Source of the DNA: Wickerhamiella versatilis
Taxonomy: Eukaryota
Direction of reading: 5' to 3'
DNA: 64,000 nucleotides
Assembly (NCBI GenBank): GCA_030867685.1
Contig: JAQOWU010000003.1
Span: forward strand, 682,001-746,000
Shown here: in pieces, positions 1 to 64,000 of the stretch
Layout of the letters: the number at the start of each line of letters is the position of its first letter
How positions within the stretch are numbered: the first letter of the stretch is position 1
Made by a program: the position numbers and the translations under genes
Notes under the pieces: model-generated
Seen by the model: only the letters and a program-made list of their open reading frames with translations
Told to the model about the DNA's origin: nothing
Databases searched by the model: none

Positions 1-1
1 C

Positions 2-217
2 AATGCCGCGTCTGATTTCCTCAAGGAGATAAAAGGTCAGCCTGTTGTGATTAAGCTCGTATCCGGGACTGAGTACCATGGTAACTTGCAGGCTGTTGAT
101 GGCTTTATGAATATCAATCTTAATGAAACCAAAGAAGTCTATAAAGGGACAACAGTTGCTGATTATGGCAATGTATTTCTCAGGGGTACCCTTGTCACTT
201 ATATTTCGTCAGCTTAA
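2..217 (+). CDS. LSM6: Sm-like protein Lsm6 (5'-truncated by window edge; not in ORF track)
   Basis: Manual translation NAASDFLKEIKGQPVVIKLVSGTEYHGNLQAVDGFMNINLNETKEVYKGTTVADYGNVFLRGTLVTYISSA* shows Sm1 (G-L---DGFMNI-L) and Sm2 (YG-VFLRG) motifs. Confidence 0.85.
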   Translation, partial: NAASDFLKEIKGQPVVIKLVSGTEYHGNLQAVDGFMNINLNETKEVYKGTTVADYGNVFLRGTLVTYISSA

Positions 218-300
218 TGCCTATATGTACAAACCTTAGCATTTTTCTCACATCGTCGTATTGAAGATTCTATTTTATTGGAACAAAAATGCCTATGACG

Positions 301-1371
301 TTATAAAAGGTTTAAAATGAGAAGTGCGAGCAAAAGAAAGACGTTATAGTTATTCTGAGGTCCTTTATTAGACAATAAAGGGGCTTCACCGCCAAGGGAA
401 GTTGATAAAGAGGCTTGAGGATCTGGATAAGTACCATTCCCTTCGAAAAGGCTTGGAGTGGCAGATAGAGCTCCAGATCCATAATCTGCTTGTGAATGAT
501 TGGTGTTCAAGCTCTTAGAGCTACTAAATGTATTCGTAGTGTATGCGTCCTCTGCACTTTCACTGGGACTGGCAAGGCTTGTCTTCTCCGTTGTGGTTAT
601 GGTGGTGTCCGGTAAAGGGTATTCTGAAGATATGCTCGTGGCAGAAATAGCCTGAAGAACACTAGGATAAGTTGGTTGTGTGCTTGGAAAGGAAGTAATG
701 GATTCTAATGGCGAATCGGAAGTACTTCCTTCGTCAAATGCGGACTCACCTCCACTCAGATAGGGCACTGTGGTGGCGGTTTCAATAGCCTCACCACTAT
801 CAGTCAAATCACTATATGATGGGGAACTCTTTGCTGTGTTCGACGAGGATAAAGGGACCTGTGATTGCACCTCCGGTGATAAGGATGCTTGGCCTGTATA
901 AGTTGGTGCTGACGACCTGTCAGAGAAAGAGAAAGTAGAAATTAGAGAAGCAGATGTTGTAGAGGTCAAAGATGAATCGGAAGTTTGAAATGCTAGAGGC
1001 TGAGATGAGGATGGGTATGTTGGAAGTACACCACCACGGGGGTCACTTGCTAGTGATAAAGTACGGCTCTCAGAGACTGATGAGACAGGAAGCGTAGAAT
1101 CACTTAACGCTGTAGTAGCTGTGGCAGTAGCTGTGTTTTCATCTATGCCTTGAGCGGTAAGAAGTGATGCTGCTGCTGGGTTGATCGATGAAGCTGCTGC
1201 TAAAACTGACGGTAAAAGTCCTGCATCGGTGGCTGTTTCGTAAATTTCGAGGATACTCGAGAATGCTTGGTTCCCAAGAAGCTCACCAAGGACATCAGAT
1301 TCCACCATTGCAATAGCCTGAAGTGTTTAGTAGGGTAGTAGTATGATAATAATGTAAAAAATGTGGGTCAT
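301..1371 (-). pseudogene. Ser/Thr-rich putative GPI-anchored cell-wall protein; signal peptide interrupted by in-frame TAA (intact ORF 301..1308)
   Basis: 335-aa S/T-rich ORF with C-terminal hydrophobic tail (NVFLLLALLILNLL). An in-frame ATG at 1371 gives MTHIFYIIIILLPY*TLQAIA-MVES, with TAA at 1329-1327. TATAAAA on the minus strand at 1424-1418. Confidence 0.55.
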
Positions 1372-1885
1372 GTATATAAGTGAGATAAAGTTTGGTGATG
1401 CTTCTTAGTCTGAATAATTTTATAAGCTTTGACGTCACTGCATATATAGCGAGAAGGATTGTGGATTGTTGTGCACCATTCTGGTCCGCTTGCACATTAC
1501 ATACTTCACATCACAACTTGAGATGCGTTGGCATAGACAAATCTTCAATTGGAAAACCGAAGAATCTGAACAGACAAAGCTCGATGAAAGCAATAATATT
1601 ACAAAAATACAGTACATGTTCCACCTAATAAAAGAATTGCGCACATTATGCATTGCAATGTTTTCTAAGTCTGTATTATAATGATTTAAAGAGAATAATA
1701 AAGTGTTCCACTTCTGACATACATTTGATACTTGAAACGCACATACGCTTGTGATCACGAATTTCTGGAAAAGAATAAAATCTATTTTTTTTTCGTTTTA
1801 TAGTTGGATTACTCCTGGCCATTTCCAAAAAAATGTCAAATGACCCGGATTGGTAATCACACTCACCCAAAATTTAGTACTGCAC

Positions 1886-2647
1886 ATGGATAAAGCTGAG
1901 GATGAGATTGATCGAGCTCTCGCAAATTCATCGGATACTAGCTCTTCCTGGGAATCTTCTTCTGAAGAATCAGATTACATAGTAGAAGACTCTCGCATCA
2001 CTGAAGATGACGGCCAAAGTGAGCCTCCCCGAACTTTGCATGAGGTAACTGAAATACAAATACCAACGCTTCCTGAAAATTTCGAAATGACTGATCAGAC
2101 TGCAATCCAACCTATTGGTCATTTATTCAGTGCCTCTGACAACTTGCTGGTAATCCAAGCCAATAATTCCGGTCGATATAGAGTACTTGCGGACGGAACA
2201 ATTTTTTGTCTCGGCGACCGAACAGTGCTAGGAGTCCTATATGAAACATTTGGGCCTGTAGATCAACCTTTCTATGTTGTATTGCATGAAAAAACAGAGG
2301 AATTTGCTGCTAATGTAGGCAAAGAAGTATTTTTTGTAGTACCTGGATCGCATTATGAACTCACACAAACATTCCAGGTAAAAGGCAGTGATGCAAGTAA
2401 CTGGCATGATGAGGAGGTGGCGTTGGAAGACCAAGAATTTAGTGATGACGAGCAGGAAGCATTAGCCAAACGTAAGAAGAAAAAGCGCCCTCAGCATCAC
2501 TCTACAAAGCAAGAAGCTGCACCTTCTGCTCTACCACCTACCCCTACGAGTCTACCACATGAAGCTATGGCAAATGCTTGGATGCAATACGCACGATATT
2601 ATGAACAGATTCAAACCCAGCCACCACCACCTCCTCCTCCATACTGA
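1886..2647 (+). CDS. NAF1: H/ACA snoRNP assembly factor Naf1
   Basis: Gar1/Naf1 domain (LGVLYETFGPVDQPFYVV), KGSDASNWHDEEV..QEFSDDEQE motif and Pro-rich tail. First ATG is at 1886; the ORF track starts at a TTG. Confidence 0.9.
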   Translation: MDKAEDEIDRALANSSDTSSSWESSSEESDYIVEDSRITEDDGQSEPPRTLHEVTEIQIPTLPENFEMTDQTAIQPIGHLFSASDNLLVIQANNSGRYRVLADGTIFCLGDRTVLGVLYETFGPVDQPFYVVLHEKTEEFAANVGKEVFFVVPGSHYELTQTFQVKGSDASNWHDEEVALEDQEFSDDEQEALAKRKKKKRPQHHSTKQEAAPSALPPTPTSLPHEAMANAWMQYARYYEQIQTQPPPPPPPY

Positions 2648-2814
2648 AGGTTGATTGATTAATGAAAAGTCTATTACAATTTAAATCAAATTTAAATAAG
2701 ACGATGATATTTCACGTCTAACCTCTAATCTCATAATCGAGCTAAGCGAACATGAATCCTAGAGATGCATCAACTTGTAGTGTAGAGCATAGAATCCGCA
2801 CTAACAAGGTATAT

Positions 2815-4407
2815 TCAAAGCTTTGGTTGATCGTGCATAGCAGCTAATCTGAACTTCAGATCCTTCATGGTTTTTGATTTAGGTTTCCATCTTCGGAAGT
2901 TGTCATATAACTCGCGAATAAATGCGTCATCCTTCGAATGCGATACTAAAGCATGGACCGCCCAGGGTAAAACGTAAGGATTTTTGTCCGGAAGCTTGAA
3001 ATCATGATTTATTTTAAGATCGACATTCCGCACCCCTTGTGTTTCTAAACTGATAGACACGGCGAGACGATAAAGTAAATTTGAGCTGTATAGCTTTGAG
3101 TGGCCCTTTCCTGTTAAAGCACCACTTAAAGGACGGCTTAGCTCTGTAATAACGCTATGGTCAGGCTTCCCTGAATTACACTGACGCAAGGCAAGATCGA
3201 CGAGAGAGGCGACGAAGTCAGATTCCATATCCTCATCGAAATATACAGCCCGGAATATATTTGGATGGGATACATGCATGCACAATGCACTGTACAATGG
3301 GACAAGTTGATCATCTGCGCTCCCTATCAGTATGAGCCGCGTGCCAGATTTAAGTATGCAAGACATTGCCTTTAGGAACTTTTGAGACTGTTCGCTAGCA
3401 ATGTTCTGGAGTTGAAAGAGCTCGAAAAGTGAATCATGTTCAATTCGAGTAATTGCTCTGCCAAACAGGGTGGAATCCATTCCTGGCATGGGTCCAAGAC
3501 ATGTCCCTGCCATACCAAGTATAGCAGTCTTTTGGGATTTAGATATAACTTCCTCACACAAAAGGCGCTCCAAAATTCGTGTAGCAACAACGGTTCCCTG
3601 GGAATGTACAGCAAAAATTATAAAATCAGCCTCAGAGAGCAACTGCGACCAATTTAAGAGGAGATCATATAATGTTTTCACCCGATGGTCTATTTTTCCT
3701 TCTCCTTCAAGCGCAATCTTTTCCACTGTCACATTTGTAAGGTTTTGTTCTGCACACCATGTCTCTACTGCCATGGCCGCCTCGTTGGCAAACCGAATTG
3801 AGGTTCCTGTCGGCTCACCGAGAATTTTTCGCGTCATTCTAGCAGGGAAGTATCCGTGAACTCCAATTATTACGATTTTGTGGACATGATGGGGTGTGGA
3901 CCTCCTTAGTCCCCTAGAAGTATACCACAAACGGTGAATCAGGGAGGGTTGCTGCTCTAGGGACTCAAAATCAGGGACAATCCGGGAATTCTTGCACAAT
4001 TGGTTGTTCGAGCACTCATCTCGCGCTATATGTTTGTTGGATGTATTACTACCAGGAATAGAGCTCTCAGCGGATTGGTGCCCATCATCCAATCCCCTCG
4101 AGCGCCAAGCCCAATTCCAGCGCGACTGCTTAAATACTTGATCCTCCAACTTAGGTTGCTTCTCTAGTTCAACACCTCCAACAAATTTCCTTAGTGAATC
4201 CGCAGAGCTTTCCATGGTCCTTCCTGCTACAACTGAAGTGGTGCCACTGGTGATAGGTGACGCAGCGGATGAGCCAGCTGAGCGCAAACCAGCATCGCAC
4301 TTACTCGTACCTAAAGCAATTGCAGGCATCGAAGCTGCATGGCGAACTTTGCGAGGACGTTCAATTTCATCTTCATTCGAACGTCGTCGTCGATACCAGC
4401 CAAGCAT
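2815..4407 (-). CDS. YML020W-like alpha/beta-hydrolase-fold protein
   Basis: KIVIIGVHGYFP..LGEPTGTS.RFA, HSQG nucleophile-like motif and DQLVPLYSA, typical of the fungal YML020W family. Confidence 0.75.
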   Translation of the reverse strand: MLGWYRRRRSNEDEIERPRKVRHAASMPAIALGTSKCDAGLRSAGSSAASPITSGTTSVVAGRTMESSADSLRKFVGGVELEKQPKLEDQVFKQSRWNWAWRSRGLDDGHQSAESSIPGSNTSNKHIARDECSNNQLCKNSRIVPDFESLEQQPSLIHRLWYTSRGLRRSTPHHVHKIVIIGVHGYFPARMTRKILGEPTGTSIRFANEAAMAVETWCAEQNLTNVTVEKIALEGEGKIDHRVKTLYDLLLNWSQLLSEADFIIFAVHSQGTVVATRILERLLCEEVISKSQKTAILGMAGTCLGPMPGMDSTLFGRAITRIEHDSLFELFQLQNIASEQSQKFLKAMSCILKSGTRLILIGSADDQLVPLYSALCMHVSHPNIFRAVYFDEDMESDFVASLVDLALRQCNSGKPDHSVITELSRPLSGALTGKGHSKLYSSNLLYRLAVSISLETQGVRNVDLKINHDFKLPDKNPYVLPWAVHALVSHSKDDAFIRELYDNFRRWKPKSKTMKDLKFRLAAMHDQPKL

Positions 4408-4940
4408 GACTTAGTAATTACGCCGGGTTACTTTGATGCTTTATATTCTTGTAGGGAAATCCGGATAGTGCGGCCACACTATGGTGATTCTTTTCATTTA
4501 GCACTCTATTTCTGATTTTGTTGGTGTCCTATCTGCCCAATCTTTAAAAAGTATTCTGGAATAACTTGTTTGCCTTCTCGAATTGTATATTTCATAATGA
4601 ACTTAAATCGTAGGGAGAAAGTTCATTTAATTCAGTTCCTTCTGATCCAATTTTATGTAGTGTTTGTCCAATTTATGGATTTTGTTAAGATTGGCAATTT
4701 CTCTTTCCATGTGATGTGTTCCTTGATTTATGATCATATGATACCAGTTCTAAGTTCTGAAATTTAATGTGTGGAAATGTGTGGAAAACACAAGAACAGA
4801 CAGTGAAGTCATGAATGTGAAAGTCATGAAGCATTTTTTAACCCAATTAACCTGTCTAGCTGAACAAATCTCAGCCAATCCAGACCTGAGACCGGTCGGA
4901 TCCCTCATTGACTCTTTTGGATAAGTGAGTTGCTAATTAG

Positions 4941-5267
4941 TTAGTCTGTAGGTGTTGGCCAGGGATTATGGAAACTGAGATCTTTCGTTAACTTCTTACG
5001 ATCTTCAGGCTTGGCCGGTACACTCTCTTCAAGGCATGCTCCACACAAGGGCAGCTCGCCTCTTTTTGAAGACTTCTGGCGCAGGCAATGCATGTGAACA
5101 TAGTGGCGACATTCGAGCATGACAGACCCAGGAATGGGGGCTGACTCTTTGCATATTTGACACTTTACTTGTTGAGTATGGGGAATTTTTGGTAGTTCAT
5201 AATTCTTGGAAACTTGATTTGGCTCAAAAATATCAGCCAATGGTGCCGGTGGTCCTAGCTTCTGCAT
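4941..5267 (-). CDS. Small RING-H2 zinc-finger protein
   Basis: CQIC-x12-C-x-H-x2-H-x2-C-x13-CGAC pattern in a 108-aa ATG-initiated ORF. Confidence 0.6.
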   Translation of the reverse strand: MQKLGPPAPLADIFEPNQVSKNYELPKIPHTQQVKCQICKESAPIPGSVMLECRHYVHMHCLRQKSSKRGELPLCGACLEESVPAKPEDRKKLTKDLSFHNPWPTPTD

Positions 5268-6136
5268 TTGTAGATTTGAGCATATCGTGGAGTTAGATTC
5301 GACTATATCTCTATTAATGAGCCCGCAGTGAGACCCGTACCCTAAAAACAGCTTTTCTAACGTGCAACATTTGCGGACAAATTATGAATCGCGAAAGAAG
5401 CGAAGTTTTAACAATTCTATAGATATCCACTGCTCCACTGATATACTGCACCCTTTGGTGACTTGTAACTCAACATACTCACTGGGCAAGGGTCATGACA
5501 CCATCATGATAAACTATATTATTACCAAGAGAAGATATGATAGAACGTAGCGGCATTGAGGTGCTGAGAAAAAATATAGATGTATTATAATATTGCGATG
5601 TAAGTGATTTAAAGTATCAATGCTATTTCCACTTCAAATATAGGTCATAAGGTGCTGCTCGGACTTACCAATTGGGAAGTATTTTATCCCACTTCCACAT
5701 CTACCTAATGCTTGGCGCCCTCACCGACAGCTTGGCAAAATTGAATAGCTTTAGAAGCTGAATTATAATCCCAGGAGCATGTGACTGAAATGTGGTCCAT
5801 ATTTGTAAAATTCTAGATATAAAGGCACGCTGTGCTAAAGTTCCATTGAAACTAAGACAAAGATAAATTCGGCAAAATTTGATTTCGCTGTGATTTTTGT
5901 CGAAGGCTATGAATTACCCTCACAAATTAACGAATTGATACAATCATCAGATCTAAATCAGTTCGATGCTTAAATAATTGAACTTAGACAATATTACATT
6001 ATGATTTGTTTCGCCAGGTCATTTCATACCTGATTGGCGGCAATAAATTACTTATGACTGTCCTTTCGACATTCGCTAATCTGACAGTCCTTTGCATGAT
6101 ATCGAGAGGACATCAACAGTGCTGACAAAGGCAGCT

Positions 6137-6691
6137 ATGAGCCAAGAAGCGTACATGGATGACTTGAAGAAGAGCTTGAAGGGAGCTCTAGCTCAATACA
6201 AAGACTTCCCACGCCCAGGTATTGTATTTGAGGATATATGCCCGATATTTAAAGACCCAAACCTTTTTCAAATGCTCCTTGATGCGTTGAAGACACATGT
6301 GTCAACGCTATCGCAAAAACCTACAGCTATAATCGGCTTGGATGCTAGGGGATTTTTATTTGGACCAGCGCTTGCCCTTCAGCTGGGGGTAAGCTTTGTG
6401 CCTGTTAGGAAGAAGGGCAAGCTCCCCGGTGAGGTTTATGAAGTCACTTTTGAGAAGGAGTATGGAAGCGATGTCTTCGTGCTTCAGAAATCATCCATCA
6501 AGCCTGGTGACAATGTGATTGTCGTTGATGATATTATTGCAACTGGGGGATCTGCCTCCGCGGCAGGGAAACTAGTAGAGATGGCAGGGGGCAAGGTGAT
6601 CGAATTTATGTTTCTGATGGAATTATTGTTTCTGAAAGGACGCGACAAGCTTAATGCTCCAGTATACACACTACTGGATGGACAAGCCTAA
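6137..6691 (+). CDS. APT1: Adenine phosphoribosyltransferase
   Basis: DFPRPGIVFEDI, GLDARGFLFG, VRKKGKLPG and the PRPP motif VIVVDDIIATGGS. First ATG at 6137. Confidence 0.95.
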   Translation: MSQEAYMDDLKKSLKGALAQYKDFPRPGIVFEDICPIFKDPNLFQMLLDALKTHVSTLSQKPTAIIGLDARGFLFGPALALQLGVSFVPVRKKGKLPGEVYEVTFEKEYGSDVFVLQKSSIKPGDNVIVVDDIIATGGSASAAGKLVEMAGGKVIEFMFLMELLFLKGRDKLNAPVYTLLDGQA

Positions 6692-6891
6692 TCTATTATA
6701 TGCTTACCATTCCTGTAGTATCATGCCACATGTTATAATAACTTCATAGGCTGAAAGCTCTATCTCTGTGTAAGATCACATAGATTAATCCAGTAATAAT
6801 TACAGCAATAATATATGGCTCACATTGCCATCCCAAATCTTAAGAATGACATTTGGTTTAAAACCGTAGCTTAGCGCACGAAGATTACGTG

Positions 6892-7824
6892 ATGGATAAT
6901 GGAGAGAACTATACCAGGGAGAAGAAAGTCGGTGAAGGTACATACGCGGTGGTATTTGTCGGTAAACAGATAACGACACAAAAAAGAATTGCGATAAAGT
7001 CCATTAAAGTTGGAGAATTCAAAGATGGACTCGATATGAGTGCTATCCGTGAAATCAAGTTTCTTCAAGAGATGAGACATGTCAACGTCATTGAGCTACT
7101 AGATGTTTTTGAAAGCGACAAAAGTTTGAACCTCGTTTTAGAATATTTGCCTGCGGACTTGGAGCAAATTATCAAAGATCAATCGCTTTTGTTTAGCGAA
7201 GCCGACATGAAGAGCTGGCTTTTAATGATGACAAGGGGTGTTCACCATTGTCACCGTAATTATATTCTGCACCGTGACTTGAAACCCAGTAATATGTTAC
7301 TTGCGCCTGACGGCCGTCTAAAAATTGCAGATTTTGGCCTGGGAAGGGCCATGGCATTTTCGCCTGCGGAGAGATTTACGTCAACCGTGGTCACACGCTG
7401 GTACAGAGCTCCTGAACTACTAATGGGAGCACGCCACTATACGGGGGCAATAGACATCTGGTCTTTGGGAATCATATTTGCGGAATTAATGTTGCGAATT
7501 CCTTACCTTGCTGGTCAGTCTGATATTGACCAGTTGGATATCACCTTTAAAGCATTAGGTACTCCAACAACGGCTAGCTGGCCCAATGTGGATTCTTTAC
7601 CTGGATATAAGACTGCAGCTAAGATCCGGCATCCTCCACCATCCAGACAAACGTTACAGGCAATCTTTTCTGCCGCCTCTGACTCCGCCCTCGACCTGTT
7701 GTGTTCTATGATTGCTTTAGATCCATTAAAAAGAGTTGATGCATCACAGGCACTGCTATCTCCCTATTTTCGTAATTTACCAGCTCCTACAAGGCCTGAG
7801 GAGTTGCCACGTAGGTCTCATTGA
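6892..7824 (+). CDS. KIN28: TFIIH CDK7-family kinase Kin28
   Basis: GEGTYAVV, KDGLDMSAIREIKFLQE, HRDLKPSN, DFG and T-loop FTSTVVTRWYRAPELL. Confidence 0.95.
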   Translation: MDNGENYTREKKVGEGTYAVVFVGKQITTQKRIAIKSIKVGEFKDGLDMSAIREIKFLQEMRHVNVIELLDVFESDKSLNLVLEYLPADLEQIIKDQSLLFSEADMKSWLLMMTRGVHHCHRNYILHRDLKPSNMLLAPDGRLKIADFGLGRAMAFSPAERFTSTVVTRWYRAPELLMGARHYTGAIDIWSLGIIFAELMLRIPYLAGQSDIDQLDITFKALGTPTTASWPNVDSLPGYKTAAKIRHPPPSRQTLQAIFSAASDSALDLLCSMIALDPLKRVDASQALLSPYFRNLPAPTRPEELPRRSH

Positions 7825-7948
7825 AAGGTTTCTTTTGAAAAAGAGAGATATCAATCGAATATGAATTTGAACTAAAGGTGTTATGTGACTATTAATGCAG
7901 TTGATGCCTGTCCAATAAATATGTCTTCACAAGGTGATGACAAAAGTC

Positions 7949-8155
7949 GCGGGGCAGTTTTTCAATAAATACTTCTTTGCCAGAGATCTTTTGTAGGTAA
8001 CTATTAGAGAATGGGATAAGCTTAATATATTCATCGAGTTTAAGGCTAGCAGTGCTTTTTCTGCAGAGACGATGATCGGGGAACCCCGGCCATAGGCTTA
8101 CCCAAACCCGCCTCTCCCCGCATTCGGAGATTCCTACATACCTATATATATATAA
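7949..8155 (+). promoter_or_regulatory. Promoter of the SDR gene: SYGGRG (Mig1/CreA-like) boxes, CGGGG-AA-CCCCG inverted repeat, TATA run
   Basis: GCGGGG 7949-7954, CGGGGAACCCCG 8077-8088, CCCCGC 8116-8121, TATATATATATAA about 8143-8155. Confidence 0.45.
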
Positions 8156-8206
8156 TATATTAACGTTTCCCGTTGAACATAAAAACATATTTCTCAAAAA
8201 TTTCAG

Positions 8207-8992
8207 ATGTCCTTGGCTAATAAAGTTGCTCTCATCACCGGAGGTGTAACTGGAATTGGCTGGTCATCAGCGAGGCGTTTGGCAGCTGCTGGTACACAAA
8301 CTGTAATTAGTGGTATCCAGCCTGAGCTGGAAGTAAAACATAAGCTCGAAGAATTAGAAAGGTTGTCGAAAAAGCCCGCGCTATATATCCCAGGTGACTT
8401 AACTGAGGAAGATAACTGTAGAACACTCGTGAAAGGTGTCGTAAAGGAATTCGGACGTCTGGATATTATACATGGAAATGCAGGTCTTCAATACGTCAAT
8501 CCCTTAGATACTTATCCTACAAGTATTTGGAACAAGATGGTCGCTTTGAACTTGACAGCCAATTTTCATATAATGAAAGAAGCTTTTCCAATAATGAAAC
8601 AAAATGGGTTTGGAAGATTTATAGCGACATGCTCTATTCATTCTGTTGGCGGTGCAAAGTTCAAGGGTCCTTACACTGCCACAAAGCATGGTCTCTTGGG
8701 TCTCGTAAGGGCTGCAGCTCTGGAATATGCCGGAACCGGCATTACAGTAAATGCTGTATCTCCAGGATATGTGTGGACGGATCTGATGGAAAAACAAATC
8801 CCTGATACGATGAGAGCTCGCAATATGTCTCGAGAGGAAGTCATAAATGACGTATTACTTGGAGGCCATCCATCAAAGCAATTCATAGAAGGTGATCAAG
8901 TGGCCGCCATTGTGGAGTTCCTATGCGGCGACTCAGCTTCACAAGTAAATGGGGTGAACTATAATGTAGATGGTGGCTATCTTGCCCAGTAA
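8207..8992 (+). CDS. bdhA: D-3-hydroxybutyrate dehydrogenase, bacterial BdhA-type SDR (HGT candidate)
   Basis: TGGVTGIG, NAGLQ, S-I-H, K-x2-YTATKHG, PGYVWTDLMEKQIPDT, DVLL..HPSKQF and terminal DGGYLAQ all match bacterial HBDH signatures. Confidence 0.85.
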   Translation: MSLANKVALITGGVTGIGWSSARRLAAAGTQTVISGIQPELEVKHKLEELERLSKKPALYIPGDLTEEDNCRTLVKGVVKEFGRLDIIHGNAGLQYVNPLDTYPTSIWNKMVALNLTANFHIMKEAFPIMKQNGFGRFIATCSIHSVGGAKFKGPYTATKHGLLGLVRAAALEYAGTGITVNAVSPGYVWTDLMEKQIPDTMRARNMSREEVINDVLLGGHPSKQFIEGDQVAAIVEFLCGDSASQVNGVNYNVDGGYLAQ

Positions 8993-9151
8993 ATATTCTG
9001 CCATGCCCGTACTACTGGCCACTACTGATTCTCAAATATCTGACGACCATGAGGGACCATTATGGAAAGACCTAGTATGTATTTTTAGGCTAGGGTTAAA
9101 ATATCCTATAGAGAGCAATTTTAAACAAAGCTAGCGAATCTTTTCAACAAT

Positions 9152-12100
9152 CTAAAGCTTCAACCGGCCAAACTCTTCTATGACGGAATTGAGACCCTGG
9201 ATTTCAGCATTGTAGGCTTCGATACGCTTGGAATTTGCCTCACGGACAGCTTCCTTGACCTTTTGTTCATAGCCTGGGACCTTAGTTTGCTTGATCGCAT
9301 TGTCACGAAGCTGCTCGGCCTTAGTTAGCTTCTTGTTTGCCTTGGCAATTTCGTCATCTAGATTCACATGGCCTTTAACCATCAAGAATACTCGGCAATC
9401 GGGGCTTACTGTCCCCACAACTGACCCAGGTGGCGTAGTAGCATCTTCTGTTATATCGAGAGTATTTGCGGCACGAACAAGACTTATTATCATGTCCTTT
9501 TGGTTGTGCATCACAGCCAACGCATTATTCTCTGCAGAAACAATCAAATGAGCTCCTTTATTGATGGAATAATCTGCCAATAGGGATCTCGCTTGCTTAA
9601 CAGCACCTAAGACAAGGTTGTACTCCTGCTCTGCATTGGGATTAAAGAACTCTGGTTCGGGGAACTGAGCGACAGATACCGATGGGACATTGGCATCGCT
9701 GGCGCGACGAGGAATCCGCTGCCACAGTTCTTCCGTGATGTACGGCATGAAAGGAGCTAGAAGCTTCATGCCGCCCTCAATCGCGGTATATAGAGTGTTA
9801 CGTGCACTCACTTGCTCCTCAGGGGTACCCTCGAGGATCAAAAACTTTGAATTCTCGATATAAACGTCACAGAGCTCATACAACCAGTAGCTGTATGCGG
9901 CCGATGCAGCCTCAGAGAATTGGCGGTTGTCAAGGTGTTCAGCAACGGCACGTGAGGCCACAGAATATTTGTGCAGAATCCATTTCTCCACTAGTGACTC
10001 ATTGCCACCTAAGGCCTCTTTCTCAGGTGGAACATAGTTTTCTCCGAGTCTCATGAGAACAAACTTTGTGGCCTGGTAAATCTTGTTGCAGAACTTTCGA
10101 TAGCCCTCGATGCGGCCTACATCCAAGTTAATATCTCGGCCTCCTGTAGTGTATGCACACATCGCGAAACGCAATGCATCAGTGCCACACTGAGGAACTC
10201 CATTCGGGTAACTAAGACGTTGTCCCTCGGCTGCTTTAGCCACCTCACGAGGATCAAGGTTACCAAGCTTTAGCTTGTCATGCAAGCCCTCAAGACTTAT
10301 GCCATTAATAACGTCCAGTGGGTCAACAACATTTCCAAGTGACTTCGACATCTTTCTACCCTGAGCATCACGTACGAGAGCATGACAGAATACCTCCTTG
10401 AATGGAATTTCTCCGACAAGTTTGATTCCAAGCATTATCATGCGGGCAACCCAGAAAAATAAAATATCCCAGCCTGTTTCCAGTAGATTCATGGGATAGA
10501 AGTCCTTCATATCTTTGGAAGAGATATCAGGCCATCCCAATGTTGAAAAAGGCCAAAGACCGGAAGAGAACCAAGTATCAAGAACGTCTTCATCTTGACT
10601 GATTTGAACCTCCTTACCAGGGAACTTTTCCTGGGCTTTCGCAAGGGCTTCATCGTAGCTTCGTCCGGCGACCCAGTTTTCTGTTAGACTAGGGTTGGGC
10701 GATGGTTGGCCAACAACTTCAACCAGATACACTGGGCATCTATGACCCCACCAAAGTTGTCGTGAGATGCACCAATCTTGAATATTGCTCATCCAGTGCT
10801 CGAACTCATGCTGAGACGACTTAGGAGTGACTGTGATCTCCCCAGTCCGCACAGCCTTCAAAGCTTGCTCCGCTTGAGGCTTCTGTGCTACCCACCACTG
10901 CGGTTTTAACAATGGCTCAATGACGTCGCCACTCTTGGCACACGTTGGGATACTCATAGGATTCTCTTTCTGATCAATATAGAGACCGTTAGCCTTAAGA
11001 TCTTCTATGACCTTAGCACGGGCATCAAAGCGCTTCATACCCTTGTATGGGCCACAATTCTCGTTAAGCGTACCATCCTCATTCAAGATAGAGATGAGGG
11101 GCAGATTATGGCGTTTACCTGTCTCATAATCGTTAGGATCATGTGCTGGCGTGATCTTCACTGCACCAGTACCAAATTCCATGTCAACTGCTTCCGCGTC
11201 TGTTATTACTGGCACCTCATGCCCTTCAAGCAGGGGATGAAGAAGGGTCTTTCCGTGAAGATGTTTGTATCGCGAGTCATCAGGATGAACGGCAACTGCA
11301 GTATCACCGAAGAGAGTTTCTGGTCGAGTTGTAGCAATGACGACCTTCTCCCCAGTGTCCTTAGCCACATATGCCATGGAAGTCAAAACACCGAACTCGA
11401 CGGGATTGTCATATCCAGGCACATTAAGTTTCGTTCTCCCAGGGATCTCCTTCTGTTCCAACTCTAAATTGCTGAGAGTAGTGCGAAGAGCAGTACACCA
11501 GTTCACAAGCCTCTCTGCACGATATATAGTGCCGTCATCGAATAGCCTGACGAAGGCTTCAGTTACAGCACGAGATCTGGGGTCATCCATGGTAAAAACC
11601 TCACGGCTCCAATCATATGATGCACCCAACGATTCGAGTTGTTTTCTAATTCGCTCATGGTATTCCTCCTTCCAATCCCAAACAATATCCAAGAATTTCT
11701 CACGTCCATAATCGTGGCGCGTAGTCCGCGTACGTGTCCAGAGCATCTTTTCCACCACACTTTGTGTACTAATACCGGCGTGATCAAACCCAGGCAAGAA
11801 AAGGGTAGTCTTACCTGCCATTCGATTGAACCGTATAAGAGTATCCTGGAGTGATATAGTCAATGCATGTCCAATATGGAGAGCTCCTGTGATATTTGGG
11901 GGTGGGGCTGGAATCACAAAACGACCTTTTGGCAGAAAGTTTCCATCATTATCAAATTTGGGTGCAAAGAACCCTTGCTTCTTCCACCATTCATACCAAG
12001 AAGACTCAACAATTTTAGGATTGTAAGCCTTTAATGCAGGATCATCCAGTGAGTGTAGAATCTTCTTTTCACCAGGTACTGTCTCATCCTTGAATTCAGG

Positions 12101-12262
12101 AATGGGTTCCTTCTTAGACTCCTGCTTCGGCTTCTTGTTACCTGATTGTTGTGGCTGCTGTTGCTGTTTCGCCTGCTTAGCTTGAAACTTTGCAAGTTTC
12201 TCGGCCTTTTTCTTCTCCTTCTCGATCTCTTTCGCAGTCTTAGGGCGTGCCTCACTCGACAT
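9152..12262 (-). CDS. VAS1: Valyl-tRNA synthetase (cytosolic ATG at 12262; probable non-AUG mitochondrial extension upstream)
   Basis: PPPNITGALHIGHAL (HIGH), RKMSKSLGN (KMSKS), DWCISRQLWWGH and editing-domain ATTRPET. Confidence 0.97.
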   Translation of the reverse strand: MSSEARPKTAKEIEKEKKKAEKLAKFQAKQAKQQQQPQQSGNKKPKQESKKEPIPEFKDETVPGEKKILHSLDDPALKAYNPKIVESSWYEWWKKQGFFAPKFDNDGNFLPKGRFVIPAPPPNITGALHIGHALTISLQDTLIRFNRMAGKTTLFLPGFDHAGISTQSVVEKMLWTRTRTTRHDYGREKFLDIVWDWKEEYHERIRKQLESLGASYDWSREVFTMDDPRSRAVTEAFVRLFDDGTIYRAERLVNWCTALRTTLSNLELEQKEIPGRTKLNVPGYDNPVEFGVLTSMAYVAKDTGEKVVIATTRPETLFGDTAVAVHPDDSRYKHLHGKTLLHPLLEGHEVPVITDAEAVDMEFGTGAVKITPAHDPNDYETGKRHNLPLISILNEDGTLNENCGPYKGMKRFDARAKVIEDLKANGLYIDQKENPMSIPTCAKSGDVIEPLLKPQWWVAQKPQAEQALKAVRTGEITVTPKSSQHEFEHWMSNIQDWCISRQLWWGHRCPVYLVEVVGQPSPNPSLTENWVAGRSYDEALAKAQEKFPGKEVQISQDEDVLDTWFSSGLWPFSTLGWPDISSKDMKDFYPMNLLETGWDILFFWVARMIMLGIKLVGEIPFKEVFCHALVRDAQGRKMSKSLGNVVDPLDVINGISLEGLHDKLKLGNLDPREVAKAAEGQRLSYPNGVPQCGTDALRFAMCAYTTGGRDINLDVGRIEGYRKFCNKIYQATKFVLMRLGENYVPPEKEALGGNESLVEKWILHKYSVASRAVAEHLDNRQFSEAASAAYSYWLYELCDVYIENSKFLILEGTPEEQVSARNTLYTAIEGGMKLLAPFMPYITEELWQRIPRRASDANVPSVSVAQFPEPEFFNPNAEQEYNLVLGAVKQARSLLADYSINKGAHLIVSAENNALAVMHNQKDMIISLVRAANTLDITEDATTPPGSVVGTVSPDCRVFLMVKGHVNLDDEIAKANKKLTKAEQLRDNAIKQTKVPGYEQKVKEAVREANSKRIEAYNAEIQGLNSVIEEFGRLKL

Positions 12263-12296
12263 CCTTCGAATCAAGCACCAGACCCTTAGAATTTTC

Positions 12297-12307
12297 GATG
12301 ACTCATC
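12297..12307. promoter_or_regulatory. Gcn4/AP-1 site GATGACTCATC upstream of VAS1
   Basis: Perfect ATGACTCAT about 37 nt upstream of the VAS1 ATG. Aminoacyl-tRNA synthetase genes are classical Gcn4 targets. Confidence 0.65.
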
Positions 12308-12469
12308 TAACGTCCTCGAGGGTCATTATTGAAGAGCGACCCTTACCCTAAATATATGAGCGTCCTCACTATTCATGCGGTTCACTGCGAAACACATACT
12401 AGACGCACTAATCCTTTAAATCTTAGGCCTTTAGAGCTATTCAGCACCTTTAGAGGGACCAGCGTGGAT

Positions 12470-12480
12470 GATGACTCATC
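12470..12480. promoter_or_regulatory. Second Gcn4/AP-1 site GATGACTCATC in the VAS1/ISWI divergent promoter
   Basis: Identical 11-mer immediately before the ISWI ATG at 12481. Confidence 0.55.
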
Positions 12481-15258
12481 ATGCCTTCTGACGCGTCGAA
12501 ATACTTCGTAGAAGGCCGGAAGGCCGAGCTTCAGGAGGAGGCTGCAGAGATAAGTGGAAAAAGATTTCAGTATCTAATTGGCCTTACTGATCTCTTCAGG
12601 CACTTTATTGATGCCCGTGCCGAAAAAGATCCGCGTTTTGCTGAACTAGTTGCCAGTGTAGCGCCGCAAAAAAAAGAGTCGAAAGCGACTGGTAACAAGG
12701 GCGGTAGCCACCGAGGTCGTAAAACTGAGAAACAGGAGGACTCTGAGTTACTTCAGAGTGATGGCTCAGAAGATTTAACTGTCTTCACGGAATCACCCGG
12801 CTTTATACACGGTAAATTGCGTGACTATCAGATCGCAGGCTTGAACTGGATGGTTTCGCTCCATGAAAACAACATAAATGGTATTTTGGCAGATGAGATG
12901 GGTCTCGGTAAGACTTTGCAAACGATCTCCTTCCTGGGTTATCTGCGCTGGGTAAAGGAAATAACTGGTCCTCACCTCATATTGGTGCCCAAATCGACGC
13001 TCGACAATTGGCGTCGTGAATTCCAGCAATGGACGCCCGAAGTCCGCACTGTAGTACTTCAAGGAACAAAAGAGGAGCGTTCTGACCTCATCAAAGATAA
13101 ACTTCTCACTTGTGATTTTGACGTTTGTATTGCATCCTATGAGACAGTACTGCGCGAAAAAAATACCTTCCGCAAGTTTGCCTGGCAGTATATCATTGTT
13201 GATGAGGCACATCGTATCAAGAATGAGGAATCGCAACTCTCACAAATTATTCGCATTCTTTCTAGCCGTAACCGTCTTCTAATTACAGGTACTCCGTTGC
13301 AAAACAATATGCATGAGCTTTGGGCTCTTCTGAATTTCTTGCTGCCAGATATTTTTGGGGATGCTGCAGTTTTTGATCAATGGTTCGAAAAGGAGGGAGA
13401 TCAGGATGCAGTTATCCGCCAGCTGCATAAGGTATTACGACCTTTTCTTTTGCGCAGATTGAAGTCAGAGGTGGAGCATAGTCTATTGCCAAAAAGGGAA
13501 GTCAATCTTTATATAGGAATGAGTCCCATGCAGCGAAAGTGGTACCAACAGATTTTGGAACGTGATATTGCTGCGGTGAATGGTGTAGTTGGAGCACGAG
13601 AAAAGTCTCGTCTTCAAAATATAGTTATGCAACTGCGAAAATGCTGCAACCATCCTTACCTTTTTGAAGGCGCTGAGCCAGGCCCACCTTTTACCACTGA
13701 TGAGCATTTAGTGGAGAATAGTGGTAAATTGCGGGTATTGGATAAATTGCTCCAGCGCCTTAAGGCCAAAGGCTCGCGTGTTTTAATATTTAGTCAAATG
13801 AGCCGACTGTTGGATATCTTGGAAGACTACTGCTGGTTTCGAGGATACAAGTATTGTAGAATCGATGGACAAACCGATCATGAGGTCAGAATAAATGCTA
13901 TTGATGAGTACAACAAGCCGGGCTCCGATAAATTTATTTTTCTACTCACTACCCGTGCTGGTGGTTTGGGAATTAATCTAACTACAGCGGACTCGGTGGT
14001 ACTCTTCGATTCTGACTGGAATCCTCAGGCAGACTTACAGGCAATGGACCGAGCTCATCGGATTGGTCAGACAAAGCAAGTACATGTTTACCGCTTTGTG
14101 ACTGAAAAATCGATAGAAGAGAAGGTTGTCGAAAGAGCAGCTAAGAAGCTCAAGCTAGATCAGTTGGTCATTCAACAAGGCCGTGCATCAGCGGAAGATA
14201 AGAAGCAGTCCGCTAAGAATGCTAAGGATGAGCTGCTTGGTATGATCCAGCATGGTGCACAGGCAGTTTTCGATGAAAAGCCCGAGACTAATGAGGAGAA
14301 CGAAACGGATGATATTGACAAATTGCTTGAGGCTGGCGAAAAAAGAACCGAGGAACTGAGCCACCGATACGAAGGGCTGGGTATCGATGAGCTTCAGAAA
14401 TTTGAACAGGCCACGGAAAAGCCTATTAAAAAGTCGCTGCAAGTTCCAGCTATTGTTCCAACTCTTGGAAAGAGAGGGAGACCAGTCCAAGATGGATTCT
14501 ATCGCCCTGCGCACCTTGATCGTGAAAGACGCGTGAGGGGCCCAAAACAAATTCATTTGCAGGATCACCAATTTTGGCCGCAGAGACTATATGACCTGCA
14601 GCTTCAGGAGCTCTCCTGGCATCGTAACCAAATAGGCGACGAGCCTGAGGATGCGTTAGATAAATGGGAGATCAGCCATGCGAAACCTCTAACAGATGAG
14701 GAGAAAGAGGAGCTGAAGGGCTTGCGACGGGTAGGTTTCAGTAACTGGACCCGACGCGATTTTACAACATTTATTGGTCTAATGGCGCAGTATGGTCGTG
14801 ATAATTTTGAGGAAATAATAAAGGGATTACCTGAAAAATCTGAGTTGGAGATACGAACGTACCATGAAGCCTTTTGGCGCCGTTACCGTGAGATTGAGCT
14901 TTACGAGAGATATCTAAGTCTGATTGAACAGGGTCAGGAAAAAGCTGAACGACAGCGTTTACAAACAGAGTGCTTGAAGAAGAAGGTTGAAAGTTGTGAT
15001 GCTCCCCTTCAGCAGTTAGTTATAGATGCACCACAAACAGGGCGCAAGTTGTATTCCGAAATTGAAGATCGATTCCTGGTTTTGCAGCTTTATCAGTTAG
15101 GACTTGATGCCCCAAATCTTTATGAACAGATCCGTGAGGCCATACGAGAGTCGCCATTGTTCAGGTTCGATTGGTTCTTTTTGTCCCGTATGCCGGTGGA
15201 ACTTGGTCGCCGATGCCAGTCTCTACTTGCAGCCATTGCAAAGGAAAGTTCTAAGTGA
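12481..15258 (+). CDS. ISW2: ISWI-family chromatin-remodelling ATPase (Isw1/Isw2)
   Basis: ADEMGLGKT, DEAH, QAMDRAHRIGQ and C-terminal SANT/SLIDE (FRFDWFFLSR). The ISW1 versus ISW2 assignment is uncertain. Confidence 0.9.
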   Translation: MPSDASKYFVEGRKAELQEEAAEISGKRFQYLIGLTDLFRHFIDARAEKDPRFAELVASVAPQKKESKATGNKGGSHRGRKTEKQEDSELLQSDGSEDLTVFTESPGFIHGKLRDYQIAGLNWMVSLHENNINGILADEMGLGKTLQTISFLGYLRWVKEITGPHLILVPKSTLDNWRREFQQWTPEVRTVVLQGTKEERSDLIKDKLLTCDFDVCIASYETVLREKNTFRKFAWQYIIVDEAHRIKNEESQLSQIIRILSSRNRLLITGTPLQNNMHELWALLNFLLPDIFGDAAVFDQWFEKEGDQDAVIRQLHKVLRPFLLRRLKSEVEHSLLPKREVNLYIGMSPMQRKWYQQILERDIAAVNGVVGAREKSRLQNIVMQLRKCCNHPYLFEGAEPGPPFTTDEHLVENSGKLRVLDKLLQRLKAKGSRVLIFSQMSRLLDILEDYCWFRGYKYCRIDGQTDHEVRINAIDEYNKPGSDKFIFLLTTRAGGLGINLTTADSVVLFDSDWNPQADLQAMDRAHRIGQTKQVHVYRFVTEKSIEEKVVERAAKKLKLDQLVIQQGRASAEDKKQSAKNAKDELLGMIQHGAQAVFDEKPETNEENETDDIDKLLEAGEKRTEELSHRYEGLGIDELQKFEQATEKPIKKSLQVPAIVPTLGKRGRPVQDGFYRPAHLDRERRVRGPKQIHLQDHQFWPQRLYDLQLQELSWHRNQIGDEPEDALDKWEISHAKPLTDEEKEELKGLRRVGFSNWTRRDFTTFIGLMAQYGRDNFEEIIKGLPEKSELEIRTYHEAFWRRYREIELYERYLSLIEQGQEKAERQRLQTECLKKKVESCDAPLQQLVIDAPQTGRKLYSEIEDRFLVLQLYQLGLDAPNLYEQIREAIRESPLFRFDWFFLSRMPVELGRRCQSLLAAIAKESSK

Positions 15259-15416
15259 AAGGTTAATTTAGAATGTACTAGATTTTCATTTCATTGGCAT
15301 AGGAGATCTAAATTTAATATATTGATAACAAGCTTGGCATTTCGGAAATGACCTTTTTCGCATAGCTTGTGCTTCGTGAAAGTTCATATTGTACCGAAGC
15401 AATAGGAGGTACATAT

Positions 15417-15908
15417 TTAACGAGGTAAAAGCCCCTCAATAGGCTTTCGCAGTGAAGCTGGTGAAGTTGTAGATCCCCAACGGTCTACAACTTCACCTTC
15501 TGGACTAACCAGAAATTTTTCAAAGTTCCACTTCACACCAGAAAATCCAAGAGCGCCACTTTTCTTGCTTTTCAAAAACTTGTAGACAGGTTCCGCATTG
15601 GGACCATTGACATCTATCTTTTTGAGAACTGGAAAAGACACACCGAACTTCGTTTGGCAAAACATGGCTATTTCCTCATCTGTACCAGGCTCCTGACTGC
15701 CGAATTGGTTGCAAGGGAAGCCTAGTATAACAAGTCCGTGGTCCTTCAAATCGCGATATAGTGTTTCCAACTCTCGATACTGATTGGTAAATCCACACTT
15801 TGAGGCGACATTAACAATGAGAACTACCTTGCCTCTAAGCTGAGAAAAGGGAAATGCCTGTCCGTTCCCGTCCAGTGGTGAAAGATCGTAGAATGTTTCC
15901 GTTGCCAT
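15417..15908 (-). CDS. HYR1: Glutathione peroxidase-like thiol peroxidase (Hyr1/Gpx)
   Basis: VNVASKCGFT, GFPCNQFGSQEP and KWNFEKFL. First ATG at 15908. Confidence 0.92.
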   Translation of the reverse strand: MATETFYDLSPLDGNGQAFPFSQLRGKVVLIVNVASKCGFTNQYRELETLYRDLKDHGLVILGFPCNQFGSQEPGTDEEIAMFCQTKFGVSFPVLKKIDVNGPNAEPVYKFLKSKKSGALGFSGVKWNFEKFLVSPEGEVVDRWGSTTSPASLRKPIEGLLPR

Positions 15909-15954
15909 CCTCTGACAGACGATAAACCTAACCCAGCACCGTTCTTCCGTTACT

Positions 15955-15961
15955 TGAGTCA
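15955..15961. promoter_or_regulatory. AP-1 (Yap1/Gcn4-type) site TGAGTCA upstream of HYR1
   Basis: Perfect heptamer 47 nt upstream of the peroxidase ATG. Confidence 0.45.
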
Positions 15962-16235
15962 ATACGATCCATAGAGTAATATAAGGTTTTGTAGCTGCTA
16001 AGCTGCCAGGTCAGTAAAAATGTAAGATATCCCACTACTTCAGTCTTGAATTTTACGTAGTCTAATGATGGATTGCTGCTTCAGTTGTATACAACTCAGT
16101 ATCTATAGAGAAAAGCAATGCAAAACAGGCACATATATCCGTTTGCAGCTTTTATTCGAAACACATATTCAATAATATCTTGTTATGTATTGACGTTGAG
16201 GTGATGAATATATACCACAATTTTGGTGATTAAGT

Positions 16236-16245
16236 AATTTTTTCA
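16236..16245 (-). promoter_or_regulatory. RRPE-like element (TGAAAAAATT) upstream of UTP5
   Basis: AATTTTTTCA just before the ATG of a ribosome-biogenesis gene. Similar AATTTTTT/AAAAATT runs precede DBP8 and SDA1. Confidence 0.45.
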
Positions 16246-16252
16246 TCCGAGG

Positions 16253-18043
16253 ATGGAGGGCCTTCCTTGCATTGCCGCTAGCTTTGATCCTTATGGGCTG
16301 CGCTTTGCGGTGGTATTTCGAGCTTTAGATACACACCGACTCCGCGTGGTGTCAGTATTGAAACCCGAAGAAGCATACGAAGTAGCTCTTGATCGGTCTG
16401 TCCGAGTTACCTCCCTATGCTGGGTTCCTAAGTCAAACACAACACAGCCAGCGAAGAAGAAGAAAAGGATTGCTGATCTTCAGGGATCTATTGACTACTC
16501 AGTGGCACTTGGCACTCAACAGGGAATAGTAATTCTTCATAATGCTGCCACGAACACTTTATCTCAACTTGGATCACCTGGCTTTGCTGTGGCAAGCCTT
16601 TCATATTCGTCGAGAGGGCTTCTGGTACTAACAAGTGATGGTAAACTCTCAGAATGGGATATTTCGAAAACTTCGCAACCTAATGGCTCAGCGCTTCTAG
16701 ATATATCCTCTCCAAGTGCTGTCTTAGGATTTGAAAGTCTTCAAGTTGTAGCGGGTACTTCACCACTATTAGTAGCGAACGGAGAACCTTATAGACAACT
16801 AAGTGGGTTTGCCACTCCAATAGAGAGTTTGGCGCTAATCGATGACAATCACTTTGCAGCTTTTGCTTCAGAAGACCGTCAGGTACTTATATATACCAAG
16901 GATCAGACAGTTACGAGCTTAATGTCGCCATCTTACAATGTGTCACATATATCTGGAAGTTTTAATGTTGTTTCGATCACTACGGAAGATGGCTCCGTAC
17001 TTTGTTTCAGAGACCCAATAAGTTCGCCGGGCAAATCTCCTCATCAGCGTTCTAAACCTGATCTTACTATACATCTTAAGGTTGGGTCGAAGCCTGTCCC
17101 TGTACGCCAGACGTTTGTCGATGGAGATTCGCTGTGGTTGGTTTGGGTTGAGCATGGTTCGATTCCCATTTTTGGCAAGGTGAAATGGCAGACTTCAGAG
17201 CAGGTCATAACCTTGGAACGGGAACCTGCGGTACCTAGCGTAAATGATTCATTGAATGGCCGTTTGACAGATCCAGCGGCGGCCCCCTTATACCGCGATT
17301 CAGCTGCAACTGTTGTGTCTGGTTCCCATTTCGAAGATATCAGTGACCCTGAAGATGTTCCAACAATGGCAGAGCGGCTAGAAGCACTGCAAGTGCCCGA
17401 TGAGTCTCTTTCAGATTCTGAGAGCCCAGAGGTCCCGATTGCAGGACCGGGGTCTTTCGCCGTGGTTCTCAACCAAGCTCTAATTTCAAACGATAGTCAA
17501 TTACTCAACAGTTGTTTTGCAGAAAGTGATGAATCTCTGATAAAGCTTTCATTGTTGAAACTTGAGCCAACCCTCGCGGCAAAATTGCTTGAAAAGCTTG
17601 GAACTGCTATGGCAAGGTCACCAGGACGAACGCAATCCCTGATGTTGTGGATTCGATGGATATTGATAATTCATGGAGGTTATCTGGCCCAGCAAAATAA
17701 TCTACTAAAAATCCTGGCATCTCTTCATTCAACCCTGGCTGCAAGGGCTGCATGTCTTCCGTCGCTTTTGGCTATTCAAGGAAAGCTGGACCTCCTTGTT
17801 GCACAACAGGGCTTGAGGGCTCAGCGGGAATCAATCGAAGAAGAAATTGATGAACCAGAGATACGATATGATGAGGATGATGCTGTCATTGTGAATGGTG
17901 AAGAGGACTTTTCAGAGGCAGGTTCTGACACTCCAGATATGGGAGGTGCCGAGGGAGAATCCGCCTCAGAGATTGGACTCGACTCAGATTCTCAATTTGA
18001 TTCGGATGAATTTGTTGGTTTTGACGGAGACGAGTCAAGCTAA
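16253..18043 (+). CDS. UTP5: SSU processome component Utp5 (WD-like N-terminus + Utp12 domain)
   Basis: N-terminal ALDTHRLRV, C-terminal Utp12 domain (VVLNQALISNDSQLL..WIRWILIIHGGYL..LQGKLDLL-like) and acidic tail. Confidence 0.85.
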   Translation: MEGLPCIAASFDPYGLRFAVVFRALDTHRLRVVSVLKPEEAYEVALDRSVRVTSLCWVPKSNTTQPAKKKKRIADLQGSIDYSVALGTQQGIVILHNAATNTLSQLGSPGFAVASLSYSSRGLLVLTSDGKLSEWDISKTSQPNGSALLDISSPSAVLGFESLQVVAGTSPLLVANGEPYRQLSGFATPIESLALIDDNHFAAFASEDRQVLIYTKDQTVTSLMSPSYNVSHISGSFNVVSITTEDGSVLCFRDPISSPGKSPHQRSKPDLTIHLKVGSKPVPVRQTFVDGDSLWLVWVEHGSIPIFGKVKWQTSEQVITLEREPAVPSVNDSLNGRLTDPAAAPLYRDSAATVVSGSHFEDISDPEDVPTMAERLEALQVPDESLSDSESPEVPIAGPGSFAVVLNQALISNDSQLLNSCFAESDESLIKLSLLKLEPTLAAKLLEKLGTAMARSPGRTQSLMLWIRWILIIHGGYLAQQNNLLKILASLHSTLAARAACLPSLLAIQGKLDLLVAQQGLRAQRESIEEEIDEPEIRYDEDDAVIVNGEEDFSEAGSDTPDMGGAEGESASEIGLDSDSQFDSDEFVGFDGDESS

Positions 18044-18242
18044 AAAGAAAAGCATTTAAATTATGCACCAGAGACCTCAATAAGCTCTTGCCAAGGTAAT
18101 CATAGCCAGTTGACGTTTCAATAAACTCAAGAATATAAATAAATTACATATGTTGCTCAATGCTCGGCAAAAGTAGACATTCAAGCTGCCTAATGGGCGA
18201 AACTAGGCACATGTATTTTCCAGCCGTTATATGTAAGCTGAC

Positions 18243-19379
18243 ATGTCTGGGTCAAGGCTACCATTGACGGAGAGGCTTTCACGCCCATTAAAGCAGCCGA
18301 AGCAGCTGTCGTCATGGTCCCAGATTGGAAATGACTATTATCCGGATACAAGAGCTTTAAGATACTACTATTTTCCTGACTCTGAGCTTGATCGTGACCT
18401 TAACCTTGGTGTCGGTTTCAGCGCCTATCAAAAAGTTCCAGACACTAATCAACATCTTGATGGTGTTTTGAATGCAATAATGCATCTGGAAAAGTCTTCT
18501 AATCAAAAAATCGATAGCAACATGGTAACTTGGCGAGGTATTTTATCTCGAATTATAGGAATCAGCGTAGATTCCAGGCAGGACCTTGATTTTAATGTTG
18601 TTGGATTTGATGGCCAGATATTTATGGAAATCGCATTTGATGAAGATCAAGCCAGGGATGCACAGCAGGTTTATCCTCAGAAAGATAAAATGATATATTC
18701 TGGTTATAACTTCGAAAAGTTCACAACTTTGCCAGGGCCATGGGCTAGCTGCACGCGTGAGGAAATTATGGGTCGGTACAAAGGATGCTATCGGAAAGAA
18801 GGTGAGTATGGAATATTGCTACGAAGTGGAGTTGGTCCAATCAAAGTTTTGTATGGTGCTGAAGTTGACTGCACTGAAAAATGGATAGATCCGAAAAAAC
18901 CTTTGAGCCGTTATGTAGAGCTCAAGACGACAAAAGCAATACGTAATTCTAGAGATGCCAAAAATTTTGAGGCCAAAATCTTCAGATCCTGGCTTCAGTG
19001 CTTTTTGGCTGGTATCCCAAAGATCGTCTATGGGTTTCGAGGAGAGAACTACGAGCTTTGTGCAGTTGAAGAATACAAAACAAGCGATCTGCCTCAATTT
19101 TTAAAGAACAGCCGTGTTACACCTCCTCAGAATCGGTGGAATGGTAATGACGCCATCGCATTCTATGCTGTGTTTTTAGCCTGGATGAATGATACAGTTA
19201 AAGATGGGCATTCATACCGCTTGCGTTATCGCGCTGGATCGCCTTATATTGAATTGGTCGAAGGTAAGATTTCCGTTCCTGGTCGTGAAGTTGCATTTTT
19301 GCCTAATGAATTCGTTGAGTGGAGGCGTGGCTTGAATCGGGCAAAGGTAGAGTCCGAGGCAGCACCGGAGACAAATTAG
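18243..19379 (+). CDS. RAI1: Rai1/DXO decapping nuclease
   Basis: VTWRG, YSGYNFE, GAEVDC, YVELKT and WLQCFLAGIPKIVYGFR motifs. Confidence 0.92.
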   Translation: MSGSRLPLTERLSRPLKQPKQLSSWSQIGNDYYPDTRALRYYYFPDSELDRDLNLGVGFSAYQKVPDTNQHLDGVLNAIMHLEKSSNQKIDSNMVTWRGILSRIIGISVDSRQDLDFNVVGFDGQIFMEIAFDEDQARDAQQVYPQKDKMIYSGYNFEKFTTLPGPWASCTREEIMGRYKGCYRKEGEYGILLRSGVGPIKVLYGAEVDCTEKWIDPKKPLSRYVELKTTKAIRNSRDAKNFEAKIFRSWLQCFLAGIPKIVYGFRGENYELCAVEEYKTSDLPQFLKNSRVTPPQNRWNGNDAIAFYAVFLAWMNDTVKDGHSYRLRYRAGSPYIELVEGKISVPGREVAFLPNEFVEWRRGLNRAKVESEAAPETN

Positions 19380-19658
19380 TTGTAACTCCCTGCTAAGCTT
19401 GAATAATTTGCTGGTTTCTTTCTGAAGTGTCTTATCAATTTCACGTGACAAATGATGCTTTTTTAAATATTTGATATGAACAAAGCGACAATTTATGTGC
19501 AATCTGATAAGCTGCAACGCCCTATTTATTTCTGGTGAAGTTTTGGCCAGTGATAGCTCGTGTATCAGCATTGTTCTCACACAACAAAGTACTAAACTAA
19601 TAGGGGTGATTATGGTCACATTATAATTATTTGATTAAAACGTCAATCGTATGAAGCA

Positions 19659-20744
19659 TTACTTAGAGTCGGTATCTCTGTTAAAAATATCCTCGTACCG
19701 TGGTAAGTACCGCGGCAAATCGTCTTCCTCCTCACTTCTACGCAATGCTCCCAGTACAGACACAGGAGTAATTAAAGAAGTCATTCCTGAAGTTTCAGGA
19801 TATCCTGAATCGCAAAATTGTAGATCAACAACAAATTTGAAGCTATGGCGGAAGTGGGTTGTGCTGAAAGACTCTGTAAGTTGCTCTTGAATCATAGCCG
19901 TTTCAAGATACTCGCTCAGGTCATAAGAGCCGTCCTTGATAGACAAATTCGGGGTGGCAGAACAAACATTTCTATCCATTTTAATCGCAGATTTATGCCA
20001 TCCTCTATCAATCAGCACCTCCGTGGTCTCTCTCAAGTATGCTTTCAATTGGACAAGAGTTAAAGCTTCCGGACTCGTCATCTCAAGCGTTAATTGGACT
20101 CCCAATAAGTACGGACTCTGTCTCAAGCCAATTTCTGGGACCTTCAATATAAATTTCATGCCAATCTCACGTTGGACGGGATCTTTTTTTAATATGCGTT
20201 GTGCAGCATTCTTAAGGCCCGGAGACTGGAGCCGCAGTAGTTGGTCATAAACGTATGTTTTCATCTCCGTATTAAAAGTATAAATTCGTGATGGCACCAC
20301 CAATATTTCTTTTGACTCTCGGATATTCGAAGCCATGAATTCAGGGCGACATATTGTAACTTTAACGTACCATATAATCTTCGAGATAGATCCCTTTAAT
20401 TTCAGCGTTCCCGGGAGATTTCCATCGCAAGGAATGGTAAATTTAAAACCAAACCTATGCGTTCCTGTGCTGATTTTATAATGAGCATTAGGTAGCATAT
20501 TAGGACCAGGAAAAAGTTGACAGTCTTCCGAGTAGTCTTTTTTTCGCTCAGTCTTGTAGTATCCTCCTTGAGTAGTCGAAACCCATACGACAGCAAGTTC
20601 CTCACATCTCAATTTTACAGAAATTGACTTCAAATCCGTATCCTTGCGCAAGTTATGAACTACAACTGACCCTGCAACTTTGTCCCCATTTGTATACTTC
20701 CTTCTTCCTCCTTCTAGTTCAATTTTGGCATATATGTTTTTCAT
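19659..20744 (-). CDS. Alpha-arrestin-like protein with C-terminal PY motifs
   Basis: Arrestin_N pattern (YTNGDKVAGSV..SISVKL..H.F.F.F.IP..LP..I.W.VKVTI.RP) and tandem LPRYLPRY Rsp5-binding motifs. Confidence 0.7.
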   Translation of the reverse strand: MKNIYAKIELEGGRRKYTNGDKVAGSVVVHNLRKDTDLKSISVKLRCEELAVVWVSTTQGGYYKTERKKDYSEDCQLFPGPNMLPNAHYKISTGTHRFGFKFTIPCDGNLPGTLKLKGSISKIIWYVKVTICRPEFMASNIRESKEILVVPSRIYTFNTEMKTYVYDQLLRLQSPGLKNAAQRILKKDPVQREIGMKFILKVPEIGLRQSPYLLGVQLTLEMTSPEALTLVQLKAYLRETTEVLIDRGWHKSAIKMDRNVCSATPNLSIKDGSYDLSEYLETAMIQEQLTESFSTTHFRHSFKFVVDLQFCDSGYPETSGMTSLITPVSVLGALRRSEEEDDLPRYLPRYEDIFNRDTDSK

Positions 20745-20837
20745 GGATTTCTACTGCATCCAGAAAAGCAGTTAGGTGATTCCTTGTACTTCAAGCCACG
20801 CACCCTGCAGCAGTTGCGATTACGTCATTTTTTCAAT

Positions 20838-21455
20838 ATGCCTAGCAAAATTTTTGTGAGCTATGAAAAGATCCATAAACTATGCCAGGAGTCTGCAAAA
20901 AAGCTAGCAGAGTTCAATCCTCAGGTAATAATTGCTATTGGAGGAGGTGGATTTATTCCGGCAAGGATTTTGCGTAGTTTTCTCAAGAGGGAAAAGCATG
21001 ATTCAAAAAATATTCCTATTCAAGCAATAGGCCTGAGTTTGTACGAGGACATGGGTAAAGATGAAGACACCATTGGAAAAGAGGTGGTTAGAACTCAATG
21101 GCTTGATTTCAGTGCATTACAGGAGCATCGTTTGGATCTTATCGGAAAAAATCTGCTGATCGTTGATGAAGTTGATGACACTCGTACAACACTGAAGTAT
21201 GCTGTGTCTGAGCTTCAGAAAGATTTAGATAAACTTGCAAAGGATACTGGTCGTGAGAATGAGAAGACAAATATAAGTGTTTTTGTTTTACACAATAAAC
21301 TCAAGAAAAAAAATGCGGAACTACCTGATGAATTGATGAAGTCTGGAAAATATGTTGCCGCGGAAACTACCGCTGATGAGTGGATCGTCTATCCTTGGGA
21401 AGCAGTCGATATCGATGAACATACAAAATTAGCTGCTGAGCAAGGAAACATATAA
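20838..21455 (+). CDS. XPT1: Xanthine/hypoxanthine-guanine phosphoribosyltransferase (fungal Xpt1/Hpt1 type)
   Basis: IIAIGGGGFIPARILRSFL, IGLSLYE, LIVDEVDDTRTTL and WIVYPWE. First ATG at 20838. Confidence 0.9.
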   Translation: MPSKIFVSYEKIHKLCQESAKKLAEFNPQVIIAIGGGGFIPARILRSFLKREKHDSKNIPIQAIGLSLYEDMGKDEDTIGKEVVRTQWLDFSALQEHRLDLIGKNLLIVDEVDDTRTTLKYAVSELQKDLDKLAKDTGRENEKTNISVFVLHNKLKKKNAELPDELMKSGKYVAAETTADEWIVYPWEAVDIDEHTKLAAEQGNI

Positions 21456-21535
21456 ACGAATATTAGGATTACAGGTTTTTACTTTAGTGATTAGTTGACT
21501 TACTCAAAATAATTACACTAATTCACACTATGCTT

Positions 21536-22789
21536 TCATATTAGTCCTTGTCGGCGAAGATCGTAGTATACTCGTTCTGACATCACGTTACCGTCTTCAT
21601 CCTCCACCTCCCGCTCTGTATCACCTATGGCATTCAAACTATTTTGCTGAATAGTATGCCATAATTTTTCAGCATCATTTATTGATGCAATGCCATTAAA
21701 GGCAGGCGAAGGAGTTATTCCAAGGCAGCGTAACCCGTGCGCATGTTCGGAATCAACAAAATGCTTATCGAAGGCCTTGCGTCCATGATATTTTTTATCT
21801 CCGCATATTTCGCATGGAAAAATGTGTCCCAAACCTTGCAGCTTATAGAGCCAATGTGGAATAGGTCTCCCATTCGGGTCTAATGGCATTATTGGGTGGC
21901 CTTCGTTATCACTGGAATCATCAATGTCGGATTCATACACGTTCTCTTCACGTATTTCATGCTCTATCGCCATAGCTTCCAGATGTCTTTCTTGTTCTGT
22001 CATTGCTTTACGTCGAGATATTTCTCTGACAGTAGCATCAATTTCTGGTTTTATAACTTTGACCAGATGCTTTACGGGCAAGATATGACGACCACTATTG
22101 ATTCGATGCTTTCTGCCGCGTAGATGTGCTTTATAAATTCCAGTTGATGCGTACTTTTTATCACAAAACCGGCAATATAGTTCTTCGTCAGAATAATTTT
22201 TACATTCCGGTATTTTTTCTAGTGGGTGTGATTTTTGCCAAAATTCAACTAAGCACTGCCTCAAGCTGTCTAAAAACCATTCAGGCCCTGCAATAGTCTC
22301 ACCGAGACTAGTTATGAAGGTTTCATAATCTGTTTTATAGCCCAGTTGCCGCCAATCATTGTAGTTACGGGTGAAGTCGACATGAGATCCATAGTTTTCT
22401 GGCCCACTAAATATTTTATCGACTTCAAGATTGTATGTCATTGCACACTTGAACCTATTCAATCCCTTCTTGCCTATCTCCAACTCTCTTGCTAACGGAT
22501 GAAAAACTGCATCATGACGATAGCGGTCTTCGATTTCTGCTAGCTCACTTTCGAAGTCCACAGATTCATCGACTTCTAAGGGAAAAGAGATCCTCTGAGC
22601 CACATACGCATAGCGATCTAAAAGGAGCCGAGCATCCCATTGAGCTGTAATGAATTCACGTCTTCTCAGCCTCTTTTTTTGACTAATTCCACTTTCAAAT
22701 GGTAGCCACTGCGGATTATGAATTATTCTTAATGCCAGGGCATATTCAAGTCGCTCCAACTCTTCCAGCTGTGCTCGGGTCCTCTCCAT
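21536..22789 (-). CDS. PRP9: U2 snRNP SF3a subunit Prp9 (SF3A3)
   Basis: PIPHWLYKLQGL..CEICG...GRKAFDKHF..H..GLRCLGI and C-terminal EDEDGNVMSERVYYDLRRQGLI. Confidence 0.93.
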   Translation of the reverse strand: MERTRAQLEELERLEYALALRIIHNPQWLPFESGISQKKRLRRREFITAQWDARLLLDRYAYVAQRISFPLEVDESVDFESELAEIEDRYRHDAVFHPLARELEIGKKGLNRFKCAMTYNLEVDKIFSGPENYGSHVDFTRNYNDWRQLGYKTDYETFITSLGETIAGPEWFLDSLRQCLVEFWQKSHPLEKIPECKNYSDEELYCRFCDKKYASTGIYKAHLRGRKHRINSGRHILPVKHLVKVIKPEIDATVREISRRKAMTEQERHLEAMAIEHEIREENVYESDIDDSSDNEGHPIMPLDPNGRPIPHWLYKLQGLGHIFPCEICGDKKYHGRKAFDKHFVDSEHAHGLRCLGITPSPAFNGIASINDAEKLWHTIQQNSLNAIGDTEREVEDEDGNVMSERVYYDLRRQGLI

Positions 22790-22828
22790 TACGTGATTAA
22801 CAATTTTATTAGATAATTTTTTCTACTC

Positions 22829-24103
22829 ATGTCAACTTTTGAAGATTTGGGCATATCAAAGTGGCTATGCGATTCATTACGTGCAATGGCTATATATAAG
22901 CCATCTTCAGTCCAAAAGTCATGTATACCCCCCATATCAGCGGGAAATGACTGCATAGGCGGTGCAAGAACTGGTAGCGGTAAGACTATAGCTTTCGCAG
23001 CACCCATGCTAAGTGAATGGTCGCGCGATCCTTGGGGAATATGTGGGCTGATACTTACTCCTACCAGAGAGCTAGCCATCCAAATTGCTGAGCAGTTTCG
23101 TGCTTTGGGTGCAACTATGAATGTTAGAGTTGCTGTTGTTGTCGGTGGTGCTGATATGGTTTCGCAATCGCTTGAACTTCAACGAAAGCCACATTTTGTT
23201 GTTGCTACTCCGGGGAGATTAGCTGATCATATTTTGTCAAGCGGAGAAGACACTGTCGGAGGTCTTCGTAGGATCAAATATCTTGTTCTCGACGAAGCTG
23301 ACCGATTATTGAGCGCTAGCCTTGCTTCTGATCTTGGAAAGTGTATGGAAATTTTACCACCACCAAAATCTAGACAAACTTTGTTATTTACAGCCACTCT
23401 AACGGATTCTGTTAATAGTCTCCGTGAACGAAACCCTGCAGTCTTTGTACATGAAGTTCCCAAAGAGGAAAATGTGATACCACAGGCACTTCATCAATAC
23501 TACTTGCTTTGCCCATCATATGTGAAGCATGCGTACTTGTATAGCCTTCTAAGCGTGGCTGAAAATGCCGAAAAAACAGGAATGGTTTTTGTGAATCGCA
23601 CGGAGACTGCAGAGGTTATTCTTCGTACTTTACAACTTTCTGGTATTAGAACGACAAGCTTACATTCTCAAATGCCTCAGTCTGAACGTCTTAATGCCCT
23701 AGGAAGATTCAGAGCAGGCGCTGCTCGTATAATGGTATCAACGGATGTTGCCTCAAGAGGCTTGGATATTCCACAGGTGGAAATGGTGATCAATTACGAT
23801 CTCCCTGCTGATGCGGATGACTATGTTCACCGTGTTGGGCGTACGGCACGTGCTGGACGTGGGGGTGAAGCTTTCTCAATCGTATCAGAGCGAGACGTAG
23901 CTCGTATAGAGAATATTGAAAAGCGTATAGGGTCGAAACTTGTTCAATATTCTGCTATCACTGACAAACAAGTCATAGATACGGCCCTGAAGAAGGTAAG
24001 TGTGGCAAAGAGACAAGCGCTGGTAGACATGGATAGGGATAACTTCGGTGAAAAACGGAAGATCCAAAAAAAGAAGGCGAAAGTTGCTCGACGCACTCGC
24101 TAA
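22829..24103 (+). CDS. DBP8: DEAD-box RNA helicase Dbp8
   Basis: GGARTGSGKTIAFA, LTPTRELA.QIAEQF, DEAD, TAT and HRVGRTARAGR. The region GRLADHILSSGEDTVGGLRR is Dbp8-typical. Confidence 0.93.
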   Translation: MSTFEDLGISKWLCDSLRAMAIYKPSSVQKSCIPPISAGNDCIGGARTGSGKTIAFAAPMLSEWSRDPWGICGLILTPTRELAIQIAEQFRALGATMNVRVAVVVGGADMVSQSLELQRKPHFVVATPGRLADHILSSGEDTVGGLRRIKYLVLDEADRLLSASLASDLGKCMEILPPPKSRQTLLFTATLTDSVNSLRERNPAVFVHEVPKEENVIPQALHQYYLLCPSYVKHAYLYSLLSVAENAEKTGMVFVNRTETAEVILRTLQLSGIRTTSLHSQMPQSERLNALGRFRAGAARIMVSTDVASRGLDIPQVEMVINYDLPADADDYVHRVGRTARAGRGGEAFSIVSERDVARIENIEKRIGSKLVQYSAITDKQVIDTALKKVSVAKRQALVDMDRDNFGEKRKIQKKKAKVARRTR

Positions 24104-24173
24104 CTTATTCTCACGATATCCTCGTGTATTTATATAATGCATAAAGACGCAATAATTTTTACTTTACTTCACT

Positions 24174-26249
24174 TTACTTCCTTTTCTTCTGTCGATCAAT
24201 ATGGGCACGAAGAACCTTTTGTTTGTCTCTTAGACTCTTACGAGCCTTACCTTGCACATCTCTCTTATGAATCATCATAACAAAGTTCTTCTTTCGTGCC
24301 TTCTCCTTATTTGTAGTCGAATGGTTTTTCTCAGCATGAAGCCGCTTGCGTGATCCAAATTCACGGCCTTCCCGTCCTTGCTGTACATGTGCAAGCCTCT
24401 CCTCTTTATTTTGCTTGAATTTCTGAGGCCCGGCCAATTCCATTGCTTCAATAATTTCTTCATTAGATTGGCCCATTGCTTTCCGCATGCCATGTTCTGC
24501 ACGTAATTTATCAAGCTTCTGGAAATCCGCGGGGGTTAGAATCTCTCTAGAAGCTAAACTTACTTCCTCGGATTTATCCTTCTGATTGACTTCTTCAGGC
24601 TCATTCTTTTGATCGACATCATCCTTATCATCATCACTGTCTGATATGTTGTAATCTTGATCGGATTCAATGTTAATCCAACCCTCCGAAGAATCGCTTT
24701 CATCACCTGAAGCAACTTCCCATGCATCCTTGCCATCTTCATCTTGTACATTATCCGCCTTAGCTAGCAGATCAAGTCCTGCAATGTCTTCGCTCGGTTT
24801 CTCTTCACCATACTTAAGCGCATGTGTCTCTCCTGCTCTCAATGCCATAGTCGCTACCTTGCCCCGTTCTTTTACGGGTAAGAGAGATGGGTCAATCTGG
24901 CGATAGAGCTGAACAAGGGATCGAGCAGCAATCACAACAGGTTTTGACTTTGACCCCTTATATGCTATTAAGTCGTGAAGCAGTGGCTGCTCAATTGCAA
25001 GAGGTGTCCTAACAAGAATTTCCCGAATGGCATTTAGCCCAGCTGCGGCGACTTCTGCTGCAACTCCGTCACTCACAAATTCATCGGCAATTTTCCGTAC
25101 CACAGGGCCAATAACATCTGGGGGTACAAGGTTATGCGCTGATTGTGCTGCAGCAGCTAAAAATTGAGTAACGTTAACTTGTTTTGGTGTGAGATAGCGC
25201 TGAATCCAGCTGTAGAAACCAAGGACTATCAATTTATGTGTACCAACAAGACGCGCAACCAGGTTTGTACATTCCACCTTCTGATCCATTGTGAGCTTAA
25301 AGCCACCTTTAGAGTTCTGTAGATGTTTTGAGAATAATCTTTCTGAGAACCCTTGGGGATCACGAAGCAGATGAATGGCACTAAAATTAAGATGAGTGGC
25401 ATCCTTACCTAGACCATTCACATATCGTTTATGCGTGCGTACGGCTGATTCCATCTGCTTCGTTCTCTTCCTTGACTTCTTGTTGATTTTCATTTGATGC
25501 TTTATGCTTCCCATATCGAGATCCGAGTCAGACTCTTCAGCATCTAGGGCTTCCGAACGCTCACGGTCAGCCCCCAAAAAGAATCTTATTCCTGATATAG
25601 CAACCTTTGGATCATCGTGAACGGCTGCATGGGTCATAATTTCGACACTACGGCTATCATCCCAAAGACCACGTCTCCAAAGCTCTCTGGTTATCTTTGT
25701 TGCCCATAATCCATTTGCTGTAGCATCTTCCAATAAGTTAAAAAGTAACGCCTGAACCATACGATTTAATTGGGGAGCCTTTGAAGGTTCATTTGCATTC
25801 TTTATCATTTGAATCAGCGTGGAATACACCTGAGTACGCAACTGCTTGGATTCGGTGTTCAGAAGTACTGGCCACAAAGTTTGTACAAATGTATCGTTAG
25901 AAAGTATCCCCTTATTCCGAAGCATACTTAGGCAATGAATCAGTTTTTCTGCAACAACCACATGAAGCCCTGAATGATTTTCAACCAGAAGATTGGAAAT
26001 TTCAGCAGAGAAACCATCTGTTTCTTTCGGATAGCAAGAACACATTTGGGTCATAAATCCTAGAAGTTCTGTGAATTCCTGCGTACCTTGTAGGCTTCGA
26101 GGATTTTGAAAAAATATATCACGCAGACTTGCATAATGATCATGTTGAAGCTTGAATTCTTCCTTGTAGCTTTCTGGATCACGCCGTATAAGGTTCTGCA
26201 ATAACGCTATATTTGTGGGCAATATGGCCGCTCTTCTTTGTCTCGGCAT
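24174..26249 (-). CDS. SDA1: 60S biogenesis protein Sda1
   Basis: N-terminal LPTNIALLQNLIRRDPESYKEEF, NFSAIHLLRDPQGF and C-terminal STTNKEKARKKNFVM. Confidence 0.95.
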   Translation of the reverse strand: MPRQRRAAILPTNIALLQNLIRRDPESYKEEFKLQHDHYASLRDIFFQNPRSLQGTQEFTELLGFMTQMCSCYPKETDGFSAEISNLLVENHSGLHVVVAEKLIHCLSMLRNKGILSNDTFVQTLWPVLLNTESKQLRTQVYSTLIQMIKNANEPSKAPQLNRMVQALLFNLLEDATANGLWATKITRELWRRGLWDDSRSVEIMTHAAVHDDPKVAISGIRFFLGADRERSEALDAEESDSDLDMGSIKHQMKINKKSRKRTKQMESAVRTHKRYVNGLGKDATHLNFSAIHLLRDPQGFSERLFSKHLQNSKGGFKLTMDQKVECTNLVARLVGTHKLIVLGFYSWIQRYLTPKQVNVTQFLAAAAQSAHNLVPPDVIGPVVRKIADEFVSDGVAAEVAAAGLNAIREILVRTPLAIEQPLLHDLIAYKGSKSKPVVIAARSLVQLYRQIDPSLLPVKERGKVATMALRAGETHALKYGEEKPSEDIAGLDLLAKADNVQDEDGKDAWEVASGDESDSSEGWINIESDQDYNISDSDDDKDDVDQKNEPEEVNQKDKSEEVSLASREILTPADFQKLDKLRAEHGMRKAMGQSNEEIIEAMELAGPQKFKQNKEERLAHVQQGREGREFGSRKRLHAEKNHSTTNKEKARKKNFVMMIHKRDVQGKARKSLRDKQKVLRAHIDRQKKRK

Positions 26250-26945
26250 GACGGTTAAAAAAATTATGTAATATCGTAGAGATGAAAATAAGTATAAAAA
26301 ATTGCGACTCTCATACTCAAATCACACAAGAATTTTTGTGATTTTCATTAATGATAGATTCTATTTCTAATACTTTTATTTGGTAAACCAATGAGTTTGA
26401 CTTCGATATGAAGTAGTTTTATTTCATCGTATCTGCGGTTCATGAGAGATCTAGCGAATTGGTTCCACAAAACCACAATCCCAGATAATAGTTCGAGTAA
26501 ATGTTACAGTTGAGACGGTGAAGCAAATCATCACGTCAAAGTTTCTTCACTCTGCACATCCTATCTTGAGACAAAAAGCTAAGGATGGCCAGATATATTA
26601 AAATAAAATGGTGGCGGAGTAACTGAAGGTGGCAGTGCCATTTCTTGGGGGGAATTGGCCTTCGATAGCCTTTCAGGGGACTCCCGGGCTACCTGTCTCT
26701 TTTTAGGACTTTCACTCCGATGATGCATATTTGCGACACGTCGCTTCATATCAGAAGAAACGACACAAAAATTCCAACCAGTATTGGGCGATAATAAAAG
26801 CTGTCTCTGCTTAATCAATCGTTTCTGAAGGCGGAAGGCCTTCCAGTTCCTGTTATTGTTGCTTACTACCTCGACTCGGCACGTGAACACATATGTGGGG
26901 CGCTTAAATAAGTGTTTTAGGTGAATAGACTATAAATATATTAAT

Positions 26946-28718
26946 TCATTTAGAAAATAATTTTGTGACCGCAGCATAGTTTATCTTTTTCGAATGAACT
27001 TTTTCTTTGAGCATATTGGCTGCATTCATTCCCGCACTAGTTGCCTGACCGGCCTCCGGCTTAGCTCGCTGGGGTCTGCGACGTTTGCGTTGAGGTCGAC
27101 TTATACCTGCAGCCTCCTCTGCTTCACGTCGTAAACGCTTACGCTCTTGATCCAATAAATACTCGCGATTTATAGACATCCACACTTTAGACTTCAAGTC
27201 AATTTCTTCTTCGTTCAACAAAACATCTTCTATTTCATCATCATCAACATCGCTTAGCGACTCAGGCTCAGCTGGAACACTCTCAGAAACGCCCGCTTGT
27301 CTCTCTTGTTGTTCCTGTTCGGCCTCAAGCTTAAGTTTTTGACGCGCTCTGAAGTCAAGCAAAAACTTCTCTGCTCTGCCTAAAACTGAGCTTTCAATAG
27401 ATTCCTGAGTGAAAGATTCCGCTGCTTGCTCAGAAGCTTCTATGTCGCTTTCCTCATGATCACTCGGGCATGGAGAGCCATCGGACGGTTCATATCTTTT
27501 GATGGACTCACTTTCTGGTTCCAGGGCCTCAACCGAGGAGGCCTTAGCCAATGCTTGCTTTGAGGGTGAAGGGTGGCCCATAGAGCCCAGTCCATTCTTG
27601 TGCTTCGTCTCCAGCTCTTCGGCAGCTACCTGAAGTCGCGGTATCTGCAGGATGAGATCTACATCCATACTCAGCTCAAGTTGGTTACCATCCTCCTTAT
27701 CGAGCTCCTTTGCAAGAGCTACCATGTCTTCGTCCAGATAGGGATCCGATGGATGCTCTCCATTTTTGAATGCCTCTTCATCGCGTGACAATCGCTCAGA
27801 CATACGTCTTTCCAATTCACGATGACGAGTGAAAGATGGAGGGTCAGCGGCAGATTCGATATTAGTACGACGGAAATCTTGAACAGACAACGTACCAGCA
27901 TTGGTGTCCCGGAATTCATCAAGGCGCCGCTGCAGGGTTTCTTCAGCAATTTTGGCAACCTGCACGATCTCTGCCTTGGATCTGCGAAAGTTATTCATTC
28001 GAGCAGCCAGCAAGGTGCATGCAGCTGCTACACCTGCTGGCCGTCGTCCCTGTTGAAGCCAATCCTTACCCATGCGTTGAACCAGAAGCTTTGCATCATT
28101 TATCACACGCTTGGAAGCTGTTCCGAACTGGAGTTTTGCCGTAAAACGCTGGATATATACAGTCGGATCCACAATAGGAAGATCACGAATGTTCTGATTT
28201 TTGACCAAAGCCAGATAAGTTGCACCAATATTGAAAACATTAACTCTGATCAGTTCTGCAAAATCCATAAGCATGTGGTCTGTTTTACCGAGTCTACAAG
28301 CCAAATACAGACAAGCACTCAACACATGTTGTGACTTACGTCCTTTGACAAAATTGTTTGCCAATGCAGTTCTGAAAAATCTTAAAGCGCCTTCAATGAT
28401 GTGCTCTGGAATCCTTAGGGCATGGCCTATCCTATCCATCCGGTGGCGCGCCTTTTCAATGGTCTGATGACGGGACTCCCCTGCCTGCATCCCGTAAAGG
28501 GAATTCCCGAGAACACCCGTCTGATCATGTGAGACATATTGTCCAGTTACCACAGCTTTTCCTCCACTGGTCTCGCTAAAACTAACTTCAGATACGATAC
28601 GCGACTCCTCCGCGACAGCACCACAGTTATGACAAACAAGCTCTCCTGTAGTCATATCTCTCTGGAATTCACCAGGATAGCCACATTGAGGACAGCTTCT
28701 AGGTCTACTAGACGACAT
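26946..28718 (-). CDS. BRF1: TFIIIB subunit Brf1
   Basis: Zn ribbon CPQCG..CHNCG, TFIIB cyclin repeats, GRRPAGVAAAC..AARMNNFRRS and terminal SKKINY. Confidence 0.95.
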   Translation of the reverse strand: MSSSRPRSCPQCGYPGEFQRDMTTGELVCHNCGAVAEESRIVSEVSFSETSGGKAVVTGQYVSHDQTGVLGNSLYGMQAGESRHQTIEKARHRMDRIGHALRIPEHIIEGALRFFRTALANNFVKGRKSQHVLSACLYLACRLGKTDHMLMDFAELIRVNVFNIGATYLALVKNQNIRDLPIVDPTVYIQRFTAKLQFGTASKRVINDAKLLVQRMGKDWLQQGRRPAGVAAACTLLAARMNNFRRSKAEIVQVAKIAEETLQRRLDEFRDTNAGTLSVQDFRRTNIESAADPPSFTRHRELERRMSERLSRDEEAFKNGEHPSDPYLDEDMVALAKELDKEDGNQLELSMDVDLILQIPRLQVAAEELETKHKNGLGSMGHPSPSKQALAKASSVEALEPESESIKRYEPSDGSPCPSDHEESDIEASEQAAESFTQESIESSVLGRAEKFLLDFRARQKLKLEAEQEQQERQAGVSESVPAEPESLSDVDDDEIEDVLLNEEEIDLKSKVWMSINREYLLDQERKRLRREAEEAAGISRPQRKRRRPQRAKPEAGQATSAGMNAANMLKEKVHSKKINYAAVTKLFSK

Positions 28719-29246
28719 TGTGTCTTGTTGAGCTGTCTACAAGTATTGCAAAGCTGGAGACAAAAAGTCTATGAGATTTATGTTGTCTTACGTAAACCAC
28801 CGCATCTATCATATCTTAGTGCAATGTCATCTTCAATACATAGAAATGAGCAGATGGAAATATTTTTCTTCGGTATTTTGAACTATTTTCTTATGATTTA
28901 TATGTATGAGCATTAGACAACCTAGAACATACACCATACACATATGATATGTCTGTGTTTCCTACCTTCTTCTTGAAGTCATAGAAATTGCCAAATCCAG
29001 CACTGAACACCCACTTCTCCTATTGGAAAGCATTACAGATGCGTGATCGGCCTCAGTAGATAACTGCAATGCGGCTAATTAAGTGTACGTATATTAGATA
29101 GATTCTACGGTATACTAGAGAAATATGTCTACCCCACTTTGTCCAATTCTAAAATCTGGTCTTATAGGAACTAACTAGAATCTCGTTTATATGTAGGCTG
29201 AGCTCTCCTACAAATGGCCACATCAAACTGGTGTGTTTAGGGTTGT

Positions 29247-30980
29247 ATGTCCGAATGGAGTGGCTACTTTCGGCGAGCAGTAGCAAACGTTGAGCAGCGT
29301 TTGGATCAGGCACTTCAAGACAGCCAAGAAGTCCGACTCCCGGTAGGTGAAAATGCCAAGGAACCATCTCCAAAGCCGAAAGACTCAGAAAAAGAGAATG
29401 ATCAAACAGAGTTTCATGTTACCAGTAATTTCACCGATCCTCCAGATCTGAACGCGTGTGTTCTCACAGCCCGCGGCTTTGTATTGGCCTTGGGTGATTC
29501 TGTCAAAAATAATATAAAAGACGATGGCCTTGATCTTGTTGAAAGCTTGGAGAAGGCAGCTAAAGATACTAACGACTATGTTTCTAGTACTTCTGATCGT
29601 TTTTCATCGCTACATTCGAAGATAGAGAAGCTTGTTGCAGCGAAGGGTGACTTTGGAAGTGATAAAGACAAGCAAATTGCCATGCTTTTTGATGAGGGTC
29701 AACGTCTCTCTGAGAGAGAGTTGAAGCTTAGCCAGCAAGTAAAAAAGCTGCGTTTCGAACTTTCAAAAGCAACAGAAAAGGCTCAGGAATTAGCCAAGCC
29801 TGAGATAGAGGCTCGTGACCAAAAAATCCAGGAATTGGATAAAGAAATCTCCCGTCTTCGTGGTCATATTGTTGAGCTAGAAGCTGCATTAGAGCATCTT
29901 CGCATTTCTGGGCAAGAAACTAATACATCTGAAACTTCTAGCAGCATAAATGAATTTGAGCGAAGATTGGAGAGTGCACAGGCTTCTCACGTTGCGGCAC
30001 AGGCTTCATGGCGAGAAGTGGAGCTTGGTCTTTTGAATCGGATTGCATCTCTAGAAAATGACGCAGAACTCCATCATAATACGAAGCAAGCTCTCCAGCA
30101 ACGCATTCTAGATGCCCAAGCGCAAGCGCGGGATGCGCGTAACTTGACTGTTGCATTACAGGACCAACTTGACGAGGAGCGTAGACAACGCGAGGAGGTC
30201 GAAAACTCCTTGTCGAAATTAAAAAATGACCTGATATCTAAGGGAGACCAAGCTGAGTCTAGGAAAGACAAAGTCGATGGCATGGCGGCTGATGATTCTA
30301 GTGCCCATCCAAATGGTACTGATCCACAACAAGAGGAAGATATTCCATCTCCAAAGCACGAAATTGATAATGAAACCAGTAGCCTGCATGAGCTACCAAG
30401 TATCCAGGCTGAAATATCGGACCAAAATTGCGAGGAGCCAGTTTTGGATCGATTTATCGATCTGGGTCCCACAGAACCCCCAGTATTAAGTCGAGATACA
30501 GAGTCTCACAGAGGTGGCCAAGATGACCAGGATGACCAGCTTCCAAGCCTGCTGGAAGTGCCTACGCCTTCTCGTACTACTGATTTAGGTCGCCGTGATT
30601 CATACGAATCGGTCGTGGATGGGCAAGGAGCTAGCATGCAGATGGTTAGACGGCTAACATCAGCTGTTCGTCGGCTGGAAAGCGAACTTGCTGCCACCAA
30701 GCGTAACCTGGAGCTTGCTACAGGTCAGCGAGAGCAAACTCAACGCGAAATGGTGGAACTTGTCGATGCGCAGGACGACCTCATAAAACTTCGTCAAGAA
30801 TACGCAGCGCTGGAAAGTGCACTTAAAGAGAATCAGGATCATTTAAATACTGCAAAAGAAGAGTCTTCAGGGCGGGCAGAACGTATATCTGAGCTACAAG
30901 CTGACGTGCAGGATCTCAAGGACATGTACCGGGAGCAGGTCGAAGCACTTGTTGCCCAGATTGAAACATTAAAGGCCTGA
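29247..30980 (+). CDS. SGM1: Golgin Sgm1/TMF1-like coiled-coil protein
   Basis: N-terminal W..AVANVEQRLD, KDKQIAMLFDEGQRLS, RRLTSAVRRLESEL and ELQADVQDLKDMYREQV (TMF TATA-binding domain). Confidence 0.8.
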   Translation: MSEWSGYFRRAVANVEQRLDQALQDSQEVRLPVGENAKEPSPKPKDSEKENDQTEFHVTSNFTDPPDLNACVLTARGFVLALGDSVKNNIKDDGLDLVESLEKAAKDTNDYVSSTSDRFSSLHSKIEKLVAAKGDFGSDKDKQIAMLFDEGQRLSERELKLSQQVKKLRFELSKATEKAQELAKPEIEARDQKIQELDKEISRLRGHIVELEAALEHLRISGQETNTSETSSSINEFERRLESAQASHVAAQASWREVELGLLNRIASLENDAELHHNTKQALQQRILDAQAQARDARNLTVALQDQLDEERRQREEVENSLSKLKNDLISKGDQAESRKDKVDGMAADDSSAHPNGTDPQQEEDIPSPKHEIDNETSSLHELPSIQAEISDQNCEEPVLDRFIDLGPTEPPVLSRDTESHRGGQDDQDDQLPSLLEVPTPSRTTDLGRRDSYESVVDGQGASMQMVRRLTSAVRRLESELAATKRNLELATGQREQTQREMVELVDAQDDLIKLRQEYAALESALKENQDHLNTAKEESSGRAERISELQADVQDLKDMYREQVEALVAQIETLKA

Positions 30981-31072
30981 ATTGGCATAAACACATACTA
31001 ATTTTATAGCAGATCTACGTATAAAGATACAATTCATGAAAAATGCGACTACGAGTGATTGCATCGCATCTC

Positions 31073-31966
31073 CTAAGAGCTCTTTTTAGCGAACTTATGT
31101 GAAGTGACGCTTATCTGAGGAGGAGGGGGAGGTAGCTGATCAAGAGAGTCCGCGGTAGGCGGATAAGCTATCGCCTTACGATAACCCCATCTGAGTACCA
31201 GCCTCAAAAAATGATACGAAGAGAACTCGGGCCACAATGTGGGTACAAACTCGATATCAGTCTGAGGACCTATACATTCCCAACAAAGGAAATCTGAAAG
31301 ACGAGTCTCACCACTAGTGCGCACGAAGAGATCTACTGGATCACCAAAAGTATAAAGCTTGGACTCTAGCGATGATATATCAGGTGGAGATTCCGGAGTG
31401 CTTGCTACTTCGGCAATGGCGTGGGTCATGTCGTCCCTTGATGTGTATGGACAGCATATATTGATGTTAATCGCAGTCCCAGACTTCGTCAAATTCTCTA
31501 TCTTTGCCATCTTCTCCTGTAAGTCGGGCGCCATGAGGCTTCTATCTCCTAAGAAGCGAATGCGCCATCCGACGGATCTCACAGAATCATCATCGTCAGA
31601 CGTCACCATTGACCAGAGCTGATCTCGTACGAGGTCAAATAAGGTCTCAGACTCTTGAGGTGATCGATTGAAGTTTTCGATGCTAAAAGCATAAGCTGTG
31701 ACAGTCTTGACACCAAGGCCTCGACATACTTTGAGTAAAGAAACTAGAGTTTCAAAGCCAGCATAGTGGCCCTCTCCCATTTGAAGCCCATATTTGCGCG
31801 CGTAACGCCGATTTCCATCCATAACAAATGCAACGTGACGAGGGATGGGGCCTGTGGAAAGTATGTCTACTAATTTGTCCATAATTGCCTTTGGCACAAT
31901 TGAAATAATCGGCAGAGATAGCAATTGTCGCCATAGGCTTCCAAAATTATAGGAATTGATGAACAT
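31073..31966 (-). CDS. RER2: cis-prenyltransferase (dehydrodolichyl diphosphate synthase)
   Basis: PRHVAFVMDGNRRYA, YAFSIENFNRS and RTSGETRLSDFL. May be the SRT1-type paralog. Confidence 0.9.
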   Translation of the reverse strand: MFINSYNFGSLWRQLLSLPIISIVPKAIMDKLVDILSTGPIPRHVAFVMDGNRRYARKYGLQMGEGHYAGFETLVSLLKVCRGLGVKTVTAYAFSIENFNRSPQESETLFDLVRDQLWSMVTSDDDDSVRSVGWRIRFLGDRSLMAPDLQEKMAKIENLTKSGTAININICCPYTSRDDMTHAIAEVASTPESPPDISSLESKLYTFGDPVDLFVRTSGETRLSDFLCWECIGPQTDIEFVPTLWPEFSSYHFLRLVLRWGYRKAIAYPPTADSLDQLPPPPPQISVTSHKFAKKSS

Positions 31967-32328
31967 GGAGGATCGCGTCGCAAGTGGGGCGACCCATTTT
32001 ATAATACCCTGAAAGTGCTACACCGCGCGGTCTGGCACTTTTGCAGCTTGTCGACATAATATTCCTATAATTCAAATACAACGACATCAGGAAATTTACT
32101 GCTATTTGGATGCGATACTTATGTCTAGCTGGGGGAGGAGGGGGGAAGTTGAGTCCAGTATGGACTCATATTAATCCGGCCTACCGTGAATTATAAAGCG
32201 ACATGGTATCACTACAGGCTTCTAGAAACGAAGATATCTAGACTTAAAAAAATACCAATTGAGTGCTGAAAACTGCTCTAATTCAAAATTAGATATTTCA
32301 GCCAGTCCAGCGGCTAATCTTGAGGTCC

Positions 32329-33540
32329 TTACATCACAATTTCATTCTTGGTGTCTACCTTAATGTCTTTGTGAGGAAGAACAACAGCATTCTCCAGGAA
32401 AACTTCCTCTCCAACAGAGACTTCCTTCGCAAGTATAGAGATACGAGGCGCCTTCACACCATCCTTAATCACATATGAGTTATAGTCGCTAGGGCTGACA
32501 GGAGATCCTTCCACACGAGCCCATTTGCCAACCTTGACACCTGGACAAAGGACTGAATTCAAGACGAGAGCATTGGCCCGAACCTCGGACTTTTGGAGTA
32601 TGACACTATCGCGAATACGAGCGCCGGGACCGACCTTAACGCCTGGGCCAATTGTGACATTAGGGCCTATCAAAGCTGTAGGGTCAATATGAGCCGTGGG
32701 ATCAATATATACAGGCTTTTTAATATTTGGTCCCTCTGCGAGCTTATGACCTCGACTCTGCTCTTCATCAAGATAGAAGCGATTAGCCACGAGAGCTGAT
32801 CCAGCTTCTTTAACCTGTCTCCAGTAATCGGTAGTCACATAAACGAATAGGCTTCCAGCATCTGCTAGGCGAGTTAGGACATCCTGCTCGATCTGGAGTA
32901 AATCCTCGTCAAATTCATCAAGCATAGCCTCATTCTTTTCATGGTCCTCCTTTGCCTGAGCAATAGTCTCAAAGACGGAGGGGGTGAAATAATATATACC
33001 TCCGTTTACCAGGGTGGAAACAGGAGTATCAGGTTTCTCAACATAGTGTAACACCTTGTCTCCGTCCGCCACAATGGCACCAAAGTTTTGAGAAATTGCC
33101 TTGGGTACCCGCGTACCGAGAACCACAGCTCCACCTTTGTGTGCCGCAGCCACTTTAGCAAGCTCAGCCAAAGGGTAGGAGCAGCAAACGTCAGCATTGA
33201 CCAAAAAAATTCCATCAGGTTTTCCACGAAGAATCTGGTCACGGAAATGATAGAGACCACCTGCAGTTCCCATGGGCCTATATTCGCGTAAATAACGAAT
33301 AGTAACATCCGGATGCTCACGGTTAACGTCTGCAATAAAATTGTCAAACTTGGAGTTTTCAAAATAACCAATCAGCAATATCTCGTTAGCCTGCTGTTCG
33401 ATTGCTGCCTCAACCGCATGGGCGAGAAGAGGTTTACCCCCAGCCGGGAAAAGTACCTTTGGTACACTTAAACTGATAGGGCGGAAACGTGTGCCTCGCG
33501 TGTCTCCACCAACCAGAATTACTGCCTTATTGCCAGCCAT
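32329..33540 (-). CDS. Mannose-1-phosphate guanylyltransferase alpha-type (GMPPA/Mpg2/Psa2)
   Basis: KAVILVGGDTRGTRFRP, GTAGGLYHFRDQI and HYVEKP, followed by a left-handed beta-helix C-terminus. Confidence 0.9.
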   Translation of the reverse strand: MAGNKAVILVGGDTRGTRFRPISLSVPKVLFPAGGKPLLAHAVEAAIEQQANEILLIGYFENSKFDNFIADVNREHPDVTIRYLREYRPMGTAGGLYHFRDQILRGKPDGIFLVNADVCCSYPLAELAKVAAAHKGGAVVLGTRVPKAISQNFGAIVADGDKVLHYVEKPDTPVSTLVNGGIYYFTPSVFETIAQAKEDHEKNEAMLDEFDEDLLQIEQDVLTRLADAGSLFVYVTTDYWRQVKEAGSALVANRFYLDEEQSRGHKLAEGPNIKKPVYIDPTAHIDPTALIGPNVTIGPGVKVGPGARIRDSVILQKSEVRANALVLNSVLCPGVKVGKWARVEGSPVSPSDYNSYVIKDGVKAPRISILAKEVSVGEEVFLENAVVLPHKDIKVDTKNEIVM

Positions 33541-33902
33541 CGATACAGTGTTTGCTTACGTGGACGTTGAGAACACCAACCTTCACGTGTCTTGCGGGAA
33601 CTAAACGTTACTTTAAATGTTGGTGTCATCCACTAAAAAATACTATTCGGAATTCTATAATATGGTCATTAATGTATAATTATAGCTCATTATCAATGAT
33701 ATTTAACCGATATGGTAACACATCCCATTACTTCAATATCTGCGCATGAACGCATATTGTACAATTCAATCATTATCCCAGTAAACATAAAGAGCATATT
33801 TCGGTATTCACTGGCTAAAGCTGCCATGACATATATCCTTTACTTCCCTGATAACATGAATGCCTGTTGGGAAGTTGTACAGGACCGGTTGGACCCTCTC
33901 AT

Positions 33903-34769
33903 CTAAAGCTCGTCCTTTACAGTGAAATCTTCTTCCAACCAAGTTTTTAAAAGAATAGCCCACGTCTCTATTGTATCGTAGTCGAGAATATCCGCTGTAT
34001 CCCCCGCTGTATGCCAAAATGGTGGGAAAGTGCTAGGGATAAGATGAAGAACGGGAACATTGCGTTGCACGAAGGGCACCTGGTCATCGCTTATCATTCC
34101 AGAGTATGCAGTAACGTCCCCGTCAACAACTTTTCGCCGAACAGATGATTTGGAGTAAAGATTACGGTTTATGTTCACAAGTCTTTGGTGCTCATTCACG
34201 GTATTGCGATACCATGCAGGTATAGGAGGACCATTATGCCCAATCAGATCAAGCAAAACAAGTTCCCTCGGGAGAGGGCTATGAGCCGCATGGAACCGTG
34301 AGCCATAAATACTATCTGTATCTGTCCATTCTACGAACGCTTCTTCACCGTCGAAAAATGTAAGATCATAGTCACCGCGGGCATTTTGAGCCAGCCATAG
34401 CAAGATTGCACACGGTACGGCGCTATCAGTTGCTCCAATAAACCCCTCGGGAAGCCGTTTCGAGTCGTAGTGCGCTGCTAATGTCCGCCGCGCAGGTCTA
34501 GACCCATGGGACTTCGATGCAACCAGGTTTGACATGGGAACCTGCCCCAGCGGAGTTTGAGCCACAAAACGCTCCCGCTTTACTGTCCAACCAGCTGAAT
34601 GGAGGGCGGAAGCAATATGTTCCTGAACCTCCACGCTCCCTGTCGTCCCAGGAACTCGAGGCCGCAATATGGGCTGTAATAAGCTTCCATTAATTGGGTT
34701 AAGCGTATCCCATATTTGATCGGTCCGAGCTAACGCGAACGCGCTAGCCGTAACAGCACTTACACGCAT
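33903..34769 (-). CDS. Glutaminyl cyclase (M28 family), signal peptide and C-terminal KDEL
   Basis: LAAHYDSK, GATDSAVPCA, FFDGEEAF.EW..TDSIYGSR, LLDLIG, DDQVPF and WHT. First ATG at 34769 starts a hydrophobic leader. Confidence 0.85.
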   Translation of the reverse strand: MRVSAVTASAFALARTDQIWDTLNPINGSLLQPILRPRVPGTTGSVEVQEHIASALHSAGWTVKRERFVAQTPLGQVPMSNLVASKSHGSRPARRTLAAHYDSKRLPEGFIGATDSAVPCAILLWLAQNARGDYDLTFFDGEEAFVEWTDTDSIYGSRFHAAHSPLPRELVLLDLIGHNGPPIPAWYRNTVNEHQRLVNINRNLYSKSSVRRKVVDGDVTAYSGMISDDQVPFVQRNVPVLHLIPSTFPPFWHTAGDTADILDYDTIETWAILLKTWLEEDFTVKDEL

Positions 34770-34849
34770 GACGTAATAGCTTCGAAGTTGATTTTCAACG
34801 TCTTTATCTATAAGTAAGTCCAGTATCAAATGACTTTTTTACATTTAAA

Positions 34850-36385
34850 TCAACGCTTAGTTATACTTACAAGGCGTCCCTCCTCAGCTAGAATTTTCGT
34901 TAAAAACTCGAGCTCACCACGCCTTCGGCCTTCGATCAGCCAATCTTCGGCCACACGTCGAGGCCATCCCTGTAGCGTATTCAATTCTGCCACAGCGTCA
35001 ACTGTACGGCCCTCACTAAGATACGTAGATGTACGGGCAAGAAGGCTTTCAACGTCGTCACCTATAGGCATGCCCTGTTTTGGAACAAGTAGTTTTGATG
35101 CCGCCCAAGAGGTAAGATGGCCAGCCACTCCCGCATCCTCTGGCGCAAGACTAGCACGACGAATTTCTGGCTCGATAATCTGAAATCTTGCCGCGAGTTG
35201 CGAAACAGACAACACACCGTTATATAAACTTTCCTTTGGTAACGACTTGACAGCCGCTTTCACGAGCGGATCGTCCGGCAGCGATGCTTCAAGCTTTTCT
35301 ATAAAGGGAGTTAATGGCTGTGACTCGCATTGAAGAGCGTACTGAAGCCCACCAAGCGCTGAGAAATAATCCACCACATGAGAATTTTCTCTCAGCGCTT
35401 CACCGGTCGCAACCATTGCCTTCTCAAGAGTATTTATATGTCCTGCCAACGAGGAGAGTTGGCCCAGTCGGCCCTCACGTTCGTTTTCAACCCGCTCAAT
35501 GACATGCTGGGCGAATTCATTTTCCTGCTGAATATATTGCGCGGCTAGGTTGTTATTGTACGAGGCCAAAAGCGCTTCTTTAGTAGCATCAACCTCACTT
35601 GAAAGTCGGTTATTATATAGCTCGAGTAATCGTTTTTTCTCGTTCAAGTATTCGTCTGATAGCCCGCCTATCGCATCAGAGGCCAACTTTTTGAGCTCAA
35701 CCTCTTTTCTCTCTATTTCGCCTGCAAGGTCCTTTGAGGCATCCTCGCGCTGCCGAGCCAAGACCTGAGACGCACCCTCAATGGCCTTAGCAAAATTAAC
35801 GACCTGGGTCTTACCAAAAGTCCCGTGATTTATAGCAGAAATCCAATCGTTCGCTGTATCTACCACTTCTTTCAGGCATGGATCAGTGTCCGGGGAGGAA
35901 AGAAGGCCAAGATCCGGGGTGGGCACTTGTTGAGCCGGAGCTTTAACGGTTTCTGCCTGTCCAGAAGCTCTTGTCGACGTGGTTGAATGTCTAGGTGCAG
36001 CCTTGGCAACCTCGTCAGTATGATTCTCACGTGATACAGGAGGAACGTACGTTAAAGAGGCCAAGGTCTTCTCTTTCGACTCACGGTTCCGATAAGCTAT
36101 TATGCGGAATCTTATGTCGTCAACAAGTCCCACTGCACTTACTCCAAGTGGTGCATATTCGACAAACCAGTCATAGAAATCATCGTTCTCAAGCGCGAGC
36201 CACGAAGCACCGCCATAAAGTAGAGATACCAGCAACGTCGACTTCACAAGGAACTTCCTAACAGGATGCCGCGGTTTTGAGGCTTTGGCTGTATGCTCTA
36301 AAGCAGCTTTCTTTATTGGTGGTACGCTCCCTGCTGATTGCAGCCGGGATCGAGTCGTTGCCAAACGTCTCACAAAGGACTGCAT
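34850..36385 (-). CDS. MIC60: MICOS subunit Mic60 (mitofilin)
   Basis: Presequence MQSFVRRLATTRSRL, one TM, coiled coil and mitofilin C-terminus (DDVESLLAR..AVAELNTLQGWPRRVAEDWL). Confidence 0.92.
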   Translation of the reverse strand: MQSFVRRLATTRSRLQSAGSVPPIKKAALEHTAKASKPRHPVRKFLVKSTLLVSLLYGGASWLALENDDFYDWFVEYAPLGVSAVGLVDDIRFRIIAYRNRESKEKTLASLTYVPPVSRENHTDEVAKAAPRHSTTSTRASGQAETVKAPAQQVPTPDLGLLSSPDTDPCLKEVVDTANDWISAINHGTFGKTQVVNFAKAIEGASQVLARQREDASKDLAGEIERKEVELKKLASDAIGGLSDEYLNEKKRLLELYNNRLSSEVDATKEALLASYNNNLAAQYIQQENEFAQHVIERVENEREGRLGQLSSLAGHINTLEKAMVATGEALRENSHVVDYFSALGGLQYALQCESQPLTPFIEKLEASLPDDPLVKAAVKSLPKESLYNGVLSVSQLAARFQIIEPEIRRASLAPEDAGVAGHLTSWAASKLLVPKQGMPIGDDVESLLARTSTYLSEGRTVDAVAELNTLQGWPRRVAEDWLIEGRRRGELEFLTKILAEEGRLVSITKR

Positions 36386-36726
36386 TCAACGAATAGATGC
36401 TGAGTAAGTGTCTCGATACAGATTGGCTGGCTAGCTGACCGTAACGCACCAACTTGTTTGCTGTTGCTAAATCTATTTTCGTTACTTATATTGCTAGCGA
36501 AATTTTATTCCCTATCTCATTCGTTCCGGTTATATTTCTGGTGGGTATATTATATATTCGGCTGTCCATATTGGTCCATAAACAGACTAATCATCGTGAC
36601 CCAGAAATTAACACTCGAGCATTCAGCTGGGCTTTGATTCAATGATAGTTCACCAATTCCACGAGCTGGCTTTCACGTAAAGGACTTTGAGGTATCACCT
36701 TGCAAACTAGACTAATTAGCTAAGCC

Positions 36727-37869
36727 ATGGCTAGCCAGCAGGTCTTTGGTGGTGACCAGGTTTCTGCTGTGGTGCTGGACCAAGGCGCAGCCTGGACTAG
36801 AGTAGGATGGGATGGAGATGATCTTCCAAGACAAACTGAGCTCACACAATTTGCAGAGCGTGATGGGCAACGCATGTTTGGTGATGACCAAGTGTATCTT
36901 CTGCGACCCAATACTGAAATAGCCAATCCTATGCAGGATAGTTGCATAGCAAATTGGGACGCTGTGGAAGAACTCTGGGATTTTGTATTGCGTAACGAAG
37001 CAGCAGAAGATTCACCCTTGTTGGTTACTGACCAACTGTGGAATTCAAATGACAATCGACAACGCACGCTGGAATATGCCTTGGAAAAAAGGCAGCATGT
37101 GGCAGCTTACATTGCGAAATCCTCTGTTTGTGCTCTTTTCAGTAGTGGGAGGCCTACAGGGCTTGTAATAGACGTGGGGTCGCAAACAGCCTCTGCCGTG
37201 CCCATAGTTGACGGCTTTCCTCTGTACCGGGCCGCAAGAAAGTCACGCACGGCCGGTCAGGCTTTGAACCGTAAAATTGCTGGTCTATTGGGTGAAATCG
37301 GTCTGAAACGTACTGTCGAGGGCCTCACCCCCAGTTTTATTGATTTACAACGGCAGCGTGTATTTGACGAATTTAAAGAAAGCATGGTACAAGTCAGCGA
37401 TATGCCTTTAAGTGATGCATCCCAGGCATCTATGAGATCATTTGAGCTTCCAGATGGTTCCACAATTGATATGGGCCGCGAACGACTCGTACTTGGAGAA
37501 TCTCTGGTCTCACCCGACCCCGCTATACAAGATGGCTGGTCGTTAGGAGGAACAACACGCCTCGCTATAGATGCAATAAACTCCTGTGACGTGGACATAC
37601 GCTCCTCAATGGCTACTAACGTTGTGGTGTGCGGAGGAACAACATTGACACAGGGATTCACTGAGCGGCTCAACCAGGATTTGAGCCGCGCGTTCCCCTC
37701 TTTCAAGATAAGATTGTATGCATCTGGTAATTTGGGTGAGCGCAAAAATGCGTCGTGGCTTGGAGGATCTATTCTGGCATCCCTAGGTACATTCCACCAA
37801 CTGTGGGTGTCTAAAAAGGAGTATGATGAAGTTGGCGTTGAACAACTTCTTTCTAAAAGATTTGCGTAA
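36727..37869 (+). CDS. ARP4: Nuclear actin-related protein Arp4
   Basis: FGGDQVSAVVLD, actin fold and C-terminal SWLGGSILASLGTFHQLWVSKKEYDE characteristic of Arp4. Confidence 0.9.
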   Translation: MASQQVFGGDQVSAVVLDQGAAWTRVGWDGDDLPRQTELTQFAERDGQRMFGDDQVYLLRPNTEIANPMQDSCIANWDAVEELWDFVLRNEAAEDSPLLVTDQLWNSNDNRQRTLEYALEKRQHVAAYIAKSSVCALFSSGRPTGLVIDVGSQTASAVPIVDGFPLYRAARKSRTAGQALNRKIAGLLGEIGLKRTVEGLTPSFIDLQRQRVFDEFKESMVQVSDMPLSDASQASMRSFELPDGSTIDMGRERLVLGESLVSPDPAIQDGWSLGGTTRLAIDAINSCDVDIRSSMATNVVVCGGTTLTQGFTERLNQDLSRAFPSFKIRLYASGNLGERKNASWLGGSILASLGTFHQLWVSKKEYDEVGVEQLLSKRFA

Positions 37870-38216
37870 TTTTAATCTTTATTGTAGTCAAATCGAGTTC
37901 AAACAAGAGCAATGATATGCACGTCCTCTCCAATTTAAAAAAAATACTCTGTGTTTGCCTTTTTTTATGCAGAAGTGGTCTAGTTGTAAATTAAAGTCTA
38001 ACAGTGATATATATTAAAGGAAGAGCTATTATTGTCTTGGTTGTAGTATATATCATACCCTGGTTCTCAAACACGTGTTCTGTTATATGCTCCCACAAAA
38101 ACATTTTTTTTTCATTGATTTTTACGCCAGGATAACGCTGCCATTAATCTGAATGTTATCTCAAGTAAGATCGTTATTACCACTTGAGACCCCCTACCCT
38201 GCTCCTCATCAGGCAC

Positions 38217-39035
38217 ATGAATGATAAATGGCTGGTAGGAGAAGACACCGCCCAAGTCTTAGAAGATGAAGTATCATCTCTAAGAAATTCTGGGGGTACA
38301 CAATCCCCTGGTAAAGTCCCTGGGCGGTGGAGCTATCCGGTAAAATCTGCTAGTCGTCCATCATTAGTGAAGCCACCCAAGCGTGTTCCACGCAGAGCCT
38401 TTTCACTGGCAGATAAAGACCCTTTCGTTGACTCTAACCCAAGCAAACGCCCAAAGATTGATGAAACTGGTCGAATTAAGGCAGATACGCAGCTTCTTCG
38501 TACCCTCCAGTCAGCCAAGCGCAGACTCGACTCACCGTTTTCTACCATTAGCCTTCACAATTCTTTCGAACCTGCGGCAGAAGAAAACTCATCTGTAATT
38601 GATTCGCATGGACATGCGAGCTCAGCATACCAGGAAAATGACGTTCGTGTCGGCCCTGCGTCTGGGTCTTCGCCTGATAAAACGAACATCACACCGACCC
38701 CTGCACCTGCAAATAATGATATCGAAGCTTTATTAAAAGGTGTTGATATTCTGAGCAAGAATCTTGCGGAATTTCGAGCAGAAATAATGGCTTGGCCCCA
38801 GAAGTTACAAGATCCTCAGCAGCACTATAAGGAATACTTCAATCAATTATCCTCCGAACTTCATGCTAAATATGAGGAACGTACTAAAAAAGACATTCAA
38901 AAGTCTGAAATTATGATTAAAGAGAATTACGCAAAAAAAATTGCCGCTTTGAACGCGGCATTAAAACAGGAACAGCAGGAAAAGAAAGAGCTAATCAAAG
39001 CTTGCGACGCTTTTTTGACGGCGCGGGGCCGCTAG
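38217..39035 (+). CDS. Hypothetical protein with disordered SP-rich N-terminus and C-terminal coiled coil (possibly TACC/Slk19-like)
   Basis: 272 codons from ATG 38217, with a C-terminal heptad region ending EKKELIKACDAFL. Confidence 0.65.
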   Translation: MNDKWLVGEDTAQVLEDEVSSLRNSGGTQSPGKVPGRWSYPVKSASRPSLVKPPKRVPRRAFSLADKDPFVDSNPSKRPKIDETGRIKADTQLLRTLQSAKRRLDSPFSTISLHNSFEPAAEENSSVIDSHGHASSAYQENDVRVGPASGSSPDKTNITPTPAPANNDIEALLKGVDILSKNLAEFRAEIMAWPQKLQDPQQHYKEYFNQLSSELHAKYEERTKKDIQKSEIMIKENYAKKIAALNAALKQEQQEKKELIKACDAFLTARGR

Positions 39036-39861
39036 CGGCCGAAGTACAAAACTAGTTCCAGGAAAAATACTTGCATTTAATAATACTAGAATATATCTGT
39101 GAAGCAATGCCTGCATAGACTTTATAATTTTGGTAAATGGTATCTGGAAAAGCATGAACGTCAAGCTCTTTCTTCATGATTTTCAATCGAAATTAGTTCA
39201 TAAATAGAAATATTGTCGCTAGTTCTTTTTGGATCACGAGCTTATGGCCTAGTGCTCTAAATTTCACTCGTACCTTGTACCGAGGATTATGCTCCTTTTG
39301 CTAATAGGCTGTCAGCTTTATCAAACTTTAATATCTCGTAATCTGTCAATCCAGAATTGAAATACATATGATCATGATATTGCTACCAATCAAATAAAAA
39401 TTCATTTCCAATGATAATTCGTATTCAATGAACTTAGTGCATTCCTACGCTATTTGATCCCACTCTCTCCAAATGTTGCAATTAAGTTTGGTGAGAGCAG
39501 CAAGCGATACGAACGGAAGAGAATAGTGACCGGAGAAAATCATTGAGAATTGCTCTAATCTCCACGATCTGTCCAACAAAATTAATTCAAATTCCCAGTG
39601 ACCAAGAACATGGTAAATCTCAATCCGCTATCACGTCAATCTATCCAATTCTAGACGAAAAAAAAACCATCTCAAAAAATTATTAAAATTTCATGTCCGC
39701 TAAGAAAGTTTTAGAAATCACTCAAACTGTAGACCCTATGGGGTGCATAAGGTTTTAAGACAGGCTTGAAGAAGAAATCAAACACAATTTAGGAGGATTT
39801 TAGAGTATTCATTTGGGAAGAACACTCTTTTGTTACACTCTTGTGTCCAAGACAGAAACTA

Positions 39862-42075
39862 ATGCCGCTGCATTTAGCTGAGGATTTGAATCAGTGTCTC
39901 ACGGATATTATCCAGCTTCAACAGGAAATAGGAAGGCTTACAGACTCGATAGTGGCCCAACAAAACATAGTCGGAACTCTTCAGAAACGTTTAATTGAGT
40001 ACCTTGAGAATCAAAACAGGGAAGTAGCCTTCGCAACAGTGGGCAGTGAGAGGAGACCAATATCGCCTCTACAAGTGTTGAAAGCCGCTGAGACTGGAGG
40101 TAACCGCAATTCCCAATTAAGTCTATACAAAAAACCACGTGCAGTCCCTGAGTGCGCAAATACCATCCGCCTCCCGAATAGCCCAGAGGTTGACGAAGAT
40201 TTATCCACGCATTCCGGAAAAAGCATTGAAACCGATACAGAAGACAGTGGAACATCTCCAACTAAATTGAAAGACTTGGATATACGTAGTAGCTCTTTCA
40301 ACTCGGTATTCTCTGAAATGAGCTCACAACATTCGGGACCTGACGGGAATTTAATGGATCCCGTAATGGAGCTGCAAGAAAGTGAGAAATTCTCTATCAG
40401 AGTAGAAATAGGTCTCCTTGGAAGATTGCCAGCAAAGATGAAACCGCACAGCCAGGAGGAACCTGTAGCCGTCTTTGTTGCCGTAGACCTGGAAGGAAAA
40501 AATAAATGGCGATTTATAAAAGACCGCAATCAGCTATATAGCCTTGATATTCAATTGCGTTCCCTGAACTTTCCAGGAGGACTTCCACAGCTACCTACTC
40601 GTGATTATTTCCAATCTTTCACCCCATGGAAAGTAGACGTTCGAATCGATATGCTGAATGCCTACTTCAATCGCTTGGATGAGATTAGGGAGCATCTCGA
40701 GAGTCAAGGAAACATAACGCAGCAATATAAACTATATCAGCTATTGGTTAGCTTCTCGCGAACAGATCTTGTCGATGTACCACCTCAGCCTACTGTAACC
40801 CAAGGCTTTTTGATGCGCAGGTCTCGCTTCGGACAATGGAAAACCAACTACTACGTATTGAATGGAGTATTTCTCGACATGTTTACACAACCTGAGGGGT
40901 CACATCTTAATACAATCATGCTGGCTGGGGGAGAATGCCGACACCTCCAAGTTCATTTTGATGGAACAGCAGATGATATGCGCTATGCGTTCACAATCAC
41001 AGAAGCACAAACCCAGGGGATCTACCACTTCTCAGCTGAGAATGAGGCTGACAGAACTAGGTGGTTGAACGCTATTAGCGAGAAGATGAGCAAGCATCCA
41101 GGTGATCCAGGTACTGAAGCTAATACGAATATTCCCCTACCATATATCGTATTACCACCTCATCATGGATCATACTGCATTGTTGGTAACCGGAAAGAGG
41201 TTCCACAAGCGCTAAAGTATGACCTCAACTTCACAAAGCCGCAACTACAGGGCCAAGCGCAGTCAAGTGTGAGTATCTCAGCAGCGAGCATCAGTAGACA
41301 ACCATCTCCCGCAAGAAGGATTCCACCATCACCTGAGAGACAACGTCTCCTCGAGCGCGGAAGGCCCCAAATCGTTGGGGGCAATGGTGCGACTTTTGGC
41401 GTCAAGCCTGAGGAAGCTGCATTGCTTCTACGCTCCCCAGACTCACCGACTAAAATTCCAAGTGCTGTGGCTCGGTGTCTTCATCTATTAGACAAGAAAC
41501 GGGGCTATTGCAAAGAGGGGATATTTCGAATTTCAGGTGTTCAAAGTCTTCTGGACGATCTTGAATATGAATTTGACACATGGTCAGATTTCGACCTACT
41601 TGCAGCAGGTGTTGACGTACACACTACTGCTACCTTGTTGAAGAGATACTTTCGAAAACTTCCAGAGCCTTTGATGGGCCTTGAATGGTCTAATACCCAG
41701 GCTCCGAAAATAGCCAAATTAGAACCAGCACAACGCGTCCCTCACTTGCGAAAACGCGTAGCATCTATGCCGGATACTAATAGAAGTGTTTTATATGCCT
41801 TTATACATTTAGTTATGAAGGTCTTGAAACACGAGGCGGATAACAAGATGAGCTGTCATAGTCTTGACATCGTCCTGAAACCCGCCCTTAGTATACCTGC
41901 TGCCATATTGATCAGCCTAGCCGATAATTTTACCACAATATTTGGCGAGCTGGAGCGTCCCCTACCGCCAAATCCATATCGCTCGATATCTTCTCGAGAG
42001 AATAGCCAAGAACCACAATCACCAAAAGTGGGATTTCAATTTGCACCACAACCAGAATCAAGTATAGAAATATAA
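39862..42075 (+). CDS. BEM3: PX-PH-RhoGAP protein, Bem3-like
   Basis: PX-like segment (LPQLP.R..F..P.KVD.R..LN.YF), PH (QGFLMRR..WKTNYYVL..DRTRWLNAI) and RhoGAP (EGIFRISG, LLKRYFRKLPEPL, NKM). Confidence 0.8.
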   Translation: MPLHLAEDLNQCLTDIIQLQQEIGRLTDSIVAQQNIVGTLQKRLIEYLENQNREVAFATVGSERRPISPLQVLKAAETGGNRNSQLSLYKKPRAVPECANTIRLPNSPEVDEDLSTHSGKSIETDTEDSGTSPTKLKDLDIRSSSFNSVFSEMSSQHSGPDGNLMDPVMELQESEKFSIRVEIGLLGRLPAKMKPHSQEEPVAVFVAVDLEGKNKWRFIKDRNQLYSLDIQLRSLNFPGGLPQLPTRDYFQSFTPWKVDVRIDMLNAYFNRLDEIREHLESQGNITQQYKLYQLLVSFSRTDLVDVPPQPTVTQGFLMRRSRFGQWKTNYYVLNGVFLDMFTQPEGSHLNTIMLAGGECRHLQVHFDGTADDMRYAFTITEAQTQGIYHFSAENEADRTRWLNAISEKMSKHPGDPGTEANTNIPLPYIVLPPHHGSYCIVGNRKEVPQALKYDLNFTKPQLQGQAQSSVSISAASISRQPSPARRIPPSPERQRLLERGRPQIVGGNGATFGVKPEEAALLLRSPDSPTKIPSAVARCLHLLDKKRGYCKEGIFRISGVQSLLDDLEYEFDTWSDFDLLAAGVDVHTTATLLKRYFRKLPEPLMGLEWSNTQAPKIAKLEPAQRVPHLRKRVASMPDTNRSVLYAFIHLVMKVLKHEADNKMSCHSLDIVLKPALSIPAAILISLADNFTTIFGELERPLPPNPYRSISSRENSQEPQSPKVGFQFAPQPESSIEI

Positions 42076-42188
42076 ATTGATCAACTTAATTGATACTGGC
42101 CCTAACCAGCATCTAGAAACTAGTGAGAATAAAGCACTGTTTGGTGATATATCCTTCGAAACGAGCGTGCTTCGATCGGTGCTGACAT

Positions 42189-43901
42189 ATGCTACCGGCA
42201 CAGCGAGTGATCGCTAGTAAATATATATTTCCCCAAGCTACGGCAGTAGTCTCGGATTTATCGACTAGGCTGAAGCAACCGGTGGTTTTACATGGGTGGC
42301 TCCATCGAAGAGCCCAAAGATTGGCGAAGTCGCTCACTTTTGGTAAACTTAGAGACCAAGAGGGTAAACTTGTTCAAATCGTCGACACTCATAATCAGCT
42401 GGGAAAACTGAAAATGGACTCAAGTATAGCAGTAGAAGGCATTCCGCGAACTACAAATTCAGGAGATATTGAGGTATCGGTTTCTAAGATTCATGTGCTT
42501 AACGAGGCTAATAATATTCCAACCGAAATTGCTGGTGCAAAATCATGGCCCCCAGAATATCGATATATTCAGCTAAGGCAACCAAATCTTCAGAGTGTGA
42601 TACGTAAACGAGCTGCTATTGTACGAACTGCACGCAAAATCCTGGATGACCATCGTTTTACCGAGGTCGAGACCCCACTCCTCTTTAAGTCTACTCCAGA
42701 AGGTGCTCGCGAATTCCTAGTTCCCACAAGGCGGAAGGAATTTTTTTATGCCCTCCCTCAAAGCCCACAACAATATAAACAGCTTTTGATGGCTGGTGGT
42801 TTAGATCGCTACTATCAAGTTGCCAAGTGCTTTCGCGATGAGGACCTTCGCGCAGATCGCCAGCCAGAGTTCACGCAAGTAGACGTGGAAATGGCTTTTT
42901 CCGGAGCTGATGAGGTTCAAAAAGTAATCACAGATGTAGTCGAGGCCTGCTGGGCTGAACACTCTGAGGTTCCACTTTATTTGCAAGGACACCTTAAATA
43001 TGATGATGCAATTGCGCGGTTTGGTATCGATAAGCCTGATCTCAGGAGCTCCCTTGAGATAAAAAGGCTTCCAGCCACCGCCATCACCCATAAGGAATAT
43101 CCAGTATTTGAAGCACTGGTTCTCGAAGACGTTTCTAGCGATATACGGCCAGATCAATTCGCGTCTAGAATGCCATTTATTGTCCCGGTTGAATCCGAAT
43201 CTCAATTAAAGCAAGCTGCTTCAAAAGTTGCATCTTGGGAGAGCTGGGATGAAGTATACAGGTCCCTAGGTGAGCCCAAGTCTGGTAGCGTTGTCGCTTT
43301 CGGTGACCGTCAGGAACGCAGCTACGAAAACCCCACGCCACTTGGTCGTCTTAGGCAACTAGTTGCGAAGCCTGATACGTCTAAATCTGTTGGTGCTTGG
43401 GTTCACCGGTTTCCACTGTTTGAACCTACAGACATAGCCAGCAAGGGTGCAGCATACCCGGAATATGACACTTCTTGCCTGAACGCCACGCATCACCCTT
43501 TTACAATGGTATCATTGGCTGATTATGAACTTTTACAAAACGACCCACTCGCATGCCATGGGATGCATTATGATCTTGTAATTGACGGGGTTGAACTTGG
43601 AGGCGGTAGTACCCGTATTCACGACCCAGCTTTGCAGCGTTTTGTACTAGAGGATGTGTTGAAAATCAAGAATTGTGATCGTCTTTTCGGCCATCTTCTC
43701 AAGGCTCTCGATACCGGCTGCCCCCCACATGCTGGTTTGGCTTTGGGTCTTGACCGGATGGTTGCAATGCTTTGTGGTGTGCCCTCCGTCAGAGATGTCA
43801 TTGCCTTTCCTAAAACAATGGCAGGTATAGATCCAATGATTGGCAGTCCTTCGCGCATTAAGGGTGAACAACTCAAGCCTTATCATATCCGTGTCGGTTA
43901 G
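42189..43901 (+). CDS. MSD1: Mitochondrial aspartyl-tRNA synthetase
   Basis: ETPLLFKSTPEGAREFLVP, LPQSPQQYKQLLM, CFRDEDLRADRQPEFTQ and PPHAGLALGLDR. Confidence 0.95.
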   Translation: MLPAQRVIASKYIFPQATAVVSDLSTRLKQPVVLHGWLHRRAQRLAKSLTFGKLRDQEGKLVQIVDTHNQLGKLKMDSSIAVEGIPRTTNSGDIEVSVSKIHVLNEANNIPTEIAGAKSWPPEYRYIQLRQPNLQSVIRKRAAIVRTARKILDDHRFTEVETPLLFKSTPEGAREFLVPTRRKEFFYALPQSPQQYKQLLMAGGLDRYYQVAKCFRDEDLRADRQPEFTQVDVEMAFSGADEVQKVITDVVEACWAEHSEVPLYLQGHLKYDDAIARFGIDKPDLRSSLEIKRLPATAITHKEYPVFEALVLEDVSSDIRPDQFASRMPFIVPVESESQLKQAASKVASWESWDEVYRSLGEPKSGSVVAFGDRQERSYENPTPLGRLRQLVAKPDTSKSVGAWVHRFPLFEPTDIASKGAAYPEYDTSCLNATHHPFTMVSLADYELLQNDPLACHGMHYDLVIDGVELGGGSTRIHDPALQRFVLEDVLKIKNCDRLFGHLLKALDTGCPPHAGLALGLDRMVAMLCGVPSVRDVIAFPKTMAGIDPMIGSPSRIKGEQLKPYHIRVG

Positions 43902-44348
43902 CGCTTGAGAAAAGTCCATAATTTGGCATGAACTATAATAGGTCGAATTGTACATATTTTTGCCACATTTTTTCAAAGATTCGGCCCCACTTCTTGTATT
44001 GATAGTATTCTAAGGCTCTTTTATTTATATCCTGGCTATTCTTCGCCCGCCTGCTCAATGTTTCACTGCTGCTCTATGGCCTTGATAATTATGCATTCCT
44101 CACTATGATACTAATAATAACAAAACAAGGTAGCATGGGTTTAGGTGTACCATCAAATCTTGGACTGATAAATGGCATTAAATAAGTAACGTGAAAATCA
44201 AGCCTACAAAGAGTTGAATGAAAACCATTGATAATTGGTATGAATTAATACTCTATAAATAAATCGCACAGCAAAATGTCGAAGAATGCCACTCTCTACT
44301 TAGTTACTGCACCTCGGCCCATCTAGCAGTTAATGATAGAGCTGAGTC

Positions 44349-47300
44349 ATGGCCAAAAAAGGCAAAAAGGCGCCGGCGCCAGCGCCGACACCAAGCCATG
44401 AACCGGTAGAACTAACGCCAAAACAAGCTAAGGAAAAGCGGCGTGAGGAAGCTCGTGCAAGGGCTGCAGAAACTCGTAAGATTGTAACTGCCGGTACTAC
44501 AGCTTGGACTGGAAAATTACCGGCACAACTTTTGAACGAGCATTGCGCGAAACTCCACTGGGAGAGGGTAGAGTATCCTTGTAAGGGATCAGAAAACTCT
44601 TTTCAAGCAGGTGTTGTTCTCTCAAAGCGTAATCCTAAAACAAAAGAGATTGAAAGGATTCGTATTGATCCACACATGCAACCCCAACATACTGCAGTGG
44701 AAGCCCGTCATATTGCAGCAACTTATGCTCTTCACCGTATTGCATCTCATAAGAACATGAAATTAATGCTTCCACCCGGACATAGGGATCTCTGGGTATC
44801 GCTCGATGAAGAAAAAGCTGCGGCACCGAAGCATAGTCAATGGCGATGGTCTGAGGATCCGTTTGCAGCAAGAGAAGCGCATGCACAGGAACAGAAGGAG
44901 TTTGAAGAGAACCGGAGATATGCACGTGAGCGTCAGAAGAAAGAAAGTATTCGGCATGCATTTCTCCCCGCAGGGCGGAAGATTAGATTCAACACTTCAT
45001 TGTCCATGTCGCGTTCGTTGCGGGAGTATGTGGAAGATGTATTGAGGGAATGTCGTGGCTTCAGATTTTCTAAAAATAATGGTATCTCTGATACCAACCC
45101 AGAATATGATTCACTATTCGAAATTCTTACGAACTTGGGGTTTGTAAAGGCTCAAGCAGAAGAAGCACTAAGATATACATCGACACCTAGTGATGCTCTT
45201 GTATGGCTTCTTGTGCATGTACCAGAGGATGATTTACCTCCACAATTCCATCCTACTGGTGCCGGTAGTGTCTCAGCTCGTGTTACAAAGTCTCTTGATA
45301 TTGAGAGACAGGTAGCGAAGATTCACAGTTTTGGATATTCTGATGCTGTGGCACGAGCAGCACTGGCCGAATCAGCTGGGTCTCTTGGCCAAACAATTGT
45401 CAAATTAACCCACCAATTGGCCCAAGTCCCTTCTGCGGAGCCCTCAGAATTGAGTGAAGAGACGTGGATGTCAGAATGTGAGAGTCTCAATAGTATCTAT
45501 ACAAACTTTAATTTTGACAAAGATTCTGCCAGCCTACACTTGGATGATTGCAACTTGAAAATCATTTTTTTTCGCCCAAGTGGATATCCTAACACGATTC
45601 CTGGCATAGCTCTAGAATGTCAGGGTGTTCCAAAGTACGTCATATTGGATGCAACTCGCCAAGCAGGCAAGCGTGTAGCAGATATTGTCGGTGATTTTAT
45701 GCTTTCAGAAGTAATTTTGTTTCTGGAGGAAAACTTTGCGGCTATCGTCGAGTCTCCTTGCGAGTTGACGAAGATATCATCTGGAATAAGTGGTATAGAG
45801 GAAAGTTCCCAGGTTTCTGAACAGCCAAAAAAGGCTCAAGGGCATAAGAAGTATTCACTCAAACCAGATCCAAGCACGAAAGAGAGGTATGATACTAGAA
45901 TGGACAGCGAAAAGGGCCGAGATATGCTCCGACAACGAGAACTATTGCCTGCGTGGAAACAAAGTACCAAAATTGCAAAGCTCATTGAGTCTCATCAAGT
46001 TACATTGGTCACCGGAGAAACAGGTTCCGGTAAAAGTACCCAAGTGGTTCAATTCATCGCTGATTCTTGTCCAAACTCGTTAGTAGTTTGTACCCAACCC
46101 AGAAGGATTTCTGCTATTGGCGTGGCATCCCGAGTGGCTGACGAACGTCTAGCCAGTCTAGGTCAAGATGTGGGATATGTGATTCGAGGGGAAACCAAGG
46201 CCATGTCTTCAACACAAATTCGCTTCGTGACGGCTGGTATACTGCTTCGGATGATTCAACAGGAATCTATTCGTGGTATCACACACATAGTTGTGGACGA
46301 GGTACATGAAAGATCCCTTGATGGAGACTTTCTACTCATTTTACTTAAAAGACTGGTGAAGCATTCGAATGTAAAGGTGATTCTTATGTCTGCGACTGTT
46401 AACCCTCAGCAATTCCTCGATTATTATGGCGGCAAAGTTGGTTATGCGCATATCGAAGGTCGTACATTTCCTGTGAAGTCTGTTTACCTGGATGAAATAT
46501 TGGCCATGACTAGATATGTTCCTCAGAGGCTTATGGAAAATAGCCCGGAGGGTGATTCCATCGACCCTGTTCGCGATCTCGGCCGGATCATAATCGCTCT
46601 CAAAGATGCCCTGGATTACCATTTAATAGCCAAAATTGTCGATTATATCCATGGATCACTTGGTTCTGAGAATGGTTCGATATTGATATTTATGAGTGGT
46701 GTGGCTGAGATCGACAGGACTATCAGGTCAATAGCACAGCTACCGAATTCTGCACAATTCTGGTCACTCCCTTTGCATGCTGCACTCACGCCTAAAGAGC
46801 AAAAGAGAGTGTTTGAGAGTGCTCCTCATGGCAAGCGCAAAGTGGTAGTTTCGACAAATATTGCGGAAACATCTATTACCATATCTGATGTTGTAGCCGT
46901 CGTAGACAGTGGTCGTGTAAAGCAAACAATCTTTGACCCGAGTTCCAATGCGACAAAACTTGTTGATACATTGACTTCGCAGGCAGCCGCAGCACAGCGA
47001 ATGGGACGAGCTGGTCGAGTAAGACCTGGAGTCTGTTATAAAATGTATACCAAGTCCTACGAGCAGGAACGGATGGAACTTCGACCACCACCGGAGATGC
47101 TGAGGTCATCTCTGGAGGTTTTATATTTGCAAGTCAAGGCAATGGGTGTAACAGATGTGGCTAAATTTTTGGATGGCGCCTTGGACCCACCAGATGCTTC
47201 AGCTATCAAAGCAGCGCGCTACACGCTTACCACAATTGGAGCACTAGATTCCCATGGGGACAAGCTAACCCCACTCGGGAAGCATATGGCATTAATTCCT

Positions 47301-48179
47301 ACAGATCCCCGTTTAGCCAAGCTTCTAGTTTTAGGAGCTATGTTCGGATGTTTACCTCGGGCACTTACAGTGGCAGCAATTCATAGTACGAAGTCACCTT
47401 TCTTATCACCAAAAGATAAACTTGAGGAGGCAAAACTTCTTCAAAAAGAGCTATTTGGTCGAGATGAGCAAGGGGACATATTAGCGGCGGTAAGAGCCTT
47501 TGAGGCTGCCGATTCACCAAGATGGTGTTCCAATAATTTCGTATCATGGAGTGCAGTTCGAGATATTGGAAATGCCCGACGGCAGCTGCTTGCATCTCTT
47601 GTACAAATAGGTTTTCTCGAGACAGATTTGGAGCGTGAACTTCCTGTCTCCACCACCCGTTACAATGATGATTTAAAGGTCCTGAGAACTATTATAGGAG
47701 CATCCATGCAACTATGCGAAATCGTCTATCCGACAAATTCATTTAAGAGTACATCTGCAGGCTCTATCGAGGTGGATCCGGAGGCACGGCTTATTCGCTA
47801 CTTCTTGCCAGAGGGGCCGCGGGTTTTCATACACCCTGGTTCTCAACTATTTGGGACAAAGAAATTTGTAGATGACGCTCATTACTTGGCGTTTGGGTCG
47901 CAAGTGATTTCCACAAAACATTACATTACCAATTGCAGCCCTTGTCCCGCTTGGAGTGTAGTTCTCTTTGGCTCAAAGCTTTCTATTGATCCCCTGGGTG
48001 GAGGCATCATTATAGATGACTGGACTGGTATCCAGTGTCTTCCCCGGGTCGGCGTCCTCATACAATTTTTGCAGCGGTTATTCGGTGAGCTATTGACAAA
48101 AAAATTCGAAGAACCTGGTTTAGATATTTCTACAAGCATCGTTTTACAGTGTTTCTACCGGGTCATTGCCTCAGAGTAA
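44349..48179 (+). CDS. DEAH-box RNA helicase, YLR419W/Ucp12/DHX57-like
   Basis: N-terminal WTGKLP dsRBD-like region, UBA- and RWD-like segments, GETGSGKST, DEVH, SAT, QRMGRAGR and HA2. Confidence 0.88.
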   Translation: MAKKGKKAPAPAPTPSHEPVELTPKQAKEKRREEARARAAETRKIVTAGTTAWTGKLPAQLLNEHCAKLHWERVEYPCKGSENSFQAGVVLSKRNPKTKEIERIRIDPHMQPQHTAVEARHIAATYALHRIASHKNMKLMLPPGHRDLWVSLDEEKAAAPKHSQWRWSEDPFAAREAHAQEQKEFEENRRYARERQKKESIRHAFLPAGRKIRFNTSLSMSRSLREYVEDVLRECRGFRFSKNNGISDTNPEYDSLFEILTNLGFVKAQAEEALRYTSTPSDALVWLLVHVPEDDLPPQFHPTGAGSVSARVTKSLDIERQVAKIHSFGYSDAVARAALAESAGSLGQTIVKLTHQLAQVPSAEPSELSEETWMSECESLNSIYTNFNFDKDSASLHLDDCNLKIIFFRPSGYPNTIPGIALECQGVPKYVILDATRQAGKRVADIVGDFMLSEVILFLEENFAAIVESPCELTKISSGISGIEESSQVSEQPKKAQGHKKYSLKPDPSTKERYDTRMDSEKGRDMLRQRELLPAWKQSTKIAKLIESHQVTLVTGETGSGKSTQVVQFIADSCPNSLVVCTQPRRISAIGVASRVADERLASLGQDVGYVIRGETKAMSSTQIRFVTAGILLRMIQQESIRGITHIVVDEVHERSLDGDFLLILLKRLVKHSNVKVILMSATVNPQQFLDYYGGKVGYAHIEGRTFPVKSVYLDEILAMTRYVPQRLMENSPEGDSIDPVRDLGRIIIALKDALDYHLIAKIVDYIHGSLGSENGSILIFMSGVAEIDRTIRSIAQLPNSAQFWSLPLHAALTPKEQKRVFESAPHGKRKVVVSTNIAETSITISDVVAVVDSGRVKQTIFDPSSNATKLVDTLTSQAAAAQRMGRAGRVRPGVCYKMYTKSYEQERMELRPPPEMLRSSLEVLYLQVKAMGVTDVAKFLDGALDPPDASAIKAARYTLTTIGALDSHGDKLTPLGKHMALIPTDPRLAKLLVLGAMFGCLPRALTVAAIHSTKSPFLSPKDKLEEAKLLQKELFGRDEQGDILAAVRAFEAADSPRWCSNNFVSWSAVRDIGNARRQLLASLVQIGFLETDLERELPVSTTRYNDDLKVLRTIIGASMQLCEIVYPTNSFKSTSAGSIEVDPEARLIRYFLPEGPRVFIHPGSQLFGTKKFVDDAHYLAFGSQVISTKHYITNCSPCPAWSVVLFGSKLSIDPLGGGIIIDDWTGIQCLPRVGVLIQFLQRLFGELLTKKFEEPGLDISTSIVLQCFYRVIASE

Positions 48180-48416
48180 CTTATAGATTATATGGTCAGC
48201 TCTTAAATTGGAGGCTGAATGAAATATATATGTATAGAGAAAATTCGGAGTCTTCTCTCTTCCTTGGCACTAGAATCGTGTATCTAAGCTATATGAAGTC
48301 ATGCGAAGGCGTCATAACTTTGACTTTCCTATAAGGTTATGCCTTCCAAACAAGGAAATGCCTACGGCGTGTCAATATAGACTCGCCTGGGGTATCATAA
48401 GGAACCCACAAGATTA

Positions 48417-49250
48417 ATGCGCTTCCTGACGGACGCAATAGTCTTGGCAGTCGCTGCCGCTGAAATTGGCCTGAGTGTGCATTCTTCCATTGAGGAATTA
48501 TCAGAAAAGCCTGTACGTATTGTCGATGGCACTTTGGTCGTCGGTGGAGAATTTGGACCCATACTTCAAGCAAACTTTGTAAATGGATCTATGATTTTAA
48601 GCGATCGGGTGGTTTCGCAGTCCGCTTTCGGTGCTGGCATCAGCGTGAACCAGGATGACGGAATGCTCTCTATTGCGTACAAGCCAAGCCAAGGTTTTTT
48701 CGACCGCAATGGCTGGCTCGAGTTTGATGGAATGGCGCTTTTTGGAGTGAAAAATGATACCAATGGGTGGCACTTATACGCTAACAGGCCAGATCTGCAG
48801 GATGAAGAGCCTGTACTACTACAGTTAGCAGCACTAGTATATCCCGGCAGTACTATGCATGAAATCCAATCCTTTGCTAACACGACAGCCAGTACCCAAT
48901 TAGCCACCACTGAGGCTTATGGTGATGACGGCCGTGTACCTGTTACATCACCGGCTAGCTCTCAACTTCAAAAAGCGATAACATCCCGACAAATCGCTAC
49001 ACCCATATCCTCAAAAGAAGGGCACTGGGTTGCAAAGGAAATAACTACCCGCGAGCATGCCACCCCAATTTCATCGAAGGAGGGTCGCGTCGCAGCAAGT
49101 GCGAGTGGTGGCCTGAACCAGACTTCATCATCGCAAACGAGTCCTAGCAAATACGTTTATTCCGGAGGGTCTGTCGTCAAATCACCTGGAGATGTTAAAG
49201 CTACATTTAAATTCTCAGCTGCTCACTTCGCCCGCCAGAGGCAACAGTGA
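48417..49250 (+). CDS. Secreted/cell-wall protein with short internal repeat
   Basis: Signal peptide MRFLTDAIVLAVAAA, Gly-rich beta region, S/T-rich second half and duplicated IT.R..ATPISSKEG. Confidence 0.65.
   Translation: MRFLTDAIVLAVAAAEIGLSVHSSIEELSEKPVRIVDGTLVVGGEFGPILQANFVNGSMILSDRVVSQSAFGAGISVNQDDGMLSIAYKPSQGFFDRNGWLEFDGMALFGVKNDTNGWHLYANRPDLQDEEPVLLQLAALVYPGSTMHEIQSFANTTASTQLATTEAYGDDGRVPVTSPASSQLQKAITSRQIATPISSKEGHWVAKEITTREHATPISSKEGRVAASASGGLNQTSSSQTSPSKYVYSGGSVVKSPGDVKATFKFSAAHFARQRQQ
48978..49088 (+). repeat. Two diverged coding repeats with 63-nt period
   Basis: ITSRQIATPISSKEGH at 48978 and ITTREHATPISSKEGR at 49041, with many synonymous differences. Confidence 0.7.
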
Positions 49251-49289
49251 GCCTCGACTTAGAAATCGAGTTCGCCAAGAGGTTAGGTA

Positions 49290-49709
49290 ATGATTGCACG
49301 ACGCTTCTTTTCATCCTCGGCTTTTGTACGTCAAATGGAGTTTGTATCCACCAAGCTAGCTCCCCCGCCTGCCGCAGCATATAGTCAGGCAACTAAGTAT
49401 GGTGGTATCCTCTATGTATCCGGCCAGGTCCCCCTCACAGTTCAGAACAAAATGATCGAGGGAGATATCAAGGCCAAAGCGCAGCAGTGCTTTGACAACC
49501 TCGGGGCAATCTTGAAAGAGGGTGGCTCTGCACCTAACAAGGTCCTCAAGATCAATGTGTTTGCAACTGACATTGCCAACTTCGGAGCAATCAATCAGGT
49601 TTACTCGGGTTTCTTTGGCTCCCACAAGCCAGCACGCTCGTTCGTTAGCGTAAGGGACCTTCCACTTGGCTCTGATGTCGAGGTTGAAGCTATTGCTGCA
49701 ACCGAGTAG
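49290..49709 (+). CDS. MMF1: RidA/YjgF family enamine deaminase (Mmf1/Hmf1)
   Basis: YSQA, YVSGQVP, HKPARS and LPLGSDVEVEAIA. N-terminal presequence MIARRFFSSSAFVRQ followed by a second Met. Confidence 0.93.
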   Translation: MIARRFFSSSAFVRQMEFVSTKLAPPPAAAYSQATKYGGILYVSGQVPLTVQNKMIEGDIKAKAQQCFDNLGAILKEGGSAPNKVLKINVFATDIANFGAINQVYSGFFGSHKPARSFVSVRDLPLGSDVEVEAIAATE

Positions 49710-49791
49710 GTTTAGGGTTCGTAGTGATTTAGTTTACTCACGTAAATTTTTGTTTCGTGCACTAGAACGTAGATATACGAACAAGGCAGAT

Positions 49792-49840
49792 ATGTTTTGT
49801 TCGTCCCTGCTTAAGAAGGGTGTCTCCCATGTGCGTTACG
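49792..49840 (+). CDS. IDP1: Upstream coding exon of NADP-isocitrate dehydrogenase (mitochondrial presequence)
   Basis: ATG..TAC G|GTAAGT encodes MFCSSLLKKGVSHVRY plus 1 nt, and splices in frame to 50178. Confidence 0.8.
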
Positions 49841-50177
49841 GTAAGTTATTGAACCAGAATCGACGACGATTTGCAAACAGGTGAGCTGAGGTCGGAATCC
49901 GGTGAGAAAATCATATTTTCTCGGGCAGATTGTATTGCTTAATGGCTATCTGCTTTAAGGGTGATGTCTCTTTTCTAGGTTAAGTCCACAAACTGCATCT
50001 TCCTTCTCTTTTGCTATACTTGCCTTGTTGTCGTGACAAGAGCGACAACAACGCAAGGTGTTGATACCATAATCTACCCTAACCTTTCCGGCTTTCGGCC
50101 GACATCTCCACCTATTCAGCCCAATCAGACGCCGTCCCTTTCTGAATCATTGTGAACAGCGAACTAACAAATGGCAG
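49841..50177 (+). other. Spliceosomal intron (337 nt)
   Basis: Donor GTAAGT at 49841, branch point ACTAAC at 50163-50168 and acceptor CAG at 50175-50177. The phase-1 junction restores the IDP frame. Confidence 0.8.
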
Positions 50178-51415
50178 CATCTACAAAGATTCAAGTGAAG
50201 AATCCCATCGTTGACCTCGATGGTGATGAAATGACTAGAATTATTTGGAAGAGTATCAAGGATAATCTGATTTTTCCCTACCTTGATATTGACCTCAAGT
50301 ATTACGACCTCGGCATTGAATATCGTGACCAAACAAACGATCAGGTCACTATCGATGCTGCCGAGGCAATCAAGAAATACCAGGTGGGCGTGAAATGTGC
50401 CACGATCACCCCAGACGAAGCTCGTGTGGAGGAGTTCAAATTGAAGAAGATGTGGTTGTCCCCCAACGGTACTATCAGAAATATTTTGGGTGGAACAGTC
50501 TTCCGTGAGCCCATCGTTATCGACAACATCCCTCGTCTTGTACCGGGATGGAAGAAACCTATTATCATTGGCCGTCATGCTCACGGTGATCAGTACAAGG
50601 CAACTGACATCGTCGTGCCTGGCGCCGGAAAGCTCGAGCTTGTCTACACACCTAAGGATGGTGGCGAGACTCAGCGCTATGATGTTTATGATTATAAGGG
50701 CCCAGGTGTTGGTATGGCTATGTACAATACCGATGAATCTATCACCGGGTTCGCCCACTCCAGTTTCAAGGTTGCTCTTAACAAGAAGCTGCCTCTGTAC
50801 ATGAGCACCAAGAATACCATCCTTAAGCGTTATGACGGTCGTTTCAAGGATATTTTCCAGGATCTGTACGAGAAGTACTACAAGGAAGACTTCGAGAAGG
50901 CTGGTATTTGGTACGAGCACCGTCTTATTGACGACATGGTGGCTCAGATGATCAAATCACAAGGTGGCTTTGTCGTAGCAATGAAGAACTATGACGGTGA
51001 TGTTCAGTCAGATATCGTTGCCCAGGGCTTTGGCTCACTTGGTCTGATGACTTCGGTTCTCCTCACTCCCGATGGAAAGACGTTTGAGAGCGAGGCTGCA
51101 CACGGTACAGTTACCCGTCACTACCGCCAGTGGCAGAAGGGCAACGAGACTTCCACGAACTCTATCGCGTCTATCTTTGCCTGGACTCGTGGTCTCATTC
51201 AGCGTGGTAAGTTGGATGGCACCCCAGAAGTTTCTATTTTCGGCGAGGCTTTGGAGAAGGCAGTAATTGACACTGTCGTTGTTGACGGCAAAATGACCAA
51301 GGACCTTGCTCTTGCTCGGGGTGAAACTGCTCGTAGCTCCTACGTCCTCACTGAGGAGTTCATCGGCAACGTTAAGGAACGTCTTGACAAGAACCTCAAG
51401 GCAGCCAACCTGTAA
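50171..51415 (+). CDS. IDP1: NADP-dependent isocitrate dehydrogenase (short isoform / exon 2)
   Basis: [47 protein letters not shown] and [10 protein letters not shown]. Ends in -ANL. Confidence 0.97.
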
Positions 51416-51715
51416 GTGTTCGCTTGCAGTCTTGAATTCTTTCCATAGTGAGGGCTGGACAGGCCTTATAAGTAGAAGTTTAGAATATAGAAGGTGGGTT
51501 GGATGAAAGGTTACAGCGTTTGATAGAATATTTCTAATGTGGAAGGAAAATTATTGAAAAGAGAGAGGGAACCCCAAAGTGAACAAGAAAAGCTATCAAT
51601 CAAATGCGTAGTGTGAAATCCTGATTGTCTTAAATACGTCATGGAACAGTAATCTATCCTTGCCCAGAAAGCACATTTAAGGCAGTCACATTCAGAGAAT
51701 AAGAACAGCCTATCA

Positions 51716-52747
51716 ATGGCCACAGGAGAAGAGAATGCCTTAGAGGAGCTTGAGATAGAGGACACTCCTCCGCAAGAATCAAGGCTACATCGGATTCTCA
51801 CCCCGGGGGTCCAATTATATCTTGCAGCCATGTTCTGTGGGTCAGCGATGAAGGCCATATCAAAATTATTAGTTGAAGAGGTGAACAATTACCAATTAAT
51901 CTGTATGCGTATGGCACTAACTGGAGCAACGGCCTTGATTTACATGTGGTATAAATCTATACCTCACTATTTTTGGGGACCTCCGGGTACACGGTTATTA
52001 TTATTGTGCCGTGCTGTGATGGGGTTCTTAAACATAGCGCTGGTTTATTACCAAATTCAATATCTTTCCCTTCCAAACTCCGCAATTATCCAGTTTCTCT
52101 CGCCCCTCGTAACCTGTGTCGCAGCGAGGATCCTCTTGAAGGAGCCATATTATTGGCAGCAAGCACTTGCGTCAGTCGTTAGTTTTATGGGAGTCCTAGT
52201 GATCGCCCGTCCACAGTGGCTATTTGGAGGGTATTCGAATGAAGATCAAATGACAAGCGATTCAATTCACCGTATGTGGGCAGTGATGGCAGGATTGGGT
52301 AATGTGGCATGTTCAGCGGGCATAATGATAGTCCTACGGATAATTGGTGACAGAATCCACCCATTAGCCAGCGTTAGCTCTTATGCAGTTGCCGCTACAA
52401 GCTTATCTTTTATTTATCTTATATTTCGCCTGGGGGACGTGGCACTACCAAAGTCTCCAAGAACCTGGGCTCTAATCGTGGTAAGTGGTTTCTCTGGATT
52501 TTTTTTGCAATTCATGAGCTCTCGTGCTGTTCAATTGGAGAAAGCGACTGTGCTATCACCCCTCAGATACACCCAGCTAATTTATGCCACGATATGGGAA
52601 TTCTTAATTTGGCACGACCTCCCGGATATATTCTCACTGATTGGAATGGTTTTTGTTCTTGCAGGGGTCATTTATGCCGCCCAGTATAAAGCGGTAAAAC
52701 AAGAAAAACCCCTAAGTGGGGATGAACACTCTCAGAATAGACAATAG
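51716..52747 (+). CDS. EamA/DMT-family membrane transporter (YPL264C/YMR253C-like)
   Basis: About 10 hydrophobic segments and motifs WGPPGTRLLLLCR, ILLKEP, GVLVIARP.WLFG, QLEKA and YTQL. Confidence 0.85.
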   Translation: MATGEENALEELEIEDTPPQESRLHRILTPGVQLYLAAMFCGSAMKAISKLLVEEVNNYQLICMRMALTGATALIYMWYKSIPHYFWGPPGTRLLLLCRAVMGFLNIALVYYQIQYLSLPNSAIIQFLSPLVTCVAARILLKEPYYWQQALASVVSFMGVLVIARPQWLFGGYSNEDQMTSDSIHRMWAVMAGLGNVACSAGIMIVLRIIGDRIHPLASVSSYAVAATSLSFIYLIFRLGDVALPKSPRTWALIVVSGFSGFFLQFMSSRAVQLEKATVLSPLRYTQLIYATIWEFLIWHDLPDIFSLIGMVFVLAGVIYAAQYKAVKQEKPLSGDEHSQNRQ

Positions 52748-52847
52748 ACAATATGTGCGTACATATGAGACCGTAACTATCGGAACGATTATGTAATCGC
52801 GTTCCTGTGACGTTGCCCCCCTACTGAGTACGTAACTTCAACAAAAC

Positions 52848-53282
52848 ATGTCGAGTGGTGTGAAGGTTAGCGACGACGCAGTCAAAGCTTTCAATGATTT
52901 TAAGCTGAGTGGTAAGAAGACCAGTCCTAACTATATCATCTATCGGGTCAACGATGACAAGACGGAGATTGTTATAGATAAAGAGGGCCGTACAGACAAG
53001 TACGACGAGTTTGTTGACCTGCTCCCGGAAAATGACTGCCGTTACGCTGTTTACGACTTTACCTTTGATCTCCCCAATGGCGAAGGCCATCGCAGTAAAA
53101 TTGTATTCATTACCTGGAGTCCAGATACTACGCCCATTCGCTCAAAGATGATTTATGCCTCGTCGAAAGATGCAATCCGCCGCGCACTTACGGGTGTACA
53201 TCTCGATATTCAGGGCACAGATTATTCGGAAGTTGCCTATGAAACAGTCCTTGAGCGCGCTTCTAAGGGTGTGCTCAAATAG
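52848..53282 (+). CDS. COF1: Cofilin (intronless)
   Basis: [20 protein letters not shown] and [23 protein letters not shown]. Confidence 0.96.
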
Positions 53283-53476
53283 ATGGTTTTAGATATGTAA
53301 TACTTAGATCGTCTGTTCAGCCATTCATCTCCAGTACCCGCAATTGCAAGGACTATTATGCATTGTGCTATCCGTAGTTAAATATGCAGAAATCTATGAT
53401 CGGCTATTTCAGGGGTTATGTATCATAAACGGTCGAAATCAAACCTTGATCAATAAAGTTTGATGAATTGAACTAC

Positions 53477-54108
53477 ATGTTCCAAAATTTGTCTCTCAAT
53501 CATACAAATATGGCGCCAATAATCGATGCAATGCTATCAGAGTTTACCTTGGACGACAATGTCGATGGCAGTGTTCTCGGCCTTATGTTAACAGGTATTC
53601 TGATAAGTTTGATCATAGCTATGCTAGCATGGGACCAGGTAGACAAGTCTATCCGAAGACAAAGGGTGGAAAGGCAAGAAAAACTTCATAAAGATACGTT
53701 GGCACATCTTACAGAACTTATGGAAGCTGAACTTGGCACGGCGCCAAACTGGCAGACAATAATGTCCGACACTACAACCCATACCAACTTCCACATCATT
53801 CTAAATGGGGATAAAGTACCATCAGCGAAAGATATTGCCGAAAAATTGACGCTCGTCCGGAGAGTATGTCCGGCGTCATGCTGGGTGGCTAAAGGCTATC
53901 AGTTATGCTGCATATGTATCGAGGAGATACAACCACGTTCAACCATAAGGACTCTAGAGTGTGGACACATTTTCCACAATTTATGCATAGTCCAATGGCT
54001 TACCAGAACAAAGCCAAATTGCCCGTTGTGTCACCAGCAAGTAACCACACAACTCCCTCGTAAATCACCCTATACAATAGGTTCAGGTTATCAGTGTCTG
54101 GAAGATCT

Positions 54109-54112
<4 letters not shown>
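53477..54112 (+). CDS. Membrane-anchored RING-H2 E3 ligase-like protein (start at 53477 or 53510)
   Basis: One TM (VLGLMLTGILISLIIAMLAW) and CCICIEE..RTLECGHIFHNLCIVQWL..CPLC. Confidence 0.8.
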
Positions 54113-55798
<1,686 letters not shown>

Positions 55799-56002
55799 CC
55801 TTTCTTTGGTTATTTCTTAGTGTACGGCTCTATGGCTATTACTTTTAACGCTTTAATTAAATAGGACATGTTATAGTTTCGTGAGCGTCACATCTAAAAT
55901 CGATACAATCATTTGAGCAATCACTTTATGCGTGTTGCTCTTCGGCCAGTAATCTATAGTCGCTGGCAAGTGAGTGAGTGAACTTCATCAATAAAAAAAG
56001 TT

Positions 56003-56659
56003 CTAGGCTGCAATTGGCCCATGCGTGAGTCCTATTTCCTCAGGATTTTCAACATTCGTTTTATGCTTAGAAGCCCCCTCCTTTGGTGCCCCCTTTGGAG
56101 CTTCCTTCGGCACCTCCGGCATACTCAATGCTTCATGACCAGCATTTTCCTCAGATTCTAAAGCCGCGAGCTCATCCTCAATCTCAAGTTCCTCATTCCT
56201 GGAGATGCGACCCTCCAACATGCCATTGACTTCAGCTTGATATGCCTGTGCCTCTTCATTATCATCTAATATTTTCTCCAATTTGTCCATCGACATTTCT
56301 CTGTTAATTTCTTTTAGGACCATATTTCCCTTTTCAAGGCCAAAATAGATGTCCTTCTGTATTAAGGCGAATTCGATGCTGGTAGCCAAGTCTTCCAGCG
56401 TGGCCAATTGATCATCTGTCTTGCTAAGAAGCTGCTTTTGAAACTTCTCTTTGCGGAGAAATAGCAGAGCTTTCTCCTTGTCACCCCGGGCCAGACATTG
56501 TCGTGCCAAGTCGCGTTCACGGCGCTGGACAGATGCAATACGCTTCTGGTATTGGCGTACCTTATCTCTTTGCAATTTTAGATCCAAAATGGCCTTGTCG
56601 CGTGATGTGACCTTTGTGCGATTGTTACCACCTCCGATAAACCACGACAACCAACCCAT
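56003..56659 (-). CDS. VPS20: ESCRT-III subunit Vps20
   Basis: MG- N-terminus, KVTSRDKAILDLKLQRDK, IEFALIQK..GL.KGN.VL and Snf7-fold coiled coil. Confidence 0.92.
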   Translation of the reverse strand: MGWLSWFIGGGNNRTKVTSRDKAILDLKLQRDKVRQYQKRIASVQRRERDLARQCLARGDKEKALLFLRKEKFQKQLLSKTDDQLATLEDLATSIEFALIQKDIYFGLEKGNMVLKEINREMSMDKLEKILDDNEEAQAYQAEVNGMLEGRISRNEELEIEDELAALESEENAGHEALSMPEVPKEAPKGAPKEGASKHKTNVENPEEIGLTHGPIAA

Positions 56660-56958
56660 TCAGAGTTGATTAGTCAATGATCTACTCCAATGTCTACTCC
56701 AGGATATTACCACTGGTAAATTTGTTGTCCAGAATTGAAATCAGTTTCATTTGAGACAGAATAGTTCTAGTTCGTATAAGATTTATTACTTTTTGACCTT
56801 GTGTAAGATTGGTGGTAAATCACATCAAATGTCGCCTTAACGTTTTTATCATATTCAATTTTTGGACCCACCAGGTAGACAATAATATTAATTAACGATA
56901 GAGTTTCTTCCAATATCTTATAAGTGTCTTATCTGCTCCATCGTTTTGATTATACGAG

Positions 56959-56995
56959 TGAGTCATTTACCTGGAAATCTTGTGCATCTGAGTCA
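56959..56995. promoter_or_regulatory. Two Gcn4 sites (TGAGTCA) upstream of HIS4
   Basis: TGAGTCA at 56959-56965 and 56989-56995, 30 nt apart. HIS4 is the classical Gcn4 target. Confidence 0.75.
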
Positions 56996-57007
56996 TCTCC
57001 ATTCATT

Positions 57008-59428
57008 ATGATCCCTCTGTTACCGAAAGTTTCTCGTCTAGACGAAGCTGAGGGTTTACTGAGTGGTGCAGCGCTTGTGAATCTCAATGATGTGGGAGTT
57101 AATGCTGTTTTGGAATTTTTGAAACGTGGCCCATTCACCGATCTTTACACCAGGACAGATAATAGCAGCGATGCTTGGACGGTGCTGCATGCCGGCTCGC
57201 GTGCCGTTGTTGTACCCGAATCAGTAGCAAATTCTCTTGAAAGTGAGGGTGTTCCAAGAAATCGGCTTGTTCTCGATTCTTTTACCAACTCAGATGGTTA
57301 TCTTGGGTGCTTTGGTACTGTCGCCGACGCTCATTCGCTTGGTGATAAAATGTTAGTATTCACTGAAGATGTCTTGGGAGATGCAGGAATCCCCGTATTG
57401 TTTGGAGAAGAGGCATTACCAGAGGTTTTGACCTCTCGATTGACCAGCGATCGACCAGATGGTCTGTGGACTACCGTTGTTCTGGACTTGCAAGACCGTT
57501 GTTTGGGTCTATGCTATTCATCTCCAGAAAGCGTTCGTGAAGCATGTGCTAAACGTGAGGGAGTTTATCAATCGCGAAAACGAGGATTATGGCATAAAGG
57601 AGCGACATCAGGGGATACTCAACGCCTCGTGAAAGTGAAACTCGATTGTGATTCGGACTGCTTGGCCTTTAACGTTGAGCAGCAGGGTAGCGGCTTTTGT
57701 CACCTCAAAACAGAATCTTGTTTCACGGAAAACCATGGTTTGCCGAGGCTTGAGAAAACAATTTACCAACGATTGGCCGATGCTCCTGAGGGTAGTTATA
57801 CTCGACGGCTTCTGATGGAACCGGGCATGCTGGAAGCTAAAATAATGGAGGAGGCTGAGGAGCTTTGCGATGCCGACTCAAAACATGAAATCTCATGGGA
57901 GGCAGCAGATCTTCTTTATTTCGCTTCGGTAAAGCTTGCGAAATTTGGTGTGACTTGGCGAGATGTGGAGGCTAACTTGGATGCCAAGTCTCTTAAGATT
58001 TCCAGGAGAAGAGGAGATGTGAAGCCTAAATGGGAACACAAGCAGAAGGAGGCTACTGAGAAATCAGAAGAGCCACAACAGGGACAAGTAGCAATGAACT
58101 TGGCTGCTGCTGATGTTGGCATTTCTGTCGTAAAGGCTAGCGATGAGAAAGCCATAGAGTATGCACTTCGTCGCCCTGCACAATCCTCTAATGCCTTTGA
58201 GCTTTCGCGCCCTATTGTCGAGGACGTCAGAAAACGTGGTGATGCTTGCCTTGTTGAGCTCACGCAGAAGTTTGACAAGGCAAATTTGAGCTCCCCAGTC
58301 CTGAATGCACCTTTCCCGCCTGAGTTGATGGAAATACCTGAATCTTTGCGCAAGTCTATCGACCTTGCGGTAGATAATGTGCGCAAGTTCCATGCAGCAC
58401 AGCTGACCCCTGCACTAACCGTGGAAACAATGCCCGGTGTTACTTGCTCGCGCTTTTCCCGGCCAATTGCAAGAGTTGGCCTGTACGTACCAGGTGGCTC
58501 GGCTATCCTCCCATCCTCAGCAATTATGCTTGGTGTCCCCGCACAAGTTGCTGGGTGTAAGCATATTACAATTGCCACGCCTCCTAGGCCGGATGGCACA
58601 CCAAGTCCAGAAGTCCTCTACGTTGCTCACAAGGTGGGTGCGAAACAATTGCTGCTGGCTGGTGGCGCACAAGCAGTTGCTGCAATGGCATATGGAACCC
58701 AGAGCGTCCAGAAGGTCGACAAGATATTCGGTCCTGGCAATCAGTTCGTCACTGCTGCTAAGATGATAACATCTACGGACTTATCTGCGCAAGTTGCTAT
58801 TGATATGCCTGCAGGACCGTCAGAAGTATTGGTTGTTGCGGACACGAAGGCACGCAAAGATTTCGTCGTGTCCGACCTATTGTCACAAGCCGAGCATGGT
58901 CCTGATTCGCAAGTAATTTTGATTTCAATTGCTTGGTCTGCCGAGGATCTGAAGGAACTGGCAGCTGAGCTCGATAGGCAAACACGAATGCTTCCACGGG
59001 TAGACATTGTGCGAAAGGCACTGTCCCATTCCTGTGTTATTGAGGCAGATACGCGGGAACAGGCCATGGCACTCGCCAACCAGTATGCTCCTGAGCATCT
59101 CATCTTGCAGTGCGAGAATCCAGATAAGCTAGTTGAATTGGTTGATAATGCGGGGTCTGTCTTCGTAGGGCCATTTTCACCCGAGTCATGTGGTGATTAT
59201 ACTTCAGGTACTAACCACACGCTTCCAACCTATGGCTACGCTAATCAATACTCTGGTGTCAACACTGATATGTTCTTGAAGTACCTTACATCTCAAACAT
59301 TGACTGAACAAGGTATTAGCAAACTCGGTAATGCAACTGTCGAGTTGGCTCGGAGAGAAGGTCTCGAAGCGCATGCAAACGCCGTTGTTGTCCGGTTGAA
59401 TGCATTGTCACCGAGTAGAAAATTGTAG
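57008..59428 (+). CDS. HIS4: Trifunctional histidine biosynthesis protein (PRA-CH, PRA-PH, histidinol dehydrogenase)
   Basis: SRKRGLWHKGATSG..DCDSD..GFCH, GSYTRRL..KIMEEAEEL, GLYVPGG, DMPAGPSE, QAEH and PEHL. First ATG at 57008. Confidence 0.97.
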   Translation: MIPLLPKVSRLDEAEGLLSGAALVNLNDVGVNAVLEFLKRGPFTDLYTRTDNSSDAWTVLHAGSRAVVVPESVANSLESEGVPRNRLVLDSFTNSDGYLGCFGTVADAHSLGDKMLVFTEDVLGDAGIPVLFGEEALPEVLTSRLTSDRPDGLWTTVVLDLQDRCLGLCYSSPESVREACAKREGVYQSRKRGLWHKGATSGDTQRLVKVKLDCDSDCLAFNVEQQGSGFCHLKTESCFTENHGLPRLEKTIYQRLADAPEGSYTRRLLMEPGMLEAKIMEEAEELCDADSKHEISWEAADLLYFASVKLAKFGVTWRDVEANLDAKSLKISRRRGDVKPKWEHKQKEATEKSEEPQQGQVAMNLAAADVGISVVKASDEKAIEYALRRPAQSSNAFELSRPIVEDVRKRGDACLVELTQKFDKANLSSPVLNAPFPPELMEIPESLRKSIDLAVDNVRKFHAAQLTPALTVETMPGVTCSRFSRPIARVGLYVPGGSAILPSSAIMLGVPAQVAGCKHITIATPPRPDGTPSPEVLYVAHKVGAKQLLLAGGAQAVAAMAYGTQSVQKVDKIFGPGNQFVTAAKMITSTDLSAQVAIDMPAGPSEVLVVADTKARKDFVVSDLLSQAEHGPDSQVILISIAWSAEDLKELAAELDRQTRMLPRVDIVRKALSHSCVIEADTREQAMALANQYAPEHLILQCENPDKLVELVDNAGSVFVGPFSPESCGDYTSGTNHTLPTYGYANQYSGVNTDMFLKYLTSQTLTEQGISKLGNATVELARREGLEAHANAVVVRLNALSPSRKL

Positions 59429-59579
59429 ACAAAATAGCTAATATATTATCTCTAAAAAAAAATCGGCTTCACAACTTATATATTGTAAATACTTCACCCT
59501 GATATGCCATACACTAGCAGCGTCATACTATTGGCAGAACTATTTGCTATAACCATATAAAAGCGGTTTATATTATATT

Positions 59580-60344
59580 TTACTCCTGGATCTTCTGCGA
59601 ACCGCGCAGCAGACCAGTGCGACGGGCAGCAATGAGACCAACCTTTTGGCCAGGAACGGCGTTACGGTTGATTGTAGATGCCTTACCAATGTGCTGGTGG
59701 TTACCACCACCGTGAGGATGGTCAACAGGGTTCATAGCAACACCACGGGTGCGAGGCCAGCTGTTGCGCTTCGCCTTGTACTTGTGGTAAGCGTTACCAG
59801 CCTTGAGAAGAGGCTTATCAATACGACCACCACCTGCGACAACACCAATAACACCACGGCACTGGTTGCTGACAATCTTCTTAGCACCAGAGGGAAGCTT
59901 AATACGGGTCTTACCATCATCTGGGTTCTGGCCGATGACAATAACGTAGTTACCAGAGGTGCGGGCCAAAGAAGAACGGTCACCAGTCTTGCTCTCAACG
60001 CTGTGGAGAATAGTACCTTCAGGGACAGAGCCAAGGGGCAGAACGTTACCAAGCGACAGAGCGGCATGCTTACCAGCGTAGACGAAAGCACCTTCGTAAA
60101 TGCCCTCAGTAGCGACCATAGTCTCAACATTGGTCTTGTACTTGTAAGGGTCACGGAATGCAACCTTAACGAGGGGAGCACCACGGCCACTGTCGTGGAG
60201 GATGCTAACACATCGGCCCTTCAAGTACCCGTGACGCTCGGCGTAATCGAGGGTACGGAGCTTGGCAGCTCCCTTGCGCAAACGAGTATGCGCCTCGAAG
60301 ATCTTGGAATTACCCTTCCTCTGAGCACGAATCACGCGTCCCAT
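59580..60344 (-). CDS. RPL2: 60S ribosomal protein uL2 (intronless)
   Basis: [24 protein letters not shown] and [25 protein letters not shown]. Confidence 0.98.
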
Positions 60345-60415
60345 TTTTGGTGAGTGTCAGAAGTGCTGGATACGTGCGTACTTGTGAGAGTCAACCTGAG
60401 TACATCATGTAAGCA

Positions 60416-60423
60416 TTAGGGCT
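60416..60423. promoter_or_regulatory. Tbf1-like site TTAGGGCT upstream of RPL2
   Basis: Matches the TTAGGGCT motif used in ribosomal-protein promoters of non-Saccharomyces yeasts; about 72 nt upstream of the ATG. Confidence 0.35.
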
Positions 60424-61096
60424 GATGCCCTTTGATTACTATGCATGTATTTCATTCTTGAATAGACTCCTTAAGCAAGTACGTATGGGTTCAAGACAAT
60501 TGTTCTTGGTGTTTTTCATTAAACATTGAGTTTCTAGGCAGTATCGCACTAACCAATTGTATCTCCTGGATTCCTCACTGTATTGGGCTATCTTGCTACT
60601 ATTTAAATACCCAGTTCAGTATCTTTATATACGTCAGGTATTCTAACTGGGAAATACTAACTTTCTTAGTTCTGAAAAGTCTTGATAAGACGTGTACATC
60701 ATAAAGATTCACTACTTCACTATCAGGTCTCCACGACTTTGTATTACTCATCGACATGAAGGGAAGCAGGCTATTCCTCAAATAATCGTAGTCATTTATT
60801 AGAGGGGGGAGTAAATGGTACTATTCAATTATACGGGAGATACCAATAGAATTGAAATTGCTATTATACTCAGTCTTTTCCAAAAAAATAAAGCAAAATC
60901 ATTTCGCTTATCCAGCTTAGGAAATAAGCTGGGTAAGATTGGAAACTATGCACAATTTCAATACACAACCTAGAAAATGCATCGAATTAAATACGGAGTC
61001 CAGGATAATAGTCGTGTGTGGGTCTTCGGGTCGAGAGAGAGATCATGGTAAGCTTATCTAAATCCTAGAAGGCCTTGTGACCCCGGGACGACTCCA

Positions 61097-61885
61097 ATGG
61101 AAGCATTGCTTGCGCAGCTCCGCCAATCCACTTTAAGACTCGGAAGTCGAGGCCAAGAATTGTGGAGTCAAGTGCCACTAGCTAAGCGGGCAAGTGTCCT
61201 GGCTCTCATATTTGAGTATCGGAATCAGCCCTCTGTGCTGTTAACTGTTCGAGCATCCCATCTACACAGTTATGCCGGTGATGTGGCTCTTCCTGGAGGA
61301 AAGGCCGAAAAAGGTGAAACACCACTTGACGTAGCGCTTCGAGAGGGCCACGAAGAGGTGGGCCTATCGCCAGAAGCTGTAAAAGTCGTTGCCCAGTTAC
61401 CTACCTATATTAGCTCTCTTTCGGTGGCAGTTGTTCCAATTGTTGGTGTTTTGAGGGATATTGAGCTCGTAAATGGCATACCTAAGTCTATTCGCAATAA
61501 CCAACAGGAGGTGGCTGCATGTTTTAGTCTTCCACTAGAATACCTTTTAACTCCAAGCATAGGTCAGTTTTCCACAAAGCAGGTGGACTGGAAAGGCCTT
61601 CACTACCAAACACACTCTTATCGTCTTCTTGCAAAATCTAAAAAGATTGGTGAGCCAGGGACATACCGCTTATGGGGCTTGACTGCCAATATACTTGTGG
61701 ATATCGCACGACTCGCCCTCGGTCGCGAGCCATTATTTCAGCATCGACGTAGTGACGTTTACGGCGACCTGCTTTTGACAGAGGGTATGCTTGAAAATGG
61801 CCTTTTCGGTAGGGATCCAAAAAAAATCAATTTCAGCAAGGAGTTTGGGCGATATTCACCCGTTATAACCGAGCGAATACCGTAA
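61097..61885 (+). CDS. PCD1: Nudix CoA diphosphatase Pcd1
   Basis: VLLTVRASHLHSYAGDVALPGGK CoA motif, Nudix box ALREGHEEVGL and WGLTANIL. Confidence 0.9.
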   Translation: MEALLAQLRQSTLRLGSRGQELWSQVPLAKRASVLALIFEYRNQPSVLLTVRASHLHSYAGDVALPGGKAEKGETPLDVALREGHEEVGLSPEAVKVVAQLPTYISSLSVAVVPIVGVLRDIELVNGIPKSIRNNQQEVAACFSLPLEYLLTPSIGQFSTKQVDWKGLHYQTHSYRLLAKSKKIGEPGTYRLWGLTANILVDIARLALGREPLFQHRRSDVYGDLLLTEGMLENGLFGRDPKKINFSKEFGRYSPVITERIP

Positions 61886-62018
61886 TTATTTCCAATTAAC
61901 ATTCAAGATGAACTCTTTGGGACTAATGTTCATGTGTCAGATGAAGATGCTAATTAACTTGCATAAGCTATCCTTAGCTGATGAAATCGTTAAGGTTCGT
62001 GAACTAGATATACATAAT

Positions 62019-63965
62019 TTATGCATCTACTACTTTACTGAGTGACATTGTCTTTCCTTTACCTCGTCCCTGTGGCCCTAAAGGTTTACGCGGTCTTTTC
62101 GTTGCCAAATCCGTCTTTTTCTTCTTCTTGGACTGGACGGCATCTAACGCCGACTCCATGGGACGGCCTGCTACAACAGAGTTAGGTTGCGAAAGCATTG
62201 CCTGTGCAACATTAACTGTACCACCAGTAAGATACTTCCGACCAAAAACTATCTTCGTCGTCAACAGCTGCTTGAGCTCAGCTCGTAACCTTTGCAGATT
62301 GTCAGCTGGTCGATTGTACTCCTCCTCATCATCTGAGGACAGATCTACGCCCAAATCCTCAGCTGCTTTGGCCTCCCAAGCCTTCGATTTTCCAAATTTT
62401 GTATTAGCTGCCGCAGCATCAGCAATCTTCTTTGCCAACGAAATGCGATCTCGCAGTCGATCAATTACAGCGTAATCGACATCGAATAATTTGGGCTTTG
62501 CTCCTACTAACTTAGCCAAACGAGGCAAGGGGCCTGATGACTCTTGAGGCGAACACAACACAACCGAAACACCCTGGTTCCCGGCGCGTGCAGTTCGTCC
62601 TGAGCGATGAATATACATGTCTGCCGTACGTGGCAGGTGATAGTGCACCACATGGTCTACAAATGGCACGTCAAGACCTCGAGCAGCAACATCTGTTCCT
62701 ACCAATATTGCATGGGGCGAGGCTTTAAAGCGTTCAAGAGATCGTAACCGCTGTTTCTGCGCCATATCACTATGTACACCAAATGCTTCTAATCCCAATT
62801 CTTTCAAGAGCGGTGTCACCCTTTTAACACTGTCAATACTATTAACAAATGCGATAGTTTTTCCCGGGTAGAGAAGGCAAAAGTAGTAAAGCAGTAAATC
62901 TTTTTCATGAGCAGCACACTCAATTACGGCTTGATGAATCTGAGGCGCTACCTTTTCGTTGGGATCAGCATCAACAAACTGAGTGCGTTTTTTTAGGCCC
63001 AACTTTTCTGTCAATACTTCGTGGATGCTGGGTACTCGTTTCCGCTTTTTGGAATTGCTAAGATTCGTCCAGAGCTCCGGCTCAAAGGTTGCACTGAACA
63101 CTAAGTTTTGTGGCCTAGGGCGCCCCAAAATATTTAATACGGACTCAAGCTCCTGGAATGCATTGGCCTGAACAAGCCTATCAGCCTCATCCAGGACTAA
63201 TGTGGGAATCTGCTGCCAGTCACGTGTCGCTGCACTATCCAAGCTCTCCAATACCTCGAGCAAACGTCCAGGGGTGGCCACTATCACAGCAGGATGGTTT
63301 TTCTCAAGCTGGCGCAATTGCTTTTGGATTGCAAGCCCACCAGTCACTGCCACAATCTTGGACGGTTCCAACATGGAGGAATTCGTACAGACTGCAGACA
63401 GATGATCCTTAATTTGATGTGCAAGCTCTCTTGTGGGTGCGATCACCAGTCCTCGTGAGCCATTATTGAGGTAAGCATCTAACATTGGCAGGCCGTAAGC
63501 TAGTGTCTTACCAGATCCTGTAGCAGCCTTTCCAATTACATCAAGTCCTTGGCATGCTAGTGGTATTGTCTCTTTCTGGATAGCAGTGGGTTCTAAATAA
63601 TTCATTTTCTTCAAAGCGGTCAATAGAACTGGGCTAAGTTTCGGCCACTGCCCTAGTTCAGAAATTTCAGGTTCAGGTTCAAGGGACGACAGGGCTTCAA
63701 AGCCAGTCTCCAGGCGGTCATCCGTCTTACCCGGGGGCTTTCCCGCCTTTTTAGCCTTATTTTTCTTTTTCTGGCCACCTTCCTTCTTCGAACTCTTCGG
63801 AAGAAATCGAGTCTTTCCATTCTCTCGTTCGACGGCTACATCGTCCACTTCTTCCAGTCCATAAAAAATCTCGTTATCGTCGATGGCACCAATGTCATCA
63901 TCTATGCGCGTCCATCCGAGATTTTCAGGGTTCTGAGACCTGTCTTCATCATCAGAATGTGCCAT
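62019..63965 (-). CDS. MAK5: DEAD-box RNA helicase Mak5 (DDX24)
   Basis: FYGLEEVDDV, GKAATGSGKTLAYG, TGGLAIQKQ, DEAD, PRTADMYIHRSGRTAR. First ATG at 63965. Confidence 0.93.
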   Translation of the reverse strand: MAHSDDEDRSQNPENLGWTRIDDDIGAIDDNEIFYGLEEVDDVAVERENGKTRFLPKSSKKEGGQKKKNKAKKAGKPPGKTDDRLETGFEALSSLEPEPEISELGQWPKLSPVLLTALKKMNYLEPTAIQKETIPLACQGLDVIGKAATGSGKTLAYGLPMLDAYLNNGSRGLVIAPTRELAHQIKDHLSAVCTNSSMLEPSKIVAVTGGLAIQKQLRQLEKNHPAVIVATPGRLLEVLESLDSAATRDWQQIPTLVLDEADRLVQANAFQELESVLNILGRPRPQNLVFSATFEPELWTNLSNSKKRKRVPSIHEVLTEKLGLKKRTQFVDADPNEKVAPQIHQAVIECAAHEKDLLLYYFCLLYPGKTIAFVNSIDSVKRVTPLLKELGLEAFGVHSDMAQKQRLRSLERFKASPHAILVGTDVAARGLDVPFVDHVVHYHLPRTADMYIHRSGRTARAGNQGVSVVLCSPQESSGPLPRLAKLVGAKPKLFDVDYAVIDRLRDRISLAKKIADAAAANTKFGKSKAWEAKAAEDLGVDLSSDDEEEYNRPADNLQRLRAELKQLLTTKIVFGRKYLTGGTVNVAQAMLSQPNSVVAGRPMESALDAVQSKKKKKTDLATKRPRKPLGPQGRGKGKTMSLSKVVDA

Positions 63966-64000
63966 TACCACCTTCGCAGCGAAAAAAGATTATATAACCA

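Follow-up and report, generated by a model that had tools for sequence, protein, structure and literature searches.

The window analysed here is a stretch of 64,000 nucleotides from the genome of the yeast Wickerhamiella versatilis. It holds a gene for a BdhA-like classical SDR, which lies between a KIN28-like kinase gene and a convergent VAS1-like valyl-tRNA synthetase gene, both native to yeast (Table 1). According to the ORF listing and its translation, the frame runs from a single ATG start to a TAA stop codon. The nearest named relative of the left-flank kinase is KIN28 of Wickerhamiella sorbophila (72%), and the named relatives of the right-flank synthetase are yeast valine-tRNA ligases or VAS1 proteins (60-66% identity). 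Judging from KIN28, which is nearest to that of W. sorbophila, the host is a yeast of the clade of Wickerhamiella and Starmerella (W/S clade). The preliminary description had reported an intronless SDR of 261 residues between KIN28 and VAS1, and the ORF, the matches of the flanking genes and RNA reads without splice joints all agree with this arrangement.

Table 1. Features at the BdhA-like locus (positions in the window)
Feature	Position	Strand	Details
KIN28-like CDK7 kinase, native yeast, left flank	6892..7824	+	Pkinase 228 bits
KIN28-like 3' UTR	reaches about 7951-8009	+	RNA molecule ends at 7951
Upstream region, putative own promoter	8010..8206	+	sequence and RNA depth dip
BdhA-like classical SDR CDS	8207..8992	+	intact, intronless, 261 aa + TAA
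3' intergenic spacer, common to the BdhA-like gene and the convergent VAS1-like gene	8993..9151	.	159 bp
VAS1-like valyl-tRNA synthetase, native yeast, right flank	9152..12262	-	tRNA-synt_1 511 bits, class I

The gene is integrated in the yeast chromosome. Continuity across the locus had been proposed as a check, and we found the stretch 7300-9900 whole in 13 runs, and whole or partial in 20 runs from 12 studies. In a second strain, a 127,627-bp record covers 6800-10400 unbroken and differs from the window at 40 single bases and by one gap of 1 base. The junctions are thus assembled in independent runs as well as in a second strain, which excludes a chimera. The gene is also fully ameliorated, with the base composition and codon usage of yeast: its GC content is 0.438 and its GC3 is 0.368 (window genes, 0.413 +/- 0.050), and its codon-use score ranks 25th of 37 in the window. 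The four bacterial relatives that we measured have GC3 values of 0.80-0.94. That the gene reflects an assembly chimera or bacterial contamination is vanishingly improbable, and we rejected this explanation: the same junctions occur in the runs of 12 studies and in one piece in the other strain, its GC content and codons are those of yeast, no bacterial sequence comes close to it (50% identity at most), and RNA reads of a run that bears the organism's name cover it. A tRNA scan found 0 genes, and therefore no tRNA-linked insertion mark.

Family membership and conserved residues

Two NCBIfam models of 3-hydroxybutyrate dehydrogenase match the ORF protein with E-values of 1.8e-83 and 3.3e-79. Its score is above the cut-off for NF009093 (265.8 bits, cut-off 258) and below it for TIGR01963 (279.7 bits, cut-off 307.05) and NF009931 (201.3 bits, cut-off 340). 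On NF009093, the two copies of a Sphingomonas genome reach 364 and 324 bits, well above the yeast protein. In Pfam, the protein matches adh_short (158.6 bits) and adh_short_C2 (159.5 bits). The best 11 matches of a PDB sequence search are all hydroxybutyrate dehydrogenases, the top one being the D-beta-hydroxybutyrate dehydrogenase 3v2h (E 2.1e-67). The AF2 model (pLDDT 87.9) has alternating strands and helices of the Rossmann type, with low confidence exactly at residues 146-151. All top ranks of a Foldseek search with it are HBDH entries (1wmb, 9c5k, 2ztv, 6zzq and 2q2w; TM 0.83-0.87, E about 1e-25), with 1wmb, 9c5k and 6zzq at TM 0.86-0.87. By its sequence, then, the ORF product is a bacterial-type BdhA-like SDR, and the E-values far exclude a chance match.

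In HBDHs, residues with catalytic and with carboxylate-binding roles are known. The carboxylate-binding residues of the Pseudomonas fragi enzyme are Q94, H144, K152 and Q196; residues 2-259 of 1wmb align to residues 3-260 of the query, with an offset of 1. We aligned 27 sequences, five from yeasts and 22 from bacteria. Q95, S143, H145, K153, Y156, K160 and Q197 are invariant in all 27, and N115 nearly so. The yeast protein thus keeps the whole catalytic tetrad (N115/S143/Y156/K160) and the carboxylate-binding set of bacterial BdhA (Q95/H145/K153/Q197). The earlier statement that the substrate-binding Gln, His, Lys and Gln are retained therefore stands, and the motifs quoted with it were all located: NAGLQ at 91-95, S143-I-H145, K153-GP-Y156-TAT-K160-HG, PGYVWTDLMEKQIPDTMRARNMSREEVINDVLL at 186-217 and the C-terminal DGGYLAQ. 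The NCBIfam models, the PDB search and the residue alignment likewise agree with the proposed assignment to the bacterial BdhA family. The cofactor loop, TGGVTGIG at 11-18, fits the TGxxxGIG of classical SDRs, and its Gly-rich part (GGVTG) has no basic residue. The NNAG motif has the variant form GNAG, with N90G in all yeast sequences.

Compared with the bacterial BdhA enzymes of known structure (3v2h from Sinorhizobium meliloti, 1wmb from P. fragi and 6zzq from Acinetobacter baumannii), the yeast protein has the same length of 261 residues, aligns from end to end, and has the same N-S-Y-K tetrad, the same Q/H/K/Q set and a very similar fold (TM 0.87). It also has the signature of the alphaproteobacterial BdhA subfamily, PGYVWT..EKQIPDTM..INDVLL. 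However, it is at most 50% identical to any bacterial sequence, and several bacterial motifs are altered: TGSTSGIG to TGGVTGIG, NNAG to HGNAG, TASAHS..ASPFKSAY to TCSIHSVGGAKFKGPY, and the C-terminal DGGWTA to DGGYLAQ. The gene context differs as well: the nearest relative in Sphingomonas has a patatin-like/DUF3734 gene before it, whereas the yeast gene stands alone.

Another bacterial-type HBDH of the SDR type in a eukaryote is the beta-hydroxybutyrate dehydrogenase of Trypanosoma cruzi (9c5h and related entries). It is among the best matches of the yeast protein, both by sequence (E 3.5e-51) and by fold (TM 0.86-0.87). The titles of these entries describe crystals with NADPH, whereas the yeast GGVTG loop lacks a basic residue. 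Mammalian BDH1 and BDH2 belong to SDR subfamilies other than that of bacterial BdhA. They catalyse the reaction that the yeast protein would catalyse, but BDH1 is mitochondrial and lecithin-dependent, and the best matches of the yeast protein are all bacterial-type. BDH1 is classified as EC 1.1.1.30 in PMC2572057. The yeast protein has no N-terminal presequence or membrane anchor, and we detected no C-terminal PTS1-like tripeptide. Since presequence and tripeptide are both lacking, the enzyme is most likely cytosolic.

Relatives and phylogenetic placement

We searched a collection of 5.8 billion proteins and considered the best 120 of 1715 matches. After the query, these comprise two yeast-like clusters at 79% and 74% identity and then 117 entries at 44-50%. 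Ten of the latter carry organism names, and all ten are bacterial (nine Alphaproteobacteria and one member of Pirellulales). Only three yeast-like clusters reach at least 74% identity among these best 120 matches. No fungal name occurs among them, even though the database includes proteomes of yeasts and of other fungi; W. sorbophila, whose proteome is in the same database, has no match there either. The same collection contains dozens of yeast relatives of VAS1 and KIN28, W. sorbophila included.

Other collections gave a similar picture. Among 1.84 billion representatives of 50% clusters, the best match other than the protein itself has 41% identity. The best 80 loci in species genomes (39-49% identity) are almost all from Alphaproteobacteria, with Sphingomonas sp. 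PR090111-T3T-6A first at 49%, and the five clusters listed by the ESM Atlas are all bacterial 3-hydroxybutyrate dehydrogenases. We looked up 20 cluster representatives by name, few of which bore names: the only named eukaryotes were the euglenid Petalomonas cantuscygni and the bdelloid rotifer Didymodactylos carnosus, and no fungal BdhA-like protein appeared. A metagenome scan gave no close yeast-like relative among the 80 loci listed (best identity at most 47%). Outside the recipient lineage, then, the closest of the matches listed come from bacteria and not from fungi. As to gene order in other yeasts, the 79% homologue (P0002) and an 88% VAS1 homologue (P0273) both have a longest contig of 180,675 bp, which, whole chromosomes aside, was the only such agreement in length; no KIN28/VAS1 pair on a common short contig turned up.

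A careful maximum-likelihood tree was built from 90 sequences, none of them a fungal BdhA-like protein, and with a euglenid sequence in place of a trypanosomatid one. The yeast sequences form a clade (support 100/100), nested in a set of 32 sequences that includes all 18 from Sphingomonadales (99/99). Within this set, the yeasts are sister to one Sphingomonas with weak support (68/89). The stem of the yeast clade measures 1.99 substitutions per site (median tip branch, 0.27), so that its attachment point is inherently uncertain. The AU test did not reject a clade of the 27 Sphingomonadales-type bacterial sequences without the yeasts (p 0.419), nor a clade of all 78 ingroup bacterial sequences with the yeasts outside (delta lnL 28.1, p 0.107), both groups having been chosen after the tree was seen. 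A clade joining the yeasts with the euglenid sequence was not rejected either (p 0.087); in the tree, the euglenid stands apart from the yeasts.

Horizontal acquisition, as had been suggested earlier, is the best-supported reading of these data, given the bacterial relatives and the nested position in the tree, with the AU tests not formally rejecting placements outside the alphaproteobacterial clade sampled. The gene could instead have a source other than direct transfer from a bacterium, having been either inherited vertically within a fungal SDR clade or acquired from a filamentous fungus (Pezizomycotina) with a BdhA-like gene. We consider this improbable. In its favour, PMC13376923 names Pezizomycotina as known donors to W/S yeasts, the tree contains no fungal sequences, and the AU test does not reject a position of the yeasts outside the alphaproteobacterial sequences sampled (p 0.107). 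However, the best 120 matches carry no fungal name in spite of the fungal proteomes in the database, W. sorbophila, the nearest named relative, is absent from them, and only three yeast-like clusters in that list exceed 50% identity. The best tree, moreover, puts the yeasts inside Sphingomonadales, while long-branch attraction would draw them to the long outgroup branches and not to a short-branched clade.

Expression, constraint and changes round the active site

Expression was assessed in two raw RNA runs of one sample. The gene is transcribed, with depths of 5.1 and 7.2 over the ORF and no splice joints. Depth is 85-94 over KIN28 and about 330 over VAS1, and the BdhA-like transcript thus amounts to about 5-9% of the KIN28 level and 1.5-2.2% of that of VAS1. 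Between the two genes, depth drops to about 0.3 over 8010-8130 and picks up from 8131 on, so the transcript is not read-through from KIN28. The region 8010-8206 is the putative promoter of the gene; 46-64 bp 5' of the ATG, at about 8143-8161, it has a TA-rich stretch that is TATA-like. At the gene end and in the 3' spacer (8978-9098), depth is 9-11. As to bacterial signals, there were three sigma-70 sites, no excess over the shuffle mean of 3.8, and no intrinsic-terminator-like site in the 3' spacer.

Between the two strains, pN/pS of the BdhA-like gene is about 0.38. Of its nine SNPs, five are nonsynonymous, whereas the KIN28-like and VAS1-like genes together have 18 SNPs and not one that is nonsynonymous (Fisher p 0.0016). 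The protein of a third allele (P0121) is 97.7% identical to that of the window. The five yeast sequences represent about three lineages at 74-79% identity, and in all of them the frame is intact and every catalytic residue is kept. None of the polymorphisms relative to X18 affects a catalytic or binding residue. Within the species, the gene evolves under relaxed but still purifying selection. An intact yet useless relic drifting towards a pseudogene would be in keeping with the low transcript level compared with VAS1, with the share of nonsynonymous SNPs set against the neighbouring genes, and with the 2.3% by which the P0121 protein departs from that of the window. It is nonetheless very improbable: the frames and catalytic residues are intact across the yeast lineages, pN/pS is not near 1, and the polymorphisms spare the catalytic and binding residues. 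On the grounds of intact frames, kept residues and pN/pS, we rejected a pseudogene.

The alignment also revealed 30 columns in which one residue is common to at least 90% of the 22 bacterial sequences and absent from all five yeast sequences. Many of these columns adjoin catalytic residues: the replaced positions 142, 144, 149, 151, 155, 157 and 159 flank S143, H145, K153, Y156 and K160. Further yeast replacements are P192D/E, Q221H/Y/F and, at the C-terminus, W258Y/T259L. An enzyme of the same bacterial origin may thus have been neofunctionalised by a burst of substitutions round the active site, with its substrate or direction changed; it may prefer another 3-hydroxy or 3-oxo acid, or be an acetoacetate reductase and redox sink in place of a role in breaking down 3-hydroxybutyrate. 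The replacements are consistent with the earlier suggestion that substitutions near the active site may mean altered specificity. The long stem of the yeast clade, the replacement of the 30 columns in all five yeasts with seven of them next to catalytic residues, the local loss of AF2 confidence and the score under the TIGR01963 cut-off all favour such a change. We nevertheless hold it to be rather unlikely, as none of the four carboxylate-binding residues has changed, nor has the catalytic tetrad, and the replacements are mostly conservative (A>C, A>G, I>V, W>F/Y), and the long stem may equally mean age or a fast-evolving yeast clade (VAS1 is 60-69% identical to that of other yeasts). It is similarly doubtful that a remodelled enzyme endows these yeasts of food fermentation with a reaction that budding yeasts did not have before, such as the reduction of acetoacetate or a related 3-oxo acid, and not with the classical catabolism of PHB-derived 3-hydroxybutyrate. 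If so, it could serve as a cytosolic NADH sink or as a source of (R)-3-hydroxy acids in high-solute fermentation.

Proposed origin and meaning for W/S-clade yeasts

The gene is probably a domesticated xenolog: a bacterial bdhA moved into the ancestor of a few W/S-clade yeasts, was ameliorated there, and likely still encodes an HBDH. A single gene for a classical, NAD-dependent SDR (EC 1.1.1.30) would have passed from a bacterium, most likely an alphaproteobacterium near Sphingomonadales, to that ancestor, and the transfer would be old. It would since have become a normal chromosomal gene among housekeeping genes, with yeast codons, a small transcription unit of its own and a low transcript level. 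The reaction predicted from its residues is most likely (R)-3-hydroxybutyrate + NAD+ <-> acetoacetate + NADH, or that of a very close 3-hydroxy acid.

Bacterial xenologs in the W/S clade number hundreds, with 335 in W. versatilis alone according to PMC13376923. Examples are the bacterial ADH1 and SUC2, the operon for enterobactin and genes of thiamine salvage (PMC5897096, PMC9044934, PMC11043216, PMC13376923). The BdhA-like gene likewise encodes a metabolic 'interconversion' enzyme. It also resembles these xenologs in being less than 70% identical to any putative donor and low-expressed relative to native genes, both of which are given for W/S xenologs in PMC13376923. Unlike the xenologs of AT-rich terminal 'End' domains, it lies between highly expressed housekeeping genes, which, as far as the window extends, is not evidently such a domain. 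The word 'hydroxybutyrate' is absent from the main text of PMC13376923 and PMC5897096, whose supplementary gene lists may already have the gene. Among the matches listed, 'hydroxybutyrate dehydrogenase' was not found in the W/S or Saccharomycotina literature, and no match of the literature search was about a fungal enzyme. Titles and abstract openings gave nothing relevant on 3-hydroxybutyrate dehydrogenase together with horizontal gene transfer and yeast.

Because hundreds of bacterial xenologs have already been described in the W/S clade, the gene is a fairly ordinary example, and for specialists in this clade a bacterial bdhA is no surprise. It adds one well-documented case to the bacterial metabolic xenologs of these yeasts, being intact, ameliorated, transcribed and present in about three lineages. 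To our knowledge, budding yeasts are normally without ketone-body-type chemistry (3-hydroxybutyrate/acetoacetate), and the gene may bring it to them. This chemistry touches the butanoate pathway, which is the example, in PMC13376923, of xenologs intertwined with native genes. With its weak expression and relaxed constraint between strong housekeeping genes, the gene is a useful test case for the proposed retention and adaptation of xenologs in low-expression domains.

Gene neighbourhood, assembly continuity and transcription

The locus is confirmed as it had been described preliminarily: translation and neighbour homology bear out an intact 261-aa ORF between KIN28-like and VAS1-like genes, and every motif quoted for the xenolog was found in its translation. 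The nearest named relative of the left-neighbour kinase is KIN28 of Wickerhamiella sorbophila (72%). The named relatives of the right-neighbour synthetase are yeast valine-tRNA ligases, including those of Blastobotrys, Sugiyamaella, Geotrichum and Trichomonascus (64-66%); two VAS1 homologues stand at 99% and 88%, and all others at 69% or less. Elsewhere the 64 kb carries ordinary yeast housekeeping genes, among them those for an ISW-type remodeller, glutathione peroxidase, Utp12, Rai1, Prp9, a DEAD-box helicase, Sda1, Brf1, an actin-family protein, an AspRS-type synthetase, ALAD, Snf7 and ribosomal protein L2; a tRNA scan found no tRNA genes in the window. Four ORFs of 272-530 aa in the window had no Pfam match. 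We also observed an EamA-family transporter ORF adjoining an isocitrate/isopropylmalate dehydrogenase-family ORF, whose GC3 (0.556) is the window maximum.

Features of the window and of the nearest Sphingomonas locus (L081, Sphingomonas sp. PR090111-T3T-6A)
Feature	Coordinates	Strand	Basis
Xenolog ORF, uninterrupted, TAA stop	8207..8992	+	sequence/translation
KIN28-like protein kinase (left neighbour)	6892..7824	+	Pfam Pkinase, 228 bits
VAS1-like class I tRNA synthetase (right neighbour)	9152..12262	-	domain match and named relatives
98-aa ORF, KIN28-xenolog spacer	7892..8188	-	opposite-strand reading frame
ORF without Pfam match	301..1308	-	E <= 0.001
ORF without Pfam match	2815..4407	-	E <= 0.001
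ORF without Pfam match	38217..39035	+	E <= 0.001
ORF without Pfam match	48417..49250	+	E <= 0.001
Isocitrate/isopropylmalate dehydrogenase-family ORF	50171..51415	+	
EamA-family transporter ORF	51716..52747	+	
Patatin-like phospholipase/DUF3734 gene, 735 aa	L081 762..2969		
bdhA-like gene	L081 3001..3783		

The stretch 7300-9900 was found mainly in food-fermentation metagenome runs, whole or partial in 20 of the 24 listed (12 studies) and whole in 13. In a run labelled with the organism, a 127,627-bp record carries 6800-10400 unbroken, differing from the window at 40 single bases and by one 1-base gap; this contig therefore represents another strain, in which the gene order is unchanged. The continuity of the assembly over the locus is thereby upheld. 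The GC (0.438) and GC3 (0.368) of the xenolog both fall inside the range of the window's other 37 large ORFs (GC3 0.413 +/- 0.050), and its synonymous-codon score ranks 25/37; in the four bacterial relatives measured, GC3 is 0.80-0.94 and the fit to yeast codon usage far poorer. Together, the multi-study assemblies, the second-strain contig and the yeast-like composition rule out an assembly artefact.

Two raw RNA runs from one sample (3427 and 3319 reads) gave mean depths of 5.1 and 7.2 on the xenolog ORF, ~0.3 over the spacer 8010-8130, 85-94 on KIN28 and ~330 on VAS1, with no splice joints over the mapped stretch. The xenolog is thus a separate transcription unit, intronless as previously described, at 5-9% of the KIN28 level in the sampled condition. 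Upstream of its ATG, at a distance of 46-64 bp, there is a TATA-like, TA-rich run, and this region is a putative promoter. Over the 98-aa ORF in the spacer, RNA depth is that of the KIN28 3' UTR tail to ~8009 and near zero beyond, and this ORF is therefore probably spurious.

Bacterial relatives and phylogenetic position

Searching 5.8 billion proteins with the xenolog protein (P0001) returned two yeast-like homologue clusters, P0002 (79% identity) and P0003 (74%), and then 117 rows at 44-50% (best 120 of 1715 matches). P0122, a variant of P0003, is present on 20 contigs. Ten of these 117 rows are organism-named (Chakrabartia, Beijerinckiaceae, Enterovirga twice, Methylobacterium, Methylobacteriaceae, Phreatobacter twice, Sphingomonas morindae and Pirellulales), none with a fungal name; the same collection yields many named yeast proteins for the flanking genes. 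The longest contig is 180,675 bp for both P0002 and the 88% VAS1 homologue, suggesting that the two may be linked in a sister species. An exhaustive HMMER search of 1.84 billion cluster representatives found no non-self representative above 41% identity. A scan of prokaryotes at one genome per species yielded 586 relatives, the best 80 of which (39-49% identity) are almost all Alphaproteobacteria by title; exceptions among these 80 are few, namely Frankia sp. RB7, a Rhodanobacter, a "beta proteobacterium", an Obscuribacterales and a Micavibrio. The Frankia BdhA (L102) is nearly identical to that of Bradyrhizobium cosmicum (L096) and adjacent to it in the tree (tip branches 0.019 and 0.006), suggesting assembly contamination or very recent transfer. 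BdhA-like cluster representatives also came from the euglenid Petalomonas cantuscygni (P0145, 314 aa, with an N-terminal extension) and the bdelloid rotifer Didymodactylos carnosus (P0149, 415 aa), known or suspected holders of bacterial genes.

ORFs were translated from 77 of the 80 prokaryotic loci, the ORF filter having passed over the other three, and 59 entered the tree (all of L081-L120, every second of the rest) together with 5 yeast sequences, the 10 best unnamed matches and 16 cluster representatives; two very long-branched representatives were dropped after a first quick tree. In the IQ-TREE analysis (LG+C20+F+G4 PMSF, 90 rows x 261 columns), the yeasts formed a clade (support 100/100) on a stem of 1.99 substitutions per site, nested in a 32-row set with all 18 Sphingomonadales-labelled rows (99/99); their sister was Sphingomonas sp. 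PR090111-T3T-6A, weakly supported (68/89). AU tests left three alternatives unrejected: grouping that set's 27 bacterial rows to the exclusion of the yeasts (p 0.419), grouping all 78 bacterial rows of the ingroup apart from the yeasts (delta lnL 28.1, p 0.107), and joining the yeasts to the single euglenid sequence (p 0.087, delta lnL 35.7). The first two groupings were chosen after viewing the tree. The proposed tree with bacterial BdhA thus places the yeasts in the Sphingomonadales set, but with three alternatives unrejected and no fungal BdhA-like sequences included. Within these limits the horizontal acquisition put forward earlier is supported, the nearest organism-named non-yeast relatives being bacterial and the yeast clade nested among bacterial BdhA in the best tree; we therefore consider bacterial origin well supported, an alphaproteobacterial donor likely and a Sphingomonadales donor tentative.

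In Sphingomonas sp. PR090111-T3T-6A the bdhA-like gene directly follows a patatin-like/DUF3734 gene, whereas the yeast window has the dehydrogenase only. A second BdhA of this bacterium scores 364 bits against NF009093, versus 324 for the xenolog's relative.

Predicted activity and change since the probable transfer

The top NCBIfam matches of the xenolog protein are three 3-hydroxybutyrate dehydrogenase (HBDH) models, NF009093 above its cut-off (265.8 bits; 258) and TIGR01963 (279.7; 307.05) and NF009931 (201.3; 340) below theirs, with other families at least ~45 bits below the HBDH models. The first 11 matches in a PDB sequence search are all hydroxybutyrate dehydrogenases (best 3v2h, E 2.1e-67). 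The AlphaFold model computed from 27 aligned rows averages pLDDT 87.9 (pTM 0.88) and drops to pLDDT <50 only at residues 146-151, and its top Foldseek ranks are HBDH structures (1wmb, 9c5k/9c5h, 2ztv, 6zzq, 2q2w; TM 0.83-0.87). Among them, 9c5k/9c5h are solved structures of the bacterial-type HBDH of another eukaryote lineage, Trypanosoma cruzi.

In the alignment of 22 bacterial and 5 yeast sequences, Q95, S143, H145, K153, Y156, K160 and Q197 never vary, and N115 hardly does. With numbering offset by one residue from 1wmb, we equate these with the Pseudomonas fragi enzyme's catalytic tetrad and its Gln/His/Lys/Gln set for carboxylate binding; the reported retention of the substrate-binding residues therefore holds (Q95/H145/K153/Q197). 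The N-terminus enters the Rossmann strand at once, with no presequence, and the C-terminus is -LAQ, which points to a cytosolic protein; the Gly-rich loop GGVTG has no basic residue, which argues for NAD(H) rather than NADP(H).

Thirty alignment columns show a residue that is shared by 90% or more of the 22 bacterial sequences and absent from all 5 yeasts, and in most of these one new residue is fixed across all yeasts. The replacements include ones in the cofactor loop (S13G, T14V, L19W), the NNAG motif (N90G), around S143/H145/K153/Y156/K160 (A142C, A144I, A149G, P151K, A155P, V157T/C, A159T), in the substrate loop (P192D/E), at Q221H/Y/F and at the C-terminus (W258Y, T259L). Changes so close to the active site would be in keeping with an altered substrate or a role chiefly in reduction, a reading we consider rather improbable.

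Between the two strains, 5 of the 9 SNPs in the xenolog are nonsynonymous (H45P, R52S, P62S, I122L and V250A, at 8340, 8362, 8390, 8570 and 8955), leaving the functional residues untouched, versus 0/7 in KIN28 (6918-7596) and 0/11 in the compared part of VAS1 (9248-9911; Fisher p 0.0016 for xenolog versus flanks). With pN/pS of ~0.38, selection on the xenolog is therefore relaxed relative to its housekeeping neighbours, yet purifying. Three yeast lineages at 74-79% identity retain every catalytic residue. Per synonymous site, the xenolog's synonymous diversity is close to that of the flanks or a little below it (0.022; flanks 0.033-0.039). At 8991 the second strain is one A shorter in the stop-codon run (TAAA to TAA + T); the stop is preserved and the protein thus unchanged.

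Yeasts of the W/S clade (Wickerhamiella and Starmerella) are the eukaryotes best known for having received metabolic genes from bacteria. PMC13376923 gives ~600 xenologs in three W/S species, 335 in W. versatilis, with no donor match >70% identity and reduced expression, and its butanoate-pathway map (Fig. 3B) includes xenologs. "Hydroxybutyrate" is absent from the main texts of PMC13376923 and PMC5897096, whose supplementary gene lists may include the xenolog, and "hydroxybutyrate dehydrogenase" was not found among the best-matching W/S and Saccharomycotina papers. We regard the gene as new, or at least without textual description, within the known set of W/S bacterial xenologs. Function as an HBDH is plausible from family and conserved residues: the protein would be a cytosolic NAD(H)-dependent SDR that grips the substrate carboxylate with its Gln/His/Lys/Gln set and converts (R)-3-hydroxybutyrate to acetoacetate and back by the usual Ser/Tyr/Lys mechanism, a reading to which we give somewhat better than even chances.

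Follow-up and report, generated by a model that had tools for sequence, protein, structure and literature searches.

A probable hidden targeting exon and an intronic start codon in a yeast gene for NADP-dependent isocitrate dehydrogenase

It is very probable that a gene for NADP-dependent isocitrate dehydrogenase (NADP-IDH) in a compact, yeast-type stretch of DNA has a short exon hidden upstream, which would add a mitochondrial address tag to the enzyme. A second in-frame start codon (ATG2) lies within the intron that follows this exon. The sequence leads us to consider it fairly probable that this one gene yields two proteins from two mutually exclusive starts, the choice between them being made by the transcription start. 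The analysis followed up an original prediction for the window, by which we mean the entire 64-kb stretch of DNA studied here. All coordinates of that prediction proved exact to the base when re-read from the sequence. Its reading as a whole is partly supported: exon and intron are well supported, the intronic start is plausible, and the case for peroxisomal targeting is weak.

Results

Genomic context and identity of the gene

The window has a G+C content of 44.5% and the character of a compact, intron-poor, yeast-type chromosome. It contains approximately 40 uninterrupted open reading frames (ORFs) with ordinary eukaryotic housekeeping domains. Intergenic DNA amounts to 11.8 kb, so that about 81% of the window is coding, and spacers range from 39 to 1729 nt, the shortest being 39–40 nt. 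Neither tRNA genes nor Rfam families at gathering score were found in the whole window. The HIS4-like protein of the window has best matches of 99%, then 81%, and then 56–57% (named Blastobotrys and Trichomonascus proteins); judged from these matches, the source lineage has no close annotated relative.

The ORF beginning at ATG2 (50171–51415; all features described here lie on the + strand) encodes 414 amino acids ending in -AANL. It contains a full-length Iso_dh domain (Pfam PF00180, E-value 1.8e-63, residues 9–399 of the 414-aa ORF). The best 120 of 8000 scored matches show 77–99% identity at 97–100% coverage, and among the names given to many of these 120 are isocitrate dehydrogenase [NADP] and IDP2, some being labeled mitochondrial or peroxisomal. 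By homology, the gene product is a eukaryotic NADP-dependent isocitrate dehydrogenase of the IDP/IDH1-2 type. Five of the six CTG codons in the ORF fall into alignment columns in which leucine is the commonest residue, two CTG columns being leucine in 120/120 homologues, and the sixth is the C-terminal codon itself. A reading of CUG as serine or alanine was ruled out by the homologue columns, and CTG was read as leucine.

The position of the gene within its family was assessed with FastTree, using the window protein and the best 120 matches with N-terminal extensions trimmed; supports in this tree are local only and its backbone is weak. The window gene falls into a group (support 87) which includes P0017, a protein with a contiguous presequence-like extension and an -EKL end, and P0025, which ends in -AKL. 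This group adjoins a Nadsonia protein named ‘peroxisomal’ and an IDP2-like clade of CUG-clade yeasts, and the yeast mitochondrial IDP1 clade is placed elsewhere. Hence the gene looks like an IDP2/IDP3-type gene which carries, or has retained, a mitochondrial exon. As it groups with IDP2/IDP3-like genes and not with IDP1 (supports 84–88), the genome may well hold a further paralogue for the mitochondrial enzyme outside the window.

The gene preceding NADP-IDH belongs to the RidA/L-PSP family (49290–49709; Pfam Ribonuc_L-PSP, E-value 1e-35). From its stop codon to the first start codon proposed for NADP-IDH (ATG1) there are only 82 nt, the whole spacer to ATG2 measuring 461 nt. The 82 nt leave little room for a promoter in front of ATG1, although other tandem spacers in the window are 39–113 nt long.

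A putative exon and intron in the upstream spacer

Exon 1 (49792–49840) begins with ATG1 (49792–49794) and consists of 16 codons plus the first base, G, of a split alanine codon; its sequence and alignment suggest a presequence-like peptide. It is followed by a phase 1 intron of 337 nt (49841–50177). The 5′ splice site reads G|GTAAGT (GTAAGT at 49841–49846, the preceding G at 49840). The branch-point consensus ACTAAC (50163–50168) is located 7 nt before the terminal AG and is followed by AA. Next comes ATG2 (50171–50173), which is in frame with exon 2 and would be the start of the 414-aa form, and then the 3′ splice site CAG (50175–50177, within GCAG), whose AG is the first after the branch A. 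Exon 2 (50178–51415), assigned from Pfam and homologues, comprises the body of the enzyme and the stop codon TAA (51413–51415).

Removal of 49841–50177 rebuilds the alanine codon as G|CA and results in an open frame of 428 amino acids. The in-frame joining and the junction are as the original prediction had described them, and the second in-frame ATG which it had placed between branch point and acceptor is indeed read at 50171. ACTAAC is given as the branch consensus of budding yeasts in PMC2483917, where a distance from branch to AG of 5–10 nt is stated for most D. hansenii introns and of 6–9 nt for most E. gossypii introns; the 7 nt at this locus fall inside both ranges. The locus shows what is expected of a budding-yeast intron, namely a 5′ site, a branch site with its first AG, and a restored frame with matching homologues across the junction.

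Some homologues have an N-terminal extension that is contiguous with the mature enzyme; in the protein alignment, the junction lies exactly at the boundary between the two, and joining the exons recreates the pattern of these homologues, i.e., a basic residue two positions before Ala/Ser, then the K-I-x-V core. Exon 1 had been described as basic without acidic residues, and its 17 residues include 3 K/R and 1 H, with D and E both absent. The same composition is seen in 3/40 ORF N-termini of the window and in 156 of 1204 random ATG-open 17-codon peptides (13%). Taken alone, the composition of exon 1 is therefore weak evidence for a presequence.

A point absent from the original prediction is that no stop codon interrupts the frame of exon 1 on its 5′ side as far as an ATG at 49675–49677, which lies in the same frame inside the preceding gene and would add 39 residues if transcription began that far upstream. 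A protein search for exon 1 in relatives, made with the 69-aa frame 49675–49881, returned no candidate, an uninformative outcome, small ORFs being uncalled on the relatives’ contigs.

Chance occurrence of splice signals

Individual motifs are no rarity in the window: GTAAGT occurs 12 and 13 times on the two strands, ACTAAC 15 and 5 times. These counts are at or below the expectation from base composition, and loose motif pairs abound. We searched for virtual introns, defined by GTAAGT, GTGAGT or GTATGT, an ACTAAC whose first YAG is no more than 40 nt away, and an ATG-led frame of at least 5 codons ahead of the intron; in addition, the virtual intron had to restore the frame of the downstream ORF. 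Among 20000 dinucleotide-preserving shuffles of the 461-nt spacer, which served as null model, 11 contained an in-frame virtual intron. This corresponds to a chance of 0.055% per gene and, across the approximately 40 genes scanned, of roughly 2% per window. When the 461 nt upstream of each remaining ORF in the window were scanned, an in-frame virtual intron turned up in 0/39 cases, even with loose motifs. It is unlikely that the full combination of splice signals arose by chance. The hidden exon and intron of the original prediction are borne out by the shuffles and by the position of the junction at the presequence ends of homologues, and the claim that this is the only convincing intron in 64 kb holds with respect to 5′-proximal introns.

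Candidates for other introns turned out to be chance motif pairs, none of which joins an upstream ATG frame to the start of another ORF. Intron candidates in the gaps 4408–6136, 39036–39861 and 60345–61096 were rejected as no coherent genes resulted. A second, 3′-terminal intron in NADP-IDH was rejected as well: a GTAAGT overlaps the stop codon of the gene, there is no CTAAC downstream, and the best acceptors give only -KHI tails. The GTAAGT over the stop codon was taken for a chance occurrence.

The splice signals and the restored frame are read directly in the DNA, and their improbability by chance follows from the counts above. From them we infer splicing and a presequence function of exon 1, and we hold with high confidence that exon and intron are real. 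The opposing explanation would be that no splicing takes place and ATG2 is the sole start. The spacer would then combine the terminator of the RidA/L-PSP gene with the promoter and leader of an IDP2-type gene for cytosolic enzyme, and the splice signals would be fortuitous. Such a gene would fit the grouping with IDP2/IDP3-like genes, the ORFs of relatives that begin at ATG2 (see below) and the spacer of 461 nt, which is inside the range of the window. It would further be in line with the 13% of random peptides as basic as exon 1, and with the scan of about 40 genes, which raises the per-gene chance to roughly 2% per window. However, it leaves the 11/20000 shuffles and the 0/39 other ORFs to coincidence, as well as a junction which falls exactly at the presequence ends of homologues and recreates the basic-x-Ala/Ser pattern, in a gene family where an N-terminal presequence is expected. 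We regard an unspliced gene as improbable.

A possible start codon inside the intron

ATG2 is situated 4 nt before the last base of the intron. The second half of the intron (49967–50170) is free of ATG, G-poor (16% G) and pyrimidine-rich; by these features, it is a candidate start-site zone and could serve as the leader of a short transcript. These 204 ATG-free nucleotides before ATG2 form the second longest such stretch among the 40 ORFs (median 59), and out of 20000 positions drawn at random, 2.45% have an ATG-free stretch of at least this length before them. P0001 (99% identical), P0002 (92%) and P0005 (82%) are relatives whose ORFs begin at the methionine of ATG2. Perhaps these are plain cytosolic genes without an upstream exon, in which case conservation of the ATG would be trivial.

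Of the best 120 matches, 30 extend 14 residues or more beyond the core on the N-terminal side, and an internal methionine is located 4–7 residues ahead of the core in 13 of these 30 long matches (hand count); the distance is 5 at our locus. Such a layout with two starts has been reported for A. nidulans idpA (PMC3798809). An end of the form x[KRH][LMIF] is present in 10/13 of the matches with a methionine at this distance vs. 3/17 of the others, which is a descriptive comparison, the cut being post hoc and the rows related. Using the pre-set cut (methionine within 12 residues), no association between internal methionine and a PTS1-like end was detected (10/20 vs. 3/10, Fisher P = 0.44).

A TATAWA element was not found anywhere in 49600–50200. 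Both CCTCGG and the oleate-response pattern CGG-N3-TNA-N9-12-CCG are absent from the searched promoter region, in which no more than a CGG/CCG cluster (50088–50101) was noted. The base at position −3 of ATG2 is C, which counts against its use as a start. We nevertheless infer an intronic start site from the sequence, in that use of ATG2 by a transcript starting inside the intron appears plausible.

One alternative is that the intron is always spliced and the gene supplies mitochondrial enzyme only, ATG2 being an unused relic of an ancestral start or a triplet that arose by chance in the seven bases from branch point to acceptor. The strong splice signals speak in its favor, as do the C at −3 and an intron without TATA element or direct promoter evidence. 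Yet the ORFs of all three relatives, the most distant at 82% identity, have preserved ATG2, the length of the ATG-free leader is reached at few random positions, and a methionine is found at the same place in fungal long forms. Moreover, a cell with this gene alone would be without cytosolic NADP-IDH. For these reasons, exclusively mitochondrial enzyme seems to us unlikely.

The short form could also be made by intron retention. Here, a single promoter upstream of ATG1 would, with splicing either regulated or inefficient, give rise to spliced RNA encoding the mitochondrial form and to RNA with retained intron, from which the ATG2 form would be produced by reinitiation or leaky scanning. An unspliced long transcript encounters a stop after 30 codons, and further ATGs at 49942 and 49964 are ahead of ATG2. 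Since the 30-codon stop and two ATGs precede ATG2, RNA with retained intron would be poorly suited to making the short form: translation from ATG2 would be inefficient, and the RNA with its 30-codon upstream ORF would be a likely target of nonsense-mediated decay. We see only a small chance for this route, although intron retention is the commonest variant in Yarrowia lipolytica (76 genes; PMC2911113) and although, for GCR1 and APE2, retention and intronic starts are described as not always distinguishable (PMC7491326).

RNA structure of the intron

The original prediction conjectured that the intron has been preserved because of an internal promoter. Alternatively, a snoRNA or another non-coding RNA inside it might be the reason. 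The intron is long for a very compact genome, and its predicted fold contains a hairpin at 50019–50057, where an inverted repeat has 15-nt arms (93% complementary) and a loop of 9 nt. Against this, the fold of the whole intron is unremarkable (MFE −88.3 kcal/mol, z −1.44, with 8/100 shuffles folding at least as well), and in this model the intron as a whole is not unusually structured. An Rfam search of 49600–50400 gave 8 matches, all sub-threshold with E-values of at least 2.3 and 11.7–17.5 bits compared to gathering scores of 40–75, in a database whose coverage of snoRNAs from non-Saccharomyces yeasts is small. A non-coding RNA as the reason for the intron is highly improbable in our judgment.

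C-terminal tripeptide and peroxisomal targeting

The last three codons (51404–51412) encode Ala-Asn-Leu, with alanine at position −4 and lysine at −5. Among the best 120 matches, three end in -ANL, namely P0001, P0002 and P0005. In these, the tail -AANL is kept while the preceding residue varies (K or T), and tree neighbors of the window gene end in -AKL or -EKL. The original prediction had taken -ANL for a weak PTS1-like end. The ending itself is present as stated, but the peroxisomal part of the claim is weak, as the tripeptide does not fit the canonical [SAC][KRH][LMI] and alanine, instead of lysine or arginine, occupies position −4. The end of the human catalase signal -KANL is also -ANL, and the report on that signal states that -ANL alone could not replace -SKL and that Lys/Arg at −4 was required in human cells and in S. 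cerevisiae (Purdue and Lazarow, 1996; PMC2120961). A literature search for -ANL as a fungal PTS1 yielded nothing relevant, only plant work. -AANL may represent a weak or decayed peroxisomal signal, and it is rather doubtful that a share of the short form would enter peroxisomes through it.

Discussion

Proposed mechanism

According to the mechanism which we favor, the long transcript would start upstream of ATG1 (49792), and the 337-nt intron (49841–50177) would be spliced out, whereby ATG2 is removed with it. The long product would be a 428-aa precursor whose 16–17 N-terminal residues would act as a cleavable mitochondrial presequence. The short transcript would begin inside the intron, most likely in the ATG-free zone 49967–50170. 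It could not be spliced, because it would have no 5′ splice site, and would be translated from ATG2 (50171) into the 414-aa enzyme, which would have no presequence and stay in the cytosol. The ratio of the isoforms would be set by the choice of the transcription start and not by leaky scanning. As ATG2 is packed into the seven bases between the branch motif and the acceptor, the two starts would be strictly exclusive. The locus lends itself to a clean test, with a single junction, a candidate start zone of 204 nt and two N-termini to look at.

The reading has a practical consequence in that it would correct the annotation. When genes are called from ORFs, the enzyme comes out as 414 aa long and lacks a presequence, both here and in the relatives seen. 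Consequently, metabolic reconstructions of the lineage would miss a mitochondrial NADP-IDH.

In the surrounding clade of the tree, nearly all members start with M-x-A-S, x being Thr, Ala, Val or Pro. All four residues have fourfold-degenerate codons able to end in A, so that an A-ending codon for x, together with the G of the following alanine codon, would create a possible acceptor AG in M-x-A-S genes. Many yeast genes whose product is now read as a purely cytosolic IDP could therefore have the same hidden exon in front of them, missed by annotation. As a member of the IDP2/IDP3 lineage, the window gene could have secondarily gained its mitochondrial form, its own former promoter and leader becoming an intron behind a newly recruited exon. 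This may have happened, e.g., after loss of an IDP1 paralogue. We put this forward as a speculation with rather low odds of being correct.

Comparison with known systems

Genes with this two-start design have been published before, namely A. nidulans idpA and S. cerevisiae APE2. In the literature searched, we found no NADP-IDH for which a targeting exon is described together with an intronic ATG.

The closest case within the enzyme family is idpA, for which mitochondrial, cytosolic and peroxisomal enzyme is reported to arise via alternative transcription starts (Szewczyk et al., 2001; reviewed in PMC3798809). According to this review, a mitochondrial presequence is present in the long form and missing from the short one, whose transcription begins further downstream, and the protein bears a C-terminal peroxisomal signal in addition. 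Like idpA, the window gene is one NADP-IDH gene with two in-frame starts. In homologues of the idpA type (the long forms of Pezizomycotina and Lipomycetaceae, known to us here from proteins alone), the second methionine lies inside the annotated protein, whereas ATG2 of the window gene is intronic and would be removed by splicing, so that the starts exclude each other. Further, the idpA-type homologues end in AKL, SKL, EKL or AKI, in contrast to the -AANL of the window protein, which is no canonical PTS1. In S. cerevisiae, the same enzyme family is represented by three genes, one per compartment, with IDP1, IDP2 and IDP3 serving mitochondria, cytosol and peroxisomes (PMC3798809, PMC9549241), compared to one gene with two starts in the window. 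Both precedents, idpA and the three yeast genes, had been named in the original prediction and are stated as such in the review (PMC3798809).

Introns that direct one metabolic enzyme to two compartments are known from other intron-poor yeasts, a feature which the window gene would share. In MDH2 of Y. lipolytica, the alternative 3′ splice sites act at the C-terminus. For this gene and for GND1 of Candida albicans, alternative splicing is described to add or remove a peroxisomal signal (PMC3372373, PMC3798809). Unlike these two genes with their alternative splice sites, the window gene has a 5′ intron which hides a second start codon.

An intronic AUG is also used by GCR1 of S. cerevisiae (Hossain et al., 2016, as cited in PMC7491326). 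GCR1 encodes a transcription factor and involves no organelle targeting, and the intronic AUG is what it has in common with the window gene. A match in mechanism is APE2 of S. cerevisiae, whose first exon is optional and encodes a predicted mitochondrial targeting sequence; an AUG stands close to where the intron ends, and RNA-seq suggests a transcription start site inside the intron (Hurtig et al., 2020; PMC7491326). The design is reported there for orthologues throughout the Saccharomycetaceae, including K. lactis. An optional targeting exon and an intronic start are the same mechanism as proposed for the window gene from its sequence. In both genes, an in-frame AUG is found close to the 3′ splice site; in the window’s case, it is where the ORFs of P0001, P0002 and P0005 begin.

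Since APE2 already has the targeting exon, the intronic start and the AUG near the intron end, the interest of the locus was overrated in the original prediction. Neither the mechanism nor the questions that the window gene raises are new, and a specialist would not be surprised by it. What it would do is add a second enzyme family to the APE2-type design, in which an intron splits an optional targeting exon from a second start and promoter choice alone sets the destination of the protein, in a distant and very compact yeast genome. APE2 is an aminopeptidase gene of the Saccharomycetaceae; particular to the window are the enzyme family, the distant, unannotated lineage, and the packing of ATG2 between branch motif and acceptor.

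Gene density and apparent intron loss

Approximately 81% of the window is coding. Divergent genes are separated by spacers of 39 nt (22790-22828) and 40 nt (54751-54790), 39 nt lie between two tandem genes (49251-49289), and one convergent gene pair overlaps by 4 nt (54109-54112). Promoters and terminators in the window must share DNA with adjacent genes. The largest gap measures 1.7 kb (4408-6136) and contains, on the minus strand, a stop-to-stop frame of 146 codons (4941-5381) with a RING-like Cys/His pattern, for which the top Pfam match was zf-RING_UBOX (E-value of 3.2e-05, slightly under the curated cut-off). None of the intron models tried on this frame fitted. The frame is possibly a small unlisted gene.

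In S. cerevisiae, the genes for ribosomal protein L2 and cofilin bear introns. Their counterparts in the window, encoding 254 aa (59580-60344, minus strand) and 144 aa (52848-53282, plus strand), are ORFs without interruption, which fits extreme intron loss in the W. versatilis genome. The HIS4-like gene (57008-59428, plus strand) encodes 806 aa when read from the first ATG, versus 834 aa for P0121, a relative's protein sharing 99% identity with it. Either the real start of the HIS4-like gene may lie elsewhere, or a different start codon may have been chosen in the P0121 gene call.

Candidate alternative starts and ends at and near the IDH locus

Zinc-cluster transcription factors bind sites of the CGG/CCG type. 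A cluster of such triplets, CCGGCTTTCGGCCG (50088-50101), was the sole promoter-like feature noticed in the predicted intron of the NADP-isocitrate dehydrogenase (IDH) gene and is located about 70-80 nt upstream of ATG2, the putative second in-frame start codon.

The RidA/L-PSP-family gene directly upstream (49290-49709, plus strand) has a basic, Ser-rich, presequence-like N-terminus; the second Met of its protein is residue 16, shortly ahead of the conserved domain, which begins at residue 22. As proposed for the IDH gene, it may use two starts for two compartments. In S. cerevisiae, this family is represented by a mitochondrial/cytosolic gene pair.

At its 3′ end, the IDH gene carries a perfect GTAAGT (51412-51417, plus strand; context CT|GTAAGT), which shares bases with the stop codon TAA (51413-51415). 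No CTAAC branch site was found between this motif and the next gene, and only two CAG acceptors with a CTGAT-type branch follow the stop (first exon bases 51650 and 51668), both giving predicted tails that end in -KHI. Lacking a CTAAC branch and offering -KHI tails only, a second, 3′-terminal intron was rejected, and the GTAAGT at the stop is probably due to chance. A transcript spliced at this site would encode a protein that keeps its last Leu and continues into a different tail, a situation resembling fungal cases of cryptic peroxisomal signals.
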